In this document: piece by piece, positions 1-64,000 of the stretch
Numbering within the stretch: position 1 is the stretch's first letter
Layout: each line of letters opens with the position of its first letter
IMG/VR virus record: IMGVR_UViG_3300027754_005796
Location: 64,001-128,000 of that record
Direction: 5' to 3' (one strand)
Source: a virus
Length of the DNA: 64,000 bases
Position numbers and translations under genes: made by a program
The notes under the pieces: generated by a model
What the model was told of the DNA's origin: nothing
Databases searched by the model: none
What the model saw: the letters and a program-made list of their open reading frames with translations, nothing else

Positions 1-680
1 TTATATCTTTTAATATAAGGATTTGTCATGGTGGTTAGAATAACTTCGTCGTTATCGGTCGTCTCAATTACTTGATTTTCCATGACATGGTAATTCTGCT
101 TGTTTGATGGGCATTGTATTGCGATATTTCCACATTCTTCGCTGGAGTAGGCAGCAGCCCCGTTTTCGCCTGTGCCTTTGGTGTCGATGAGATTTGTTAA
201 TCTGGTCAAATCCAATTGTTTTAGAATGCTAGGAGTACAATGGATGTAATGGGGATTCTTTTTCTCTAGCCATGTTTGAATTTCATCTAGTGTTTTATAT
301 GGAAAATGATAGCACTTGCCTTGATTGCTTGCCAAACTCAGAGGAAATCCCCAAGTTTCAGATTCTTTTTCCTCGAAAATATTTGGCTTGATAATGGCAA
401 GTGTTTTTGACAAATCCCATTTGCGCCACTTTAGTTCTCGCAAGTTTGTGGCAATATACCAAATGTAATCATCGATAGTTTTTTCAACGGTAACGGGTTC
501 ACCGGTCGAACCAGAGCTTCTTGTCTGATAAAACAAGCTCTGCATTTTCATGTTTCTAAGATCATCTCTAGTGATTATCGGCAAGTGTTGAAGTTTTTCT
601 ACATTTGGAATGTAGTTGTACTGCGTTGTTTCAAAAGCCTCTAGTAGCTTTTTTGCTTCTACTGCAACATCAATCTTCAT
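1..680 (-). CDS. Phenylacetate-CoA ligase/CapK-like adenylate-forming protein (3' end runs off window)
   Basis: Hand translation from ATG 680: MKIDVAVEAKK...LPIITRDDLR...TRSSGSTGEPVTV...AYSSEECGNIAIQCP...YHVMEN...PYIKRY; ANL-family motifs SSGSTGEP and YSSEE. Confidence 0.75.
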   Translation of the reverse strand, partial: MKIDVAVEAKKLLEAFETTQYNYIPNVEKLQHLPIITRDDLRNMKMQSLFYQTRSSGSTGEPVTVEKTIDDYIWYIATNLRELKWRKWDLSKTLAIIKPNIFEEKESETWGFPLSLASNQGKCYHFPYKTLDEIQTWLEKKNPHYIHCTPSILKQLDLTRLTNLIDTKGTGENGAAAYSSEECGNIAIQCPSNKQNYHVMENQVIETTDNDEVILTTMTNPYIKRY

Positions 681-1134
681 TTTGAAAATCCCATATGAAA
701 AAACTGTACTCTGCAAATTTGATTGTTTTGGACGGTTTGATTGATAAAGTGTTTTCGTCTGCAAAATAATTTGCAATTTTCATGGTGGGCAATTTAAAGT
801 TAAATGACCGGACAATCAATCTTTGGCAGCGATTTTGAGCCATTTTTAATACACCGTTGGCAAGTTCTTCTGTGAAATTAAGAACTCCATCTCCAATAAT
901 GTTTGTATAGTTTTCCGTATTCAATCTCCAATCTAGCTTGATTACCGTGGGAGAAGCAAACCACGGATCGTGATCCATTTGTTTATCGCTAAGTTTCAAT
1001 AATAAATGTGTGCAGCCCAACAGTAAGGTTGTGCCTGCAATTTTGTTTTGATAATAAATTTCAACATCGTGTTGATTTGGAGAATATGGAGGAGTCAATT
1101 GAGTCCTCCAATATTCTTTATCGACATAGTGCAT
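670..1134 (-). CDS. Hypothetical protein, possibly degenerate SAM-methyltransferase fold
   Basis: TLLLGCT and NIIGDGVLNF segments; overlaps the downstream gene start. Confidence 0.45.
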   Translation of the reverse strand: MHYVDKEYWRTQLTPPYSPNQHDVEIYYQNKIAGTTLLLGCTHLLLKLSDKQMDHDPWFASPTVIKLDWRLNTENYTNIIGDGVLNFTEELANGVLKMAQNRCQRLIVRSFNFKLPTMKIANYFADENTLSIKPSKTIKFAEYSFFIWDFQNED

Positions 1135-1140
1135 GTTGTT

Positions 1141-1623
1141 TTATTCTATGTATTTCTTTAAAAGGGAATAAACCTGTTTTGCATTATTTGTTTTAATAGC
1201 CTCTTTTAAAATAGCGTCATTTAACTCAGGATCATTCAATTTAGCTATTTCTTTGGCCATGACCTCTGCGGTCTTTTCGGATTTGACAGCCCTGTCTCTG
1301 TACCAGAAAAGAAGCATGGCGATGACGATAATTGAGAAGACAAAAATTAAAGCTCCGTCTCCTTGAATGATTTGAACACCTGTATTTTCATTCCTTGAAA
1401 TTGCTGCGTTAATGTTCAGCATTCCATTTTGAATTTCTTTCAGTTTGCTGTTTTGCACTTGGACATCTTGTCGCAATTTTCCTATTTCAGCTATAATGCC
1501 ATTTTGGTTGGTTTTCATATCTTCTATTTTACCGTTATTGTCTATTCTGGGCTGATTTCTCGGATTGAAATTTGAACATCCAGACAACAAAAGTAAACTG
1601 CACAATATGGCTAATTTTCGCAT
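1141..1623 (-). CDS. Lipoprotein with coiled coil and a transmembrane helix
   Basis: Signal peptide with lipobox LLSGC; TM LIFVFSIIVIAMLLFWY. Confidence 0.6.
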   Translation of the reverse strand: MRKLAILCSLLLLSGCSNFNPRNQPRIDNNGKIEDMKTNQNGIIAEIGKLRQDVQVQNSKLKEIQNGMLNINAAISRNENTGVQIIQGDGALIFVFSIIVIAMLLFWYRDRAVKSEKTAEVMAKEIAKLNDPELNDAILKEAIKTNNAKQVYSLLKKYIE

Positions 1624-1712
1624 CGTACCCCCGATTTATGTATTTACGATTAGTTTTTTTTGTGTTAGATTGGTCTGCCACTTTAATCCTTAACCCGTTG
1701 GAGGACGAAAGC

Positions 1713-2153
1713 ATGGAAGTTTGCGATGCCGATGTCATGGATGATGAAGAGTGCGGAAATGGCGACTACCTCGGCCAATTGACTCTTGATCCTGTTAGAG
1801 AGAATAAGTTTTTTTACCAAAATCGTGAAATTGAAAAGGCCAAACATCACACGGATCGCTTTTTTGCCAATCATCGTTTGCACACGGGAGGCAAGATATC
1901 CAAGACTTTTTTGTATAATGAACGCAGAATGTACATGATTATGAACTATGATATCATGAGGGGAGTTTCTCATGCCTACAATCAGTTGGAGGCCGAGTTT
2001 GGATCGCCTCCCAAGAGCATAGCAGAGATAACTCAAGACATTCGGCTTGTGTTGGATGTTCTTAACATGCTGTCTCGTTCTGGTGTGCCTCAGGAGTATG
2101 CCGGGGGTATGCTTTGTGTTTATTTGGAATTAGTTGAAGGTGTAGCGTTTTGA
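1713..2153 (+). CDS. Hypothetical protein
   Basis: GGAGG RBS before ATG 1713; coupled to next ORF. Confidence 0.6.
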   Translation: MEVCDADVMDDEECGNGDYLGQLTLDPVRENKFFYQNREIEKAKHHTDRFFANHRLHTGGKISKTFLYNERRMYMIMNYDIMRGVSHAYNQLEAEFGSPPKSIAEITQDIRLVLDVLNMLSRSGVPQEYAGGMLCVYLELVEGVAF

Positions 2154-2452
2154 ATCGTGATTGGCTGTTTCTCTCTAGGCAATATGAAACTTATCAGTTG
2201 CCTAGAGAGAAACTTTATTTGTTAAAATATTTTGATTCGCCAATTCAGGAGGCATTTCTTAAATATTTTTTTCTTTTTGGTGACACGGAAAACTTTGTAG
2301 ATCACACAGGCTTTTATTGCCAAGAGCGTTGGGTAAAGCTTCTTCACAAAAAGCTTCGTATTTTGCAAACCGCCAACGCCAAAGCCCGAGCAGAAATAGA
2401 CTTGGCTGGATTGGTTCTTATTGAAACAGGTAAATTTAAATATAAGCTCTAG
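2150..2452 (+). CDS. Hypothetical protein
   Basis: 100-aa ORF overlapping previous stop. Confidence 0.55.
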   Translation: MNRDWLFLSRQYETYQLPREKLYLLKYFDSPIQEAFLKYFFLFGDTENFVDHTGFYCQERWVKLLHKKLRILQTANAKARAEIDLAGLVLIETGKFKYKL

Positions 2453-2467
2453 AGCGCTAAATATGGT

Positions 2468-2698
2468 ATGGCACTCATATCATTTAGCGATTACAGGAAA
2501 AAAATTGACGAGGCGAGCCCAACAACTCGTCTTCGCAATGGCATCATGATGGGAGCTTATCCCATGACTGCTGCTGGAATGTCTCGTTCAACTCCAAGTC
2601 CTGCCTTTGTTCAAAAGGCAATTGACACATTCGGAGCTCCAGAGCACCCTAATAAGAAAAAGCGCAGGAAGAAAAAACACAAGAAAAAACAGGACTGA
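2468..2698 (+). CDS. Small basic protein (possible internal head protein)
   Basis: N-term MALISFSDY; C-term KKKRRKKKHKKK. Confidence 0.55.
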   Translation: MALISFSDYRKKIDEASPTTRLRNGIMMGAYPMTAAGMSRSTPSPAFVQKAIDTFGAPEHPNKKKRRKKKHKKKQD

Positions 2699-2699
2699 G

Positions 2700-3131
2700 A
2701 TGAAGTTGTTCAGCGAATGGTTGGTTGACAAGTTTGATGAAGCGGTTCGTCGTAAAAAGCGCATCGGTTTTAAAAAGCGTTTGCCCTCTGCTGATATCAG
2801 CATGGATGCTTGGATCAAAGCTGTAGAGGCTTTGGCCAAAGACCTTGAAGAGTACAAGAAAGCCAAAAAGATTGCTGATCAGAAGGCTAAGGAGCAAAAG
2901 CAAAAAGATTTGCAGAAGGCTAAGGAGCAAAAGCAAAAAGATTTGCAGAAGGATAAGGAATTGGCCAAAAAACCTAAGCCTGAAACTGTCAAGGGTTTAA
3001 AAAAGCCTGAAAGCGAAAAAGATACACAAACTGTTGGAAAAGATAAGCTGGAAAATAAAGATAAGAAGCAGCTTCCCAAAAAAGCTCCACGCAGCGCTTA
3101 TAATAATAAAGGACGGCGTGGAGATCGGTAA
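2700..3131 (+). CDS. Lys-rich basic protein (possible internal head/DNA-binding protein)
   Basis: MKLFSEWL start; K-rich tail with tandem repeat. Confidence 0.6.
   Translation: MKLFSEWLVDKFDEAVRRKKRIGFKKRLPSADISMDAWIKAVEALAKDLEEYKKAKKIADQKAKEQKQKDLQKAKEQKQKDLQKDKELAKKPKPETVKGLKKPESEKDTQTVGKDKLENKDKKQLPKKAPRSAYNNKGRRGDR
2880..2959 (+). repeat. In-frame 33-bp tandem repeat, two perfect copies plus a partial third
   Basis: cagaaggctaaggagcaaaagcaaaaagatttg at 2880-2912 and 2913-2945 (QKAKEQKQKDL). Confidence 0.95.
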
Positions 3132-3596
3132 ATGTCAGAAGAATTAGACAGATTAATGGGTTTGTCTGAAAATGTCGTGATCTCCGATGATATGCTTCAA
3201 AAAGCGTCAAAAGATTCCCACCGTAAACTTATTGTAAAGCACTCCCAACAGAAAACATATGTGATTGTGGTTGCTGTTGACCAAGATGTCGCTAAGAATT
3301 TCATCAATAAAATAAGCTGCAAAAGAGGCGTGCCTTTGGGTGGTTATGTCTATGATGCTCAGTCCGATGCCTATTACATAGACTGTGCTGATTATTTGCA
3401 TTTGGGATATGTTCCTTTTTCTTTAATTGTAACTATGTCTGAAGTGGATGATTGGGAATTGCAAATTCCTATGCCAGAAATTGTCATCAAGAAGTATTTG
3501 AGCTCCTTGCAAAAAAAAGAACTTCGTAATTTTAAAAATCATTTTAAATCTGAAAATTTTTCTATCCATTACATTCAAATGGTTGATCCCAATTGA
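3132..3596 (+). CDS. Hypothetical protein
   Basis: 154-aa ORF abutting both neighbours. Confidence 0.55.
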   Translation: MSEELDRLMGLSENVVISDDMLQKASKDSHRKLIVKHSQQKTYVIVVAVDQDVAKNFINKISCKRGVPLGGYVYDAQSDAYYIDCADYLHLGYVPFSLIVTMSEVDDWELQIPMPEIVIKKYLSSLQKKELRNFKNHFKSENFSIHYIQMVDPN

Positions 3597-4030
3597 AAAA
3601 AAATATGCTACAAATTGATAAGCATGACTATTGGATGGCGATGTGTTGCTTGTTTGCTTCACGGTCGCCTACTAGCCATTCTGCTTTAATTGTTGAATTC
3701 GACGGCAATTTGATATCAGTAAGCGATAACAGACCATCAATTCCCGATCTTTTTTTGGTGTCGAGTGAATTTACCGCTATTCTCAACTGCAATTCTAATT
3801 TGCAAACCGCCACATTGTACACCACTAGACCTCCAAGTCCTGCTGTTGTTGAGCTTGCGGTTGCCAAGCAGGGTTTAAGGAAAATAGTTTTCTTGTCTGA
3901 TGGAACAGATTTAGTTTTTCCCGATAATTTTAAAAATGGCACTTATTTTGAAGTTATCAAATTTGAAGGAAATCTCAATTGGGTCAGGGATTATGTTGAT
4001 TCTTTCGATTATTTGTCGAATATGACATAA
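3593..4030 (+). CDS. dCMP deaminase-like protein lacking zinc ligands
   Basis: YWMAMCCLFASRS...ALIV...SSEFTAILNC...ATLYTTRPPSP...GLRKIVF follows the deaminase pattern, but HAE and PCxxC are lost. Confidence 0.6.
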   Translation: MKKNMLQIDKHDYWMAMCCLFASRSPTSHSALIVEFDGNLISVSDNRPSIPDLFLVSSEFTAILNCNSNLQTATLYTTRPPSPAVVELAVAKQGLRKIVFLSDGTDLVFPDNFKNGTYFEVIKFEGNLNWVRDYVDSFDYLSNMT

Positions 4031-4037
4031 ATAATAT

Positions 4038-4859
4038 ATGAGTTGCAATTCACCTATTTCTTGTTCATCTACAACTCCCTCTGGTTGTGCCGATCAGTAT
4101 GGATGTATCAGCGGAATTTGTCCAGATTTTACGATCCGTAGGCATGATACAAAGCCAGAATTCAAAGTTCGTATTGATGATTGCGATGGTCCTTTGGATT
4201 TGGAAGATTTAGTTCTTGAGGCCTCAATGTGGGCCAAGGGTAAGTTAAAAATATCTTTGGATACGGACGATACTGTAATTGCTCTTGCCGATGGTATTGG
4301 TTTCAATCAGATAATGGTAGACGATGTCATTTATATGGATCAAGCTAGATTGCCTGAGAAAATGTTAGTGACTGGCTTTGATGAACCTAACAGGTTGGTT
4401 CATGTAGAAAGAGGCTATGGTGACACTTCAGTTCAGGCATGGAAAAAAGGCACTCCTCTTCGCATCATGAAGTTTGTCAATAATTCCGCAAGCACAGAAA
4501 TGGTTTATCAAGATATCTTAGAAATTGATGGAACCACTACTTCAGATGTTTTAACTGATAGTTTTTTGATTTATACTTGGTCTGCAAACGATACTTGCCT
4601 TCCCGGTTGCTATTACATGGAATTTAAGTTAATGAAAATGGTGGAAGCCTTGATGAGGGCTCAGGTTTCTGTGCCAGATGATGAAATACCTGAAGAAATT
4701 GCAGCAAATGATGTAGTGCCCAATTTTACTGATCCTAGCCTTACTCCTACTGACTTTGGATGCGATAAGGCAGCGGAAATTGAATGGATAAGAAGATTTC
4801 CAGTTGATTCCGAAGGATTTTATATTAAAATATATAATTCACCCACCGTGGATGATTGA
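4038..4859 (+). CDS. BppU-like baseplate upper protein (virion structural)
   Basis: FTIRRHDTKPEFKV...PLDL and YTWSANDT..PGCYYMEF...RFP..GFYIKI resemble the BppU N-terminal Ig-like domain. Confidence 0.6.
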   Translation: MSCNSPISCSSTTPSGCADQYGCISGICPDFTIRRHDTKPEFKVRIDDCDGPLDLEDLVLEASMWAKGKLKISLDTDDTVIALADGIGFNQIMVDDVIYMDQARLPEKMLVTGFDEPNRLVHVERGYGDTSVQAWKKGTPLRIMKFVNNSASTEMVYQDILEIDGTTTSDVLTDSFLIYTWSANDTCLPGCYYMEFKLMKMVEALMRAQVSVPDDEIPEEIAANDVVPNFTDPSLTPTDFGCDKAAEIEWIRRFPVDSEGFYIKIYNSPTVDD

Positions 4860-4911
4860 TTCTGACTTGTAAATAAAATTATAATTAACTGGGAGTTTGA
4901 CCAAAAGATAT

Positions 4912-5475
4912 ATGATGAATAACCCGAATTTTGGCAAAAGGCTTAGCAGGGACTCACGGCAGGAAAATGAACACAGAATAAATTGGCAAATCAGAGTGCC
5001 ACAGGTGCGAGTTGTTCGTGAAGAGGAACAACTCGGATTAATGTCTACCGATCACGCACGAAGGTTGGCAGAGGACGAAGGATTGGATTTGGTTGAAATT
5101 GCTCCGACAGCAAAACCGCCAGTTTGTCGCATCATGGATTATTGTCGATACAGATACGAACAAAACATCAAGAAGAAGGAAAATGCTAAAAAGCAGAGAG
5201 AATCTCATGTGCAAATGAAAGAGATTCGTTTGCGACCCTTGATTGCAGACCATGACACCGAGACAAAAATCAATCAAGCCAAGAAGTTTTTGTCTGATGG
5301 TTGTAAAGTCCAATTTAATTTGCAATTCAAGGGCAGACGGGAGTTGAGCCATAAAGAACAAGGTTTTGTGGTGATGCATAAAGTTATGGAATCTCTTGAA
5401 CAAGCAGGTGTCTGCGAAAAAAGACCTACTATGGAAGGAAACAGGATAGTTTGCTTCTTCACGCCTAAAGTTTGA
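4912..5475 (+). CDS. infC: Translation initiation factor IF-3
   Basis: RINWQIRVPQVRVV, GLDLVEIAPTAKPPVCRIMDY, KEIRLRP, FKGRRE, MEGN. Confidence 0.97.
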   Translation: MMNNPNFGKRLSRDSRQENEHRINWQIRVPQVRVVREEEQLGLMSTDHARRLAEDEGLDLVEIAPTAKPPVCRIMDYCRYRYEQNIKKKENAKKQRESHVQMKEIRLRPLIADHDTETKINQAKKFLSDGCKVQFNLQFKGRRELSHKEQGFVVMHKVMESLEQAGVCEKRPTMEGNRIVCFFTPKV

Positions 5476-5482
5476 GGTGTAT

Positions 5483-6730
5483 ATGTTTGATGATGCAATC
5501 AGTTATGAGGCAAGAAGCTTTCAAGCTGAATTTTTAAAGAGATTGCATCGAGTTGGTGGTTATCGCCATGATCCCCAAATTCCCGCATTACTAGAAAAAT
5601 TACAGAATACGGAAAGCACTATCCTTGAATTTGCCTTAGGCGATTACGGCAAAGTTTTGTCTGGTTTTTGTGAAACCTTGGACCTAGAACATCCAGATAT
5701 TGCATCTTTTTTTGATGGGTTTTTTTGCGATGACAATCTGTTTGCTCAGCGATGTATGGAATTGATTGAATTGGCCAAGATCGCTAAAGATGCTAATTTC
5801 AAAACTATTTTCCCATTAATTGGGAAAATGTTGTTGGAAGAATCGATTGAAAAAAATATCTTGAAAAGATTAGATGCTACCAATCAATGCAAGTTTCATG
5901 TGCGCTTGATAAAAGATTCTGCTCGGCGTGAAGAAATCAGATGCACTAAGAAGATGCAGGTAATTGATTTGCAGGCTTTGCAAAAAAAAGGTGAAGAAAT
6001 TTGGAATTCACAGCCCTCAGACTTCAAAAAATTTCTTAGATTTGATGCAGCTTACACAGCCGAATTGCGTCAGGCAGAAAGAAAAATGCGTCGATATGAG
6101 GAATTGGGTTGTTCCTCATTAGCAACCGAAATTAAAAAGAGCATAGCTTCATTTCGTGACAACATGGACCAGTCTTACTATGGTTTCAACCGTATCACGA
6201 TGACCAACATATCGATCATTCTTGCTAAGTCTTTGGGATTTCGCTACAATCCCAAGAATTTCGATTCAGTTAGTTATATGACTCGTTTTGAACCGATGAT
6301 TTCTGTTCCAAAAAGTTTTTTCAATGGGTATAATTTTGATCCTATAACGACCCCTGAGTACATTCCTGTCAGTACATCAACAATTTATTGGCAATCTAGG
6401 TCTGATTTTTATGCGTATGAACCTAGGGTTTATCCTTTGCATGAGTTGCAATCGGTTATGCCCAAGTCTGCATCCGAAATAATTGATACTCTGGAAAATT
6501 TTCCAGATGCTGAAGGTAGACCTATTTTTGATCATTTTGGAATTATTGTGCCGGGCATATCATATATCTTTCATCATTTTGTTAACACAGAAGGCTGTCT
6601 TGAGTCTTACAACTCGTCCGAAGAATGCTGTAAGGCTATGGACAGATTGTTCATTCAGAACAAATTTTTTTATCCTGTCATAGTTGGCGAGAAAGACGGG
6701 AAATGTTTTTTTGTGTCGTATTGGATGTGA
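5483..6730 (+). CDS. Hypothetical phage protein
   Basis: Long ORF with GAGGT RBS; ends PVIVGEKDGKCFFVSYW. Confidence 0.65.
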   Translation: MFDDAISYEARSFQAEFLKRLHRVGGYRHDPQIPALLEKLQNTESTILEFALGDYGKVLSGFCETLDLEHPDIASFFDGFFCDDNLFAQRCMELIELAKIAKDANFKTIFPLIGKMLLEESIEKNILKRLDATNQCKFHVRLIKDSARREEIRCTKKMQVIDLQALQKKGEEIWNSQPSDFKKFLRFDAAYTAELRQAERKMRRYEELGCSSLATEIKKSIASFRDNMDQSYYGFNRITMTNISIILAKSLGFRYNPKNFDSVSYMTRFEPMISVPKSFFNGYNFDPITTPEYIPVSTSTIYWQSRSDFYAYEPRVYPLHELQSVMPKSASEIIDTLENFPDAEGRPIFDHFGIIVPGISYIFHHFVNTEGCLESYNSSEECCKAMDRLFIQNKFFYPVIVGEKDGKCFFVSYWM

Positions 6731-6737
6731 GGGATTT

Positions 6738-6995
6738 ATGAAATACGAATTTACCCGTGATCAGCTTTTGGAATTTTCAAAATTGGTTTTTGAGAAAGCA
6801 ATCAACAGTTATCTTGATTTAAAAGAAGTGACTTGCGAGTCATTGCTGGACAAGTTTTTGGAAGATAAAAAAAGTATCATGCCTCTTACTCATTTGAGTA
6901 TGAGCCCCATAGTCACGGTTGATGGAACCTATTTCTATAGTGGCACAAATGTAGTGGTTACGAATTCGCAGGATTCGATTTTTTCGATACCCTAA
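6738..6995 (+). CDS. Hypothetical protein
   Basis: GAGGG RBS, ATG 6738. Confidence 0.5.
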   Translation: MKYEFTRDQLLEFSKLVFEKAINSYLDLKEVTCESLLDKFLEDKKSIMPLTHLSMSPIVTVDGTYFYSGTNVVVTNSQDSIFSIP

Positions 6996-7014
6996 TAAGA
7001 AAGGTTTGGTAGAG

Positions 7015-7386
7015 ATGGCTAAGAGCAAGATTTTGACTCCTTCCGGTGAGATTTTTGGCACGGATTTGGTTCCTGTAGGCTCCAGAATCCCCAAGCTTAG
7101 TGAGTGTGTGCCCTGTGGCGCTCAAGTGCTTGTTGAAATTCTCACTCCTCAAGAAATGATGGGAACGGATTTGACCGTATCTGATAAGTTGGATTTGAAA
7201 GTCCCTCTTCAAGGTTATGTTCGTGCTGCTGGTCCTAGCTTCAATAGTGAAAGTTGGGGTTTTTGCATTGGTAATCGAGTTTTGATTTCCGGTGGTGGCG
7301 TTATGGCTCCCAATTATGACGGTTGCCACAGAGACCGATTCTTCATGGAACCTCACGCAATCAAGGCTGTGCTGGTTGAAGAATGA
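7015..7386 (+). CDS. groES: Co-chaperonin GroES-like (divergent)
   Basis: VPCGAQVLVE...QGYVRAAGP...IGNRVLI...IKAVL follows the Cpn10 pattern; precedes dnaJ. Confidence 0.7.
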   Translation: MAKSKILTPSGEIFGTDLVPVGSRIPKLSECVPCGAQVLVEILTPQEMMGTDLTVSDKLDLKVPLQGYVRAAGPSFNSESWGFCIGNRVLISGGGVMAPNYDGCHRDRFFMEPHAIKAVLVEE

Positions 7387-8441
7387 AAGACCTGTACGCA
7401 GTCCTTGGAGTTTCAAGAAATGCTACCAAAGACGAAATTTTAAAAGCTTATCGCAAAGGGGCAAAGACGCATCACCCGGATGTAAATCCGGGTGACCCCG
7501 ATGCGCCACGCCGTTTTGGCGAGATACAAGAATCTTACGATATTCTATCCGACCCGAAAAAACGGGCGGAATATGATGCAAGTGGCAGCAGGATGAACTT
7601 TCGTCGTCGTGATTCGGGAATGGGAAACCCGTTCAGCGATGTGATGAATGATTTTTTCGGTAACAACACATTCCGTGGTAGAAATGTACAGATAAGGTTA
7701 GAGATTGATTTAGAAGAAGCCTATACAGGCTGCAAAAAAATCATCAAAGTCAAAAGCAAAAATAAATGTGAAACCTGCAAGGGACAAGGAAGCGTCAGTA
7801 CAGATGTGTGTCAAGCCTGTAAGGGCGAAGGTTTCATCAAGGTGCAAAATGCTCCTTTTGAGTTTAGAAAAAGCTGTGGCGATTGCGACGGTAGTGGCAA
7901 GGTCGATTTAAAACCTTGTGACGATTGTCAAGCCACAGGAACCAAAGCAGGCTATGTAGAGCGTGAAATCGAAGTCGAAGTTCCTATGGGCATGGATAGC
8001 GGTATGCAAATCCGCTTGCCGGGATATGGCGAAGAGTCTATCAAGGGTGGAAAACCGGGCGATTTGGTTGTTTTTATAGTCGTCAGGGATCATGCTCTTT
8101 TTCAAAGAGATGGAATTGACTTGATGATTGATATTCCTGTTTCTTTTACACAGTTAGCTTTGGGTTGCGAACTTGAAATTCCCACTTTGGCAAATGAGCG
8201 TTTAAACATCAAAGTGCCAGCCGGTACGCAATCCCATAGTAAATTTAAGCTTAGAGGTAAGGGTTTGCCTGTTCCCCAAGGATTTATTGGCGATCTTATA
8301 GCAACCGTCAAAGTTGAAATTCCGAAAAATACAAACAAGGATTACGAAGACGCTTTAAAAAATCTTGTAAATTTTGAGCAACAAAATATTGGCCCCAAAA
8401 AAGAGCTTTGGCTAAAAAATATGTCAAAAGCCAATAGATAA
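7383..8441 (+). CDS. dnaJ: Chaperone DnaJ (class A)
   Basis: J domain with HPD, four CxxCxxxG zinc motifs, C-terminal domain GDLVV/LRGKGLP. Confidence 0.96.
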   Translation: MKDLYAVLGVSRNATKDEILKAYRKGAKTHHPDVNPGDPDAPRRFGEIQESYDILSDPKKRAEYDASGSRMNFRRRDSGMGNPFSDVMNDFFGNNTFRGRNVQIRLEIDLEEAYTGCKKIIKVKSKNKCETCKGQGSVSTDVCQACKGEGFIKVQNAPFEFRKSCGDCDGSGKVDLKPCDDCQATGTKAGYVEREIEVEVPMGMDSGMQIRLPGYGEESIKGGKPGDLVVFIVVRDHALFQRDGIDLMIDIPVSFTQLALGCELEIPTLANERLNIKVPAGTQSHSKFKLRGKGLPVPQGFIGDLIATVKVEIPKNTNKDYEDALKNLVNFEQQNIGPKKELWLKNMSKANR

Positions 8442-8473
8442 CCGTAAAGGATTTTCTTCATTCAGGGGTAAAA

Positions 8474-8677
8474 ATGAACAATATAAACAACAAGTTTTTT
8501 TGGGTTGTCGTTGCCTTGACCGGCTTTATGCTTGTCGTGGGCGTTGGTGGCAAGTTTTTTGTTGACAGAGTTGCTGATGTTGTTGTGGAAAAACTTAAGA
8601 AGAAATATAGCCCTTCTCCCTATGGTCCGGGGCTTGATCCAGACAAAATCGATGTTTCCAAGCTTCAAGGCAACTAG
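8474..8677 (+). CDS. Small membrane protein
   Basis: N-terminal TM helix; YSPSPYGPG tail. Confidence 0.55.
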   Translation: MNNINNKFFWVVVALTGFMLVVGVGGKFFVDRVADVVVEKLKKKYSPSPYGPGLDPDKIDVSKLQGN

Positions 8678-9021
8678 AAGACCTGACAACTTTGTATTGG
8701 CGACGGCTTGTCCGAGTGATCTTGTGGCAATCTGAATAGTTTGGCTACCATCGTTTTACCAATTACCGGCACGCCTTTTATTCTTTTGAATTCATCGTTT
8801 GTAAAAAACAATTTTGAACCATCATCCAACTGCACAAAGATTGGATTTTTTTTGTTAATCAAAATAATTATTTTACCTTTTTTGGTTACCGATGGAATAT
8901 CGAGTTCCATATTAGGAATTTGAAACTCTTTTGCCCAAGAATAATCTTCGACGCAAATTGCCCCATATTTGACAAGTCCGTCTTTAATATTCACATATTC
9001 TTGAAAATTGTTAATCATCAC
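8674..9021 (-). CDS. Hypothetical protein
   Basis: MINNFQEY-type N-terminus. Confidence 0.55.
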   Translation of the reverse strand: MMINNFQEYVNIKDGLVKYGAICVEDYSWAKEFQIPNMELDIPSVTKKGKIIILINKKNPIFVQLDDGSKLFFTNDEFKRIKGVPVIGKTMVAKLFRLPQDHSDKPSPIQSCQVF

Positions 9022-9065
9022 TACTCTTTTAAATATATTATCTTACAGGGTTATTTAGCAGACAA

Positions 9066-9368
9066 ATGGAAAGAAAATACAATATTACATCCGGTTCAGT
9101 AGTTATGTCGATGGTCTTTACGGTCCAAAAGGTTGATACTTCTGACGAGTTGCTGACCATACATGCAGCAGTTGATATGGGCAATGAAAAAGTGTACTTT
9201 GTTGGTGATCAAATACCGGATATCGATTACAAGGATTTAGAGCTTGAGATTTTGCATTTTATTCAACCACAATTGACCGAGGGTCCAGAATTATCGCCTG
9301 ATATTCTTGCTCGAGTCGCTGAAATTCGTAGTGGGCAGTTTGAAGGTAAGAATATTCGACAGTTTTAA
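9066..9368 (+). CDS. Hypothetical protein
   Basis: 100-aa ORF. Confidence 0.5.
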   Translation: MERKYNITSGSVVMSMVFTVQKVDTSDELLTIHAAVDMGNEKVYFVGDQIPDIDYKDLELEILHFIQPQLTEGPELSPDILARVAEIRSGQFEGKNIRQF

Positions 9369-9375
9369 GGAAAAC

Positions 9376-9744
9376 ATGGCTACAAACAACACAGAATCAG
9401 TAAATTTCAAAATTACCGCTACAGGCAATTCAGATGCCGATGAAAGAAAGCCCTGCAACCTGCACAGGTTGACTTTGGAAAAAGTCCATAAATGGCTGGA
9501 TGCTAGAGAATTAGACGAGGCGACTAGAAAGCGCCTCAAGAAAATGTGCAGTACATATCCAGAAGAGGCATTGGAAAATTGGTTGAATAATTTTACAATT
9601 CATTTATCCAGAGCTCGTCAGTATCTTGCCAAAAACACCAAGCCTAAGACTGTAGAAGAAAGTTTTGAGGATGTTTTTCCAGAATTGATTAAAGACAATC
9701 ACACAAACCCCGGTGCAGTCCCACATGTCGAAGAATTTGAATAA
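9376..9744 (+). CDS. Hypothetical protein
   Basis: AAGGA RBS, ATG 9376. Confidence 0.55.
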   Translation: MATNNTESVNFKITATGNSDADERKPCNLHRLTLEKVHKWLDARELDEATRKRLKKMCSTYPEEALENWLNNFTIHLSRARQYLAKNTKPKTVEESFEDVFPELIKDNHTNPGAVPHVEEFE

Positions 9745-10216
9745 CAGATTACACGGTCACAAAGTGGATGTTCAAATTGTGGCTGATAGTCCAGAATTTA
9801 TACCAGAATACAAAACAGTTGGTAGTGCTGGCTGTGATTTAATGGCCAATATCCCAGCAGATGATACGGGTCGTCGTGTTGTCATGGTAATGCCAAACCA
9901 AGTTGAATGCGTAGATGCGGGATTCAGAATGGTTTTGCCTTTCGGTTGGGAGGCTCAAATTAGACCCCGTAGTAGTTTGTCTCTCAAAGGTTTGCAAGTC
10001 ACTAATTCACCCGGAACGATTGATTCAGATTATTTGGGCAGAATCAAAGTGATCGTTAGCAACACCAGTAAAAACATCATTAACATTCAGCATGGCGAGA
10101 GATTTGCACAGATGCTTATCAAGCCTGTTTGGCAAATAAATTGGATTGCTGTTAATAAAATTGGCATCACTACAGAACGAGGCGATGGCGGTTTCGGATC
10201 AACTGGTTCAAAATAA
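9725..10216 (+). CDS. dut: Trimeric dUTPase
   Basis: AGCDL, IRPRSS, GTIDSDYLG, GERFAQ, RGDGGFGSTG. Confidence 0.96.
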   Translation: MSKNLNNRLHGHKVDVQIVADSPEFIPEYKTVGSAGCDLMANIPADDTGRRVVMVMPNQVECVDAGFRMVLPFGWEAQIRPRSSLSLKGLQVTNSPGTIDSDYLGRIKVIVSNTSKNIINIQHGERFAQMLIKPVWQINWIAVNKIGITTERGDGGFGSTGSK

Positions 10217-10224
10217 GAGGAAAC

Positions 10225-10434
10225 ATGAAGATATTTGCTATTTTAAGCGTGGCTAGGCAGGTTCAAGGAGAATATGTTTGCATAAAAGCCGAAAAGGCTT
10301 TTTTGACGGCAACCAAGGCCGAAGAACATGCAAATAAGTTGTCAAAACAATTTGCCGAGACTATTTCTACGCCTGTTGGGCCTATAGAATGTGTTTGTGA
10401 GCGTGGCGTATTTGAATTAGATGTTGAGGAGTAA
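10225..10434 (+). CDS. Hypothetical protein
   Basis: GAGG RBS, 69 aa. Confidence 0.55.
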   Translation: MKIFAILSVARQVQGEYVCIKAEKAFLTATKAEEHANKLSKQFAETISTPVGPIECVCERGVFELDVEE

Positions 10435-10436
10435 AA

Positions 10437-11174
10437 ATGGCCGATCCTATTTCCGTACACAACCCTCTTGAGGGTGAGCGTCCTGAGTTAACTGTAAAAC
10501 TGCACGAAAACACCGATGATCATATTTCAATCATCGTTGTTCACAAAGACAGACCAGAATATCTGAATATTTGTTTGCAATCAATTGCAGTAACAAGCTT
10601 CAATAACAATTACGAAATCATAGTTGTTGACAATGCTAGTGGCAAGGATTCACAGGAATTCCTCAAGGACATTCAGACTGAAGTCAAAGTTGTTCGCAAT
10701 GATAAAAACCTCTTTTGGTCTGCTGCCTGTAACTTGGGCGTTCAAGCTGCCGACAAGAATAGCAAATATTTTCTGTTTTTGCATTGCGATGTTGTTGTAC
10801 TCAATCCAGCATGGATTGATCTTTTGGTAAATGTCTCCGAGGCACAGCAAAGTGGTTTCGTGGGAATTGATACCCAAAGTTACATGATGGGAAATCAGAA
10901 GGTTGATTTCTTGCAAGAATATGTGTTGTTGATGACCCGTGATTGTTGGAATGATATTGGTCCTTGGCCCGAGCAATTACCGCAAGTCGGTCCTTGTTTC
11001 ATTATGACCATGAAAGCACAACAAAAAAACCATAAGCCTCAGATCATGAAGAACCAGATCGTTCATCATTATAGAATTTTTAGCATGGACATTTCCGAGT
11101 ATGAGAGGATGACCGAACAGGCTATGGTGACCTTGCCAAAGTTGCTTACCGATATTCAGGCAAAACCAGTATGA
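10437..11174 (+). CDS. Family 2 glycosyltransferase
   Basis: ISIIVVH, EIIVVDNAS, ACNLG, FLFLHCD. Confidence 0.85.
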   Translation: MADPISVHNPLEGERPELTVKLHENTDDHISIIVVHKDRPEYLNICLQSIAVTSFNNNYEIIVVDNASGKDSQEFLKDIQTEVKVVRNDKNLFWSAACNLGVQAADKNSKYFLFLHCDVVVLNPAWIDLLVNVSEAQQSGFVGIDTQSYMMGNQKVDFLQEYVLLMTRDCWNDIGPWPEQLPQVGPCFIMTMKAQQKNHKPQIMKNQIVHHYRIFSMDISEYERMTEQAMVTLPKLLTDIQAKPV

Positions 11175-11863
11175 AAGCAACATTTAAGAATGAAGTAGCT
11201 GCGGTATTTGACGATGTCTTTGAGCCAGACATCTACAAATACTTCATCAGTTTTTTCAATTCACAGAATTTTTCATTTCGTAGCTCTGGGCCTTGGCATA
11301 AAATTTGGAAAATTAATGACGGTGAATTTTTAGCTGGTCAGGAAGTTTCCAGCACGCAGATGCCTTTGAACAATCCTTATGATTGGCTCTACACTCAGAT
11401 TCACGGACTTGCCACTAATCACCTTAAAGACATCGTTGGAGAGGAAGGCAAAGATTGGTGTGAGATCGCAATTAGACCTTACATTTATCCCGCTGGAACT
11501 AAAATTTCTTGGCATGATGATTACGGTTATACTGCTGCTTGTATTTTTTATTGCCACCAAGAGTGGAATCCATTCTGGGGTGGTGAATTGATGTTGGCCA
11601 ATACTCCACCTCATGATGTTCTTGATACAACTGTTGGAAACGATGACAGTATCAATCGTTTATACAGCAAGCAGTTACTAAATCACTATGGCTTTGGAAT
11701 GTATTTTTCACCCAATCCCAATCGTTTGCTTTTCACCAAGGGTGGCGTTTGGCACGCAATTAATCGTGTAGATCAGTCTGCTGGCGACAATATTCGTGCA
11801 TCCGTGGTTGCTTTTTTCAGGAAGACTCCTTGTCAATCAATGGAGCAACCTTCTCAGTCATAA
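11171..11863 (+). CDS. 2OG-Fe(II) oxygenase (prolyl-hydroxylase-like)
   Basis: WHDD, WGGEL, PNRL, WHAINRV, R-A-S. Confidence 0.85.
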   Translation: MKATFKNEVAAVFDDVFEPDIYKYFISFFNSQNFSFRSSGPWHKIWKINDGEFLAGQEVSSTQMPLNNPYDWLYTQIHGLATNHLKDIVGEEGKDWCEIAIRPYIYPAGTKISWHDDYGYTAACIFYCHQEWNPFWGGELMLANTPPHDVLDTTVGNDDSINRLYSKQLLNHYGFGMYFSPNPNRLLFTKGGVWHAINRVDQSAGDNIRASVVAFFRKTPCQSMEQPSQS

Positions 11864-12308
11864 ATTTGTGCCACTCTGGATTGTTCCAGATGACCGGCGC
11901 ATGATTTGAGTATGTTGCTGCATAACTCATGCAAAAAACTTCTTCGTCATTTTGTTTCAAGGCCTCTTTTTGAGCTTTTTTATCAAATTTAGACATTTGT
12001 TCTTTTTTGGTTCTCGCAACTAATTCCGACCACTCTTTTCGCAATTTTGCCGACATCAAATATTCCCAGACTAAATGTGCAATTTCATGAAGAGTGGTGA
12101 AGCTACGACTGTAGTTCCAAGGGGCTGCTACAACGATTTTATCTTTGTGAATATATCCTATGTGTTGGTTGTCACCATTGAGTGTGTTGCCGGGGGTGTA
12201 TCTAAATTTGTAACCTTGCAATAGTTTTCTGTGTCCAGCGGGTAAGATGGATAACAGCTTTTCAACATTGCGTTTTTCTTCAGATTCTAAAAATTGTTTA
12301 AAATTCAT
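11817..12308 (-). CDS. Zinc metallopeptidase-like (HExxH) protein
   Basis: TLHEIAH...EEVFC; MNFKQFLE N-terminus; TATAAATA upstream. Confidence 0.65.
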   Translation of the reverse strand: MNFKQFLESEEKRNVEKLLSILPAGHRKLLQGYKFRYTPGNTLNGDNQHIGYIHKDKIVVAAPWNYSRSFTTLHEIAHLVWEYLMSAKLRKEWSELVARTKKEQMSKFDKKAQKEALKQNDEEVFCMSYAATYSNHAPVIWNNPEWHKFMTEKVAPLIDKESS

Positions 12309-12331
12309 CCCTGCCCCTTTTTATTTTAAAT

Positions 12332-12339
12332 TATTTATA
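12332..12339 (-). promoter_or_regulatory. T4-type late promoter TATAAATA
   Basis: Exact TATAAATA on the minus strand upstream of ORF 12308. Confidence 0.45.
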
Positions 12340-12365
12340 CAAATTTGTCACTAAATTTATAATAT

Positions 12366-12629
12366 CATGGGCCGTGAGGCGGGAACCGATTGCCCTAATT
12401 ATCGGGATTTTTTTGTGTTTCTACTAAAAACACAACGCTTGTCTCCCTGCGAATGGGTGTCGGGTAACGAAAATGACCCTAATAGTACGGAAAGCCTTGA
12501 AAGAGCAGCAATCTTTCAACTGTGATTTGAATGAAAGTCGTCCATGATTTGTAAAATCAGCCTTGTGCCGGAAAGTTTCTGTGGACTGTCAATAATTCAA
12601 AGGAGCCTTGTGGCAACACAAGGCTCTTT
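12366..12629 (+). ncRNA. Unassigned multi-stem structured RNA or phoH leader
   Basis: ORF-free ~350 bp gap with many nested helices, upstream TATAAT and a terminal 10-bp GCAA hairpin. Confidence 0.55.
12603..12629 (+). terminator. Terminator-like hairpin
   Basis: GAGCCTTGTG-GCAA-CACAAGGCTC-TTT. Confidence 0.65.
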
Positions 12630-12659
12630 AAATTAAATGTTCTAAACTATAGATAAAGC

Positions 12660-14426
12660 ATGGCAAAACAAAAACCAAAAAGAGTTGTAAAGCAAGAAAA
12701 ACCAGCACCAGAGGCAGGCAGCAGAAGACCCTTCCATCTTGAGTTCAAAACACCGGCTCAAAAGATGGCGTGGGCAGCATTCGATCAACACGATGTGTTG
12801 TTCTTGCTGGGCGCTCCGGGTACGGGAAAGGCTTTAACATTAAATTCAAAGCTTTATACTCGTAATAGATACATTTTGATGAGAGATGTAAAAGTTGGCG
12901 ATGAAATTGCCAATCCAGATGGTAATTTTTCTAAAGTAACAGGTGTTTTTCCTCAGGGAAAAAAGCAAGTTTGTCGAGTTCATTTTAGCGATGGTACTTA
13001 TGTAGATTGCTGCGAGGAACACCTGTGGACGATTTCTCAGACAGCTAGTAGAGGCTGGAAAAATCAGGTCAAGACAACTGCATATATTGAAAAAAATCAT
13101 TTAAGAAGCGATGGTCATAGAGCATTTTCTGTTATAGCCACTAAACCATTGAATTTTGATAGGCAAAAATTTTTGATAAATCCTTATTTGCTGGGTGTTT
13201 TTATTGCTGAAGGAAATTTGACTAATGCAAATGTAGTCTTTAGTTCTTGTGAGTCAGAAATTGTTTCGAGGATTGCAAATTCACTTTGCGAAGGTTATGT
13301 TTGTAAATCAAAAACAAAATTTAATACAGAAGCTGCCGATCATCGGATTGTAAAAAAGAATAGAAGTAGCTGTAAGAACATCTACAAAGAGAACTTAAAA
13401 GATTTGGGCCTTTGGGGTAAAAAGTCTTACGAAAAGTTTATACCGCTTGAATATCAATATTGTGCTGTCGATCAAAGAATCGCCTTGTTGCAAGGACTTA
13501 TGGATGGTGATGGCACAATAGATAAAAACGGTTCTTGTAGTTACTGCACAACTTCATACCAATTGGCTCAAGATTTTTGTCAATTGATATATTCTTTGGG
13601 TGGATCGACAAAAATAAAGATAAAAAAAGGTTCTGCTAAACCCGATGGTACTCGTCACAGAATTTCCTATAGATGTCATGTGAATCTTCCGGCAGAAATA
13701 GAAATTTTTTTCTTGAATAGAAAAAAAAGATTGGTAAAAGCAAGGTCCAAGTATTTCCCCAAAAGAATGATCGACCGTGTGGAAAGATTGAATTACGAAG
13801 ACATGCAATGCATTACTGTTGATCATAAAGATTCTTTGTTTTTAACTGACAATTTTACTGTGACTCACAATTCACATCTGGGTTGTGCTTTTGCAATCAG
13901 CGAGGTACTTGCAAAAAGAAAACAAACAATTGTTCTAACAAGGCCGACTGTGGAGGCTGGAGGGGAAAGCCTAGGATTTTTGCCGGGAAATGCAGATGAA
14001 AAAATCCATCCTTACATGCTCCCACTTTTTGACTGCATGGACAGGTGCTTGGGGAAATTTTCGCCTCAGAGAGAAATAATTAACAAAAGCGTTGAACTGG
14101 CTCCCATGTGTTTCATGAGAGGTCGCACATTCCACGATTCGGTGTGTATTTTGGACGAAGCTCAAAATTGTAATTTTACTCAGTTGAAATTATTCTTAAC
14201 GAGATTTGGAGAGAACAGCAAAGTCATCATCACGGGAGACCCGATGCAAAGTGATTTGCATCCTAGGGACAGAGCTTTGATGAATGTTGTTGATAGGCTT
14301 TCTACATTGAAGGGTGTGGGTGTTATACAGTTCAAATCCAACGCAATCGTGCGACATCCGCTAATTGCTGGTATTCTCGAAAAATTGGAAGCAAAGGAGG
14401 AGCATGGCTCTAGTAGTACCGAATGA
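12660..14426 (+). CDS. phoH: PhoH-family ATPase, intein-containing
   Basis: GAPGTGK|S, LTRP, LGFLPG, MRGRTF, ILDEAQN, GDPMQSD, IVRHPL. Confidence 0.95.
   Translation: MAKQKPKRVVKQEKPAPEAGSRRPFHLEFKTPAQKMAWAAFDQHDVLFLLGAPGTGKALTLNSKLYTRNRYILMRDVKVGDEIANPDGNFSKVTGVFPQGKKQVCRVHFSDGTYVDCCEEHLWTISQTASRGWKNQVKTTAYIEKNHLRSDGHRAFSVIATKPLNFDRQKFLINPYLLGVFIAEGNLTNANVVFSSCESEIVSRIANSLCEGYVCKSKTKFNTEAADHRIVKKNRSSCKNIYKENLKDLGLWGKKSYEKFIPLEYQYCAVDQRIALLQGLMDGDGTIDKNGSCSYCTTSYQLAQDFCQLIYSLGGSTKIKIKKGSAKPDGTRHRISYRCHVNLPAEIEIFFLNRKKRLVKARSKYFPKRMIDRVERLNYEDMQCITVDHKDSLFLTDNFTVTHNSHLGCAFAISEVLAKRKQTIVLTRPTVEAGGESLGFLPGNADEKIHPYMLPLFDCMDRCLGKFSPQREIINKSVELAPMCFMRGRTFHDSVCILDEAQNCNFTQLKLFLTRFGENSKVIITGDPMQSDLHPRDRALMNVVDRLSTLKGVGVIQFKSNAIVRHPLIAGILEKLEAKEEHGSSSTE
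12831..13871 (+). mobile_element. Class 3 intein with LAGLIDADG homing endonuclease
   Basis: Inserted in the P-loop GK|S; begins Ala (ALTLNS), HLW, MQCITVD, ends VTHN before Ser; LLGVFIAEG and LQGLMDGDG. Confidence 0.9.
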
Positions 14427-14826
14427 GGGAGAATTAGAACTCCTTAAAAAACTTTTGATCAATGCGACAGATAGTGAAAACTATTTAGTTCGTCTTTACC
14501 AGAATGATCCAACTTTGGATGATGCTACAACTCTGACAGATTTTACTCAGACTACCTTTACAAGCTACGCTGAAACAACTATGGTTCGTGGCGTTGCTGG
14601 AAACTGTTGGGCCACTCCATCTACGGTTTCAGACAAGGCCCAATCTAGCGGAACTGCACAATCATGGACTTGTGGCGCAACAGGAGACACCATCATTGGT
14701 TACTATGTCGTAGGAAGTTCAAGTAATAAGGTTTTGTGGGCTGAGAAGTTCAGTACGGCTAGAGTTCTCGCTTCAGGCGACATTCTCAATCTTACTCCAC
14801 AATTCACTCTGAACAGCGCAAACTAA
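14404..14826 (+). CDS. Probable virion structural protein
   Basis: MALVVPNEGE...RLYQND...GYYVV...LWAEKF...GDILNLTP; T/S-rich; GGAGG RBS. Confidence 0.65.
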   Translation: MALVVPNEGELELLKKLLINATDSENYLVRLYQNDPTLDDATTLTDFTQTTFTSYAETTMVRGVAGNCWATPSTVSDKAQSSGTAQSWTCGATGDTIIGYYVVGSSSNKVLWAEKFSTARVLASGDILNLTPQFTLNSAN

Positions 14827-14839
14827 TTTTTAATATCAT

Positions 14840-14875
14840 AAAATCCCCGGTCTTTGGCTGGGGATTTTGTTTTTT
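14840..14875 (+). terminator. Intrinsic terminator
   Basis: AAAATCCCCGG...CTGGGGATTTT followed by T-run. Confidence 0.7.
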
Positions 14876-14893
14876 GTCAGAGTACATATTTAC

Positions 14894-16561
14894 ATGCCTG
14901 AAGAATTTGATGAATATGCTGATGGTGGTGTACTCGCCGGAGGATCATGGGGGACCACTTTCCCCATCACGGGTTCCGGTGGAGTTACAATTGCTGGTAA
15001 TTCCACATCTAATATAAGTGTAGCATTTGATCTTGAAGGTGAATGGTATGTAAACGCCTATGTATTCTTTGATTTGGAAGCCAATTGGGGTTTAGGCGAA
15101 CAACCATTAAGTTGGTATAGGGTACAAGGATGCTGCAATTATCCAACCGCTGCTGGAAGTGGATTGCCAACAGGTCCACAATATCCCGGCGGTTGCGATG
15201 TAATGGGCATTCAGACCGATGATGCCAATTGCGTTGGTGCGATAGGAAAGCAGCAGTTTATTCAAAATATTCTTGCAAGAAGCGTAATCGATGTTTGCAA
15301 CGAATTGACTAGAAGCAAGTTGCGATGGCAGATTTGTAGTATAAAAAAGTGGAGTCGTCCTGCTGATCCCACTTATATATCTGCCGAAGATACCTGCAAT
15401 ACTCTTACTGAAGTTCCTTATTCTTCGATACCAGAGTGTATAGAATTTGTTCTTCAGACCAAAGCCACGGTTATGATTGGCGTAACCATCACTTTATACG
15501 AAGATTTTCAGGTAGCCTCATCTCAAAGCGGAAAAACACGGCTGTCATATGTCGGTGGCAGTTATTTGGACGGTATGCAAAATATCGTTACCGGTCCAAC
15601 AACAGTTCAAACCGTGAGTGTTTTTGGAAATGCAGCAACGATTATCCAAAGTGGTGGTACAACTCCGACCACAAATGAATACTTTTTTGGGAGCAATGGC
15701 GGTGCTAAATGTGGTGGAGTAGCAGTAGTTGCCCACTTGTCTCAAAGCGGTGTCTCTAAAGATTTGGCAGAATATCTCGTAAGTATTGACTGTAAAGTAT
15801 TCATTCCAGATAATCCAAATACAGGTTTGCCATTTGAAGAAATTATCTTTGGCGAACCGACAATTACCACCGCTTCTTTGATTTTGCCTACAGGTATTGT
15901 GACAACAGCTTGCGGATCATGTGATGCAATGCCGTTGAACATTTATATGCAACACAATTTGGCAAATGCTGGTGTGTTAAATAATTTCTTGATCAGAAAT
16001 GGTTTGACTTTTGCAAATGTTTTGCAATTAAGCTACAACAGTAATTTAAGCATGTGGGTTGCTGTTCAGCATTTCAATGGGATTGCCGATGATAATGCTA
16101 ACACAGAAGCTTGGCGATTTACATTTGATCTAGATTGCACAAATGAAGTTGCAGGAGATTCAACGGGTGCTTCTGTAATTAAATTTGGTGTGACGGTGAC
16201 GAGAAAAAACAACTTCACAAATGTTGTTTATGACAGCAGAATTATGATTCTGTTGCCTTCGATTGACACATGCAATTTCATCAGAAATTTTTATACAGAC
16301 TTGAACATATCATTAAATACAAAAACTAATTACATTTTGAATGACGCTCAAGTTGTCCCAGATACTGTTATCCTTTATGATAAGATAGGAATGTTTGCCA
16401 CGACTTACTGGAACAAAAGCCCTGAAATATTGTTAAGATTTTCAAGGCAAAACATGGAAATTAAGTACGATAGGCGAAACATCGGAAGCCTGTTCCCGAA
16501 GGCTGTGAGCTATCGAGGAGTCGGTTCTCAGGTCAGTCCGACACCCACGGCAATTGCTTAA
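14894..16561 (+). CDS. Probable virion structural protein
   Basis: Long G/T/S/C-rich ORF with GSGGVTIAG-type motifs, next to a structural gene. Confidence 0.55.
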   Translation: MPEEFDEYADGGVLAGGSWGTTFPITGSGGVTIAGNSTSNISVAFDLEGEWYVNAYVFFDLEANWGLGEQPLSWYRVQGCCNYPTAAGSGLPTGPQYPGGCDVMGIQTDDANCVGAIGKQQFIQNILARSVIDVCNELTRSKLRWQICSIKKWSRPADPTYISAEDTCNTLTEVPYSSIPECIEFVLQTKATVMIGVTITLYEDFQVASSQSGKTRLSYVGGSYLDGMQNIVTGPTTVQTVSVFGNAATIIQSGGTTPTTNEYFFGSNGGAKCGGVAVVAHLSQSGVSKDLAEYLVSIDCKVFIPDNPNTGLPFEEIIFGEPTITTASLILPTGIVTTACGSCDAMPLNIYMQHNLANAGVLNNFLIRNGLTFANVLQLSYNSNLSMWVAVQHFNGIADDNANTEAWRFTFDLDCTNEVAGDSTGASVIKFGVTVTRKNNFTNVVYDSRIMILLPSIDTCNFIRNFYTDLNISLNTKTNYILNDAQVVPDTVILYDKIGMFATTYWNKSPEILLRFSRQNMEIKYDRRNIGSLFPKAVSYRGVGSQVSPTPTAIA

Positions 16562-16572
16562 AGGTTGATCAC

Positions 16573-16914
16573 ATGGAATTTTATGGAATTATTTTTATTT
16601 TGATTTTAGGTTTTTTAAATTTAACCCTACTTTTCTTTCTTGGAACATTTATTGTTCGCATGAACGAGAGGCTTAATTCAATTCTGACCGATCTTGTTGA
16701 TGTGATAGGCTCGAGCATGACTACGGTTCCTCCAGATGATTCGGATGTACAGCAAAAAACATGGGATCAGAAATTTGAAGAGCAAATAGATGCTGCTACT
16801 CGGCGCATGAGGGCCACATCAAATCTGAAGGATTTGCCTGTTGGAGCAACCTATGAATCGCAGAATACTTTGAACAAAAAAGCTAATGATGGCTTGATTA
16901 TTATTGATAAATAA
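16573..16914 (+). CDS. Membrane protein, hypothetical
   Basis: N-terminal TM helix. Confidence 0.55.
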   Translation: MEFYGIIFILILGFLNLTLLFFLGTFIVRMNERLNSILTDLVDVIGSSMTTVPPDDSDVQQKTWDQKFEEQIDAATRRMRATSNLKDLPVGATYESQNTLNKKANDGLIIIDK

Positions 16915-16940
16915 TTTAATTTTGTGGCATGGGGGTTATC

Positions 16941-17966
16941 ATGACGCAAAGGCGATTGAAGTACAAGAAATTTGATTCTGGGCGCAGGTTTGGTGTTGAA
17001 ATTGAGGTCGGTAGCGACATCAAGAAAAAAGAAGTCCAGCAGGCAATTAAGACTGTTTCAAATTTGCAAGTTTATGTTTCCAGATATTCCCTTACAACAA
17101 ATAATATTTATTGGCATGTCAAGGACGATTCAAGTTGTGGAAACAGGGGAAGAACTGGTCCCAAAGGTGTTGAAATTGCATCTTTTATTGGAAGAGGAGT
17201 TGCGGATATCAACCACATCTGTGAAGTTGCTGCAAAACTCAAGGAAATAGGTTGCAAGGTAAATGATTTTTGTGGTTTGCATATTCACGCAGAAGTTGTT
17301 GATCTTTCAATCAAACAAGTGGCTACGATTGCGGCCTATTGGATGAAGATAGAAAATGTTTTGTCCATGTCTCTTCCTCCAAGAAGAATTAGAAATCACT
17401 TTTGTCAGTTCATGTTCGATCCCAGAAGTATTCATCTTTTTAAAGAAGGAGTGGAATCATTTGGTCAAATCTTAAGTCGCCAATGTCGTTACAGTCCAGA
17501 AATTTTTTGGACTGTAATTTGCCCGAAAGACATATCTTTTTATGATAATGCGGAGCGTAGGTTTAATTTAAATCTTGTCAACTTCGTCAGAGCAAGAAAA
17601 TATCCGGCTTCAGCCCGTGGCACTATTGAATTGCGGTGGCCAGAGGGCACTCTTGAACCACTAGACATCCGTTGTTGGATCAAATTATTTTTAAATTTCA
17701 TCGAATCGTGTAAAAATAAGCCTATGCCCAAGAATCTTTTGCCATGTGATTTGAAGACAGCACTTGAGTACCTTGGGTTGCATCACAATAAAAAATCATT
17801 TTTTGTTCTTAGTTCTGGCATTCATGAAACCAAAACTTGGTTTCTAAACAGAATATTACAAATGCCACCAAGTGATCAACTCAATGAGTCTGTTCAAGAG
17901 GAAATACGGTTGGATGCAACTAGTATTCTGAACGACATGTGGAGTCCCATCAAAAAATACTCTTGA
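16941..17966 (+). CDS. Putative amidoligase (COOH-NH2 ligase type)
   Basis: RRFGVEIE, WHVKDDSS, EIAS, CGLHIH, TIELR. Confidence 0.85.
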   Translation: MTQRRLKYKKFDSGRRFGVEIEVGSDIKKKEVQQAIKTVSNLQVYVSRYSLTTNNIYWHVKDDSSCGNRGRTGPKGVEIASFIGRGVADINHICEVAAKLKEIGCKVNDFCGLHIHAEVVDLSIKQVATIAAYWMKIENVLSMSLPPRRIRNHFCQFMFDPRSIHLFKEGVESFGQILSRQCRYSPEIFWTVICPKDISFYDNAERRFNLNLVNFVRARKYPASARGTIELRWPEGTLEPLDIRCWIKLFLNFIESCKNKPMPKNLLPCDLKTALEYLGLHHNKKSFFVLSSGIHETKTWFLNRILQMPPSDQLNESVQEEIRLDATSILNDMWSPIKKYS

Positions 17967-18023
17967 ACCACTATCATACATTGACTGTTTAACTTTAACT
18001 TTAAAAACCACAAAAGGAACTTT

Positions 18024-18557
18024 ATGAAACTCACAGACCGTAATCAATTGATTTCAGGGAACATGGACTTGGCGAGAAAGGTTGCTCGCTACAAAAAAAA
18101 GAGTCTTTTCAATGTTTACTTAGAAGACTTAGAGGCAGCAGCTTTTCTGGGTCTTGTTCAGGCAGCAGGGTCTTTTCAACCGGAAAAATGCGAAGACTTT
18201 CAGGCTTTTGCTGTTCGTCGCATAATTGGCGCAGTTCAAGATTATTTGCGGGAATTGTCTTGGGGCAAGAGAAGCAATTGCTGGAATCGTGAAGATTCAG
18301 ATGAACTGTTGAAGTTGGAATATGAGCCACAAAGACAACATGATTTTGAAATTTTCGAGACAATAATAAGCTGTTTGCCGCATCGTTGGAAAATAGTAGT
18401 CAGAAAGTATTATCTGCACGGCGAATCATTAAAAATGATTGCAGAATATTTGGGCATCACAGAGGGTAGAGTTTCGCACTTGTTGTCACAAGCCAAGATG
18501 AAAATGCAAGTTTTTTGGGAAAAAGACAACATTCAATTATGGGAGTCTGTGGCTTAA
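18024..18557 (+). CDS. Sigma-70 family factor, FliA/sigma-28-like (regions 2 and 4)
   Basis: EDLEAAAFLGLVQAA..F, FAVRRIIGAVQDYLR, SLKMIAEYLGITEGRVSHL. Confidence 0.9.
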   Translation: MKLTDRNQLISGNMDLARKVARYKKKSLFNVYLEDLEAAAFLGLVQAAGSFQPEKCEDFQAFAVRRIIGAVQDYLRELSWGKRSNCWNREDSDELLKLEYEPQRQHDFEIFETIISCLPHRWKIVVRKYYLHGESLKMIAEYLGITEGRVSHLLSQAKMKMQVFWEKDNIQLWESVA

Positions 18558-18582
18558 ATACAGCATAGAAGCGGAGAGCATT

Positions 18583-19446
18583 ATGAAAAAATATCTAAGC
18601 ATTTCTTTGATTATGTTTTTGCTTGTTCCGACATATGCTCAAGAGCCAGCAACTGAAACGCCTCCCGTTGATCCAGAACTAAAAGATTTGTCTTGGAACA
18701 GGTATGCAACAAAAAGTTTCACAATTCTCAGCATAGACAATGAAAAGGGCAAATGGCTTTCGGAAAATGTTGAGGAAATCAAAGCCTCCTCTTTAACTCG
18801 ATGGGGATTCCCAGATGTAAAATTCAGCAAGGAATGTCGTCTTTTTGCTGTGCCTAATTTTAGCTTGTTGCAAAAGCTTTTTAATTCGACTGCTCCAAGA
18901 GTCCAGTTTAGAAAAGAACTCAATGCAGCATGGTTGGTTGTTGATGATAAACCAAATAAAACCGTTCTTCCATATGTGACTCAGGTGGCTCTGGCAGAAT
19001 ATGAAAATGGACACAACACCACGCTGCCTTGGTGGTTTAAAAGAGGGGCAATCAACCTCAACTCTTCGGTTGTTGATGTGCGACAAAGTTTAAAGAATTT
19101 CTATGATTTGGCAAGAAAAGAGCAGTTTTCTTTTACGACCGAGCAGATGTTGCAATTCACCGAAGATGATTACAACAAGCAAAACATGGACAACAAGAAG
19201 ATTTTTGATCAGCAGTCCATGTGTCTGTGTCTATTGCTTCGCAAGGAGTTTGGCGAAGCCAAGTTGCAAGGTTTTTTAAGAATGCAAAGTAAGAATAAGC
19301 CCGAAGATGTTTTGAATGTCGTGTATGGCTTTAAAAGTTACTCTCAGTTTGAAAAAAGTTATATTCAATTTATGAAGGACCTTACTTCCGATGTTGACGA
19401 CAACGATTGTCCAGATGCCTATCTGGAAATAATCGCTGCTCGATGA
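18583..19446 (+). CDS. Secreted peptidase-MA-like protein, probably inactive
   Basis: Signal peptide; VLPYVTQVAL...LPWWFKRG...DQQS track the LxHExxH...LPxWxxEG...YxQS pattern without Zn ligands. Confidence 0.5.
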   Translation: MKKYLSISLIMFLLVPTYAQEPATETPPVDPELKDLSWNRYATKSFTILSIDNEKGKWLSENVEEIKASSLTRWGFPDVKFSKECRLFAVPNFSLLQKLFNSTAPRVQFRKELNAAWLVVDDKPNKTVLPYVTQVALAEYENGHNTTLPWWFKRGAINLNSSVVDVRQSLKNFYDLARKEQFSFTTEQMLQFTEDDYNKQNMDNKKIFDQQSMCLCLLLRKEFGEAKLQGFLRMQSKNKPEDVLNVVYGFKSYSQFEKSYIQFMKDLTSDVDDNDCPDAYLEIIAAR

Positions 19447-19464
19447 CAAAGGTTAGGAGAACAA

Positions 19465-19761
19465 ATGCTATTGATTTTATCTTGGTTATTATTTGGTTTG
19501 CTGGTAGGATATTTGTCCAAGTTGCTACATCCGGGTGATGACCCTGTTGGATTTCTACCCACTTTGGGAATTGGAGTTGTTGGTTCATTTATCGGTGGTT
19601 TTATCAATTGGTTATTGAGTTTTGGGAATGGCCCATTTCAGGCATCTGGATTGATAATGTCTGTACTTGGCGGTGTTGTTTGTTGCGTGGCTTACCGATA
19701 TTATCGATTGAAGATGAAGTCGGATGGTCCCAGAAGTTTTATAAGTGGCAAAAAGCTCTGA
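19465..19761 (+). CDS. GlsB/YeaQ/YmgE transglycosylase-associated membrane protein
   Basis: WLLFGLLVGYLSKLLHPG...LGIGVVGSFIGG...SVLGG. Confidence 0.88.
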   Translation: MLLILSWLLFGLLVGYLSKLLHPGDDPVGFLPTLGIGVVGSFIGGFINWLLSFGNGPFQASGLIMSVLGGVVCCVAYRYYRLKMKSDGPRSFISGKKL

Positions 19762-19799
19762 TAACTTGAATCATCGCCAGCATTTGGATAAAATTTGAT

Positions 19800-20021
19800 A
19801 TGTTAGACCAAAATGTTGTATCTAAACTAAAAGAAAAGTATTTGCACTTGCATCCGCTGCTTTTTGCACGGTCTGTTGAACGAGCACGAAGCAACGGCGA
19901 TCTTTTCGATATTGTCGATACTGTTCCAAAAAATTTTCCTATTGTTTGGAATGAAAAAGAGCGTCGATGGCATTCCTTTTCTGACTTGTATCTCATCAAA
20001 GAACTTCATGAGCTCCAATAA
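19800..20021 (+). CDS. Hypothetical protein
   Basis: 73-aa ORF. Confidence 0.55.
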   Translation: MLDQNVVSKLKEKYLHLHPLLFARSVERARSNGDLFDIVDTVPKNFPIVWNEKERRWHSFSDLYLIKELHELQ

Positions 20022-20026
20022 TAAAT

Positions 20027-20674
20027 ATGCGTTTATATGAAGAGTACCTGCAAAGGCATCAACTAACTGATATTCCAGTAGTTCATCATTGTCAAGCAGC
20101 ATCCGTGTTGCTGAAAATTAATGATATGGATTTGTTTTCAAGCGCACTCGAAAGAGACTTGTCTTCAAACATGCCTCCGTATGGTATCTTAAATTTGAGA
20201 TGGGAATATAACGATCATCATCCGGGTCATTATGAAATATTTTTTAGCTATCCTATTCATGATGGCTATAAAAACAATCCTTTTTCCACATGTTTGATAT
20301 CTACCATAAAATGGCATGAGTACGAGTCTTTTGTTCTTGGTTTTTGTGATAGGGTTAATGGTGTGACACCCGTAAGGGATCAAAAAATCATAAGTCTTGC
20401 TGCTTGGGAAATGTTTGTTTACTCTTATGATCATTGGTTTTTTAGTCAAAATGGCGAAATAAAATATTTGTTGTTTGAAAGTCTTGACAAAGACAACGAG
20501 TATGAAAAAAGATTAGGTTTTTGTCAAGAACTGGTCAGAAAATTATCTATAAACAATAGTCCTATCGTGCGTGTTTGGAAAAACGAGGTGTGTAATAAAG
20601 TCCAATATCATGCAGACTGGCTTGCAAATTTGATTGAAAAAAAATGTCAAAAAAATATTCTCCTGTTAGGCTAA
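20027..20674 (+). CDS. Hypothetical protein
   Basis: 215-aa ORF. Confidence 0.6.
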   Translation: MRLYEEYLQRHQLTDIPVVHHCQAASVLLKINDMDLFSSALERDLSSNMPPYGILNLRWEYNDHHPGHYEIFFSYPIHDGYKNNPFSTCLISTIKWHEYESFVLGFCDRVNGVTPVRDQKIISLAAWEMFVYSYDHWFFSQNGEIKYLLFESLDKDNEYEKRLGFCQELVRKLSINNSPIVRVWKNEVCNKVQYHADWLANLIEKKCQKNILLLG

Positions 20675-21480
20675 GAAACCCTAACACAAAAAATCATACT
20701 GTCCGTCTCTTGTCTGGCCAAAAACTACATTTGGTTTTTGACGGGGAAAAATTTCTGGAATACAAACTTGACTTAAAAAGCTCATTCTTGGTTATTGAAG
20801 AAATTACGGAAATATCAAACGGTTGGATGGCATTTGTATCACAGGAATCCGTACCAAACTTTGATGAAAACACTCTCTTTCTTGGCGAGATTGACCTGTA
20901 TAGCGACAAAAACGAGATTGATGCATCTTTGTGCATCCTGTCTCAAAATCAAAACAATGATTTTTTAAGAATAATCAATCCAGTAAGCCAATCTTGTGTG
21001 CTCGAGCCAAATCAAGTTTTGGATGTTGTGTTCCAATCAGACGACTTATCAAAAAAGTTTTATCCCATAGTTGCCGGTAGCGATCTAGAACTTGAACTGA
21101 TTCAGCATCTGGTCCGAACTCCAAGAGTTCCTTTAAGCAATGCAGCCTGTGTTGAAAACTTTTTCAGGTTTAGATTTACATCTGAAAGCATTCATTATAT
21201 TTCCGAACAGCCTTACGCAAAATATAATGCTGGTATGATTCAGTTTGCGACAAATAAAAACGATGCTCATGAATTGAAAGTTGTTTGTTCATGGCGTGGC
21301 AAGCCATCCGTGTACAAAGCTCTTTTGTTGCCAAAAATTCCAAACTGCGATCTTGGTCAAGTGCGGAAATGTAAAAGGCAGATGATGCAGTCAAATGTGG
21401 TAGTTAAAAATGTAGATAGTGATAGTTTGGAAGACGGTTGTAATGTTTTGCTTTCAAAAAGCAATAGAGGCTTTTTATGA
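20644..21480 (+). CDS. Hypothetical protein
   Basis: 278-aa ORF, coupled. Confidence 0.6.
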   Translation: MSKKYSPVRLRNPNTKNHTVRLLSGQKLHLVFDGEKFLEYKLDLKSSFLVIEEITEISNGWMAFVSQESVPNFDENTLFLGEIDLYSDKNEIDASLCILSQNQNNDFLRIINPVSQSCVLEPNQVLDVVFQSDDLSKKFYPIVAGSDLELELIQHLVRTPRVPLSNAACVENFFRFRFTSESIHYISEQPYAKYNAGMIQFATNKNDAHELKVVCSWRGKPSVYKALLLPKIPNCDLGQVRKCKRQMMQSNVVVKNVDSDSLEDGCNVLLSKSNRGFL

Positions 21481-22139
21481 CGGCTGTCCTGCTTCCATCA
21501 AGAAATGTCATTCTTGCCTATTGTTCACCGCCCACCGGCAATTTTGGACTAGAGGCGGATGTGGCAGATAGAGTGGCAACTTGGGATCATTGCCGTGAAC
21601 AATTTGCAGCCAAGTTCAACGATAAGACCAAGGGTTTTTTCTTTTCACACAAAGATTGCAAAACTCAGGAACTTGCTGATTTTATCATTAGGTTTGAACA
21701 AATTGCACAGAGCAGTCGGAAAAATTTCCGCTTCAAATATTCGCAGTTTTCCCCGACATCATCAGTTAATATCACATACATTCAGCCGAGTAAATTTTGG
21801 CTTGATTGTTATTTTAAAAGGTCTTTGTTCACAATCTTATGTAGATGTGCAATCAATTACGAAGCAACTACAAGAAAATTTGAAGATGTTTTGTTTGACT
21901 CCAGAGTCAAAGATTCGGCATATTTAGTCGAGACTAAACCTGCGGTTTTACGATTTATGTTTGGTTTTACCAAATATGTGGGAATAAGTCCGGTTTTGGG
22001 AGAAAGCACCGTGATTAAGCATGGTTGGGTTGAAGAATTTCAAAAGTTAGATATACAAGCAATTAGAAAAAGGTTGGTTTTGCCAGACAATATGAAAAAA
22101 TACTCAAATATAGTTGGTACTGACTCTCTTTGGAATTAG
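21477..22139 (+). CDS. Hypothetical protein
   Basis: 220-aa ORF, ATGA overlap. Confidence 0.6.
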   Translation: MTAVLLPSRNVILAYCSPPTGNFGLEADVADRVATWDHCREQFAAKFNDKTKGFFFSHKDCKTQELADFIIRFEQIAQSSRKNFRFKYSQFSPTSSVNITYIQPSKFWLDCYFKRSLFTILCRCAINYEATTRKFEDVLFDSRVKDSAYLVETKPAVLRFMFGFTKYVGISPVLGESTVIKHGWVEEFQKLDIQAIRKRLVLPDNMKKYSNIVGTDSLWN

Positions 22140-22166
22140 CTATCATACATAACGAAGGGAGGCATT

Positions 22167-22721
22167 ATGGAAGATAGCAACTTGGATGTGGTCAACATAC
22201 AAGTAAGAAAAAAAGACAAAGATCACGATGATTTTGCGCCAGTTTGGATCAAAATTTTTGGCGGTTCCATACTAAGCGTGTCTTTTCTTTGTGCGATTAC
22301 TGTCACAGGTTATATTGTAGCCAATTTAAATAGTCTGCAATCTCAGATCAACACTCTGAATTCCCAGATGGTTACTAAAAGCGAACACAACGAGCGACAA
22401 AAAATACTATGGGATGGTTATACAAATCAGACAAAACAGTCTTTGGATGTTTTTTCCTCAGCTAAAGAAAGAATTAATTTTTTGGAGCAAGGATTGAAAG
22501 ATAGGCAAGCCTCTATTGAAAAAATTGAGATAAAACTAACAGTTCAAGAAAAAGCATTAGAATCTGCCAACAAGGAATTGGCTGGGCAAAAAGAGCGGTC
22601 CAACAGCTTGGAATCGAACAATTTGCAATTGCGAGATGAAATTAAAAGTGTTCAAAAGGATTTACAAAATTTTCGTGAGAGAGTTGCCAGCATCGAGGCA
22701 AAACTTGGCGAAAAAAAGTAG
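22167..22721 (+). CDS. Membrane-anchored coiled-coil protein
   Basis: One TM helix plus long heptad region; GGAGG RBS. Confidence 0.65.
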   Translation: MEDSNLDVVNIQVRKKDKDHDDFAPVWIKIFGGSILSVSFLCAITVTGYIVANLNSLQSQINTLNSQMVTKSEHNERQKILWDGYTNQTKQSLDVFSSAKERINFLEQGLKDRQASIEKIEIKLTVQEKALESANKELAGQKERSNSLESNNLQLRDEIKSVQKDLQNFRERVASIEAKLGEKK

Positions 22722-22732
22722 GATCATAACAA

Positions 22733-23530
22733 ATGTCTTGGTTTTTCACAGCCGATACCCATTTTAGTCACGGCAATATTATCAAATATTGCAAAAGACC
22801 TTTCCTTGATTTTGTCGATCAAGGAATTTGCGATCTCATCTCACTAGGAACAATTCCAGCCCGAGAATTTGTTGTTTCGGAACAAACTGTGGCTGAAATG
22901 GATTCTTGTATCATTGATAGCATCAATTCATTAGTTGATAAACATGATAATTTGGTTATTGTAGGAGATTTTTGTTTTGCTAAGGGCAGAAGCAAAGTTG
23001 AGAAAGCTAGGAGTTACAGAGAAAGAATTAATTGTCAAAATGTGTATTTGATATTGGGAAATCATGATAATCGTGATGTATTGAAGCCTCTATTTAATGC
23101 AATTTACGAAAACTATCTATTTCAGATTGATGGGCAACAAATATTTGCAAGTCATTATCCTGCAAGATCATGGAACAGGGCAGCTTATGGAAGCTGGATG
23201 GTTTACGGCCATGTACATAATTCATTGCATTCTGAGGACAATGGAGAATTGTCACGATACAAAAAAAAGATTTATGGAGAGGGATTTGCCAAAGTTCTTA
23301 GGGAAAAGCTTGATTTACAGGTAGATGATGCCTTGATTAATGCTCTTTTGGAGGTATGCGCCTCAACTAATGGCGTTGATTTAACAGTCGATGTGGGAGT
23401 TGATAATCATCGTGCTGGTACTACATTTGGCACCCCTTGGAGCATGGATGACCTCAGAAAATACATGTCTCAAAAGCGTGTACTATGGGGAATTAGAAAC
23501 AAAATTTTTCAAGAATTGAAAAGATGTTGA
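22733..23530 (+). CDS. Calcineurin-like metallophosphoesterase
   Basis: ADTHFSH, VGDF, GNHD, SHYP, GHVH, DVGVD. Confidence 0.92.
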   Translation: MSWFFTADTHFSHGNIIKYCKRPFLDFVDQGICDLISLGTIPAREFVVSEQTVAEMDSCIIDSINSLVDKHDNLVIVGDFCFAKGRSKVEKARSYRERINCQNVYLILGNHDNRDVLKPLFNAIYENYLFQIDGQQIFASHYPARSWNRAAYGSWMVYGHVHNSLHSEDNGELSRYKKKIYGEGFAKVLREKLDLQVDDALINALLEVCASTNGVDLTVDVGVDNHRAGTTFGTPWSMDDLRKYMSQKRVLWGIRNKIFQELKRC

Positions 23531-23636
23531 CATGCGACAACATTCGTGCAATATTGTTTTCTCTGGCGCACACTTGGTTTCAAGTTGCAGGTATAAGGAT
23601 GCGTCACCTTAACCTGAAGTTTGTGAGATTCGACAG

Positions 23637-24029
23637 ATGAACAGGAAGTTTGTTGCTCTTGCTCTGGTTGTTGTCGTCGCTTCTTCTGCATCTGCTGGTC
23701 CTTTCGGGCTGCTTGGCAGACGGGGTGGAGGTACGACAGCCACAAGCAATCAAAACACTCAAGGAGGAACTGTTTACCAGCAATCTAGGTTTACAGTAGC
23801 CAACGCTTTTCTGGGATCGGCTCAGGGCGTGGCAAATCATCTCGCCTCTCTGGGCAGAATTGGGCACTTTGGTGGCAATTCTTACGCTTATGAAGGTGTA
23901 GGAATGGGAGTTTCCCCCGATCACGCTCTTCATAATTGCTGCAACAATGGTGGCGCAGTTGCAGACTATGGAGTGTGCCAAGGGGTCAATGGCATGTGGT
24001 ATGCGTGTAAACGCTATCACAGTAGATAG
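23637..24029 (+). CDS. Secreted CAP/SCP-like small protein
   Basis: Signal peptide; GHFGG..YEGVG...NCC...G.WYACKRY. Confidence 0.6.
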   Translation: MNRKFVALALVVVVASSASAGPFGLLGRRGGGTTATSNQNTQGGTVYQQSRFTVANAFLGSAQGVANHLASLGRIGHFGGNSYAYEGVGMGVSPDHALHNCCNNGGAVADYGVCQGVNGMWYACKRYHSR

Positions 24030-24054
24030 TTTCGCATTTTTAGCATTTTTGCTT

Positions 24055-24089
24055 AGGGAGACCGAATTCAATTCGGTCTCCCTTTTTTT
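24055..24089 (+). terminator. Intrinsic terminator
   Basis: AGGGAGACCGAAT..ATTCGGTCTCCCT followed by T-run. Confidence 0.9.
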
Positions 24090-24186
24090 GTAATCACACT
24101 ATTTTAAATACAAGCTTGTTTTTTTTAGTTCGACTCTCAATAACTCTCGTCTTATAATTTATTGCCCATAATAAAAGGAACATAAT

Positions 24187-24996
24187 ATGCAGTATCGATT
24201 TTTTGTTGGTCAGGATTTGGTGTTTCAGAACCAGAAGGTCGTGGTTCGTAGACTTGGCGCAACAACGAATGGTCAACCAAAATATTTTTGCGAGGTTGGC
24301 GAAGCATCCCTTACAATGTGGATTCCCGAGCCACAACTGGATGTTGGTCCTGCGGTTGGGCCAGCAGCGGTCTCGTATAACAGGCGTATGCCTCATCTTT
24401 GCATCGTTGATAATTTCTACAAGAATCCCGATGAGATTCGTGCATTCGCACTTGAGCAAGAGTATGAAAGCGATCTTCGCTTTTATAAAGGCAAAAGAAC
24501 TAAGGACAGGTTTTTGTGGGGTTTCTTGAAGGAGGAGTTTGAAAGGCTTTTAGGCCGATCAATTGTTGACTGGCTTGAACAGCCTGCAAATGGTTGTTTT
24601 CAAACTACAGGATATGATGATCCTCTTGTGTACCACAGCGATGTGCAAAGCTACGCTGCTGCCATTTATCTCAGCCCTCATGCTCCAGTAAGCGCAGGCA
24701 CTAGTTTCTGGCAGGACAAGAAATATCATGCTCGTCGTCCAACCAATCATCCTTTGGAGTTTGAGCGTTATCCCAACGATCAAGCACGCATGGATGCCCT
24801 GAACGAGATTTATACGGCTTACAACATTACTCATCCAGACAACTGGGAGCTTGTTGATAAGGTAGGCGCTGTTTACAATCGATTGGCCATCTGGGATGCC
24901 CAATTGATTCATTCTGCAAGCACATACGAAGGTCTTAGTAGTGAAGTAGCTGCTCAGGGCCGTCTTGTGCAGTTGTTCTTCTTTACGGTGCGTTGA
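24187..24996 (+). CDS. DUF6445-like 2OG-Fe(II) oxygenase
   Basis: IVDNFYKNPDEIR, YHSD, IYLSP, GTSFW, YNRL, HSA, RLVQLFF. Confidence 0.75.
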   Translation: MQYRFFVGQDLVFQNQKVVVRRLGATTNGQPKYFCEVGEASLTMWIPEPQLDVGPAVGPAAVSYNRRMPHLCIVDNFYKNPDEIRAFALEQEYESDLRFYKGKRTKDRFLWGFLKEEFERLLGRSIVDWLEQPANGCFQTTGYDDPLVYHSDVQSYAAAIYLSPHAPVSAGTSFWQDKKYHARRPTNHPLEFERYPNDQARMDALNEIYTAYNITHPDNWELVDKVGAVYNRLAIWDAQLIHSASTYEGLSSEVAAQGRLVQLFFFTVR

Positions 24997-25042
24997 AATT
25001 GAGGCGTTGTCGCTGCAAGAGACCTCTTGCAGCGACACTTTT

Positions 25043-25630
25043 ATGTTAAGGTCTCCTATGTATTCTTGGCAGTCTGCACTAGAGTTAGTTGCTAATTATT
25101 ACAAAATAAATCAAGATTTGCTTAGAACTGTTTCCATTCCTCTTCCTGTTTTGGAAGACCTCAAACCATATTTTTCTGGCAATGGTTTGCAAATAGGTGG
25201 TTTCGTTGGTTTGACGCACTTGTACATTGCCAACCATTTGAAAAGCATTGGTGGCACCATTTGCACGATTGATCCAAATCTTATGCACGAAGATGTTAGC
25301 AATTGTTTTAACATAATGTCTTTCTTGACTATGAAATATAAACTTCATACAAATTCTTTGTTGGTTTGTGGATATTCTGATCCACAAATAAAAATTTTGC
25401 ATCAAATGGGTGCAAGGTGTGATTTTGTTTTAGTAGATGGATACCATGATAGAACAAATGTTGAAAGAGATGTGGAACTAGCTGATCAAATTTTGAAAAA
25501 TGGTGGCCATTTAATTTTAGATGATATTGATTTTTGGAAAGAACCAAGAGATTATTACAACAATTTCTCATTAGATGGTTACGAGAAAATCCCTTGCAAT
25601 CCCCGAGTAGGACTGCTGAAAAAACTTTAG
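25043..25630 (+). CDS. Class I SAM methyltransferase (Methyltransf_24-like)
   Basis: LQIGGFVG, TIDP, DFVLVDGYH, LKNGGHLILDD. Confidence 0.8.
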   Translation: MLRSPMYSWQSALELVANYYKINQDLLRTVSIPLPVLEDLKPYFSGNGLQIGGFVGLTHLYIANHLKSIGGTICTIDPNLMHEDVSNCFNIMSFLTMKYKLHTNSLLVCGYSDPQIKILHQMGARCDFVLVDGYHDRTNVERDVELADQILKNGGHLILDDIDFWKEPRDYYNNFSLDGYEKIPCNPRVGLLKKL

Positions 25631-25774
25631 GAGTGGAAGTTGACCAGATCGGAGGAGTGGATGATAACTCTGATGCTGATTCTGGTAACCATCATAGGTC
25701 CACTAATTTACCTGTTTATTTGGAAAAAATACATAGACGATTGATTTCTGCATAAATTTTGCATTTTTAACACA

Positions 25775-26017
25775 TTAGACAAGTTCAAGCACTTTTGGCT
25801 CTTTTCCAATATATGTCTCATAGCAAGCTATGGCTTTCGAGCCCGTGAGTGTAAAAACATCTCCGTGACGCAGAGGATTTTTCCAGTAAGGAATTAAAAC
25901 CTCTGCGCTTTGCAAAGCAAGTATGATGTTTTCCATTGAGTTGGGCAGAGTTTGGCTGCTCAAAGCTATTGGATCGATGGTATTGACCCGAAATGTGTAT
26001 TTCGGGTGATTGTTCAT
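25775..26017 (-). CDS. Hypothetical protein, stand-alone paralog of the C-terminal domain of the upstream ORF
   Basis: YTFRVNTIDP...NIILAL...LRHGDVFTLTG vs ITFKVKTYDP...NIIKAL...LKHDDTFVLYG. Confidence 0.6.
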   Translation of the reverse strand: MNNHPKYTFRVNTIDPIALSSQTLPNSMENIILALQSAEVLIPYWKNPLRHGDVFTLTGSKAIACYETYIGKEPKVLELV

Positions 26018-26030
26018 GTTTTGTATCAAC

Positions 26031-26885
26031 CTACACTTCCTCTTCTGGGACAATCTCAACTACACTCCATCCGCTGTTCAATTGTGGCAATTGATTTTTT
26101 AGGTCAAGTGCCGTTTTGCCATAAAGAACAAAAGTGTCATCGTGCTTCAAAGCATAATCAACATGAGGTAGCCATACTGTTTGTTCTTTTAGAGCTTTGA
26201 TAATATTGTCTAAATTGCCGTCTGGGGACAAAGTGCCTGCGAGCAATGATGGATCGTAGGTTTTGACCTTGAATGTGATTTTCGGCAAAGGATAATTAGT
26301 AGTTTCTGCTTCAATTTGCAAGTATGTAAAATATCCAGTATTTGAATCATCGGCATCGGCATCAAAACCAATGCGATAGGGACCGGCTGGAAGCCTTTCG
26401 TTGAGGGTGTAGGTTGCAAGCAGAGTGTTATTTGTACTTGTTCCTTCGTACACTTCTGTAATAACTCTTGAGTTTGCGGGTGTGTAAACCACTTTAAAAG
26501 TGAATGGAACACCGCCCTCTCCTAAGTTGATACCCCCTTCAGATGTTGTTAGACCATTAACTTCAACATCATCGCAATTCATGTTTACTGAAATTCTGCT
26601 ATTGCATGGTTCAAAGTCCCAACCCGGTTCTACTCCGGTGTTGAAAAAACACATGCCTTGATCCGTGCAAGAATCTTGAATTATCGTGTAAATTACCGTG
26701 ACTAGGCTTTCAGAAGGAATGTCATAATTCAGTCTGATTGGAAATGAAACACCACCACAGTTACCGGCAGTTCCAGAGAAGAACATGCCTGTGCCATCAA
26801 ATCCGTAGTCAACTCCTACTGTGTTTTTGTTGTCAGTTGCATAATAGCTCAGCCAGTCTGGCTTAGATGTAAGATTGCTTTGCAT
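26031..26885 (-). CDS. Beta-rich (possibly lectin-like) virion-associated protein
   Basis: G/T/N-rich beta-strand pattern; GAGGT RBS; TAAATA upstream. Confidence 0.5.
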   Translation of the reverse strand: MQSNLTSKPDWLSYYATDNKNTVGVDYGFDGTGMFFSGTAGNCGGVSFPIRLNYDIPSESLVTVIYTIIQDSCTDQGMCFFNTGVEPGWDFEPCNSRISVNMNCDDVEVNGLTTSEGGINLGEGGVPFTFKVVYTPANSRVITEVYEGTSTNNTLLATYTLNERLPAGPYRIGFDADADDSNTGYFTYLQIEAETTNYPLPKITFKVKTYDPSLLAGTLSPDGNLDNIIKALKEQTVWLPHVDYALKHDDTFVLYGKTALDLKNQLPQLNSGWSVVEIVPEEEV

Positions 26886-26936
26886 TTTGTACCTCAGAGA
26901 ACTTATAATTTATTTATTCAACTATTTGAGGTTTTT

Positions 26937-27494
26937 ATGGGCTGTCTGGAAACTTTGAGTGTTATTTGCTTTGATGTAGGCGCACTTAAAAATCAATACG
27001 GTTGTTCCGTCTTCGTTGAAACGGGCTGTTATCTGGGCACTTCTTTGCGATTTGCTTTGACTTTAGGCTTTAAAAAGGTGTTGAGTTGCGACATAGTAAA
27101 AGCAAATATTGATCATTGTTTGACTAAATTTCAGGACCCTTCTCTTGAAATTTATCATCTTCTTTCTGTTGATTTTCTAGAAAAAATTCTACCACAACTG
27201 GCAGACGAGCATTCGATCATGTTTTGGCTTGATGCCCATTTGCCAGACAATCGTCTTGGTCAAAAATACGATTTGCCTTTGGAAGAGGAGTTCGCCATCA
27301 TCAACAAATATCGTCCAAATCAGCCAGATGTGGTTTGTGTGGATGATTTAAGAATCTACGAGGATGGGAATTACTCGGGCGGTAGCTGGGATCGTGGAGA
27401 TTACAATAATTTAAGCTTATCTTTCTTGGAAAAATACAACTACAGCATTCAGAAGTTCTATCACGAAGAGGGTTATATGGTGATTACACGCTGA
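26937..27494 (+). CDS. SAM methyltransferase-like protein
   Basis: FVETGCYLG, FWLDAH, PLEEE, VDDLR. Confidence 0.8.
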   Translation: MGCLETLSVICFDVGALKNQYGCSVFVETGCYLGTSLRFALTLGFKKVLSCDIVKANIDHCLTKFQDPSLEIYHLLSVDFLEKILPQLADEHSIMFWLDAHLPDNRLGQKYDLPLEEEFAIINKYRPNQPDVVCVDDLRIYEDGNYSGGSWDRGDYNNLSLSFLEKYNYSIQKFYHEEGYMVITR

Positions 27495-28461
27495 TTTTGT
27501 CGTACCAGTATTTCAAAAGGTCTGCGAGAGTTTTGTCGATGGAGTAACTTGCAGACCATTCGGTGTCTCTGACCAACTCAGTCGAATCGCCGTGTTGGTA
27601 GTGGATGTCTATCGGTCGGTAAAATTGTGGATTAATTTCTTTTTTTACATCTTTTAGACCGCTAATTTCGATTAGCTTATCAGTAAAGAATCCCATCTTG
27701 TGGGGTTCATCTCCGCAAACATTGTAAACATGCGAAAGATTCGAGTTCGCCATAGCCAGATAGTAGGCGTTTACCGTGTCTCGAACATCTATGACCACAC
27801 GGACTGATTCAAGATTTCCGACTTGAAGGGTCTTGTCTTGTACGCCTCTCATCATTCTTGCAATTTGAAAAGCATCGGATGAAATGCTGAAGTTTTTTCC
27901 TCGGCGTGGTCCTGTGTGGCTAAAAGCTCTGGTGATGAAGCCTTTGATTTTTTTGTTGGCAATTCTTTCTTGCATGTACAGATCGGTTGCAGCTTTGGAT
28001 ACACCGTAGGGGTTTGCTGGCAAAATTGAGTCTTTAGTGGTGATTTTTCTGCCATCAAGTCCTATGTTCCCGTACACTTCGCTTGTAGAGCAAAACATCA
28101 ACTTGCAGTTTGGTTGATAATCGGAGATGGATTGGATCAAGTTTGCAGAACCTGTGACATTTTCTTCCATAGTGCCCACAGGATCGACAAAACTAGTGGG
28201 AGGGTGTGATTGTGCAGCAAGATGAAATACCCCGTCAAATTGATTTTTCAAGAAAATTTGATTGAGCATTCTTGCATTTTTTAAATCGGCATATACAAAT
28301 TTAATTGCTTGGAAAACTTCATCTTTAACCACATCACGAATGTCGTTTTCTCGACCGTTGCTGCAACGGACTAGTCCATAGATTTGATGGTGGTTTTCAT
28401 GCAGCAAGTTGGCAAGATGCGGGCCTGCAAAACCTGTGATGCCTGTGATAAGGAATTTCAT
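27484..28461 (-). CDS. gmd: GDP-mannose 4,6-dehydratase family SDR
   Basis: ITGITGFAG, FHLAAQSH, STSEVYG, PYGVSK, HTGPRRG, GNL; could instead be the related Rmd reductase. Confidence 0.75.
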   Translation of the reverse strand: MKFLITGITGFAGPHLANLLHENHHQIYGLVRCSNGRENDIRDVVKDEVFQAIKFVYADLKNARMLNQIFLKNQFDGVFHLAAQSHPPTSFVDPVGTMEENVTGSANLIQSISDYQPNCKLMFCSTSEVYGNIGLDGRKITTKDSILPANPYGVSKAATDLYMQERIANKKIKGFITRAFSHTGPRRGKNFSISSDAFQIARMMRGVQDKTLQVGNLESVRVVIDVRDTVNAYYLAMANSNLSHVYNVCGDEPHKMGFFTDKLIEISGLKDVKKEINPQFYRPIDIHYQHGDSTELVRDTEWSASYSIDKTLADLLKYWYDKISV

Positions 28462-29177
28462 TCTTTTGCGCCTATGAGTCTTTCAAATGATTCAATATAC
28501 AGGAGTTTTCCTTTTCTGTTTTTGTAGTAGTGCTTTTCAAATGAGTATTCGATTGGTTTGTTGTCCCAGTTTGTCATACTATCTTCCCATATGACAAAAT
28601 GAGATTTATTTAGCAGGTCTGCAATATTTGATACACCTGTGAAAGTCGAAACAAAAGGCATCTCGGATTTTGCGATGATGTAAGTGTTGGTCAGTAAGTC
28701 TAAATTGAAATCGATAAAATTAAAATTTTGTAAATGCCCGAAGATTTCCGATCTTCTTCTGTTGTCAGTCTCTTGGCTCCTTGACCACCTATCTCCAACA
28801 TAAAATCCGGGTTTCACTTCGATGTTTGAATTTGGGTATTTGAGCAGAAATTCATCATCAACATCAAAATCCAACCCGTAATTATCTTTCAAAAAGTTTT
28901 CGTATCGACAGGTTTCAATCGGGCGAATATCTGAGTTTTTATCCTCACGGGTCAACGAATTGAGTTTCAAGAATTCTGTTGTTTCAATTTCATCGTCAAA
29001 GTTGACTGAGTTGAAAATATTTTGATATAACAAAAATTCTTTGATTCCTTTGAATTTCCTCATGGAATTCAATATGCAAAGATCAAGTTTGCCAATTTTT
29101 TTACTCAAGCCCGACAGCACGGGAATTGAGTTGAGAAAGTCGCCAAGATTGCCAATAGGATTAATGTATAAGCGCAT
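28458..29177 (-). CDS. GT9-like (heptosyltransferase-like) glycosyltransferase
   Basis: GNLGDFLNSIP N-terminus; FVSTFTGVSNIA. Confidence 0.6.
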   Translation of the reverse strand: MRLYINPIGNLGDFLNSIPVLSGLSKKIGKLDLCILNSMRKFKGIKEFLLYQNIFNSVNFDDEIETTEFLKLNSLTREDKNSDIRPIETCRYENFLKDNYGLDFDVDDEFLLKYPNSNIEVKPGFYVGDRWSRSQETDNRRRSEIFGHLQNFNFIDFNLDLLTNTYIIAKSEMPFVSTFTGVSNIADLLNKSHFVIWEDSMTNWDNKPIEYSFEKHYYKNRKGKLLYIESFERLIGAKE

Positions 29178-29955
29178 TGAAATCCTTGAATGCAACAAAC
29201 CAGTTTTCTGTTGGATGAATCTCAAACAATTCGGGTTGTGTCAACCAAGATTTTAAAAGAAGTGATTGATCATCATCTATCAAGTTGTTGGACATGAGTT
29301 CGTTCATGTTGTGGAAGAAGAGACGATCTAATTCTTTCCACAGCCTTTTACCAGCAACGATGCATGGTCCTGTGACATAAACTAAATTATTTGCGATAAT
29401 AGACAGATGATCGGTTCCATCATAGTCTTGAACGGTGAATAGATGTATTTTTTCAGGATTGAAAGGATAGCTCCAAGTTTTGACACCGTTTAGAGTTCGC
29501 TCATCTCGACAGTAACCGAAATCAAGCCATGCGACCAAATCGTGGCTTGTCGTGCCGAATTCTATGGCTGTTTTTGCGAATCTTGATTTCAGGGCGTTGA
29601 CAAGCACATAGTCAGGGTTCCAATACTCTGGATTGTGTAATTGATTAGGGCTTATTTTGGAAATGAAAAAATCTGATTTTTGAATTTGTTCTATTTGGAC
29701 ACGCAAATCCATACAGATTTTTTCAAATTCTATACAAATAACATTCGTCTTGCGATCCCCTCTTAGTGCTCGAACTGCTGGCGCAAGTTCTTCTGAGGTG
29801 AAGACGGTCATGTCGTTTTCAAGACGAGCAAGAATTTCAAATCTTTGAAAATATGTGTCGGTTGTTCTGTGTAGATATTCTGGCAGAGATTTTTGGTCTT
29901 TCCAAGTTCCACGACCGATGTCAAAAAAAGCCGTTACTATGCTAATTCCGTTCAT
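29161..29955 (-). CDS. HtrL/YibB (WlaTC) family glycosyltransferase
   Basis: IVTAFFDIGRG, PEYWNPDYVLVN, AWLDFGY, DDDQ. Confidence 0.88.
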   Translation of the reverse strand: MNGISIVTAFFDIGRGTWKDQKSLPEYLHRTTDTYFQRFEILARLENDMTVFTSEELAPAVRALRGDRKTNVICIEFEKICMDLRVQIEQIQKSDFFISKISPNQLHNPEYWNPDYVLVNALKSRFAKTAIEFGTTSHDLVAWLDFGYCRDERTLNGVKTWSYPFNPEKIHLFTVQDYDGTDHLSIIANNLVYVTGPCIVAGKRLWKELDRLFFHNMNELMSNNLIDDDQSLLLKSWLTQPELFEIHPTENWFVAFKDFNALIH

Positions 29956-30680
29956 CAGTAGTGGTCCTTATAATTGTGGAGGATTTCAATATTATCAGGT
30001 AAAGATGCTATGTCAAATGGCATCACTAAAGGAAAGTTATTGTAGAGTTTGTCGTTTTGCACTAAGGTTTTGCCACAAAGCATGTAAAACACGCACATCA
30101 TGCAATCCATCCATCCAATGGTTTTATAAATGCGTTGTTGGATAAAGTCAAAATTCGTTTTAAGAAAATGTCGCACATGAAAATAATTTTCAACGAATGT
30201 TTTGGTTTTGAAGATTGATCCACCACCTGTGGTGTAGTAGTCGTGAATCGGCTTTACTCCTGAAAAAGTGTGCATGATGTTTAAAAATTCTGGTGGCATC
30301 TGTGGTACTTGCCCCTCATAAAGCCGCATTTGGCCGACGCATTCCCATTCTGGTTGGAGAGTGACGGGCCTCATTAGAATAATATCATCTTCCAGCATCA
30401 TGAAAAACTCAGTATTGAGAAGCGTGACTCCTCTGTACATCCGATCCAACCATTCAATAATTTGATTTTTGTTCCAGCCCCATTCTGTCGTTGGATATCC
30501 GATAGTTGTTGTGTTATGGTGATAAAGAACATTAAGTTCTTTACACATATCTGTGAAGTCGAAACCATTGTCGCACGAAATTACAATTGGATTGTCGGGA
30601 TAAATTTTACGAACACTCTCAAGGCATCCACGAGTGGCCTTGGGTTTTGTGTTCACATGGTTATAAAAGCCTAATTGCAT
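29955..30680 (-). CDS. GT-A fold glycosyltransferase
   Basis: VRKIYP..PIVISCDNG, MMLEDD, GGGSIF. Confidence 0.65.
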   Translation of the reverse strand: MQLGFYNHVNTKPKATRGCLESVRKIYPDNPIVISCDNGFDFTDMCKELNVLYHHNTTTIGYPTTEWGWNKNQIIEWLDRMYRGVTLLNTEFFMMLEDDIILMRPVTLQPEWECVGQMRLYEGQVPQMPPEFLNIMHTFSGVKPIHDYYTTGGGSIFKTKTFVENYFHVRHFLKTNFDFIQQRIYKTIGWMDCMMCVFYMLCGKTLVQNDKLYNNFPLVMPFDIASLPDNIEILHNYKDHY

Positions 30681-30696
30681 GGAATATTTCCTTTAA

Positions 30697-31272
30697 CTAT
30701 TTTTTCCAAATAGCAAATATATTGCTGTCGGTGTGTTTTGTATGGTTTGAATTATACTGATGTGTAAATGCGTGATCTTTGCAAAAGTTTTTGAATAGAT
30801 CGACAAAACTTGGATCTTGTATGTCTTCTATGACCAATACTCCACCATTTTTCAATTTGGGTAAATAAAGATCCAAGCATTTGATTTGGTGTTCGACAAG
30901 ATGCGATCCATCATCTATAATGATGTCAAATTCTGGAAGTCCTTGCGCAAAAACATTTTGATAAGCATCTGCTGCAAAAATGTAGCAATTTTTAATATTT
31001 TTGTGCACATCTTCGACGGAATCTTGTATGTCAACGCCATAGATTTCCGCTAATGGAAAGTAGTCTCTCCAAAGAGCAAGGCTGCTCCCGGCAGCAATTC
31101 CTATTTCAAGAAGTTTAATTCTTTTGTTGTGAAATTTAAAAAAGCAAGGATCGTAAAAGGTTGAGCAGTATTGATGCCTAGACTCTTTGTCACAGCCTAC
31201 ATGATTTTCGGTTTTGTAGTTTTCATTAGCCAGCAAAAGCTCCACAAGAGTCACATCAACCTCTCTTTCCAA
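30697..31272 (-). CDS. Class I SAM (sugar O-) methyltransferase
   Basis: LLEIGIAAGSS, WRDYF, FDIIIDDGSH, GGVLVIED. Confidence 0.88.
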   Translation of the reverse strand: MEREVDVTLVELLLANENYKTENHVGCDKESRHQYCSTFYDPCFFKFHNKRIKLLEIGIAAGSSLALWRDYFPLAEIYGVDIQDSVEDVHKNIKNCYIFAADAYQNVFAQGLPEFDIIIDDGSHLVEHQIKCLDLYLPKLKNGGVLVIEDIQDPSFVDLFKNFCKDHAFTHQYNSNHTKHTDSNIFAIWKK

Positions 31273-31315
31273 ATTTTTGGAGTGAGTTTGTTCATGATTT
31301 CAATGTATTCGACAC

Positions 31316-32317
31316 TCACAGCAATCTATCCTTCCAAACTTTCGGCGTTAGATCATTTTGAATTTCGAGAGGGTATGTGTAGTCAAATTCCTTTACGCCA
31401 CGATTTTTGATATATTTTATTGTTTCTTCAACTCCTGTTGAAAGTAAAGTTTTAGTTTCATAGCCCAAATACTTTTTGGCTTTGTCGCTGCTGCAAGTTG
31501 CATATTTAACTTCTCTTGGACGATCAGGCATGTATATGGCCGTGCCTTGAAAACCGGTTTTTTCCATAATTATTTTTGCTAGTTCGTTAATTGTGGTCGC
31601 TTCTTCGTCTGGTCCTATATTGAAGATATCATTTTTTATATTATTGTTAAAAGCTAATTGTTCCAAACAATATACACAATCATCAATATAGGAGAAGCAG
31701 CGCATTTGATTGCCATCTCCATAGATGATCGGAGGCTTTCCTTGCAGGCACCTGTTGATCATAATACTCATAACATTTCTAAAAGGATCGTCGTACCTTT
31801 GTCGAGGTCCTACGATGTTGTGAGGCACAGCAATATTCCATTCAATTCCGTTGAGATTGCAAAGATTCTTAAGAACATCTTCTCCAGCAACTTTGGCTAT
31901 TCCGTATGGGTCTACGGGAGCAGGATTCATGCTTTCTGAAAAAGGATGTGCTTGTGATCCATATCTTGCCATTGATGAGCAATAAACAATCTTTTTTACT
32001 TTGTTTTGAATTGATGCTGAAATCACACTTACAGTAGCTTGAAAAACATTTTTGGTGATAAAGTTGGGACTAAATACAGACAGTCCTTCATGAGCGGTCG
32101 CAGCAGCATGATAGACAATATCACAATCTTTTATTGTGTTTGTCATATTTTCTAAATCACAACAATCAATGGCGTGAAACTTTACACCTTGAGGGACATT
32201 GTCTACATATCCCCCGATCAAATTGTCATTGCCTACGACCTCGTGTCCCAGAGCAATCATGCGGTCGGCTAAATGACTTCCCAAGAAACCTGCTACGCCT
32301 GTTATAAAAACCTTCAT
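31316..32317 (-). CDS. NAD-dependent nucleotide-sugar epimerase/dehydratase
   Basis: ITGVAGFLGS, SSMARYG, PYGIAK, IYGDGNQMRCFSY. Confidence 0.92.
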   Translation of the reverse strand: MKVFITGVAGFLGSHLADRMIALGHEVVGNDNLIGGYVDNVPQGVKFHAIDCCDLENMTNTIKDCDIVYHAAATAHEGLSVFSPNFITKNVFQATVSVISASIQNKVKKIVYCSSMARYGSQAHPFSESMNPAPVDPYGIAKVAGEDVLKNLCNLNGIEWNIAVPHNIVGPRQRYDDPFRNVMSIMINRCLQGKPPIIYGDGNQMRCFSYIDDCVYCLEQLAFNNNIKNDIFNIGPDEEATTINELAKIIMEKTGFQGTAIYMPDRPREVKYATCSSDKAKKYLGYETKTLLSTGVEETIKYIKNRGVKEFDYTYPLEIQNDLTPKVWKDRLL

Positions 32318-33303
32318 TTAAGAAAAACCTCGTTAAACTTTTTCATCACTTTTACTGGCGTATACTCCTTGAAGCAGTTCCAGTCTTTGTTGACAATTTC
32401 TTTTTTTTCTATATTCATCAAGATATTCAACAATTGTTCGTGATTATCATAGTAGATGCCTTTTTTTCCTAGCGTTAAAATGTGGTTTTTGCCCGGATGT
32501 TCCCACCAAAAGTCATAAAACTTTTCCGTGTAATTGTATCTAAGAGTGTCTTTGAGGCTGTAGGTGATTACTGGTTTATTTTTGCTTGAAAACTCACCGA
32601 TTGCCAAGCCGAAGGTTTCTCCCATGCTCCTTGCGTGCAGCATCACATCGCAAGTGTTGATAAAACGCACTTTTTCGTATGGATCGTAAGAGACAGGTAA
32701 AAAAACTACATTAGGTTCAGAACAAAAAGGTTCTTGATTCATGAATAGGAAAAAAGCGTCTTTTCTTGTTCTGGCACATTGAATGACAGCTTTTTGGGCA
32801 AACTCGATTTCAAAGTTTCTGCCACCGTACCATCCAAAAACAAATTTGTCGTGAACTTTAAAATAGTCTTTGTAATTTGCTCCATCGTTCGGCAAATTAA
32901 TCATATGGGGAACAAATGGTGATTTTTGTCCATATTCACGGGACAACCATTCAGAAACATACGCATAAACATCACCATGAGGTTCATAGGAAGGAAAAAC
33001 CACATGGACGCAATTAAAGATTTTTTCTAAGACTATTCCGTCATTGAATCCGTATTTGAGCGTGTAGAAATATTGACATTCCAGTTGATTAGCAATCTTT
33101 TGAATTTCGTTCATGTTTTCCGACATCAAAGTTTCAAATCTTTTAGCAAACTTTTTGTAGTTTGTGTTTTCGCCTTTTTTACTTCCGACAATAAAAGATT
33201 GATTTTCAAGAATGGTCTCGTTGTAGTCGGCGTAGTCATAAATCGCAGAACTGGTCCCACGCTCGTTCATGTTGGGGTCATAAAACAGCACTCTCTTTGA
33301 CAT
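32314..33303 (-). CDS. GT-B glycosyltransferase
   Basis: ERGT..AIYDYA, CDVMLHARSMGETFGLAIGEF. Confidence 0.82.
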   Translation of the reverse strand: MSKRVLFYDPNMNERGTSSAIYDYADYNETILENQSFIVGSKKGENTNYKKFAKRFETLMSENMNEIQKIANQLECQYFYTLKYGFNDGIVLEKIFNCVHVVFPSYEPHGDVYAYVSEWLSREYGQKSPFVPHMINLPNDGANYKDYFKVHDKFVFGWYGGRNFEIEFAQKAVIQCARTRKDAFFLFMNQEPFCSEPNVVFLPVSYDPYEKVRFINTCDVMLHARSMGETFGLAIGEFSSKNKPVITYSLKDTLRYNYTEKFYDFWWEHPGKNHILTLGKKGIYYDNHEQLLNILMNIEKKEIVNKDWNCFKEYTPVKVMKKFNEVFLK

Positions 33304-33417
33304 TTTTAGACTCTTTTGGAATTGTTTTTGCTTTAATTCAAGGCTTAGATCGATCCTTTCAAGGCGGAAAGATTATATACCTATGAACGGATTTTCTTTA
33401 TTCTATAGGAGTAAAAA

Positions 33418-34119
33418 ATGGAAAACAAAAACGAAATTGAAGCACAAGGTATGCTTATTCACAATAACCCTTTTCAACAAGTGTCAATTGGAGACACCAC
33501 GATTAACTGGGTTGCTAGTGATGGTGATCCTACCGATGTGAGCGATGCTGTGCTCCAAGGAAATCAAGGGGCCGCTTACTTTGACGATATCGATCAAGGA
33601 GTTGTTTTGACTCCTGCCGCAGATGCAAAGGCTGGTTATCTTTATTGGAATAGAGACTACGATTACACCAGAAGCATTCTAATTGCTGCCACAACCCGTG
33701 CTGGTGGTGGAGATGGTGCTGATGGCATCACCATTTTCTTTGGTGGCGATGATGTATCAAGTATTGACAGCAATGAAGGTGGCATTTCTATTTATATCGA
33801 TGAGTATAATGCCGATGTCATCAAAATATTTAAGTCAGGTTCTCTACTTAATAGTCAGAGTTACCTTGCTCTAAAAACTTTGGATGACAACACTTACAAC
33901 AATTGGGAAGTTGTTTACGAGTATAAAGACTCAGCTAGTATCATCCTTCATCTCAAGATGAATGGCAATTATGTTTTCCGTAAAAACATTGCCACATGGA
34001 CACCAAATGGAACTTTTATTGGTATTTCTGGTGTTTGTGGCAGTAATAACAATGTCCACAGCGTAAAGGCATTCCAAGTGAAAAGTGCAAATGTTTGGCT
34101 TGCTACCAACAAATATTAA
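33418..34119 (+). CDS. L-type (legume) lectin-like domain protein
   Basis: VVLTPA....AG, GGGDGADGITIFF, FIGISGVCGSNNNVH. Confidence 0.72.
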   Translation: MENKNEIEAQGMLIHNNPFQQVSIGDTTINWVASDGDPTDVSDAVLQGNQGAAYFDDIDQGVVLTPAADAKAGYLYWNRDYDYTRSILIAATTRAGGGDGADGITIFFGGDDVSSIDSNEGGISIYIDEYNADVIKIFKSGSLLNSQSYLALKTLDDNTYNNWEVVYEYKDSASIILHLKMNGNYVFRKNIATWTPNGTFIGISGVCGSNNNVHSVKAFQVKSANVWLATNKY

Positions 34120-34140
34120 GATTTATACCAAATTACACAG

Positions 34141-34169
34141 AACCCGCTGATTAAATCGGCGGGTTTTTT
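34141..34169 (+). terminator. Intrinsic terminator
   Basis: AACCCGCTGA..TCGGCGGGTT followed by T-run. Confidence 0.85.
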
Positions 34170-34181
34170 CGTAGATATTTC

Positions 34182-34295
34182 AGAGCATTCGTGCTTCGAC
34201 ACGCCAAAGACAACCAGAGAAGTTAAGGACGACAAACCCTAAGTTGCGAGGAGCTTCGGCTCATTGCAATCTGGTCGAGGCGGTCCATTTTTTTT
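34182..34295 (+). ncRNA. Unassigned ~105-nt structured RNA
   Basis: TAGATA upstream, two UUCG tetraloops, nested helices, 3' T8. Confidence 0.55.
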
Positions 34296-34307
34296 CGATA
34301 TAAGTTA

Positions 34308-34429
34308 CTCTGTTATCACAAGGTCGGTCAGGTAATGGATGGCGTTTTTATCGTTTCCTGCCACGGTATCTGTTTAACACTCAGGCGAAGATTAACGATG
34401 TCAGCCGGTGTACGACCTCTTTAACAGAG
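34308..34429. ncRNA. Unassigned ~120-nt long imperfect hairpin
   Basis: CTCTGTTA/TAACAGAG, AGGTCG/CGACCT, ATCGTT/AACGAT, CCTG/CAGG nested. Confidence 0.45.
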
Positions 34430-34435
34430 ACATTT

Positions 34436-35131
34436 ATGATAGACATCGATTATTGGTTGAAACAGCAAATTGATGCTAATGGCGATATTTCTCAACATTT
34501 GTTGACACTTAAAAAATATGCGGAGAAATGCGATACTGTTACAGAGCTAGGTTGTAGATTTGGTTCAAGTACGGTGGCTTTTTTATCGGCCAAACCCAAA
34601 AGACTGCATAGTTTTGATCTTTTTCATTTTGCCAAACTCGTAAATCCCGTACCACCCATTGAGGAGGCAGCGGAGCAAGAGGGGATAGAATATAGATTTT
34701 ACGAGGAAAATGTTTTAATTAGTCAAAACATAGTTGATACCGATCTTTTATTTATTGACACTCTTCATACCTATAAGCAGTTGAGCATGGAATTTTTTTT
34801 GCACGCACACAAAGCAAAAAAATATATAATATTACATGATGTTTTTTTATTCGGACACAGTAATCAATTTTTTCTTGAGCATGAAAGTTTTTTTGAGAAT
34901 AAACTTGTTGATAACCACGAGTGTTTGAGTGGCGTTGCAGAGTCTTTTTCTAAAAATCTTCAGGATCGCCAAGGACTCATGCCAGCGATTCATGAATTTC
35001 TGGCATCACACCCTGAATGGAAAATGATTGACTTGAATGTGTTTAACAATGGATTGATGGTTTTGGGTCGTCGTGGCCACACCGATGTTTATCACGGTTT
35101 TTCAAATGATTTTTTGGAAGTCAACAAATGA
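34436..35131 (+). CDS. Methyltransf_24-like methyltransferase
   Basis: DISQHL, VTELGCRFGSST, TDLLFIDTLHTY, IILHD, NNGLMVL. Confidence 0.85.
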   Translation: MIDIDYWLKQQIDANGDISQHLLTLKKYAEKCDTVTELGCRFGSSTVAFLSAKPKRLHSFDLFHFAKLVNPVPPIEEAAEQEGIEYRFYEENVLISQNIVDTDLLFIDTLHTYKQLSMEFFLHAHKAKKYIILHDVFLFGHSNQFFLEHESFFENKLVDNHECLSGVAESFSKNLQDRQGLMPAIHEFLASHPEWKMIDLNVFNNGLMVLGRRGHTDVYHGFSNDFLEVNK

Positions 35132-35793
35132 TCGATGTCATAGTTTTAACTTATACCAAAAACTTGCACTTTTATGGTTTAACTTGCAGGACTATCAACA
35201 GTCTTCTTGCAAACAATCAACTTGATTTCAATATCATTGTTGTGGAAACAAATAAAACTGATACAACATATCCTTACCCTAATTGCACAGTTTTAGTTCC
35301 TACTGAAGAATTTAACTACAATAAGTTTTTGAATATTGCTTTACAATTTTGCAAAAATAAGTATGTTTTGATTTGCAACAATGATTTATATTTCGCTCAG
35401 AATTCCGTGAAAAATCTGATTGATGCTATGGAATTATACGATGTGCCCTCTGCATCTCCTCACGAACCCAATTGGCACGCATCAAGATTAACTGAGGAGG
35501 AAAAATCAAAAGAAATTGTTTATGGTTTTGAGGTTGAGAAAATTGTTACTGGTTGGTGCATCTGTATGCGCCGTGACCTGTTGCAAACAATTGGTTCTTT
35601 TGATGAATCATTTAAATTTTGGTATCAAGACGATGATTATGCGATGAGTTTGCAAAAACATGGACTGAAACACATCTTGGTAAATTCTTCGCATGTCTAT
35701 CATGAACTTTCTCAATCACATGGATTGATTGAAAACAAAGATGGGATGACCCACAATTTGAAAAAAATCTTTTTTGAAAAATGGCTCCAATAA
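35128..35793 (+). CDS. Family 2 glycosyltransferase
   Basis: FNYNKFLN, ICNNDL, FDESFKFWYQDDD. Confidence 0.85.
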   Translation: MIDVIVLTYTKNLHFYGLTCRTINSLLANNQLDFNIIVVETNKTDTTYPYPNCTVLVPTEEFNYNKFLNIALQFCKNKYVLICNNDLYFAQNSVKNLIDAMELYDVPSASPHEPNWHASRLTEEEKSKEIVYGFEVEKIVTGWCICMRRDLLQTIGSFDESFKFWYQDDDYAMSLQKHGLKHILVNSSHVYHELSQSHGLIENKDGMTHNLKKIFFEKWLQ

Positions 35794-35805
35794 CTCTGCT
35801 ACTGC

Positions 35806-36147
35806 ATGGTAAAGATTTGCCGTGCTTGCAAGGAAGAAAAAGGCATCGAGGAATTTCCACGCTTCTCAACTAGTGAGGCGGGCAGAAAGAATACTTGTAA
35901 AACTTGCACCAATCGATTGTCGGCTCTCAGGGCGCAACTCAAAAATCAAAATCCAGCACCTGAAGCAGGACCTTGTCCTATTTGCAAAAACTATACTGAG
36001 AACTGGATTTTAGACCATTGCCATTTTACGGATTGTTTCAGAGGATATATTTGCAATAGTTGTAATTTGGCTATAGGAAGATTCAATGATGATATAGAGA
36101 TTCTTGAAAATGCTATAAATTATCTTAAAATAAATTTAGTTTCTTGA
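35806..36147 (+). CDS. Endonuclease VII domain protein
   Basis: CPIC...LDHCH...FRGYICNSCNLAIG.FNDD...AINYL. Confidence 0.88.
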   Translation: MVKICRACKEEKGIEEFPRFSTSEAGRKNTCKTCTNRLSALRAQLKNQNPAPEAGPCPICKNYTENWILDHCHFTDCFRGYICNSCNLAIGRFNDDIEILENAINYLKINLVS

Positions 36148-36247
36148 GCAAGTTTTTTGGGTTATGGGAACAATCCCAATTTGAGTAAACATTCGACTGA
36201 ATTCATGTCATCTTATCTTGGAGTCATTCATCGCCAAGGAGTTTACA

Positions 36248-36556
36248 ATGAGTGCGGCAACTGTTGAAGAAACATCGACTACTACCAAGAAGCAGCCCCC
36301 ATATAATGTTGTTTTGCTCAATGATGATGATCATTCGGTAAAGTATGTAGTTAATATGTGCAGCAAGGTCTTCGGCTTTAATGAAAAGCGGGGCATCGAT
36401 GTTGCGACTGAAGTTCATTTTACAGGCAGATGTATTCTGTTCACGGGAAGTTTAGAAGTAGCAGAATTAAAACAAGAACAGGTGCACTCTTTTGGGGTAG
36501 ATCCCCTTGTTCCTAATTGCAAGGGCGGTATGACGGCAATAATTGAACAGGTATAA
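36248..36556 (+). CDS. clpS: ClpS adaptor
   Basis: PPYNVVLLNDDDHS..YVV, EVHFTGR, LEVAELK. Confidence 0.92.
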   Translation: MSAATVEETSTTTKKQPPYNVVLLNDDDHSVKYVVNMCSKVFGFNEKRGIDVATEVHFTGRCILFTGSLEVAELKQEQVHSFGVDPLVPNCKGGMTAIIEQV

Positions 36557-36560
36557 AAAA

Positions 36561-37334
36561 ATGGACCGCAACAAGTTTTTATCGCAAACCACAAACATAG
36601 GAGTTGATACTTACCAAAACAGGTCGAATCTTCTTGATCGTTTCGATTTTGTGCATAGCGAAGAGAGTGGCATTCGTTGCGAACATAGTTTTGCAGATGC
36701 GTATTACATGGCAGATTACATACTGAAAAATCAGTTCTTGCCCGGAAATCTTGCTGAGTTTGGTTGTTTCCAAGGTGGCATGACGATCAAACTCAGCCAT
36801 GTCGCTAAGCTTCTTGGCAAGAAGCTTTTTGTGTTTGATACATTCGAGGGATTGCCAGATTCGGCAGACTATGAACTGCATGACGGTGAAAACCTTTACC
36901 GTAGCGATGGAACCAAAGGATCAGAATTTTATAAAAACCAGTTCGCTTGTTCTCTCGACCAAGTCAAATCTAATATATCCACACATGGTTGTATAGATTC
37001 TTGCGTTTTCCTTAAAGGGTTGCTGGAGGAAACTCTTCCTCTTTTTCACGCAGAACTTTGTTTTGTTTTTATAGATGTCGATTTAATTGAGCCTGCAAGA
37101 TTCGTTGTGAAGCAACTTTGGAATAAAATGACTGGTCATGGCATTTTCACACATGAGGCATGTGTGGTTGAGTATATGAGGGCTATTTGTTGCAAAAAAT
37201 GGTGGCGTGAGAACTTTAGTCAGTATCCACCTAGTCTTGCAAGTCAAAAAATGCAGTATGGCTACGGTTTATTCAGTTCGCATTGCTTAGATTTTCTATT
37301 TAAAAAAGAAATAGATCAAGGAGTTTTTCATTGA
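36561..37334 (+). CDS. TylF/MycF-family O-methyltransferase
   Basis: AEFGCFQGG, FDTFEGLP, KGLLEETLP, FIDVDL. Confidence 0.85.
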   Translation: MDRNKFLSQTTNIGVDTYQNRSNLLDRFDFVHSEESGIRCEHSFADAYYMADYILKNQFLPGNLAEFGCFQGGMTIKLSHVAKLLGKKLFVFDTFEGLPDSADYELHDGENLYRSDGTKGSEFYKNQFACSLDQVKSNISTHGCIDSCVFLKGLLEETLPLFHAELCFVFIDVDLIEPARFVVKQLWNKMTGHGIFTHEACVVEYMRAICCKKWWRENFSQYPPSLASQKMQYGYGLFSSHCLDFLFKKEIDQGVFH

Positions 37335-38041
37335 TTAATCTCAGTTTGTCAAAGCAGCTAAAGACTCAATATACAAATGGTATCCCATTTCCTAATATTG
37401 TTATTGATAACTTTATCAATGATGATATTTTTTTGAGTAATGTTCTTGAGGATATCAAGAATTACGAAGGATGGGGTTATGATCATCTTACGGGAAAGCA
37501 TCAAGTCAACAAGTTCTTTAGTCCTTGGTGTTTGGATAATATCAAAAACATGCCAGCATCTGTTCTGAGCGTGTTGGAATATTTTAATTCTTATGAATTT
37601 TTGATGTTTCTTGAAGAATTAACAGGAATCCCCAACCTAATTGCCGATCCCACTTATGCAGGTGGAGGAATTCACAAAATTCTTCGTGATGGCAAATTAA
37701 GCGTCCATGCTGATTATTCACTTCACCCAGATTTTCCACATCTTCACAGAAGACTGAACTTATTGATTTATTTGAATAAAAATTGGGAAAAGGAATGGGG
37801 TGGTTCATTGCAGCTTTATGACATGCCCACTAAAAGTTTATTTCATGATATTTTACCCGTTTTTAATCGTGCTGTTATTTTTTCAACAACTACAGATGCT
37901 CTTCACGGACATCCTCATGCTTTAGCTTGCCCAGAGGATGAAGCCCGCTATTCTTTTGCCTTGTATTATTTCACATTGGAAAAGCCCGAGAAGGGGGCAG
38001 GTACTAATCTTTCGGCAACTTGGTATGAAATAAATTCCTAA
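37331..38041 (+). CDS. 2OG-Fe(II) oxygenase
   Basis: PFPNIVIDNF, GGGIH, VHAD, RRLNLLIYLN, WGG, HGHP, RYSFALYY. Confidence 0.9.
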   Translation: MINLSLSKQLKTQYTNGIPFPNIVIDNFINDDIFLSNVLEDIKNYEGWGYDHLTGKHQVNKFFSPWCLDNIKNMPASVLSVLEYFNSYEFLMFLEELTGIPNLIADPTYAGGGIHKILRDGKLSVHADYSLHPDFPHLHRRLNLLIYLNKNWEKEWGGSLQLYDMPTKSLFHDILPVFNRAVIFSTTTDALHGHPHALACPEDEARYSFALYYFTLEKPEKGAGTNLSATWYEINS

Positions 38042-38072
38042 ATGTCACGATTCTGTGTCATTTCCTATGAGA

Positions 38073-38270
38073 TCAAGTAGTATTTGCATTGCCACCATAT
38101 GGATCGGCGGGTTCGTGATGCTCAAGAATAATCGACCACTCTTCGACCACTCTCTTGCCTTTTTTGTAAAGGGCTGGATATGCTGACCCGTCTGTGTTTT
38201 CTACCCAGCGAATGCATATGTTTGCATCAATTTTTGTTTTTATTCCATTGATCAAAAGTTGATTTTTCAT
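38073..38270 (-). CDS. Hypothetical protein
   Basis: 65-aa ORF. Confidence 0.4.
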   Translation of the reverse strand: MKNQLLINGIKTKIDANICIRWVENTDGSAYPALYKKGKRVVEEWSIILEHHEPADPYGGNANTT

Positions 38271-38380
38271 TTTGAGATTTTAAATTAAATTACCCGAAAT
38301 TTGCTTTAGTCACTTTGGCATTATGCACATATTATAGCATCAAAAATATTTTTTGGTAGGACAATAATACATATAATAGT

Positions 38381-39148
38381 ATGTCCTACTATTGGTGTCT
38401 CATGTATAGAAGTAAAATCTGGTCTATTCCAACCGAAAAATTCAATGAACTTGTTTCAAACTCCACATCTATTGGTCAAATATTAAAGCATTTTGGACTT
38501 AGCAATAAAGGTGGGAATAGCAAGACGGTTCAGAGAAGGGCGCAAATTGAAAATATTGACATCTCACATATAAAGCTAGGTATTAATTCAAACAAAGGAA
38601 GAGTTTTTGGTCATAGAAAAAACCATGATGAAATTTTCAAGGAAAATTCGTCTACTTCAAGAGGAAGTATAAAAGCAAAATTAATAAAATATAACTTGAT
38701 ACCATATGTTTGTAAAATTTGTGGACTTGGAGATAAATGGAATGGTAAAGATATTGCATTACAACTAGATCATGAAAATGGAATTCCAAATGACAACAGA
38801 ATAAAAAATTTAAGGTTTTTGTGTCCTAATTGCCATAGTCAAACTGAAACATTTTCCGGCAAAAGAAATCATGAGTTTATCATTCGTAAAAACAAAGAAT
38901 TGTTAAACCTCAATTGTCAGTATTGCAATATTGTTTTTAAAACATCAAATAATAAGAAAAAATATTGTAGTAAAAGTTGTGTTTCAAAAAAAAGAAAAAA
39001 TAATATTTGTTTAGATAAAAAAACACTAGAGAAAGAAGTTGAGGTGTGCTCAAATATAAAAATTGGAGAAAAATATGGGGTTTCTGAAGCTACTGTAAGA
39101 AATTGGTTAAAGAAATTTGATATTGATCGTAAACAAAAAATTAAATAA
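38381..39148 (+). CDS. Free-standing HNH homing endonuclease with C-terminal HTH
   Basis: CKICG, LQLDHENG..NDNRIKNLRFLCPNCHSQT, IGEKYGVSEATVRNW; lower GC than flanks. Confidence 0.92.
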   Translation: MSYYWCLMYRSKIWSIPTEKFNELVSNSTSIGQILKHFGLSNKGGNSKTVQRRAQIENIDISHIKLGINSNKGRVFGHRKNHDEIFKENSSTSRGSIKAKLIKYNLIPYVCKICGLGDKWNGKDIALQLDHENGIPNDNRIKNLRFLCPNCHSQTETFSGKRNHEFIIRKNKELLNLNCQYCNIVFKTSNNKKKYCSKSCVSKKRKNNICLDKKTLEKEVEVCSNIKIGEKYGVSEATVRNWLKKFDIDRKQKIK

Positions 39149-39152
39149 GAAA

Positions 39153-39296
39153 ATGCCCGAACAGGACTCGAACCTGTACAAAGAGTGCCATTCCGGGCTA
39201 AAGGAATCGAACCTTTATTTCTTGCTTAGAGCAGGCGTTTTGACCGCTTTAAACTAAGCCCGTAAAACTCTTGTGCTACCATTACACTATCGGGCA
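39153..39296 (-). tRNA. trnQ: tRNA-Gln (predicted UUG) split in the anticodon by a 73-nt tRNA-like insert
   Basis: 5' exon 39296-39264 TGCCCGA-TA-GTGT-AATGGTA-GCAC-A-AGAGT-TTT; 3' exon 39190-39153 TGGC-ACTCT-TTGT-ACAGG-TTCGAGT-CCTGT-TCGGGCA-T; all stems pair. Confidence 0.85.
39191..39263 (-). tRNA. Nested tRNA-like element with degenerate anticodon arm (CTA in loop)
   Basis: ACGGGCT-TA-GTTT-AAAGCGGTCA-AAAC-G-CCTGC-TCTAA-GCAAG-AAAT-AAAGG-TTCGATT-CCTTT-AGCCCGG-AA. Confidence 0.8.
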
Positions 39297-39304
39297 GTCA
39301 TTAA

Positions 39305-39334
39305 ATTGTAAGCGTTAGCTTGACAAATTATCAA
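39305..39334 (-). promoter_or_regulatory. Sigma-70 promoter for the nested tRNA
   Basis: TTGATA-18 nt-TACAAT on minus strand, ending 8 nt before the tRNA 5' end. Confidence 0.65.
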
Positions 39335-39348
39335 CAGTAATTTATACT
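39320..39348 (+). promoter_or_regulatory. Sigma-70 promoter for tRNA-Arg
   Basis: TTGACA-17 nt-TATACT. Confidence 0.8.
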
Positions 39349-39362
39349 TTTTTTTGTTAGCT

Positions 39363-39444
39363 GTCGCTGACTCAGAATTGGATACTGAACTGGTCTTCTA
39401 AACCAGCGGTGAAAACCATGTGGGTTCGAGTCCCACCAGCGACA
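39363..39444 (+). tRNA. trnR: tRNA-Arg(UCU) with long variable arm
   Basis: GTCGCTG/CAGCGAC acceptor, TCAG/CTGA D-stem, CTGGT-CTTCTAA-ACCAG, variable arm GGT-GAAA-ACC, GTGGG-TTCGAGT-CCCAC; no CCA. Confidence 0.88.
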
Positions 39445-39660
39445 TTATTCAATGATTCCATAGTGTTTAGCCCACTTGCGAATTGCGTTATCAGAAACAT
39501 CGTACATTTTTGCAATTTGCGTGTATGCAGTAGTGGCTATAAGTTGTTCAAGTTCATTTTTTGTAGGCAGGTTCGGAATTTTGCTCTTGCACTTTTTGCG
39601 AGAAATGTCAAAGTAACGCCTGTCACAGCAGGAGTTAGTCATGTCCGAAGAGCAAATCAA
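39445..39660 (-). pseudogene. HTH-only protein or remnant of an HNH homing endonuclease C-terminus
   Basis: PTKNELEQLI...TQIAKMYDVSDNAIRKWAKHYGI resembles the tail of the HNH at 38381. Confidence 0.55.
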
Positions 39661-39901
39661 ATTAAAGGCTGTTTGTCAATTTGCTCAAAGGAAAGATTAT
39701 TCAACGCTTTTGCGTCGAATAGATTCTCATGGGGCACATGCAGACGATCCTAGCTATGTGTATTGCGACTTTTGCGGTACTCCCACCGAAGCTCTGACTG
39801 CGGATTCGGTTTTTAAGACTCATTCTGTGTGCAGTCAATGCTCTGGTTTGCAGGAAAAAGGTTGGTTGGAAGATGCAATTGCTCACCACGAGGGACTGTG
39901 A
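39641..39901 (+). CDS. Small zinc-ribbon protein
   Basis: CDFC...CSQC; AGGAG RBS. Confidence 0.55.
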   Translation: MSEEQIKLKAVCQFAQRKDYSTLLRRIDSHGAHADDPSYVYCDFCGTPTEALTADSVFKTHSVCSQCSGLQEKGWLEDAIAHHEGL

Positions 39902-40137
39902 TGGCTGACGCAAATAAAATTCAACAACAAGCTTTCTATATTATTGGAATCGTGACGCTCCTTCTTGTTATAATGGTGCTGGCTTGGCCTATTCAGTTTT
40001 TGTGGAATTCTGTATTGATCAGCGCATTGTCTTGTTGCCGAGAAATTACCTACTGGCAAGCTGTGGGATTTGAGGTTTTTGTATTCATTTTGGGCCGTAT
40101 TTTTAATATGAATGCAAATATTCCGAAAAATGATTGA
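39901..40137 (+). CDS. Small membrane protein
   Basis: LWN...ITYWQAVG pattern, hydrophobic helices. Confidence 0.6.
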   Translation: MADANKIQQQAFYIIGIVTLLLVIMVLAWPIQFLWNSVLISALSCCREITYWQAVGFEVFVFILGRIFNMNANIPKND

Positions 40138-40221
40138 TATTTCGTTGGTGGCATGCTTTCTGACCGAAAATAATTTTTAAATACTGTCCATGAAAAACTC
40201 TGCAATTTTCTATATAATTTA

Positions 40222-40638
40222 ATGGATAAAATCCCGTCTTTTGAGCAATTTGTTTTATTGAAAGAAGGCAACACTCGTAGTGCCTTGAAAACTTTGCTGT
40301 ATCCACTTGGATACGGCGGTTTGGGCAATTATCCTCCGTTGCACTTTATTCCTAAAGCTGCCGATGCAATTTTGTACATTTCCAAGGATGAACGCCTGTT
40401 CTGTAACGGCGATGGTCCCCCTTGGGATATCAGTCATCTTCCCGGTCATAAACAATACGGCGACAAGATTAACAACGGCGAGGGAGAGCCCTACGACATC
40501 CGTGACCTTCCCGGCAAAACTATTGAACCCAAACCCACAGATGTCCCCGGCAATGTCGTTGCTCCCCGTGGGTTTGTGCGGCTGATTCAAAAGGTGAAGT
40601 GCCTTAAAGAAAAACCTCAAAGATTGATTCCAGACTGA
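40222..40638 (+). CDS. Hypothetical protein (possible internal head protein)
   Basis: SFEQFVLLKE N-terminus; internal PWDI.HLPG/PYDI.DLPG repeat. Confidence 0.6.
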   Translation: MDKIPSFEQFVLLKEGNTRSALKTLLYPLGYGGLGNYPPLHFIPKAADAILYISKDERLFCNGDGPPWDISHLPGHKQYGDKINNGEGEPYDIRDLPGKTIEPKPTDVPGNVVAPRGFVRLIQKVKCLKEKPQRLIPD

Positions 40639-40706
40639 TGTTAAACTTCAATGATTACATCGAGGCAAGTTATAGGGATCAGCCGCCTAAAAGGAGAAGA
40701 AGATGA
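40638..40706 (+). CDS. 22-aa basic micro-peptide MLNFNDYIEASYRDQPPKRRRR
   Basis: TGATG overlap upstream and ATGA overlap downstream. Confidence 0.45.
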   Translation: MLNFNDYIEASYRDQPPKRRRR

Positions 40707-43606
40707 ATATTGACTGGTTGTTCAATGAGTTTCGTGGCGACAGAATCGAAGGTTATCAACTTCTAGATGAGAAGTGGGAAAATCTTGATAATCCTGATAA
40801 AATGGCCAAATTCCTCTTCAATGTTGAAAAAACTGATTCAACAACTGGTCAAAAAGTAAAAGATCGTTGTTCTTCAGGGGGAGGTGATCATCATGTGTAC
40901 GGAGTAACATTTAACGGTTCTGATTTTAATAAAGTTAGCATCGCATTCAATCGTTGTGGTTCATATAGTGATTTTGATGGCGGGTATGGTGCACAAGTTT
41001 TTATGGGTGTGGCAAAAGCAATCAGCAAGTACGCTCAAGTTCGTAAACCTGCAAGGTTTTCTTGGTCTCCTGTGCCTAGATCGACTCGTCAAAAGCCCGG
41101 TCAAGCTCAAACTAGAGAGGCGAGAAAAAATGTTTATGAGCGCATGGCTGTTGGCAACATGTTTCCAGAAAAATATGTTTCTATTGAAGAAAATGAATGG
41201 TTGCGCAGGGATTTATACGACAAACATTATGTCCCTGCTGGCTACCCAGAAGTTCCCGAGGATATGACTAGCTCCTCGCATAACAAGTTAAAAAAACAAG
41301 CAGTAGATGATTTAAGGCAAAAGGCAAGTCAACTTCCTTATACTGCACAAAATGCTGCCGAAGGCAGTTACAGACTAGAGAGGGAGAGGCTAGAGAAAGA
41401 ACAAAGAGAAAGACTTGAAAGAGAAGCTTCAGAGAGATTGCGTGCAGAGATAGACAGTCCAGATATGAATCCCGAAGGATTAAATTTAGACGACAAGGTG
41501 TTTTTGACTCATGAATTAAATGACTTGCAAAAACAGATGCTTCAAAATTTTATGAATTTAGAGAGTTACCAAAGATTTATTGTCAATGGTCAAGATGAAG
41601 GTAAAATATTTGCTTTCAATCTCAGAGACGACCCTAGTAATCAAGGCGGTCGTATTTTAACCGCAAAAGTCAAACTGCGTACTGATGAAAATGATGATCA
41701 ACATTTAGGACAACAATTTGAATTTCCTGTCAAGTTTTTGCAAAAATTTGACAGCACCGCTTCCGACAGTCGAAAGCGCAATAGAGATGCTTATTATGAC
41801 AGAATTACAGCACAGGGAAATATAAATCCGAATCAACTAAAAGTTGGAGAAAAGGTTGTTTTGGTTTTACCTGTAGATAAAAACCTTCGGCAAGACTATG
41901 GCTCAGGTAAAGTTGGTTTTGGGGCGGTTGGCAAAATTGTTCGTCGTCAACTTGATTATGGTTACAGAGACCCTGAATTAATTTTTCAAATCAAGTTTGA
42001 TGACAATGTAATCCCAGAGTCTGAAAGAGACTCCGGTGATGCTGGAAATTTTGAGTTTGAATCTAGGGATGAAACCATTCCTTTAAACGCAAAAAATACT
42101 TTCTTGCTTCCTTACAATGATGAAAATGTGTCTAATGCTAAAAATATGTACCAACGCCATAAAAATCGTTTAAAGGATGCTCTCGAAAACATGGAGCTTA
42201 ATCCTCAACAATTAAATGTTGGCGATGAATTTTTTTTAATGCCTGATCAAATTCGTAGAAATTTAAGGAGAGATTACAACACACAAGATCAGGCTTTTGG
42301 CCAGATTTATAAAATTGTTGCAGTAAAATTTGATGATAGATCGTATCGTGGTGCGAGATTAACCTTTGAAACTAAAATACAAAATGCAAATGTTCTTGGT
42401 TCTGAAGTCATAGACAGTTTAAATGTAGTTGAAAAAAATGATTTTGTCGATAGTGGAAATGAAGATAAAAATTTTCCAAGTAATTCTAATTTTATCAAAA
42501 AAGTGTCATTAACTAATGTTCGGCAGGCCAAGAATTTTTATGAGACTTATGAAGAAAATAAAAAAAACTTTCTTCAAAACCCAAGCACTAATCCACATGG
42601 ATTAGTGCTTGGGTTAAAATATATTTTAACTCCAGCTACTGATGAAAGGTCGTATGTTTCGCTCCTTTCTTCAATAGTAGGCTATGTCGGAGATTTTGTG
42701 GGATTAATTCAAAGTAAAACCTCTCCTAATCAGATGAATTCTTATGGTTTTTTGTTTAAAACAGATCAGAGCAAGTCGTTAATGCTGTCTGATCGTAGTT
42801 CTAAAGATATTGTTTTTGTCTCTGATAATTTTATTCATGATAAGCCACAAGCTTATACTGAAGAGATTCACAGGAAAATACAAAAACTTGTCAGAAAAAA
42901 ACATATTGAGGATGAGGCAAGTTCTCATAAAAAAGATATTGTAAAAAACACTCCTCAGCAGTATAAATTTACAAGCCGAAATGATCCTGTTCAACAGCAG
43001 TTGATGAGTGATAGACGCAATCCTCTGGGAATAGGAATTGGCGACAAAGTAAAAATCAAACCAAATGACCAACTGCCTGTTGATAATCGGATTTCTTGGC
43101 GTATAGACAGGTCAAAAGAGTTTGAAGTTACGCTGGTCTCGACAAACTCTGGCACCCTCTCCACACAAATTGTTCTAGCTAGATTAAAACCGGGAAATGC
43201 ACATGTTGATGTTCAATATTTGCAATTGATAAAATCTTTCGCTACTCCTCAACTCCAAAAGAAAATGGAAAAAACGACCAGAATGCGTGGTCTACATCAA
43301 GCTGAAACGAGCCACAACGACCGCAGGATTGGCGATGAAGTGACCATCACGGGAGGTCCTTCTCGCAACAGAACAGGACACATAATTGGCTGGAAGATGA
43401 GCGGCAACAATGTTGTCGCTCAGGTTTTGTTAGACCCTCAAGACCCACAAAACATTATACATTCGACCTATCCAACTGAGAGGGCTAGCGTTGCTTTGAA
43501 GTATTTAAGACCAGTCGTTGCCAATGCTTCAGGAGTTTCCGAGTTGCGTCCTGAGTCTATGAACTACATGAATTACTTGTTAATGAGCAATTCTTTTTTT
43601 GGATGA
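40703..43606 (+). CDS. Large KOW/SH3-repeat protein, paralog 1
   Basis: Repeated NPxxLxxGD; C-terminal GDEVTITGGPSRNRTGHI. Confidence 0.7.
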   Translation: MNIDWLFNEFRGDRIEGYQLLDEKWENLDNPDKMAKFLFNVEKTDSTTGQKVKDRCSSGGGDHHVYGVTFNGSDFNKVSIAFNRCGSYSDFDGGYGAQVFMGVAKAISKYAQVRKPARFSWSPVPRSTRQKPGQAQTREARKNVYERMAVGNMFPEKYVSIEENEWLRRDLYDKHYVPAGYPEVPEDMTSSSHNKLKKQAVDDLRQKASQLPYTAQNAAEGSYRLERERLEKEQRERLEREASERLRAEIDSPDMNPEGLNLDDKVFLTHELNDLQKQMLQNFMNLESYQRFIVNGQDEGKIFAFNLRDDPSNQGGRILTAKVKLRTDENDDQHLGQQFEFPVKFLQKFDSTASDSRKRNRDAYYDRITAQGNINPNQLKVGEKVVLVLPVDKNLRQDYGSGKVGFGAVGKIVRRQLDYGYRDPELIFQIKFDDNVIPESERDSGDAGNFEFESRDETIPLNAKNTFLLPYNDENVSNAKNMYQRHKNRLKDALENMELNPQQLNVGDEFFLMPDQIRRNLRRDYNTQDQAFGQIYKIVAVKFDDRSYRGARLTFETKIQNANVLGSEVIDSLNVVEKNDFVDSGNEDKNFPSNSNFIKKVSLTNVRQAKNFYETYEENKKNFLQNPSTNPHGLVLGLKYILTPATDERSYVSLLSSIVGYVGDFVGLIQSKTSPNQMNSYGFLFKTDQSKSLMLSDRSSKDIVFVSDNFIHDKPQAYTEEIHRKIQKLVRKKHIEDEASSHKKDIVKNTPQQYKFTSRNDPVQQQLMSDRRNPLGIGIGDKVKIKPNDQLPVDNRISWRIDRSKEFEVTLVSTNSGTLSTQIVLARLKPGNAHVDVQYLQLIKSFATPQLQKKMEKTTRMRGLHQAETSHNDRRIGDEVTITGGPSRNRTGHIIGWKMSGNNVVAQVLLDPQDPQNIIHSTYPTERASVALKYLRPVVANASGVSELRPESMNYMNYLLMSNSFFG

Positions 43607-46320
43607 AAAAACTGATGAGAAATCCTTTTTTACCACAAAGTTTGATTTTTGAAACCATAGCCACCGAAGATTTGGCAAATGTTGAAATTTTGGATGGCAA
43701 ATGGGAAAATCTTACGGATACTGAACGACAGGCAGTATTTAGATTTAATGTTCAAACACCCTCCACAGATGGTTCACCGCCACAAAAAGATACTTGCGAG
43801 TATGATAGATATCATGTTTACATGGTTTCTTTTGGTGGGTGGGATCGTAAAGCTAATGGTGTCAGCATATCCTTTTACAGATGTGATAGCACAGCAGATG
43901 TCGGAGGAGGTTTTGGTAATCAAGTGTTTCTTGCTGTGCAGAAAGCAATTTATGATTATATCAAAGCAAGAAAACCTTATGCATTGTCGTGGTCTCCTGT
44001 AAGAAAATCAAGCACACAAGAAAAAATGAGAAAAGAAGGAGGCAATGCAAGAGGGAGAGTGTATGAAATGCTTTCGAGAGCCCATCTTTTTCCCGAGTAT
44101 GTTTCCTACAAGGAAAACCATTGGATAAGAAAAGATTTGTATGACAAGTTTGCAGTACCTGAAGGTCTTCCAAAGTTAAGTGATGATATATCTAAATCTT
44201 CCACTATGCTCAACAAGGTCTCTGAAATTAAAAGAATGAGACATGAATCAAAAAATGTTTCGCATGAAACAATTTCAAATATTAACGACAAAATATATAA
44301 TTTTGGCATCGAAGACCTCGCAAGAGAAAAAGAAGAGCTTTTAAAAAATGTGATTGATGATCCAGAGCAAAATCCAAATAAATTAAGAATTAATGATTTG
44401 GTACATTTAGATACGAACTATCCCACAGAGTATCAAGATTTTGTCAATGATGAATCATCTCACATTTCTTTATTAAAATACATTAATTCAGGAAGAGATT
44501 ACGGAAAAATCGTTGACATGTCATTGAGATCAGTACCGTGGACTGGTGGTAGTAAAGAGATGTTGCTAGGCAAAGTTTTTCTTGTAGATCAAGGTGATGA
44601 TGCATTCGATAATTATTCTAATTTTACTAATTATTATGTTCAGTTACCGCTGCGAATTTTAGAAAAATTTAAACCAGAAATAAAGTCTGAAAGAACAAAA
44701 CAACGCTTCAAAAAATTATTGGATGATGCGATTAAAAATCCTCTGGGGCTTGACTACGGCACCGAGGTGATTTTTTTACCAATTAAAATTATATTACAGG
44801 AAGACAGGGCTTTTGGCGATATTTTTAAAATTAAGAGATTTTATGATTCTTCTGGAAGCCTTTATTATGAAGCCGAATATGTTAAAAATTATTTTATCAA
44901 TCAAGACATAGACGAAAATTTTAAAAAGTATTTTGCCCCCACAGACATTCAAACTCTTCGTATCGATGAAGATATTACAAATTACGGCAACACTTGGAAC
45001 GGGAGGTTTTTGCCACTAATTCCTTCTACCATTGATAAAGCTGAAAGAAAATTTAGATCATTTATAGAAACTGCAAAATCCGCCCTTGAAGGAGATAATT
45101 TTTTTAAACTCAAAAAAGGAGATCAAGTCGTTGGTATAAAAGGAGACCTGCTTGGCAAATCTAAAATAGGCTTTCGATATGGACAAATTGGTCGGGTAGC
45201 TGATTTAGTGATTGACGACGGTGTACAAGTGCATATTAGCTGGAGAGATGAAAATGCTTTAAAGGATATGGAGTTATATCAACAAGTTTATAAAAACACT
45301 CCTGCTCTCTCGGTTACAAGACGGTATCATGAGCAAGATTATGACGACGCAGTCGGTATTGGTTTAACTTTCCAAAAGTTAAGCGATGAAGCAGTTGAGA
45401 AGGCAAAATCCAATTTGAAAAATGAATATCAAAAAGAGTATTTGGATTTTGTTGAAAATCCTGCATATAATCCAGAGAAAATTAAAGTCGGAGACACGGT
45501 TTTTGCGACTTACAAAACAACTAATTTCGCAAGATGTATGACCGTATCTTATTTTGGTGTGGTATCCAAAGTAGAATCTATTGATGTTTATCCAGATCAA
45601 AAAGTAGTGACTTTTAATCTTGTTGTTGACAAAACAAAAACAGCAAGCTTGATGCCTCAGGAAATTTCATTGAGCGGTTTTAGCATTTCTTCATATGATT
45701 TCTGTATAAAGCTTATGCATTATAATCCAGCGAATGTGTTGCTGCATAAGAAATTGGCACATATGTTTGACATCGGCAAAGATGTATTTACAAGTCGAAG
45801 TGATTGGCAAAAGCGTTTTCAATCAAATTTAGATGGTCAACAGTTCCAACAAAATCAAAAAGTAAAAGTTGCTGCTGGCTGGAAAACTGATGGCACAAGT
45901 GGTCAGCCATTTGTGGGTTATTTCTATCGTATGATTAGCAACAGATTAGCACGAGTTATGAATCCAGACGGAGATTTTGAAGGAGTGCGTATCGAAAAAA
46001 TGTCACCCGTAGGTAAACCAGATTTAAGACGCAATTTATTGCAGCAAATTCAATCCTCGTCCTTATCGATTGGAGATGCTGTTAAAGTATCAAAAGGTAT
46101 GCATGTCAACAAACTCGGGCATATCGTGAATTATTCGCCTAAGAAAGGATTTGCAGGCTATTATGTCATTGTTAAGACCATGCCCAGCGACAATGCTCAT
46201 AGTGAGAGAATAGTGGTAAATGCGGACGATCTTGTTCCAAGCGATGAAGTATCAAAATTGGAATCATACAAAACCATCTTAAATCGCATGAATAGATATT
46301 TTGAATGGAAAAAATTATGA
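43603..46320 (+). CDS. Large KOW/SH3-repeat protein, paralog 2
   Basis: Shared N-domain (SISFYRC, WSPV, RVYEMLS); GDAVKVSKGMHVNKLGHIV. Confidence 0.7.
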   Translation: MKKLMRNPFLPQSLIFETIATEDLANVEILDGKWENLTDTERQAVFRFNVQTPSTDGSPPQKDTCEYDRYHVYMVSFGGWDRKANGVSISFYRCDSTADVGGGFGNQVFLAVQKAIYDYIKARKPYALSWSPVRKSSTQEKMRKEGGNARGRVYEMLSRAHLFPEYVSYKENHWIRKDLYDKFAVPEGLPKLSDDISKSSTMLNKVSEIKRMRHESKNVSHETISNINDKIYNFGIEDLAREKEELLKNVIDDPEQNPNKLRINDLVHLDTNYPTEYQDFVNDESSHISLLKYINSGRDYGKIVDMSLRSVPWTGGSKEMLLGKVFLVDQGDDAFDNYSNFTNYYVQLPLRILEKFKPEIKSERTKQRFKKLLDDAIKNPLGLDYGTEVIFLPIKIILQEDRAFGDIFKIKRFYDSSGSLYYEAEYVKNYFINQDIDENFKKYFAPTDIQTLRIDEDITNYGNTWNGRFLPLIPSTIDKAERKFRSFIETAKSALEGDNFFKLKKGDQVVGIKGDLLGKSKIGFRYGQIGRVADLVIDDGVQVHISWRDENALKDMELYQQVYKNTPALSVTRRYHEQDYDDAVGIGLTFQKLSDEAVEKAKSNLKNEYQKEYLDFVENPAYNPEKIKVGDTVFATYKTTNFARCMTVSYFGVVSKVESIDVYPDQKVVTFNLVVDKTKTASLMPQEISLSGFSISSYDFCIKLMHYNPANVLLHKKLAHMFDIGKDVFTSRSDWQKRFQSNLDGQQFQQNQKVKVAAGWKTDGTSGQPFVGYFYRMISNRLARVMNPDGDFEGVRIEKMSPVGKPDLRRNLLQQIQSSSLSIGDAVKVSKGMHVNKLGHIVNYSPKKGFAGYYVIVKTMPSDNAHSERIVVNADDLVPSDEVSKLESYKTILNRMNRYFEWKKL

Positions 46321-49241
46321 GAAATCCTTTTTTACCAATTACTTTCGATTATTTTGAGACAGTTGCCACCGAGGATTTGCCCAAAATAAAGCCTTTGAAT
46401 GGGGAATGGAAAAATTTAGATAATCCTAATGCATATTCTGTTATTTACAATTTTGATGCCACAAAAACCGATCCAAACGATTCCACCAAAATTATAAAAG
46501 ATGTCTGTGGAACAGATCGTCCCGCATATGATGTAAGATTCAGCGGTAATGATTATGGTCATGAAGGAATTAGCATCTCCTTTTACAGATGCGGAAGAAC
46601 AGCAGATCATCCAGAGGGATTTGGGGGATCGGTTTTTCAAGGGGTTCAAAGAGCAATTTATGATTATGTTATGGCCAGAAAGCCATTCGCTTTGAATTGG
46701 ACTCCTGTGTCAAGATCAGATGGACAGGCACGAGAAAGAGAGAGACAAAAGAGCACAAGTTCAAGACATAGAGTTTATGAAATGTTGTCCATAAGTCATT
46801 TGTTTCCCGATTATGTTTCTTATAAACCCAATCATTGGTTGAGAAGAGATTTGTATGAAAAGGTAGCAGCACCAGAGGGTATGCCTCCAGTTGAAGATGA
46901 AATAAAAGTCAATAGTCCTCTTGCCAAAAAAAAAGCAGCGATTAATGATATGCGACAAAAAAGTTCGCAGAAGCTATTGGCAAATGCCAATCTTGCTTCA
47001 GATATAGTAAGTAAAATCAACGAATTTGGAATTCAAATAAAGAATAAAGCTTTAGAGGATATTAAAGCCAAGAGATTAGAAGCTTTGAATTTACAAATAA
47101 ATGACCCTCAACAGAATCCTCATCGCTTAAAAGTTGATGATTTGGTGCATGTCAGTTTGGATTACCCAGAGGCATATAAATCCTATTTAAATGTCGAATC
47201 TAGTCATAGTTCGGTGCAGAAGATGGTGAATTCGGGTCGGGATTACGGCAAAATTGCTGATTTTAAATTTGAAAGTGTGCCTTGGGAAAATGGCAATAAA
47301 GAGATGTTGTTGGCAAAAGTTTTTCTAGTTGATTCGAGTAATGAAGAGCACCATGATGATTCTCAATTTACAGATTATTATATTTGGTTGCCAGCAAACC
47401 TTTTGGAAAAATACGGTCACGAAAAGCGTGAAGGCAAAAGAATGTCACGCTTACAGAAATTACTTGATAACGAAACAGAAAATCCAAAAAGGTTCCAAAT
47501 AGGTCAAGAAATCATTTGTGTTCCAGATGGTAATTATGCTTATAAAGTTAGGAGAAACGCTGATGGTTTCCAAAATGCTGGCGTAGGTGAAAAGTTTAAA
47601 ATTACTGATGCATACATTGATCCGATTAGTGGTTCAATAGATCTAAAAGCAAAATTTTTAGAAAATGTTTTAGAAGCCGAAGTTCCTGATTGGTTAAGCG
47701 CAATAATAAATCCATCTGATGTTGGTGTTTATAGTGATCGGACCATAGGATTTCATCCTAAAGACCGTGCTGTAAAACATGCAAATAGCACATCAATTGC
47801 AAAAGTAAAGATAGACTATAAAAAAGTTTATGACGCACTCAGTCGTCTCGTGGTAGGAGGTGAAAACCGTCTTGGTTTAAAAAAAGGCGACCAAATTGTT
47901 TTTGTAAAATCAGTAGATATTTCAGAAATTGCAAAAAACCTACCCATTGGTCAAATTGGAAAGGTTCATAAGATTATATTAGAAAGTAGCCTAGTTCCAG
48001 ATCAGATAGAAATAGACAATGTCGAATTTATAATTAATTGGACTAACAAAAACATACTTGAAGATGACTCTAGATTTATAGATGTATACGCCGGAATAGG
48101 AAGAACATTAAGTTTGGCGAAAAGCAATGGTAATAAAGACGAAAAATATTCACAAGATGATGTGAGAATTAAAAAACTAAATGAAGAATCGCAGGCTCTT
48201 GTCAAAAATAATTTTGAAAAGATGTATAAGAAATATCAAGAAATTATCAATCAAGAAATGACCAATAGTGCCAACAAATATGGTTTGAAGCCGGGGGACG
48301 AAGTAATTGTGACTTCCAAGAAAAATCCTAAATTTATTTATAATTTTTGTCAACAATATTTAAAGTACATAGGTGTAGGTAAGCTGCTTTCTTTTAAACT
48401 TCAAATTTCATACGATTTTTTAGAAGACCAAAATTACACAAGCGTAAAAGCAGATATCGAATATGATGTAGAAAAAACACAAGCTTTGACTGGACAGAAG
48501 TCAAACAGCAATCGTGGGCTTATCGATGTTGGTTTAGAAGATTGTTTAGATGTCGTGCCTTACAATCCAGCACAAATTCTCAATGTGAAAAATCTATTGC
48601 ACAACATCCAAGTTGTTACAAAAACCAGTAAAACCAAAGACTTTATTGACAGGCAAGTCAACAAATATTATAGTGATGCAGGTGCTTTCCACACAACCGA
48701 TGGCGACAAAATATTTCCTAAGGATGCTATTTTTTACAATGTGAATGATGAATGGCATCGTGGAATATATATTGGAAATAAAAATGAACGCTTGGCGTAT
48801 GTGGCTAAAAATACAAACACACAGTTTGAAGAGGTGCCTTATGAAGACATCAAGTCTGTTAATCCTCAAAAATCAAAAGCAAAAAAATCTTTTTTGAAAC
48901 ATGGCGGTACAGCTTTTCTTCCTACTTCTTCCCCGGATGCAATTTTTGGGATGGTTGGTCTAGCATTAGGAGATCCGGTTGATGTGGTTGCTGGAGAGCA
49001 CGCAAACAAATCTGGACACATTGTAAGCTGGAGGCGTTTACGGGGAGTTCCTTTTGCCAGCCCCTCTGATGGTCGTGGAGATATGGGTGCAGTCATTTCA
49101 ACTTATCCATCGCCTGACAAGCCGAGCGAAACTATCGTTGTCCCAGCATCTTCTCTCAAAAAGAGCGAAACCCTACATAGATTTGAATCTTTTAGCGGTT
49201 TTCTCTCCCTGCTCAACCGTTTTCTTGTTGAAAGACTCTGA
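46305..49241 (+). CDS. Large KOW/SH3-repeat protein, paralog 3
   Basis: Shared N-domain; GDPVDVVAGEHANKSGHIV. Confidence 0.7.
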   Translation: MEKIMRNPFLPITFDYFETVATEDLPKIKPLNGEWKNLDNPNAYSVIYNFDATKTDPNDSTKIIKDVCGTDRPAYDVRFSGNDYGHEGISISFYRCGRTADHPEGFGGSVFQGVQRAIYDYVMARKPFALNWTPVSRSDGQARERERQKSTSSRHRVYEMLSISHLFPDYVSYKPNHWLRRDLYEKVAAPEGMPPVEDEIKVNSPLAKKKAAINDMRQKSSQKLLANANLASDIVSKINEFGIQIKNKALEDIKAKRLEALNLQINDPQQNPHRLKVDDLVHVSLDYPEAYKSYLNVESSHSSVQKMVNSGRDYGKIADFKFESVPWENGNKEMLLAKVFLVDSSNEEHHDDSQFTDYYIWLPANLLEKYGHEKREGKRMSRLQKLLDNETENPKRFQIGQEIICVPDGNYAYKVRRNADGFQNAGVGEKFKITDAYIDPISGSIDLKAKFLENVLEAEVPDWLSAIINPSDVGVYSDRTIGFHPKDRAVKHANSTSIAKVKIDYKKVYDALSRLVVGGENRLGLKKGDQIVFVKSVDISEIAKNLPIGQIGKVHKIILESSLVPDQIEIDNVEFIINWTNKNILEDDSRFIDVYAGIGRTLSLAKSNGNKDEKYSQDDVRIKKLNEESQALVKNNFEKMYKKYQEIINQEMTNSANKYGLKPGDEVIVTSKKNPKFIYNFCQQYLKYIGVGKLLSFKLQISYDFLEDQNYTSVKADIEYDVEKTQALTGQKSNSNRGLIDVGLEDCLDVVPYNPAQILNVKNLLHNIQVVTKTSKTKDFIDRQVNKYYSDAGAFHTTDGDKIFPKDAIFYNVNDEWHRGIYIGNKNERLAYVAKNTNTQFEEVPYEDIKSVNPQKSKAKKSFLKHGGTAFLPTSSPDAIFGMVGLALGDPVDVVAGEHANKSGHIVSWRRLRGVPFASPSDGRGDMGAVISTYPSPDKPSETIVVPASSLKKSETLHRFESFSGFLSLLNRFLVERL

Positions 49242-49264
49242 TACAACATCGGAGGTATTTGATC

Positions 49265-49483
49265 ATGGATAAATATTTAAAAATACTTGCAGCCTTTGAA
49301 CAGGCTGGTGCTTTTATGCAAGTGGTGGCAAGTTTTCTTGCTACCTACCACAAAAGCTTAATTGAAAACGGCTTCCAGCGAGATGAAGCCCTGAAACTCG
49401 TCTCGGCACTTCAAAGAGAAATGATTCGTGAAGGTTTGCGCATGAACGATGACGATGAACCCGAAGAGCAAAGTGAAGAATAA
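49265..49483 (+). CDS. Hypothetical protein
   Basis: GGAGG RBS; YHKSLIENGFQRDEALKLV. Confidence 0.6.
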   Translation: MDKYLKILAAFEQAGAFMQVVASFLATYHKSLIENGFQRDEALKLVSALQREMIREGLRMNDDDEPEEQSEE

Positions 49484-49888
49484 ATGTCTGTCAAGCAAGT
49501 CATAATTTGGAGGCACGATCTTAAGTGTCGTCTGGGTAAAAAGATGGCGCAAGCAGGTCACGCTGCTCTTGCACCCTTCTTTGAAACATTTCAAAATAGT
49601 ACAGATGCAGATGGAAATGTCGTTTTTAAAATGACACTATCCCAGTTCGAGTGGTATTTGGGAAATCAAAAGAAAATTGTTTTACGGGTGGATACTGAAG
49701 CTGATTTGTTGTTTTTGTATCAAAGGGCCAAAGAGTTGCGAATTCCTGCTTATTTGATTGTTGACAGCGGTTTGACTGAGTGGGATGAGCCCACCAAGAC
49801 TTGCATATCACTTGGTCCATCTGAAGAAAAGATTATTGATGAATTGACAGGAGAGAAAGGACCTTTGGGTAAGTTGCAACTCCTTTAA
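49484..49888 (+). CDS. pth2: Peptidyl-tRNA hydrolase, Pth2 type
   Basis: KQVIIWRHDL..GKKMAQAGHA, KKIVL, IVDSGLTE, TCISLGP, IDELTG..L.LL. Confidence 0.95.
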   Translation: MSVKQVIIWRHDLKCRLGKKMAQAGHAALAPFFETFQNSTDADGNVVFKMTLSQFEWYLGNQKKIVLRVDTEADLLFLYQRAKELRIPAYLIVDSGLTEWDEPTKTCISLGPSEEKIIDELTGEKGPLGKLQLL

Positions 49889-49920
49889 AATATGCTCCAC
49901 ATAGAAGTAGATACTTTTAT

Positions 49921-50547
49921 ATGGAGGTGCGGGTGTCTGTTGCTCATAGGAAAGTTCTGGTTTTGAATAAATCGTGGCGACCAGTTGGTGTCATCACGGT
50001 CGAAAAAGCTTTACAAAAAGTATTTTCAACATATATTGATGGCACTCCAAAAGCCAAAATCGTTGATGCCGTTAATGATTTTGCCACATTTACTTGGGAA
50101 GACTGGTCTAAATTAATTCCCAAAGATGATGAACTTAAACTAAGGACAGTAAATGCTGTTTTCCGTGTGCCTGAAGTAATTCAATATACCCGTTATGACA
50201 AAGTGCCTAACCATAAGGTGCATTACAATCGAAGAACTATTTATCGGCGTGATAATTTTCGCTGTCAATATTGCGGCAAGCGGAAAACCACCAGCGAATT
50301 GAGTCTTGATCATGTGATCCCAAGATGTCAGGGAGGTCTGACAAATTGGGAAAATATTGTGGTGGCATGCACAGACTGTAATAGTCGCAAAGCTGGCAGA
50401 ACTCCGAAAGAGGCTGGTATGAAGCTGTTGCGACCACCTTTTAAACCCAAGCATGATTTCCTTGTCGAAGATATTCGTGTTGATTCTTGGACCGCTTTCT
50501 TAGGAGAAGCATATTGGAATGTTATGTTGGAAAATGACATAAAATAG
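49921..50547 (+). CDS. HNH endonuclease (McrA-like)
   Basis: VLVLNKSW, RRTIYRRDNFRCQYCG, LDHVIPR..GG...WENIVVACTDCNSRKA. Confidence 0.92.
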   Translation: MEVRVSVAHRKVLVLNKSWRPVGVITVEKALQKVFSTYIDGTPKAKIVDAVNDFATFTWEDWSKLIPKDDELKLRTVNAVFRVPEVIQYTRYDKVPNHKVHYNRRTIYRRDNFRCQYCGKRKTTSELSLDHVIPRCQGGLTNWENIVVACTDCNSRKAGRTPKEAGMKLLRPPFKPKHDFLVEDIRVDSWTAFLGEAYWNVMLENDIK

Positions 50548-50579
50548 CTTAAAATTGATTATTTAAAGGAGTCCTGCGA

Positions 50580-50768
50580 ATGTGGTTGAAATTATCGACG
50601 CAATGGATTAATATGGCGCACATGGTGCGTGTAGAGATTAAGGTTGAAGGTGGCAAGAAAATTGCCACCTTTTATTCTACAAAAACTGGTGGTCAGGACC
50701 GCACATTTGTTGAAGGTGCTGACGCAGAGGTAGTTGAAAAACACCTCTCCCAAAACAGCTTTGCTTAA
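50580..50768 (+). CDS. Hypothetical protein
   Basis: AAGGAG RBS, 62 aa. Confidence 0.55.
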   Translation: MWLKLSTQWINMAHMVRVEIKVEGGKKIATFYSTKTGGQDRTFVEGADAEVVEKHLSQNSFA

Positions 50769-50784
50769 TGAAAGCGAGACGGGG

Positions 50785-51936
50785 ATGTTGTCTATATTTT
50801 TAACATTTGCAGCATCCTTCGTTGGTTTGTGGGCGTTCTTCAAATATATTTTGTTGATTGAAATTCGAGTTGATGCCAACACATTCAAAACTTTCTATGA
50901 ATATTTCAAAAATGACAGGATGTTTCTATTACATGAGGAATTCACCTCTGAAACAAGACATCCAATTCATTACGCTGCCTTTTGTTGCCCACGCAATATG
51001 CCTTGGTTTTTTCTTTCTCACTCAGAAAGACTGATGCAGGCTGGCTGGATCAGCAAAGATTATGTGACAATAATTACCTGTTTTAGATGGCGTTATCGTT
51101 TCTTGAAAAATTTTCTGCAAACAAAATTAGTTGAGTCCAGTTTCAAGACTCATGGCATACCAGTTCAATTGTTGTTGCCATATGGTTTGGATCGTATTGG
51201 CGCATTGAAAGAACAAGCTCCTGAGCCTGTAGTCGATAGGTCGCTCTGGGAAGACTTGGAGAAAGAAGTTCAAGAAATTCTTAAGGGTTCCAGAAGAAAG
51301 ACGGGAGCTTTGCTCTACGGTCCACCCGGAAATGGCAAAACAAGTTTGGTCAAGTATATTGCAACCAAATACAGGTTGCCGATTATGATTTTTACTTTGA
51401 ATCCCGAATGGAATAATCAGGACATGCTAATGTTGTTCAGCAATATTCCTCAAGGCTGTATAGTCTTAATGGAAGATTTTGATAATTATTTTGACAAGCG
51501 TGTATGCATTGTCGGAAATGGCGATAAAGGTTGTGTTAAATTCACATATGATGTCATTTTGAATGGTCTTGACGGCGTTTACAACACATATGAGCGTGTC
51601 GTATTCATAATGACCGTCAATGATAAAAACAAAGTTGATGATGCCCTGATGAATCGGCCAAGTCGATTTAAGTTTGCTCGTGAGTTTGCTAATCCAGACC
51701 TTGCTGTGCGAATAAAACTTCTTGGAGAGGATTGGGCTGCAAGCACAGAAGGACTAAATTTGGATCAAATCTACAGACTGCAAGAGTATCAAAAACAAGG
51801 AAACAGTCTGGTTGAAGGCACCAAGAAATTAAACATCAAAGCAAACGCTGTTGAGAAAAAAGAGGCTTTGTCTGTTTTTCTCGCAAGCGCCATCTCATCA
51901 AATCAAGACATAGTCAATGAATTCAAGTTCAAGTAA
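50785..51936 (+). CDS. Membrane-anchored BCS1-like AAA+ ATPase
   Basis: N-terminal TM; LLYGPPGNGKT, LMEDFD, ILNGLDG, DALMNRPSRF. Confidence 0.88.
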   Translation: MLSIFLTFAASFVGLWAFFKYILLIEIRVDANTFKTFYEYFKNDRMFLLHEEFTSETRHPIHYAAFCCPRNMPWFFLSHSERLMQAGWISKDYVTIITCFRWRYRFLKNFLQTKLVESSFKTHGIPVQLLLPYGLDRIGALKEQAPEPVVDRSLWEDLEKEVQEILKGSRRKTGALLYGPPGNGKTSLVKYIATKYRLPIMIFTLNPEWNNQDMLMLFSNIPQGCIVLMEDFDNYFDKRVCIVGNGDKGCVKFTYDVILNGLDGVYNTYERVVFIMTVNDKNKVDDALMNRPSRFKFAREFANPDLAVRIKLLGEDWAASTEGLNLDQIYRLQEYQKQGNSLVEGTKKLNIKANAVEKKEALSVFLASAISSNQDIVNEFKFK

Positions 51937-52809
51937 ATTTCTCGGAAATTCTTCACCGGATGCAAACTTTTGATTTGCGCTATTTTTGAATTTCTCCTTG
52001 ATTCTTCGTAAAATGTTTGGATTGTGTGTGAAAAACATTTCCACATCTCTCTTTGTTTCTTTTTCGCTGAGAATTGAGTAGCCTGCTGTCTTAAAGGTTT
52101 TTTTGTAGCTTTCCTGTGGATCAAGCAATTTGTGCGAAGTTAGTGTTTTGACACCCATGTTGCCGAGTTCTTCTTCGTTAAAAATAAGATGAATAAATGC
52201 TTTGTTGTTATCAGCATGGGCACCATGTCTGGACACCCAAGGATGACATCTTAAACATATCTTGCAATCTTCGGTTTTTATAGATTTTATTTTTTCCAAA
52301 GTCTGATCAAAGTCTCCTGTGTGATCCATCACATCGTGCGCTAGGATGATGTCGTAAGGACCGTTTTTTTCCACATCTGTCCATGAATTTGTGAGTAATA
52401 AATTATTTGTGTTTTCAAATTTCCAATCTTGTTTTTTTGCGTCACATCCTACAACTTTTCTTGGTCCGTGAAGGTTGGTCATCACATACGCAACATGTCC
52501 TTCACCGCAGCCGATTTGCAGCACAGTTTTGTCAATCATATCTACTTTGATCAACTCGTGGACTATTTTTGCGCCTTGGTGCAATTTTTCATCTTCAGTT
52601 GTGCATATTTCCTCTGAAGGGATCGCATCTGGCCACACGCCTGATTTGGATAACATTCTGAGTTCTGTAATTTCTTTTAATTTTTCGTGATCAGTCTTGG
52701 GTTCAGGAGGCAGGGCTTTTTCTTCTGCAAGCAATTTTTGCATAAAATGCATCATGGCTTCCATATGGCTAATAAACTGTTTGACCGTTTGAATTTCAAT
52801 TTTCGTCAT
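51898..52809 (-). CDS. Class I SAM methyltransferase
   Basis: VLQIGCGEGH, YDIILAHDVMDH, HPWVSRHGAH. Confidence 0.82.
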   Translation of the reverse strand: MTKIEIQTVKQFISHMEAMMHFMQKLLAEEKALPPEPKTDHEKLKEITELRMLSKSGVWPDAIPSEEICTTEDEKLHQGAKIVHELIKVDMIDKTVLQIGCGEGHVAYVMTNLHGPRKVVGCDAKKQDWKFENTNNLLLTNSWTDVEKNGPYDIILAHDVMDHTGDFDQTLEKIKSIKTEDCKICLRCHPWVSRHGAHADNNKAFIHLIFNEEELGNMGVKTLTSHKLLDPQESYKKTFKTAGYSILSEKETKRDVEMFFTHNPNILRRIKEKFKNSANQKFASGEEFPRNLLELEFIDYVLI

Positions 52810-52811
52810 GA

Positions 52812-54086
52812 TTACCTCTGAACCACTAAGAGTTTGTTGTTGCAATATAGACTGAATTGAACGCCTTCATTTTGTAGGTGGGCAACGATCCTATTGTCGC
52901 AATGCAGGTCTTCTATGATGTAAAGACCGTTGTTGTCCAGAAGTTTGAAGAAGTTGTTGAAGGATAATATCTGCGCATCATAAACATGAGGTCCATCATC
53001 TATAATTATGTCATATTTTTGTCCTAGTTTGACAATTTTATCGTGATCTTTTTGTTCAAACTGGTTGATCTGATGAAACCCGAAGTTCGGCATGGTTTGT
53101 TCCAAGTCTGAACAATCTGCGATGTCAAGCCCTGTGATTTCGATGTTCTGGAAGTATGAATCCCATATTTTGATTGAGGCATAAGGAAATCTGGGATCGC
53201 TGATGCCTATTTCTAGTAGCTTTGTAGGACAAAGTCTTCTGCTTGTAAACAGACTTTCATAAACCTCTGTGTAAGAATGTTTTTCACCAACTTCTGTGCC
53301 TTTATCTGAACCTATGTAATTAGTAATTTTCGTCAAAGGCATAGAGGTGGAGAGTGCCTTAAGTCTTTGAAATTTTTCGACTTGTTCATTATTCATTTTT
53401 GTTTGGAAGAACTCAGTCCAGAATTCGTCATTTAGTGCATCAAAGTTGTAATTGTAATTTGTATTTGCAATGCAATAAGAGTCGGATATGGGCGCTACCT
53501 TGCCGCAAATTGATTCTGCTGCCCATCTGCTTGTTTCGGCTGGAAGTTTCATTTCCAACATTCTCTGCGTGTTGAACCAGAAATAAGTTCCGCTGAAATG
53601 CCAGTCGCTGCAAACCCAAGGAGCGCATGAAACATCTTTTCTCAAGCATCCGGCAAAAATGTTGTAAAACATGTTCAATTCAATGTGTGGAGTAAATTCT
53701 TTTTCAAGGTTGAAGTAGTACATGGCGATGATCCAGTTCAGGCAATTTTGGTAAGTATCATCGTGAGTTGTTCCTTTGTTGTGGCAATAAAAAGTGATGC
53801 TGCGTTGGTTTTTCAGCCGATGTATTTGTTCTTGAAAATAGGCGCTTTCTCGGCACTCGGAATCATTTTTGACAAATTCAATTTCTTTGTTGGGGAAAAA
53901 ACTGAAAAGATCGATAATTCTCTTTTTATTTTTGATGGATTTATCGGAAGCCAAGTAAATTATGATTTGTCCGTCAAAAACATTGTTGTAATGTTTGAGT
54001 AGGTTGAGATGTGTCAAAAAATTCTTGTCTATGAAGTCTTCGTTTTGAAGATAGGCATAGAACATGAGATTTTTCGTAAATGACAT
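52812..54086 (-). CDS. Glycosyltransferase-like domain fused to sugar O-methyltransferase
   Basis: FYCHNKG..WHFSGTYFWF; SDKG..HSYTEVY, LLEIGI, DIIIDDGPH, YIIEDL. Confidence 0.78.
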   Translation of the reverse strand: MSFTKNLMFYAYLQNEDFIDKNFLTHLNLLKHYNNVFDGQIIIYLASDKSIKNKKRIIDLFSFFPNKEIEFVKNDSECRESAYFQEQIHRLKNQRSITFYCHNKGTTHDDTYQNCLNWIIAMYYFNLEKEFTPHIELNMFYNIFAGCLRKDVSCAPWVCSDWHFSGTYFWFNTQRMLEMKLPAETSRWAAESICGKVAPISDSYCIANTNYNYNFDALNDEFWTEFFQTKMNNEQVEKFQRLKALSTSMPLTKITNYIGSDKGTEVGEKHSYTEVYESLFTSRRLCPTKLLEIGISDPRFPYASIKIWDSYFQNIEITGLDIADCSDLEQTMPNFGFHQINQFEQKDHDKIVKLGQKYDIIIDDGPHVYDAQILSFNNFFKLLDNNGLYIIEDLHCDNRIVAHLQNEGVQFSLYCNNKLLVVQR

Positions 54087-54144
54087 TTGAGGCTCCGTGT
54101 TAATCTACTCTAATAGAGAAAACCTAGATTAATTTGGAGTTTTC

Positions 54145-54912
54145 ATGGAAGACAAAATATTTGTTAAACGCAGCGTAACGGATCAGCCTTTTTACATGAT
54201 GCCGGTTGAAATAATTATTCCATATCATAATCAACTCACCAAAGTTGCTAATCTTTTGAATGATATATTTTCCACAGTCACCACAAATCGATATCTTGTT
54301 ACTTTAGTTGATGATGGCTCGGACAACAACACTTTACCCGATCAGATTAAAGACCGAAAATTAGATGGAATACGCATCTTGTCACATGCTAAATGCCAAG
54401 GATTTGGAGCAGCAGTCAATACTGCGCTTAAAAATCCATTTTCAGATAAAATTCCATATGTCCTGATTTTGCACTCCGATGTCGGACTCAGAGATTTGAG
54501 TTGGTTGCAAAATTTGGGGACATCTTTGATAAAAATGAAATCAGATGGAGTTAAGATGATATCTCCAACCACCAATAATCCTGTGGCAAGCTATGATTGT
54601 ATGAAAGCCACAAATTCTTTGGAAAAGCCTGATTTTATTTTAAATAATGAATATTTGCCAATGTACGCAGCACTTTGCCACCGTGAACTTTTTTCGAGAG
54701 TTGGGCTGATGACAGAGTGTCCTTATGCTGGCACGGAGGTAGAGGAGTTTGCAGATCGTATGCGGAAAAATAATTTCCGACAGGCGATTTGTGGTTCAAG
54801 TTGGGTTTACCATGAAGGAAATGCAAGTTTGTCGCATTTTTCCAAAAATAAAAAAATTCAGGAAATTATAAGCAAAACCAGACAGGAGTATTTGTCTAAA
54901 AAATTGGTTTGA
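54145..54912 (+). CDS. Family 2 glycosyltransferase
   Basis: IIIPYHN, LVDDGS, GFGAAVN, ILHSD, WVYHEG. Confidence 0.85.
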   Translation: MEDKIFVKRSVTDQPFYMMPVEIIIPYHNQLTKVANLLNDIFSTVTTNRYLVTLVDDGSDNNTLPDQIKDRKLDGIRILSHAKCQGFGAAVNTALKNPFSDKIPYVLILHSDVGLRDLSWLQNLGTSLIKMKSDGVKMISPTTNNPVASYDCMKATNSLEKPDFILNNEYLPMYAALCHRELFSRVGLMTECPYAGTEVEEFADRMRKNNFRQAICGSSWVYHEGNASLSHFSKNKKIQEIISKTRQEYLSKKLV

Positions 54913-54937
54913 CATAGTAAGTGTGAAAGGTTAGAGT
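54909..54937 (+). promoter_or_regulatory. Sigma-70 promoter
   Basis: TTGACA-17 nt-TAGAGT. Confidence 0.6.
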
Positions 54938-54978
54938 CTTGGACTCTTGGCCAATCACTTCGAGTATGGAGGTAAGTC

Positions 54979-55440
54979 ATGGGTAAGATAGTGAGCGTTA
55001 TTTTTGGTTTTTTTGGGTTTTTTGCGACTTTGGTCAGTTTGTATTTTGTCTACGATGCCTGCAATGTGCATCAACGATTTGAAATGAAAGAGATTGCGCT
55101 GCAAACGGAACGATTTAGAGCAGAAAATCTATATGATGAAGTTTCTGCTCTAAGGTATAAGTTATCAGACAGACCAACATATCTGGATGGTTATCGAGAC
55201 GCTGTTTTGCGTGCTGGAGTCCCCAACAATTCCGGTTCGTACAAGGATGGATTTTACGCAGCGTTTACCATGATGGGCGAAGGATCGTTTTTGGATGGCA
55301 TGAATGTCGCAAGAGCGCAATTTGGCCTGTCTCAAATCGTTTTGCCAACCAAAGAAACCGTAGGTCCACCCACCATGATGGATAGGGTAAAGCTTTTGGA
55401 GGAATTTGAAAAAACTTCACCACTCAAAACAAACAAGTAA
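54979..55440 (+). CDS. Membrane protein with YxDG repeats
   Basis: GGAGGT RBS; TM helix; YLDGYRDA/YKDGFYAA/FLDGMNVA. Confidence 0.6.
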   Translation: MGKIVSVIFGFFGFFATLVSLYFVYDACNVHQRFEMKEIALQTERFRAENLYDEVSALRYKLSDRPTYLDGYRDAVLRAGVPNNSGSYKDGFYAAFTMMGEGSFLDGMNVARAQFGLSQIVLPTKETVGPPTMMDRVKLLEEFEKTSPLKTNK

Positions 55441-55493
55441 TTTTCGTGTTATATTGGTTCTAGAGGATGAGCAAACTACGCAGGAGGTGACGG

Positions 55494-55670
55494 ATGTTGG
55501 TACTGAGTCGTAAATTGAACGAAGCTATTATGATTGGAGATAATATCAAAATTACAATTATAGATCTTGATAAAGGTCGTGTTCGGCTTGGCATCGAAGC
55601 TGATCGTAATATCCCTGTTCATCGTATTGAGGTATACAAGTCAATACAGGTAAAAAATGAGCAATCCTAG
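55494..55670 (+). CDS. csrA: Carbon storage regulator CsrA (below ORF-track cutoff)
   Basis: Hand translation MLVLSRKLNEAIMIGDNIKITIIDLDKGRVRLGIEADRNIPVHRIEVYKSIQVKNEQS; AGGAGG RBS. Confidence 0.95.
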   Translation: MLVLSRKLNEAIMIGDNIKITIIDLDKGRVRLGIEADRNIPVHRIEVYKSIQVKNEQS

Positions 55671-55851
55671 ACTTTGTCCGCAATGTAGGCAAATCATCCC
55701 TACAGACTGTGGTTATCAATTTGATAGCAGTTTGAATATGATTTGTCTGCAATGTGGATCTTATGTTTTGATATCTGGACTAAACACAGAGCATTCTTAT
55801 GCAGAAAATAATCAGCAGTCTGTTTCAGCATCACAACAAGAATCTATTTAA
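55657..55851 (+). CDS. Small zinc-ribbon protein
   Basis: CPQC...CLQC. Confidence 0.5.
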   Translation: MSNPRLCPQCRQIIPTDCGYQFDSSLNMICLQCGSYVLISGLNTEHSYAENNQQSVSASQQESI

Positions 55852-56443
55852 CAATTCACTTCAAATTCCACGAATTGAAATTGATTTTGACCGCAAATTC
55901 ATTATGCGGTGGATTGAAGATGCCATTTATATTGGTGTCGAAATTGCAACTATATCTTTGCCCGAACTGCATTGTCATGTCATTCACGAAATGGTACATA
56001 TCAGCAATGCCGAGCAAGACATAGAAGATGTCGGCGTAAATCAATATCACAACAAATTGTTTTGCAACAAATGCCTTAATTTAGGCTTTTTTGTTGTCAG
56101 ACATTGGACGCAGGGTTGGAGTTTGAACACAACTTTGCCGTTGAGAAATGTTCGTGACAAGAATATGTTTAAATCCCCCACGCAGCATGATCGTGAAAAC
56201 CTGCTCAAGGCTATCAAAGAGTTCAAAATGCATCGTGGTGAGTTCAGCAACAACATCGCCTGTGTGCGTTCGCAAATTTCTGCAAAAATTCCTAGTAAAA
56301 CCTTTTTTTTGAAGTATGTATGTCAATGCCCCTCTCCGCACAATAGCATTAGATCGGGACGCAGGCCAGACGGCAGAAACTCTCTCGATATCAAATGCAA
56401 GCGTTGCAATTGCGACTTTAGTTGTGTTTCTCCCCTAGTTTAA
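55799..56443 (+). CDS. SprT-like zinc metalloprotease domain protein
   Basis: IHEMVH, YHNKLF, C-terminal YVCQC...CKRC. Confidence 0.78.
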   Translation: MQKIISSLFQHHNKNLFNNSLQIPRIEIDFDRKFIMRWIEDAIYIGVEIATISLPELHCHVIHEMVHISNAEQDIEDVGVNQYHNKLFCNKCLNLGFFVVRHWTQGWSLNTTLPLRNVRDKNMFKSPTQHDRENLLKAIKEFKMHRGEFSNNIACVRSQISAKIPSKTFFLKYVCQCPSPHNSIRSGRRPDGRNSLDIKCKRCNCDFSCVSPLV

Positions 56444-56576
56444 AATCTGGGGATATTTTTTTAATTACTTTGATATAAAAAAAATATAGCAAAGCTGTAG
56501 TAATTGAAAATTCTAAAAAACCGGATGTTATTTTTCCAATTTCAAAGTCCATGTCTGTGACGGGCGTAAACACTAT
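56418..56576 (-). pseudogene. C-terminal (TM2) remnant of an MscL-like channel
   Basis: IVFTPVTDMDFEIGKITSGFLEFSITTALLYFFYIKVIKKI resembles MscL TM2. Confidence 0.45.
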
Positions 56577-56729
56577 AGTGTGGTCTATCCTCCAGACCAT
56601 GATACAAAGCACACAAGATAAAAAGCATCAGCGACGATGAAAGAACATTGATGTTTCATATTCCAGAACTGATGGACTATAGTAAGACAGTTGTGGAATT
56701 TAAAGAAAATTCAAGACTGGAGAAACAAA

Positions 56730-57380
56730 ATGAATCCCCTTCCTCCTGAAGATTTATTGCCGCCTCAATACGAAGGTTGGAATTATGAAAATCAAATATT
56801 TGAAAATCTGGTAAAAGAAATCAATCCAAGAGTTATAATCGAAGTTGGTTCTTGGAAGGGCATGTCTGCAATAAAACTTTATAAGGCTGCTGAAAACATA
56901 AGTAAAGATTTTAATTTGTATTGTGTCGATACATGGTTGGGAGCATCTGAGCACATGGACGATATGTCTCATGGTGGTCTTTTTGAAAAGCGGCATGGAT
57001 ATCCGATGCTTTATTTTCAATTTTTATCCAACATGCAGCATCAGAACTGCTTGGAAAATCTTCACCCTATGCCAAATACCTCTGCCAATTGTGCCAGATG
57101 GTTCGGTAAGAAAAAAATCAAAGCGGATTTGATTTATGTTGATGGAAGCCATGAAATTCCAGATGTGTATTATGATTGCTGCAATTATTGGGAGCTATTG
57201 AGTCCCGGCGGCATTATGTTTGGTGATGACATTCGTTACGGACCAGTTGAAGCCTGTGTCAATAATTTTTGTGAACTTGTGAAAATCAATAAAACAGAGA
57301 TTGACAACAATTATTGGCTTGTGAGAAAACCAGCCCCGCTTTCTGCATGTAGCATTTTATCGTACTGTCCGGTTTGGTGA
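56730..57380 (+). CDS. Methyltransf_24 methyltransferase
   Basis: IIEVGSWKGMS, CVDTWLG, DLIYVDGSH, GGIMFGDD. Confidence 0.9.
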   Translation: MNPLPPEDLLPPQYEGWNYENQIFENLVKEINPRVIIEVGSWKGMSAIKLYKAAENISKDFNLYCVDTWLGASEHMDDMSHGGLFEKRHGYPMLYFQFLSNMQHQNCLENLHPMPNTSANCARWFGKKKIKADLIYVDGSHEIPDVYYDCCNYWELLSPGGIMFGDDIRYGPVEACVNNFCELVKINKTEIDNNYWLVRKPAPLSACSILSYCPVW

Positions 57381-57497
57381 TAAAGACCAGCCAATCGAGC
57401 AAGTTCACGATTGTGGTCATTGCCAAATAGAAGTTTATTGCTTGTTATATTATAGTGATAGCTTTTACCAATATAATAAATGTGATCAGTCTGCATC

Positions 57498-59000
57498 TTA
57501 AAGGTGTGCTTGCCACTTGTTTATAAATTTTGTTTTTAATTCTGCGCTGAGTTCTTGGATGTCTCTATCGATAAGTTCCAAAGACGCATAACATTCGTGT
57601 CTTACTTTTGAAGAATTTACAAGATGATGTTCGATGTTGTTTGTTTTTAAAAACATAGCATAGTCATCATCTTGATAATAAAGATCGAATTGTTCATCAA
57701 ATTGACCCATTTTTTCAATCACTTCTCGGGTTGTGCAAATGCACCATCCCGCTATTTCATGCATGGTGCGGTATCCCAAAATAGATTCATTTGCCAACTG
57801 TTCTGGGGTGAAAAATTTTGAATGCCAATTTGGTTCTTGTGGACAGGCGGACAAAATTTTATTTTTTTCCATATAATCAACAAGATTAACAATTGAATCT
57901 TCTAGGAAAAAAAGATCATTGTTGCAAATTAAAATATATTTGTTTTTGCAGTATTGCAATCCAATATTTAAAAATTTGTTGTAATTAAATTTTTGATCAA
58001 TCACAATAGTTGTGGTTTCTGGATATATGTAACTTTTTTCAGCAGCATTTACATTTCCTTCAATCACAGTAATGTTGAAGTTTAATGATTTGTTTCTATT
58101 TTTCATTGTCTGAATGGTGCGTTGTGTAAGTCCGTAAAAGTTTAGGTCTTTTGTATAAGTCAAAATGACTGCATCAATTATTGTGTTTTCTTTTTTTCCC
58201 CACTCATATTCTTTCGTGCCATTGAAGCTGTTTTTGTCAATTTCATTTTGACATGTTATCATTTTATATTTTTTGGGCAAATATGGATTTTCACTTGGAC
58301 TTATGAATGAAAATGAATTATCACTAAAAAATGGATCTTTGAAATTTTTGATAGAATCTAATATATTTTGTTCATTGCAGATTTTTTCGTTGTTGAATTC
58401 TTGGTGGGAGAAGTTTTGAATTTTGTTCAATATAAATTCAACGCCACCAAAGTATGAGAAATGCCACCCGCCTTTTGGCAAAGTTTTATTGCTGTGAAAT
58501 CGAGCTTGTTCAGCACATCCTATTTCTTCAAATGTTTGCAGGTCCATAATTTTGGAATGATACCATTTTTCAGAATTTTTGCAGCTTATGTTGTAATAAT
58601 AAAAATCTTGTTCTAAAGCACATGGGCCTTTTATTGGATTTTTTTTCATTTGTTTTAAGAGATCGGCATCTGGAATTTCGTCAATATCTGCAATTATGAC
58701 AAGATCATCTCTTGTCATATCACACATTTTCAAACCTTTTCCGATACCGTTTCTTTGATGTGCCTCTCTAATCCACGGATTGTCTCCATCAGGCATATCA
58801 TTTACAACAACATGAATCAGTTTTTCGCAGTTAAAAAGGTGTTTGTTTTCTTGGAAAAATAAAGGCTTTGGTTTATTATTGAAGGTTTTGTTTGCTTCCA
58901 CCAACACAAAATAATCAACAACATCGCTTAATTCTGCGATTCTAAATTTGAGCATTTTAAGCTCGTTGTAAAATGTAAAGCAATCGGCTATTTTAATCAT
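57498..59000 (-). CDS. GT17 (beta-1,4-GlcNAc transferase-like) fused to GT2
   Basis: DCFTFYNE, FVLVEA, REAHQRN, ADIDEIP, GGWHFSYFG, FSHQE; C-terminal FNYNKFLN..ICNND. Confidence 0.88.
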   Translation of the reverse strand: MIKIADCFTFYNELKMLKFRIAELSDVVDYFVLVEANKTFNNKPKPLFFQENKHLFNCEKLIHVVVNDMPDGDNPWIREAHQRNGIGKGLKMCDMTRDDLVIIADIDEIPDADLLKQMKKNPIKGPCALEQDFYYYNISCKNSEKWYHSKIMDLQTFEEIGCAEQARFHSNKTLPKGGWHFSYFGGVEFILNKIQNFSHQEFNNEKICNEQNILDSIKNFKDPFFSDNSFSFISPSENPYLPKKYKMITCQNEIDKNSFNGTKEYEWGKKENTIIDAVILTYTKDLNFYGLTQRTIQTMKNRNKSLNFNITVIEGNVNAAEKSYIYPETTTIVIDQKFNYNKFLNIGLQYCKNKYILICNNDLFFLEDSIVNLVDYMEKNKILSACPQEPNWHSKFFTPEQLANESILGYRTMHEIAGWCICTTREVIEKMGQFDEQFDLYYQDDDYAMFLKTNNIEHHLVNSSKVRHECYASLELIDRDIQELSAELKTKFINKWQAHL

Positions 59001-59126
59001 GGGTCACCATTTTAATTTTATGTCAAATAATTGGTTTTTTCAAATTTAGTGCTAAATAATTTTAAAGTTGGAGGATATGTGCGCCGTTCAATAAACATTC
59101 GGCGACTTGATTCTGTTTTGGTACAA

Positions 59127-59219
59127 CATAGCCATTAAATTTTTGCTATAGGCAAAATCGGCATATTGTTTGAATTCTTGTTGAATTTTGTCTTTAGATA
59201 TAAAACTTTTTTATTCCAT
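59127..59219 (-). pseudogene. N-terminal remnant of an MscL-like channel with in-frame stop
   Basis: ME*KSFISKDKIQQEFKQYADFAYSKNLMAM resembles the MscL N-terminal EFKxFAxxGN helix. Confidence 0.4.
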
Positions 59220-59315
59220 GATATAAAGATAGCAAGTTTAAATTAGAACTCCTTGATGCAACTCTTGTTAAAAATCGTGTTAAGTTGTTTGACTGGACGC
59301 AAGGAGGTGTATTCA

Positions 59316-59951
59316 ATGCGTATTTTATTTCCACCAAGACCCAAAGGAAGAATGCTTCCTACCGATTTACCTCACTATGAGGCATCCGGCAATTGGGTTG
59401 CTCAAAGAAAATTTCGTGGCAGTCGTGCTGTTCTGCACATTTCTACCGACAGGGTTGTTACGCTTGGCAATCGTCATGGTTCTCAATTTGCCAAGTTTGT
59501 TTTAGATCAAGGTTTCAAACAGGAAATACTCGATGGCTTGGATTTGAAGGACGGGTTGGAATATTGGCTTGATGGTGAATTGATGAACAAGGATATAAAT
59601 GCGACTAACGAGATTATCTTGTTCGATCTTTTGCAAGTTGGTAAGTATTTGTTCGGAGGGCCTAGCCAAATTGCCAGACTAAACATGTTGCACCAGATTT
59701 GCAGACATCCATCAAAAAATTGTCGTAATGGTCTTGCGCTGGAGGTGACTCCTCGTTTATGGCTTGCAGAGACATTTGAAAAAGATTTCGTGGTACACTT
59801 TGAAGAGGCTCTGTCTACCGAGCAAATCGAGGGTCTTGTGCTACGAAAAAAATCATCTTGTCTCGACAACTTTGGAGTTTCTGAATATGAGACTTCAAAT
59901 CTGATTCGCTGTCGCAAGCCGTTTGCGAAAGACAAGGGTTACGATTTCTGA
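59316..59951 (+). CDS. Stand-alone ATP-dependent ligase/nucleotidyltransferase domain
   Basis: AQRKFRGSR (motif I), WLDGEL, ILFDLL, IEGLVLRK; AGGAGG RBS; no OB domain. Confidence 0.8.
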   Translation: MRILFPPRPKGRMLPTDLPHYEASGNWVAQRKFRGSRAVLHISTDRVVTLGNRHGSQFAKFVLDQGFKQEILDGLDLKDGLEYWLDGELMNKDINATNEIILFDLLQVGKYLFGGPSQIARLNMLHQICRHPSKNCRNGLALEVTPRLWLAETFEKDFVVHFEEALSTEQIEGLVLRKKSSCLDNFGVSEYETSNLIRCRKPFAKDKGYDF

Positions 59952-60027
59952 AAGGGGGAGCGTTTTATAGCTTAATTTTTCATGGTTTCAAGGTGAATTT
60001 CAAAATCTCATCAAAGGATGGTGCATT

Positions 60028-61281
60028 ATGTCGAAGAAGACTGACATGAATTTCCCAATTGAAAAAATGCCAGCAGGCACGAAGCATCTGTTTGGCAACA
60101 TGTACATGGTGTCATTCAATAGTATAAAAACCCCTGACCCTGAGGAGGCCAAGGATGGTGAATACCAGTTTCGCAATCCTAGGCTTTTGACAGAGCGAGG
60201 GCAGGCCGATCTATTGGACCGCAGGCTCTCCACGGAGCTTCGTGAAAGCATCAAGAATCGCACTCTTTTGAACCCTTTGGTCTGTAGGTGGGTTGAGGAT
60301 GGCGATAACTTCATCCCTATGGTGATCGGTGGTGATCGCCGGTATCGTGCCCTTGAGTATCTTATCCGTAAAAAGGAAGAGGTTCTCGATCCTCGTGGCG
60401 TTAAAGCAAGTGAGGATGGTTGGAAGTACGGCAAGGTTTCAGCCGATGTTGCCTATGAGTTTGTCCCCTGCCAAATATTTGTTTGCAACAACGATTTGCA
60501 AGCTCTTGCTTTGGCTTGGGCTGAAAACAAGAGTCGCATTAATTTGACGGAGGGGCATGAGATAGCCGAAGTCGTGAAGCTTCGTGCTGCGAATGCAACT
60601 GATTCCCAGATTGTTGGAATTCTTCAGCAAGACAGCAAGTGGTTGGCCGAGACAGATCGTTTGATCAATAGTCTTGATGCCAATACCTTGTCGGACCTTT
60701 TTGAAGGAAGGATTGATCGCCAGAGCGCCATTGAGCTTGGTGCGATTGATGACGAGGAGATTCGTGAACAGGTTCGCACAGTAGCGAATGACGCTGCTGC
60801 GGAAACCTGTCAGAAACGGATTGGTCGTATCCAATCGCAGATCGAGAAGGCTTTGGATCGTAAGGAAATCGCAGAGGGCAATTTGGCTGTTGCTGAAACA
60901 CCAAAGCAGCGAAAAAAGGCGCAGCAAGAAATTGAGTCTGCGACACAAGAAGTTGCGACTATGGACAATAAGCGGAATGCGATGCAGCCGGTTGTCAATT
61001 CTCGTGATGTTCGACAGGCATCGAGGGATATTACGGGAGATGTTCCTAAGCCCAAGGGCAAGCGTGGCCCCCAAAGCGGGCCTCGCAAGATGCGTGAGAA
61101 CAAGATCAAAGAAGGCCGTGAGTATCTCACCGGCATTTTACGCAACAACGGTCGTTGCCCTGAGGATACCTTCACGGCACAGATCGATTCCATCAAGTTA
61201 GTTTTGCGTGTTTTTGAGGAAAACATCATGTCGGGCAACGATGATTGGGCCGGGACGCTTCGTCGTCATTACGGCGCATAA
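60028..61281 (+). CDS. ParB-like protein
   Basis: ELRESIK...LLNPLV, IGGDRRYRAL, AWAENKSR. Confidence 0.82.
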   Translation: MSKKTDMNFPIEKMPAGTKHLFGNMYMVSFNSIKTPDPEEAKDGEYQFRNPRLLTERGQADLLDRRLSTELRESIKNRTLLNPLVCRWVEDGDNFIPMVIGGDRRYRALEYLIRKKEEVLDPRGVKASEDGWKYGKVSADVAYEFVPCQIFVCNNDLQALALAWAENKSRINLTEGHEIAEVVKLRAANATDSQIVGILQQDSKWLAETDRLINSLDANTLSDLFEGRIDRQSAIELGAIDDEEIREQVRTVANDAAAETCQKRIGRIQSQIEKALDRKEIAEGNLAVAETPKQRKKAQQEIESATQEVATMDNKRNAMQPVVNSRDVRQASRDITGDVPKPKGKRGPQSGPRKMRENKIKEGREYLTGILRNNGRCPEDTFTAQIDSIKLVLRVFEENIMSGNDDWAGTLRRHYGA

Positions 61282-61301
61282 TCGCTGCTTGCAAATTCAA
61301 T

Positions 61302-61333
61302 AAAAAAGCCTCACCAATCGGTGAGGTTTTTTT
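61302..61333 (+). terminator. Bidirectional intrinsic terminator
   Basis: AAAAAAGCCTCAC..GTGAGGTTTTTTT. Confidence 0.85.
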
Positions 61334-61356
61334 ATTGATCAAGAATAAATACATCA

Positions 61357-61662
61357 ATGATTCAAGTGTGTCCCTTCTGCGGTCATGAACTAGAAACTGC
61401 TTTGACAGACGGGTTGACACATTGTGCTCATTGTAACCAAAATTTAGATTCCAGCGACCTGAATCAACTTTTAGCTGCTGGATGGCAAATAAGAAAGCAT
61501 CATTACAGCTTGGAGCAAATCAAGCACATCGCCAAATTAAACGATGATTTTGCAATTCTGGTTTACACCTTTGTTGGTGAATATGGTTATTCACATGATG
61601 AGTTTTTTAAATTGCTTAGAAAGTTAGGCGTTGCGCATAAATCTTACATAAATTTTCATTAA
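61357..61662 (+). CDS. Zinc-ribbon protein
   Basis: CPFC...CAHC. Confidence 0.6.
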   Translation: MIQVCPFCGHELETALTDGLTHCAHCNQNLDSSDLNQLLAAGWQIRKHHYSLEQIKHIAKLNDDFAILVYTFVGEYGYSHDEFFKLLRKLGVAHKSYINFH

Positions 61663-61674
61663 ATATGAAATTGT

Positions 61675-61695
61675 AGCCCCACATATTGTGGGGCT
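61675..61695. terminator. Hairpin between convergent genes
   Basis: AGCCCCACA-TAT-TGTGGGGCT. Confidence 0.6.
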
Positions 61696-61730
61696 TAGAT
61701 ATTTTTTTTGGAAACAAAAAAACCAGCTTA

Positions 61731-61946
61731 TTAGGCCGTTTCTGCGGATATTTGTCCGATGGGGAAGAGTGTTTCACCGTTCGTTGTTTCTAGTTCCGAG
61801 CGTATCACGGTAACCTTTTTATCTGCTTCAATCCCTAACCTGACTTTGTTTCTGTTGTCGATCCTAACAACTGTGATTCTGATGTCCTCTTGACCGGGTT
61901 GTTTCAGAATGATAACTTCGTCCTTCTTTCGTGACAGTACCAGCAT
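61731..61946 (-). CDS. csrA: Carbon storage regulator CsrA (second copy)
   Basis: MLVLSRKKDEVII...IRITVVRI...KVRLGIEA...VIRSEL. Confidence 0.92.
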   Translation of the reverse strand: MLVLSRKKDEVIILKQPGQEDIRITVVRIDNRNKVRLGIEADKKVTVIRSELETTNGETLFPIGQISAETA

Positions 61947-62117
61947 TTTTATTCCTTTCGTGCCAAAGTCCTTGTACTATATTAAAGAAGTATGTATCCT
62001 TTTTTTTTGATGAGATGATAATATTTTTTTGATTTTGACTTTACAATCAAAATACCTCGTACTAATATCAATCTGTCAGGATGGACCAGCCGGTATGAAA
62101 TCGGCAGGTATAAAGGT

Positions 62118-62160
62118 GTTGTGATAGTCACCTCAAGTGTCACAACTGATTTTATTGAGG
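62118..62160 (+). promoter_or_regulatory. H-type pseudoknot in 5'UTR
   Basis: S1 GTTGTGATA/TGTCACAAC; loop CCTCAA pairs with downstream TTGAGG. Confidence 0.5.
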
Positions 62161-62179
62161 CTAGTTTGGGAGTTTTTTC

Positions 62180-62647
62180 ATGAGTAGCCAATGGTATGTC
62201 GAACTCACTACGCTTCGTTCTCAGCGTGAGAAGATTGATAAGCAAATCGCTTTGCTCGAGGAGTTGGTTGATCTTGAGGCGCAGCATGGCGGTCACCAAG
62301 CGAGGCCTGTCGCTGCCCGCAAGCCTGCTGCACGCACCGCTTTTGCCGATAAGCCGAAACCCCGCAGGGCTAAGAACACATCTCGTCAGATTGGCGCTGT
62401 TGTTTCTTCTGATGGTAAGAATATTCGTCTTCCTCAATTGCTGGTCAGTATCAGTCAGCAGCAGTCCTCTCCCGTGAAGCTGGAAGAGTTTTGTAAGCTC
62501 GTCAAAGAGGCTGGCTATGAAAGCAATGCTAGCAATTTCAGCAACATGGTTTACCAGTCTTTGCAGAAGCTTATCAAGAAGGGGTTTTTCGCCCGCAACG
62601 ACGAAACCCGTGAGTATGCTTTCACCGGCAACCTCCAGACTGCCTGA
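62180..62647 (+). CDS. Winged-helix nucleoid/DNA-binding protein
   Basis: N-terminal coiled coil, basic linker, LVKEAGYESNASNFSNMVYQSLQKL..KG. Confidence 0.65.
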   Translation: MSSQWYVELTTLRSQREKIDKQIALLEELVDLEAQHGGHQARPVAARKPAARTAFADKPKPRRAKNTSRQIGAVVSSDGKNIRLPQLLVSISQQQSSPVKLEEFCKLVKEAGYESNASNFSNMVYQSLQKLIKKGFFARNDETREYAFTGNLQTA

Positions 62648-62714
62648 TTGTTTGTCGCTAACCACGCCTCCTCCGGGGCGACTTTTTAACTCACTACTCA
62701 AGGAACTGTGTACT

Positions 62715-63089
62715 ATGTCAAACGAACTGAATCAGAATAAGGACAAGAGCAAAGCCGATTGTGTGCGGGCGATTCTGAAACAGATTGGGGCCATCAAGGC
62801 TCATCCACCAGAAGGCTGGCATAAGAAAACTGAAGAAGAATTGCTTGCTAAGTACAATATTAAGGTGCATACGACTCACATTTACGCTATTCGTAACGCT
62901 ATGCTCTCTAAAAGGCATTCAGCGGTTCTTTCTGAAACCAAAGAGGTTCTTCCCGAAACCAAAGATGATCATATCAAAGGTGTGATTTGTCTGTCGGATT
63001 TGGTTGCGGTCAAGTCTCTTAGTAAGCAGATTGGTGGTCTTTCTAGGTTGAAGGAATGTATTCGGGCTTTGGAGCAAATCACGACCTGA
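62715..63089 (+). CDS. Hypothetical DNA-binding protein
   Basis: SKADCVRAIL...LSDLVAVKSLSKQIGGLSRLKECIRAL; AAGGA RBS. Confidence 0.6.
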   Translation: MSNELNQNKDKSKADCVRAILKQIGAIKAHPPEGWHKKTEEELLAKYNIKVHTTHIYAIRNAMLSKRHSAVLSETKEVLPETKDDHIKGVICLSDLVAVKSLSKQIGGLSRLKECIRALEQITT

Positions 63090-63112
63090 GGCACCTAACA
63101 GTTTTATTCGAC

Positions 63113-63146
63113 AAAGGCGCTCTGATTACAGAGCGCCTTTTCTTTT
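63113..63146 (+). terminator. Intrinsic terminator
   Basis: AAAGGCGCTCTG-ATTA-CAGAGCGCCTTT followed by T-run. Confidence 0.88.
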
Positions 63147-63196
63147 ACCTTTGATAGATATTGGGGTAAAATGGATTATAACTAGGAGTTCGAGTC

Positions 63197-64000
63197 ATGC
63201 CTCGTAAGCGTCAAATTGTTTGTAATTATTGTGGCAATAATGCCACCTCTGGACCATTGGTGGAGAGCCCTATCAGTAAGGTCTACATTTGCGGAGCTTG
63301 CATTAAAGTGTGCGATGCATTCTTGACTCAAAAAAGCGAGTGTCCCGTGCCTCAATTACATCTGAATTCAGCCAAACAGATAGTGGAACACTTAGATCAA
63401 CATATTATAGGACAGGACAGAGCCAAGCGTGCCTTAGCGGTTGCTGTAATCAACCATTATAAAAGACTTTTGGATTTCACTACCCAATTTGAAAAGAACA
63501 ATCCATATAAAGATGTCAATTTAGAGAAGTCTAATATTTTGCTTGTTGGCCCCACGGGTTCAGGCAAGACGCTTTTGGCCAGCACTTTGGCTAAAATTAT
63601 GAATGTGCCGTTTGCTGTGGGTGATGCAACCACGCTCACAGAAAGTGGTTATGTTGGTGAGGATGTTGAGAATTTAGTTCTGAAATTGATCCGTGCTGCC
63701 GATGGCGACATAGAGTTGGCACAGCATGGCATTATTTTTCTTGACGAGGTAGACAAACTTGCTCGTAGTGGCGGGAATGTTTCCATCACAAGGGATGTAA
63801 GTGGTGAGGGTGTCCAACAATCGTTGTTGAAAATGTTTGAGGGTACAATTTGCAATGTTCCTCCGCAGGGTGGCCGTAAGCATCCTGAGCAAAAGTACAT
63901 CCCAGTCGATACCCGCAATATTTTGTTTATATGCGGGGGAGCTTTTAATGGTTTGGAGGACATCATCAAGCGTCGATTGGGCAAATCGATGATGGGATTT
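63197..64000 (+). CDS. clpX: ClpX unfoldase (3' end runs off window)
   Basis: Hand translation: CNYC..CGAC zinc finger, [45 protein letters not shown]. Confidence 0.96.

Follow-up and report, generated by a model that had tools for sequence, protein, structure and literature searches.

A tRNA-shaped insert interrupts the anticodon of a tRNA-Gln(UUG) gene in a freshwater jumbo phage

The minus strand of the window, the 64,000-nt stretch of DNA analyzed here, carries at 39296-39153 a complete tRNA-Gln(UUG) gene of 144 nt that is interrupted by a 73-nt cloverleaf (39263-39191, minus strand) between nucleotides 34 and 35, inside the anticodon. The window corresponds to bases 64001-128000 of a 172.8-kb virus record in IMG/VR that is judged to be ~40% complete. 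At that length and completeness, the record is a fragment of a jumbo phage. The 24 runs found to hold the phage, among which no RNA run was listed, are freshwater metagenomes. The insert belongs to a rare group of non-ribozyme, tRNA-like inserts in the tRNA genes of large phages. We propose, with a probability of roughly 0.45, that it is a tRNA-shaped intron that would be cut out by RNase P and an RNase Z-like activity and whose flanking halves would be sealed by the phage's own RNA ligase 1 (Rnl1); we infer each of these RNA steps.

Architecture of the split gene and its insert

The features of the locus, with the evidence for each in parentheses, are:

38381..39148, plus strand: free-standing HNH homing endonuclease gene, 255 aa (PHROG 10822, E 6e-47; Pfam HNH and C-terminal HTH just under their cut-offs)
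39153..39190, minus strand: 3′ half of tRNA-Gln(UUG), 38 nt, with loop nucleotides 35-38, the 3′ strand of the anticodon stem, variable region, T arm, 3′ strand of the acceptor and discriminator U (ARAGORN, co-folding of the halves)
39191..39263, minus strand: tRNA-shaped insert, 73 nt (Rfam RF00005, ARAGORN tRNA(cta); boundaries from an uninterrupted homologue)
39264..39296, minus strand: 5′ half of tRNA-Gln(UUG), 33 nt, with the 5′ strand of the acceptor, D arm, 5′ strand of the anticodon stem and loop nucleotides 32-34 (ARAGORN on the joined halves; colinear with phage tRNA-Gln genes; homologous to the uninterrupted gene of strain L150)
39305..39334, minus strand: sigma-70-like promoter of the split tRNA gene, TTGATA-18-TACAAT, ending 8 nt upstream of it (consensus scan, strain alignment)
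39320-39348: promoter of the tRNA-Arg gene, TTGACA-17-TATACT (consensus scan)
39362..39445, plus strand: divergent tRNA-Arg(UCU) gene, 84 nt, with a 12-nt extra arm (ARAGORN/Rfam; a 72-nt allele in L150 and L222)
39445..39660, minus strand: what remains of a second HNH endonuclease gene, its C-terminal (HTH) part, directly next to tRNA-Arg (PHROG 15471 and 10822 match the C-terminal part only; upstream frames broken)

Neither the 33-nt nor the 38-nt half, taken singly, is called as any RNA by ARAGORN or Rfam. Joined (39296-39264 plus 39190-39153), they give a 71-nt tRNA-Gln(UUG) in ARAGORN, with U1-A72, 21/21 stem pairs and the anticodon loop UUUUGGC. The 12 base pairs that run between the two halves are all intact (12/12). 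An earlier note on this DNA had described the halves as a canonical tRNA-Gln with fully paired stems, and the description holds. In alignment, 15 other phage tRNA-Gln genes are colinear with the joined tRNA, with no break at the junction, and co-folding of the halves gives a cloverleaf at -24.9 kcal/mol. Random deletions of 73 nt elsewhere in this genome yielded a junction-spanning tRNA in 0 of 40,000 trials. At minimum free energy, the whole 144 nt folds as two cloverleaves, one within the anticodon stem of the other, and in this predicted fold the outer anticodon stem continues straight into the inner acceptor stem. ARAGORN, which the earlier note had suggested running on the locus, the insert and the spliced form, recovered the inner tRNA, the outer tRNA-Gln and a 73-nt intron; its intron mode finds the same outer gene and intron length with the junction in a different register. 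CCA is not encoded at the 3′ end of the tRNA-Gln, and a U-rich tract lies downstream.

The inner piece is itself a tRNA by Rfam (RF00005, 45.2 bits against a cut-off of 29, with model positions 1-71 in full) and by ARAGORN (39191/2-39263/4, minus strand, anticodon read as CUA). Its acceptor stem has 6 bp beneath an A1.G72 mismatch, its D arm and T arm (loop UUCGAUU) are intact, and the nucleotides of the tertiary core are kept (U8, A14, A15/U48, G18-G19 and A21). The 3′ end is A73-A74, without CCA. Rfam aligns the anticodon arm with a 5-nt loop, UCUAA, and a C-A mismatch; ARAGORN draws a 7-nt loop, CUCUAAG ("CUA"), at the cost of non-pairs at 2 of 5 stem positions and of nucleotide 26, which is missing. 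The inner piece thus fails to form a regular anticodon arm of a 5-bp stem and a 7-nt loop, in keeping with the earlier claim that the insert is a cloverleaf in which the anticodon arm alone is degraded. The insert keeps the acceptor stem, T arm and elbow that end-processing enzymes read, and lacks a usable anticodon arm. Its 5′ end is exactly +1 of the inner cloverleaf, i.e., the RNase P site, and its 3′ end falls 1 nt past the discriminator.

Known types of tRNA intron were considered as well. A group I intron is rejected on length, since 73 nt is far below the catalytic core (P3-P9), which usually takes at least 200 nt. Rfam returned no intron family on the insert locus at E ≤ 10, nor over the whole window at the gathering threshold. 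A bulge-helix-bulge intron is rejected on structure, since the two 3-nt bulges and the 4-bp helix are absent from the junctions in the predicted fold.

Split and unsplit alleles, and nested tRNAs in other phages

Related strains were fetched via the protein cluster of a neighboring 2OG-oxygenase. Two contigs from other runs, X2 (38988-40700) and X5 (39159-39478), are identical to the window sequence; X5, as well as X4, covers the window only in part. The identical 144-nt unit is present in independent assemblies from at least three other strain backgrounds with flanks that are 6-12% different. Two of these strains (L153 and L154) share 93.5% identity with the window in their flanks. In the third (L222), 7 of the 58 bases just upstream of the gene, in the promoter, differ, the downstream flank is unrelated, and the neighboring tRNA-Arg is the short allele.

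In a further strain, L150, the same promoter is followed by an uninterrupted 71-nt tRNA-Gln(UUG); the L150 flanks share 93.4% identity with the window, and the strain has the 72-nt tRNA-Arg allele seen in L222. The anticodon loop of its tRNA-Gln is UUUUGGC, identical to that of the joined window halves, which bears out the earlier claim that removing 39191-39263 restores this loop. Because this uninterrupted homologue has an identical loop, comparison of the alleles sets the limits of the insert at exactly 39263 and 39191 and its site at 34|35. The comparison also shows UUUUGGC to be the functional loop of this tRNA-Gln lineage. The L150 gene differs from the joined halves at 17 of 71 positions, and L150 is a diverged allele and not a precise empty site. 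Ten of these 17 differences make up five double compensatory changes in the stems, at pairs 2-71, 5-68, 29-41, 49-65 and 50-64 (standard tRNA numbering). The compensatory changes relative to L150 may be older than the insertion. L150 also holds, 75 nt downstream of its own tRNA-Gln, 21 nt left over from the 3′ end of a window-type gene, and no significant remnant of the inner piece is seen in the L150 spacer. To judge from its bases, the split gene is pristine beside this decayed remnant.

How far the identity of the split alleles reaches differs among the strains. In the window-type strains, the block of zero differences spans 39080-39590, presumably neutral flanks included. In L222, identity to the window unit ends at the gene borders, and the tRNA-Arg of L150 and L222 differs at 4 of 72 positions, one compensated pair included. 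The border-limited identity in L222 beside a changing tRNA-Arg leans toward selection or the transfer of a precise cassette, either one. One split haplotype is known, hence there is no covariation within split alleles. Recent horizontal spread accounts for the identity across strains as well as selection does; since such spread alone suffices, the identity is no proof of selection on the outer halves.

The promoter of the split gene, of the sigma-70 type as the earlier note had recognized, is kept both where the gene is split and in the unsplit strain L150, and this promoter-like site and that of tRNA-Arg(UCU) are divergent and overlap. The HNH gene is convergent with the split tRNA gene and stops 4 nt from the tRNA 3′ end. 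An intact copy is missing in L154, and unrelated ORFs take its place in L153, L151 and the X3 contig. On these alignments, the pattern of presence and absence is the behavior of a putative free-standing homing endonuclease. L222 carries the insert without any HNH remnant.

Searches beyond the related strains found no further copy of this locus. BLASTN found nothing matching the locus in 50,697 phage records, and patterns for the exact junction, for a Gln-specific nested gene and for the inner piece had none in IMG/VR or JGI metagenome contigs, a set that possibly excludes the window's own records. No relatives were found in IMG/VR through either a 967-aa neighbor protein or the HNH protein. 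A search for the Gln D-arm to T-arm pattern returned mostly tandem tRNAs.

Other cases of a tRNA within a tRNA do exist in phages. IMG/VR was scanned for two T arms 18-45 nt apart, each detected tRNA was deleted, and ARAGORN was rerun. From ~1,750 phage tRNAs screened, this gave three further nestings (L069, L041 and L103), two of which answer the earlier note's call for other tRNA-in-anticodon-loop genes: L069 at 34|35 and L041 within the anticodon loop. The best case is L069, an unrelated phage contig in which an otherwise perfect tRNA-Arg(UCU) encloses a canonical tRNA-Phe(GAA) that spans positions 1-76 and has the tail ACCC. Uninterrupted homologues of that tRNA-Arg have the loop CUUCUAA in 120 of the 120 fetched, which places the insert uniquely at 34|35. 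The L069 insert also starts exactly at +1 of the inner tRNA, the RNase P site, and ends 3 nt past the discriminator. In L041, a CCA-ended tRNA-Ile lies in the outer anticodon loop, and the outer loop is not cleanly restored. The nesting in L103 is in the variable region. Six other candidates (L078, L111, L117, L047, L162 and L186) were rejected, each being a tRNA followed by a T-arm minihelix.

A candidate splicing route and its alternatives

The phage encodes an RNA ligase of the T4 Rnl1 type with intact catalytic motifs. This homologue (364 aa, G000:C1:132564-133658) is encoded ~4.6 kb past the window end and 93 kb from the tRNA gene. It matches PF09511 (RNA_lig_T4_1) with 59.5 bits against a cut-off of 28.3, and T4 Rnl1 (2C5U) with an E value of 2e-23 over residues 54-344, with motifs I (KxDG), IV (EGYV) and V (KxK) aligned. 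It counts against the splicing route proposed below that Rnl1 is common in jumbo phages, where it serves tRNA repair. Pnkp domains, RtcB, a CCA-adding enzyme and RNase Z were not found in the 172.8 kb, a weak negative given a record that is ~40% complete. The absence of Pnkp fits a ligase that is supplied with 3′-OH and 5′-P ends. It also counts against the route that, among the three other records with nested tRNAs, an RNA ligase was seen only in the complete one.

In the route that we propose, the promoter would give a single 144-nt precursor. Host RNase P would cut the 5′ junction and leave a 3′-OH on the 5′ half, and an RNase Z-like cut at the 3′ junction would leave a 5′-phosphate on the 3′ half. 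The halves would be held together by their 12 inter-half base pairs, so that a 3′-OH and a 5′-phosphate would meet in the anticodon loop as a substrate for Rnl1, and the phage enzyme would seal them. The products would be a 71-nt tRNA-Gln(UUG) with the loop UUUUGGC and a free tRNA-like RNA. As in collaborative homing, the insert may at the DNA level be a selfish element that travels with the neighboring HNH endonuclease or shields its site from that enzyme.

The weak point of this route is the 3′ cut. Canonical RNase Z cleavage after discriminator A73 would leave A74 on the 3′ half and give an 8-nt loop, and the mismatch of one nucleotide that the earlier note had pointed out still stands. Restoring UUUUGGC needs a cut one nucleotide further than the canonical site, and the cut in L069 would follow a CCC tail. 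With 3′ tails that differ in this way (1 nt vs. CCC), no single known enzyme rule fits both loci.

The alternative that survives best involves no splicing at all. A tRNA-shaped or tRNA-derived DNA insert, maybe carried by homing-endonuclease gene conversion, would have killed a dispensable tRNA-Gln, only the inner RNA and two halves would be made, and the outer gene would be perfect since the event is recent. Phage tRNAs are dispensable, so that a dead tRNA-Gln would be tolerable. The existence of one split haplotype agrees with this, as do the identity that reaches neutral flanks in three of four backgrounds and the character of the site as a rearrangement hot spot, with the HNH gene present, absent or replaced and the old gene of L150 displaced by another tRNA-Gln that leaves the 21-nt remnant. 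That canonical P and Z cuts do not produce a 7-nt loop, and that the outer loop of L041 has no clean restoration, point the same way. The insert is, however, placed exactly, with no outer nucleotides lost or duplicated and the 7-nt loop of the unsplit homologue recoverable; its position at 34|35 and its exact fit recur in the unrelated phage L069; the inner piece, with its different and defective anticodon arm, could not take the place of the tRNA-Gln and has no hairpins beside it; and in L222 identity ends exactly at the gene borders. We regard a dead gene as possible, and on the whole doubtful.

Less probable still, and in our view rather unlikely, is that other enzymes excise the insert and join the halves, with either a dedicated phage nuclease or one that cuts after a short 3′ tail recognizing the L-shaped insert. 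This would accommodate the 3′ boundaries, which overshoot the discriminator by 1 nt here and by 3 nt in L069 and so miss the canonical RNase Z site, and there is room for such a gene, with ~60% of the phage genome unsampled and most sampled genes without a family. The 5′ boundary nevertheless coincides with the RNase P site at both loci, and the sampled 172.8 kb yielded no candidate nuclease and no gene resembling RNase Z or a CCA-adding enzyme.

It is improbable that what the locus really makes is the inner cloverleaf, as an amber-suppressor tRNA(CUA), with the split tRNA-Gln serving only as processing scaffold or as leader and trailer. The idea draws on the 7-nt ARAGORN loop with its CUA anticodon, U33 and A37, on CUA being one change away from the Gln anticodon CUG, and on the suppressor tRNAs that UAG-recoding large phages often have (PMC6784885). 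Against it, that loop exists only with the unpaired stem positions and missing nucleotide 26 described above, and Rfam aligns a 5-nt loop instead. UAG recoding was rejected for this phage, as TAG terminates 28 of 189 long ORFs and fewer ORF pairs are connected by an in-frame TAG than by TGA or TAA (~40% of the genome sampled). The inner piece has no relatives among 1,232 phage tRNAs, and its D-arm 18-mer has 15 chance exact matches in a collection of genomes from 185,579 species, 0 of them in a tRNA. Given the poor anticodon arm, the lack of tRNA relatives and no sign of UAG as a sense codon, we take the inner piece to be a tRNA-shaped element rather than a functional suppressor. Lastly, an assembly chimera, with the nesting present in no real molecule, deserves next to no weight: the source is a metagenome assembly, but the junctions, which the earlier note had wanted checked against misassembly, are identical across separate samples, studies and assemblers (Logan, ENA and JGI).

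Relation to known systems and significance

The nearest precedent is in the Lak megaphages, for which Devoto et al. (2019; PMC6784885) reported "enigmatic" tRNA introns that are short, lie in the anticodon loop and matched no ribozyme family. For one of them, in a tRNA-Thr(UGU), a tRNA is predicted within the intron; its sequence does not vary between cohorts, alleles lacking it occur, and the authors neither put forward nor tested a mechanism (PMC6784885). The likeness to our locus is close, both being short, non-ribozyme, tRNA-folding inserts in the anticodon loop of a phage tRNA that are identical across genomes. Compared by description, the Lak phages differ in infecting gut Prevotella, in using code 15 and in having tRNA-Thr as the interrupted gene, whereas here the phage is from freshwater, shows no signal of UAG recoding and has the insert in tRNA-Gln. 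The earlier view that bacterial and phage tRNA introns are group I/II ribozymes is outdated in light of the Lak introns (PMC6784885). A literature search, full text included, for nested tRNAs, a tRNA in a tRNA or a P/Z/ligase splicing route found nothing beyond that report (Devoto et al., 2019; PMC6784885). Of the novelty claimed in the earlier note, that of the architecture gives way to the Lak precedent (PMC6784885), and that of the splicing route stands in the literature searched. The architecture is thus rare and barely described, not unprecedented, and only the splicing route is undescribed. What this locus has beyond the Lak report is an Rnl1 ligase, a free-standing HNH endonuclease next to the split gene and a series of alleles. 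Features of its own are the full-size cloverleaf, the lack of CCA, the free-standing HNH neighbor and an Rnl1 without a detected Pnkp.

Among the established classes of tRNA intron, group I introns occur in the anticodon loops of bacterial and phage tRNAs, e.g., at 34|35 in the cyanobacterial and plastid tRNA-Leu(UAA). They share with our insert the 34|35 site and association with homing endonucleases, and they too vary between presence and absence, although the unsplit L150 gene here is a diverged allele. In contrast, the insert here is 73 nt, too short for the core, and has the fold of a tRNA and not of a ribozyme. The tRNA introns of archaea and eukaryotes have a bulge-helix-bulge and are processed by EndA and RtcB/Trl1, and the archaeal tRNA-Trp intron encodes a C/D box RNA. 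To our knowledge, EndA is absent from bacteria. The route proposed here would resemble theirs in combining protein cutting with joining by a ligase, and the intron may likewise be a functional structured RNA. It differs in having no bulge-helix-bulge and no RtcB in the sampled 172.8 kb, and the predicted ends are 3′-OH/5′-P as opposed to 2′,3′-cyclic phosphate/5′-OH.

The individual steps also have parallels. In mitochondrial tRNA punctuation, in the MALAT1 mascRNA and in the tRNA-miRNA precursors of MHV68, non-decoding tRNA shapes direct cuts by RNase P and RNase Z in longer transcripts. The flanks in those systems are released and not religated, whereas here they are the two halves of another tRNA. 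In phage T4, Pnkp and Rnl1 repair anticodon-loop breaks made by the host defense nuclease PrrC, with Pnkp healing the ends. Both cases involve an Rnl1-family ligase for a nick in the anticodon loop, and the homologue here keeps KxDG, EGYV and KxK. Unlike in T4, processing itself would make the break here and its ends would not have to be healed, and no Pnkp was found in the sampled part. Collaborative homing is known from cyanophage psbA/F-CphI and from Aeh1 nrdA/MobE, and T4 SegB lies in a tRNA cluster. Here too a free-standing homing endonuclease gene adjoins the insert-bearing gene, and the split allele is unchanged across strains; the difference is that L222 has the insert without an HNH remnant.

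Taken to its full extent, the proposal would make this a third route of tRNA splicing in large phages, with neither a ribozyme nor a splicing endonuclease, in which a mobile tRNA-shaped intron, the end-processing enzymes of the cell and the phage Rnl1 would act together. Splicing would then be a native job of Rnl1, and the insert would shield its gene from the neighboring HNH endonuclease, with both spreading together. We offer this extended version as speculation that we consider unlikely as a whole.

The locus is a good test case, with a 144-nt precursor, its own promoter, a known ligase gene and natural split and unsplit alleles, and with the homing endonuclease beside it the spread of such inserts can be put to the test. 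If the gene is not spliced, it would be an example of homing-endonuclease traffic wrecking and replacing phage tRNA genes. If it is spliced as proposed, it would represent a protein-only form of tRNA splicing in the bacterial world, assembled from housekeeping enzymes and a phage ligase, and would give T4-type RNA ligase 1 a role beyond the repair of damage by defense nucleases.

Nested and interrupted tRNAs in other phage contigs

The scan of IMG/VR phage contigs for paired T arms returned more than 120 contigs (loci L029-L214) with two T-arm motifs spaced 18-45 nt apart. Nearly all of these are not nested tRNAs; an ordinary tRNA supplies the first motif and a separate T-arm/acceptor minihelix behind it the second. 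Such minihelices may have arisen by duplication of attachment sites, or may serve as tRNA-like signals for processing. The interrupted or nested genes in IMG/VR contigs are as follows.

L069:4970-5135 (IMGVR_UViG_3300018430_000106), tRNA-Phe(GAA) inside tRNA-Arg(UCU)
L041:4995-5170, outer tRNA carrying tRNA-Ile(GAU) with CCA in its anticodon loop
L103:6610-6790, outer tRNA-like gene carrying tRNA-Arg(CCU) in its variable region
L014:1474-1584 and L020:1251-1361 (sample 3300045988), Gln-type tRNA with an anticodon-loop insert

At L069 the inner tRNA is canonical, carries an ACCC tail and lies between nucleotides 34 and 35 of the outer tRNA, which is itself perfect and has an encoded CCA. The pair is part of a 12-tRNA array that holds no further Arg or Phe gene, and an HNH fragment assigned to the same PHROG families as the HNH genes of the window is found 3.5 kb away. 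The outer tRNA of L041 has a perfect 7-bp acceptor stem, yet 9-10 nt of loop remain. The acceptor, D, anticodon and T stems of the Gln-type tRNA at L014 and L020 are fully paired. Their insert measures roughly 55-61 nt and resembles a long hairpin, not a tRNA.

RNA-related genes

The source record of L103, a complete record of 252 kb, encodes a homologue of T4 RNA ligase 1 (Rnl1) and two Rnl2-like genes. Two RNA-related features lie outside the window in the whole virus record (G000:C1).

G000:C1:50266-50616, tmRNA with the tag DETVHALAA
G000:C1:131575-133658, sigma-70-like gene (regions 2 and 4) directly followed by the Rnl1 gene

In the related strain contig L149, a gene for peptidyl-tRNA hydrolase (PTH2) is present about 5.9 kb downstream from the gene for the 967-aa protein that neighbours the locus.

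Strain variation around the split tRNA-Gln

The following features were compared among the window and related strain contigs.

39362-39445, plus strand, tRNA-Arg(UCU) of 84 nt
within 39445-40700, C-terminal HTH remnant (minus strand) of a second HNH endonuclease, adjoining tRNA-Arg, and the ensuing region
38304-39079, variable slot adjoining the split tRNA (counterparts L154:8577-8582, L153:8835-9989 and L151:8679-9974)
within L150:8500-8650, minus strand, 21-nt remnant of the window-type tRNA-Gln (3′ side of the T arm and 3′ acceptor strand, one mismatch)

The variable region of the tRNA-Arg(UCU) in the window forms a 12-nt extra arm, the hairpin GGU-GAAA-ACC. The same site in L150 and L222 holds a 72-nt tRNA-Arg(UCU) that looks unrelated to the 84-nt allele; these two copies differ from each other at four positions, among them one compensated T-stem pair. 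For about 1 kb beyond the HNH remnant all minus-strand frames are interrupted, the listed ORFs are short (86-138 aa) and on the plus strand, and G+C reaches 0.53 around 40400-40600.

Comparison of the strain sequences marks the slot adjoining the split tRNA-Gln as an insertion hot spot. It holds an HNH gene in the window, is empty in L154, and contains a 384-aa ORF in L153 and in a contig from another metagenome run (X3) and a 431-aa ORF in L151; neither ORF matched a family in Pfam or PHROG. Strains without the rest of the HNH gene retain its final 69 nt. The 21-nt remnant in L150 is located downstream of that strain's intact tRNA-Gln, and therefore one tRNA-Gln gene displaced another at this site.
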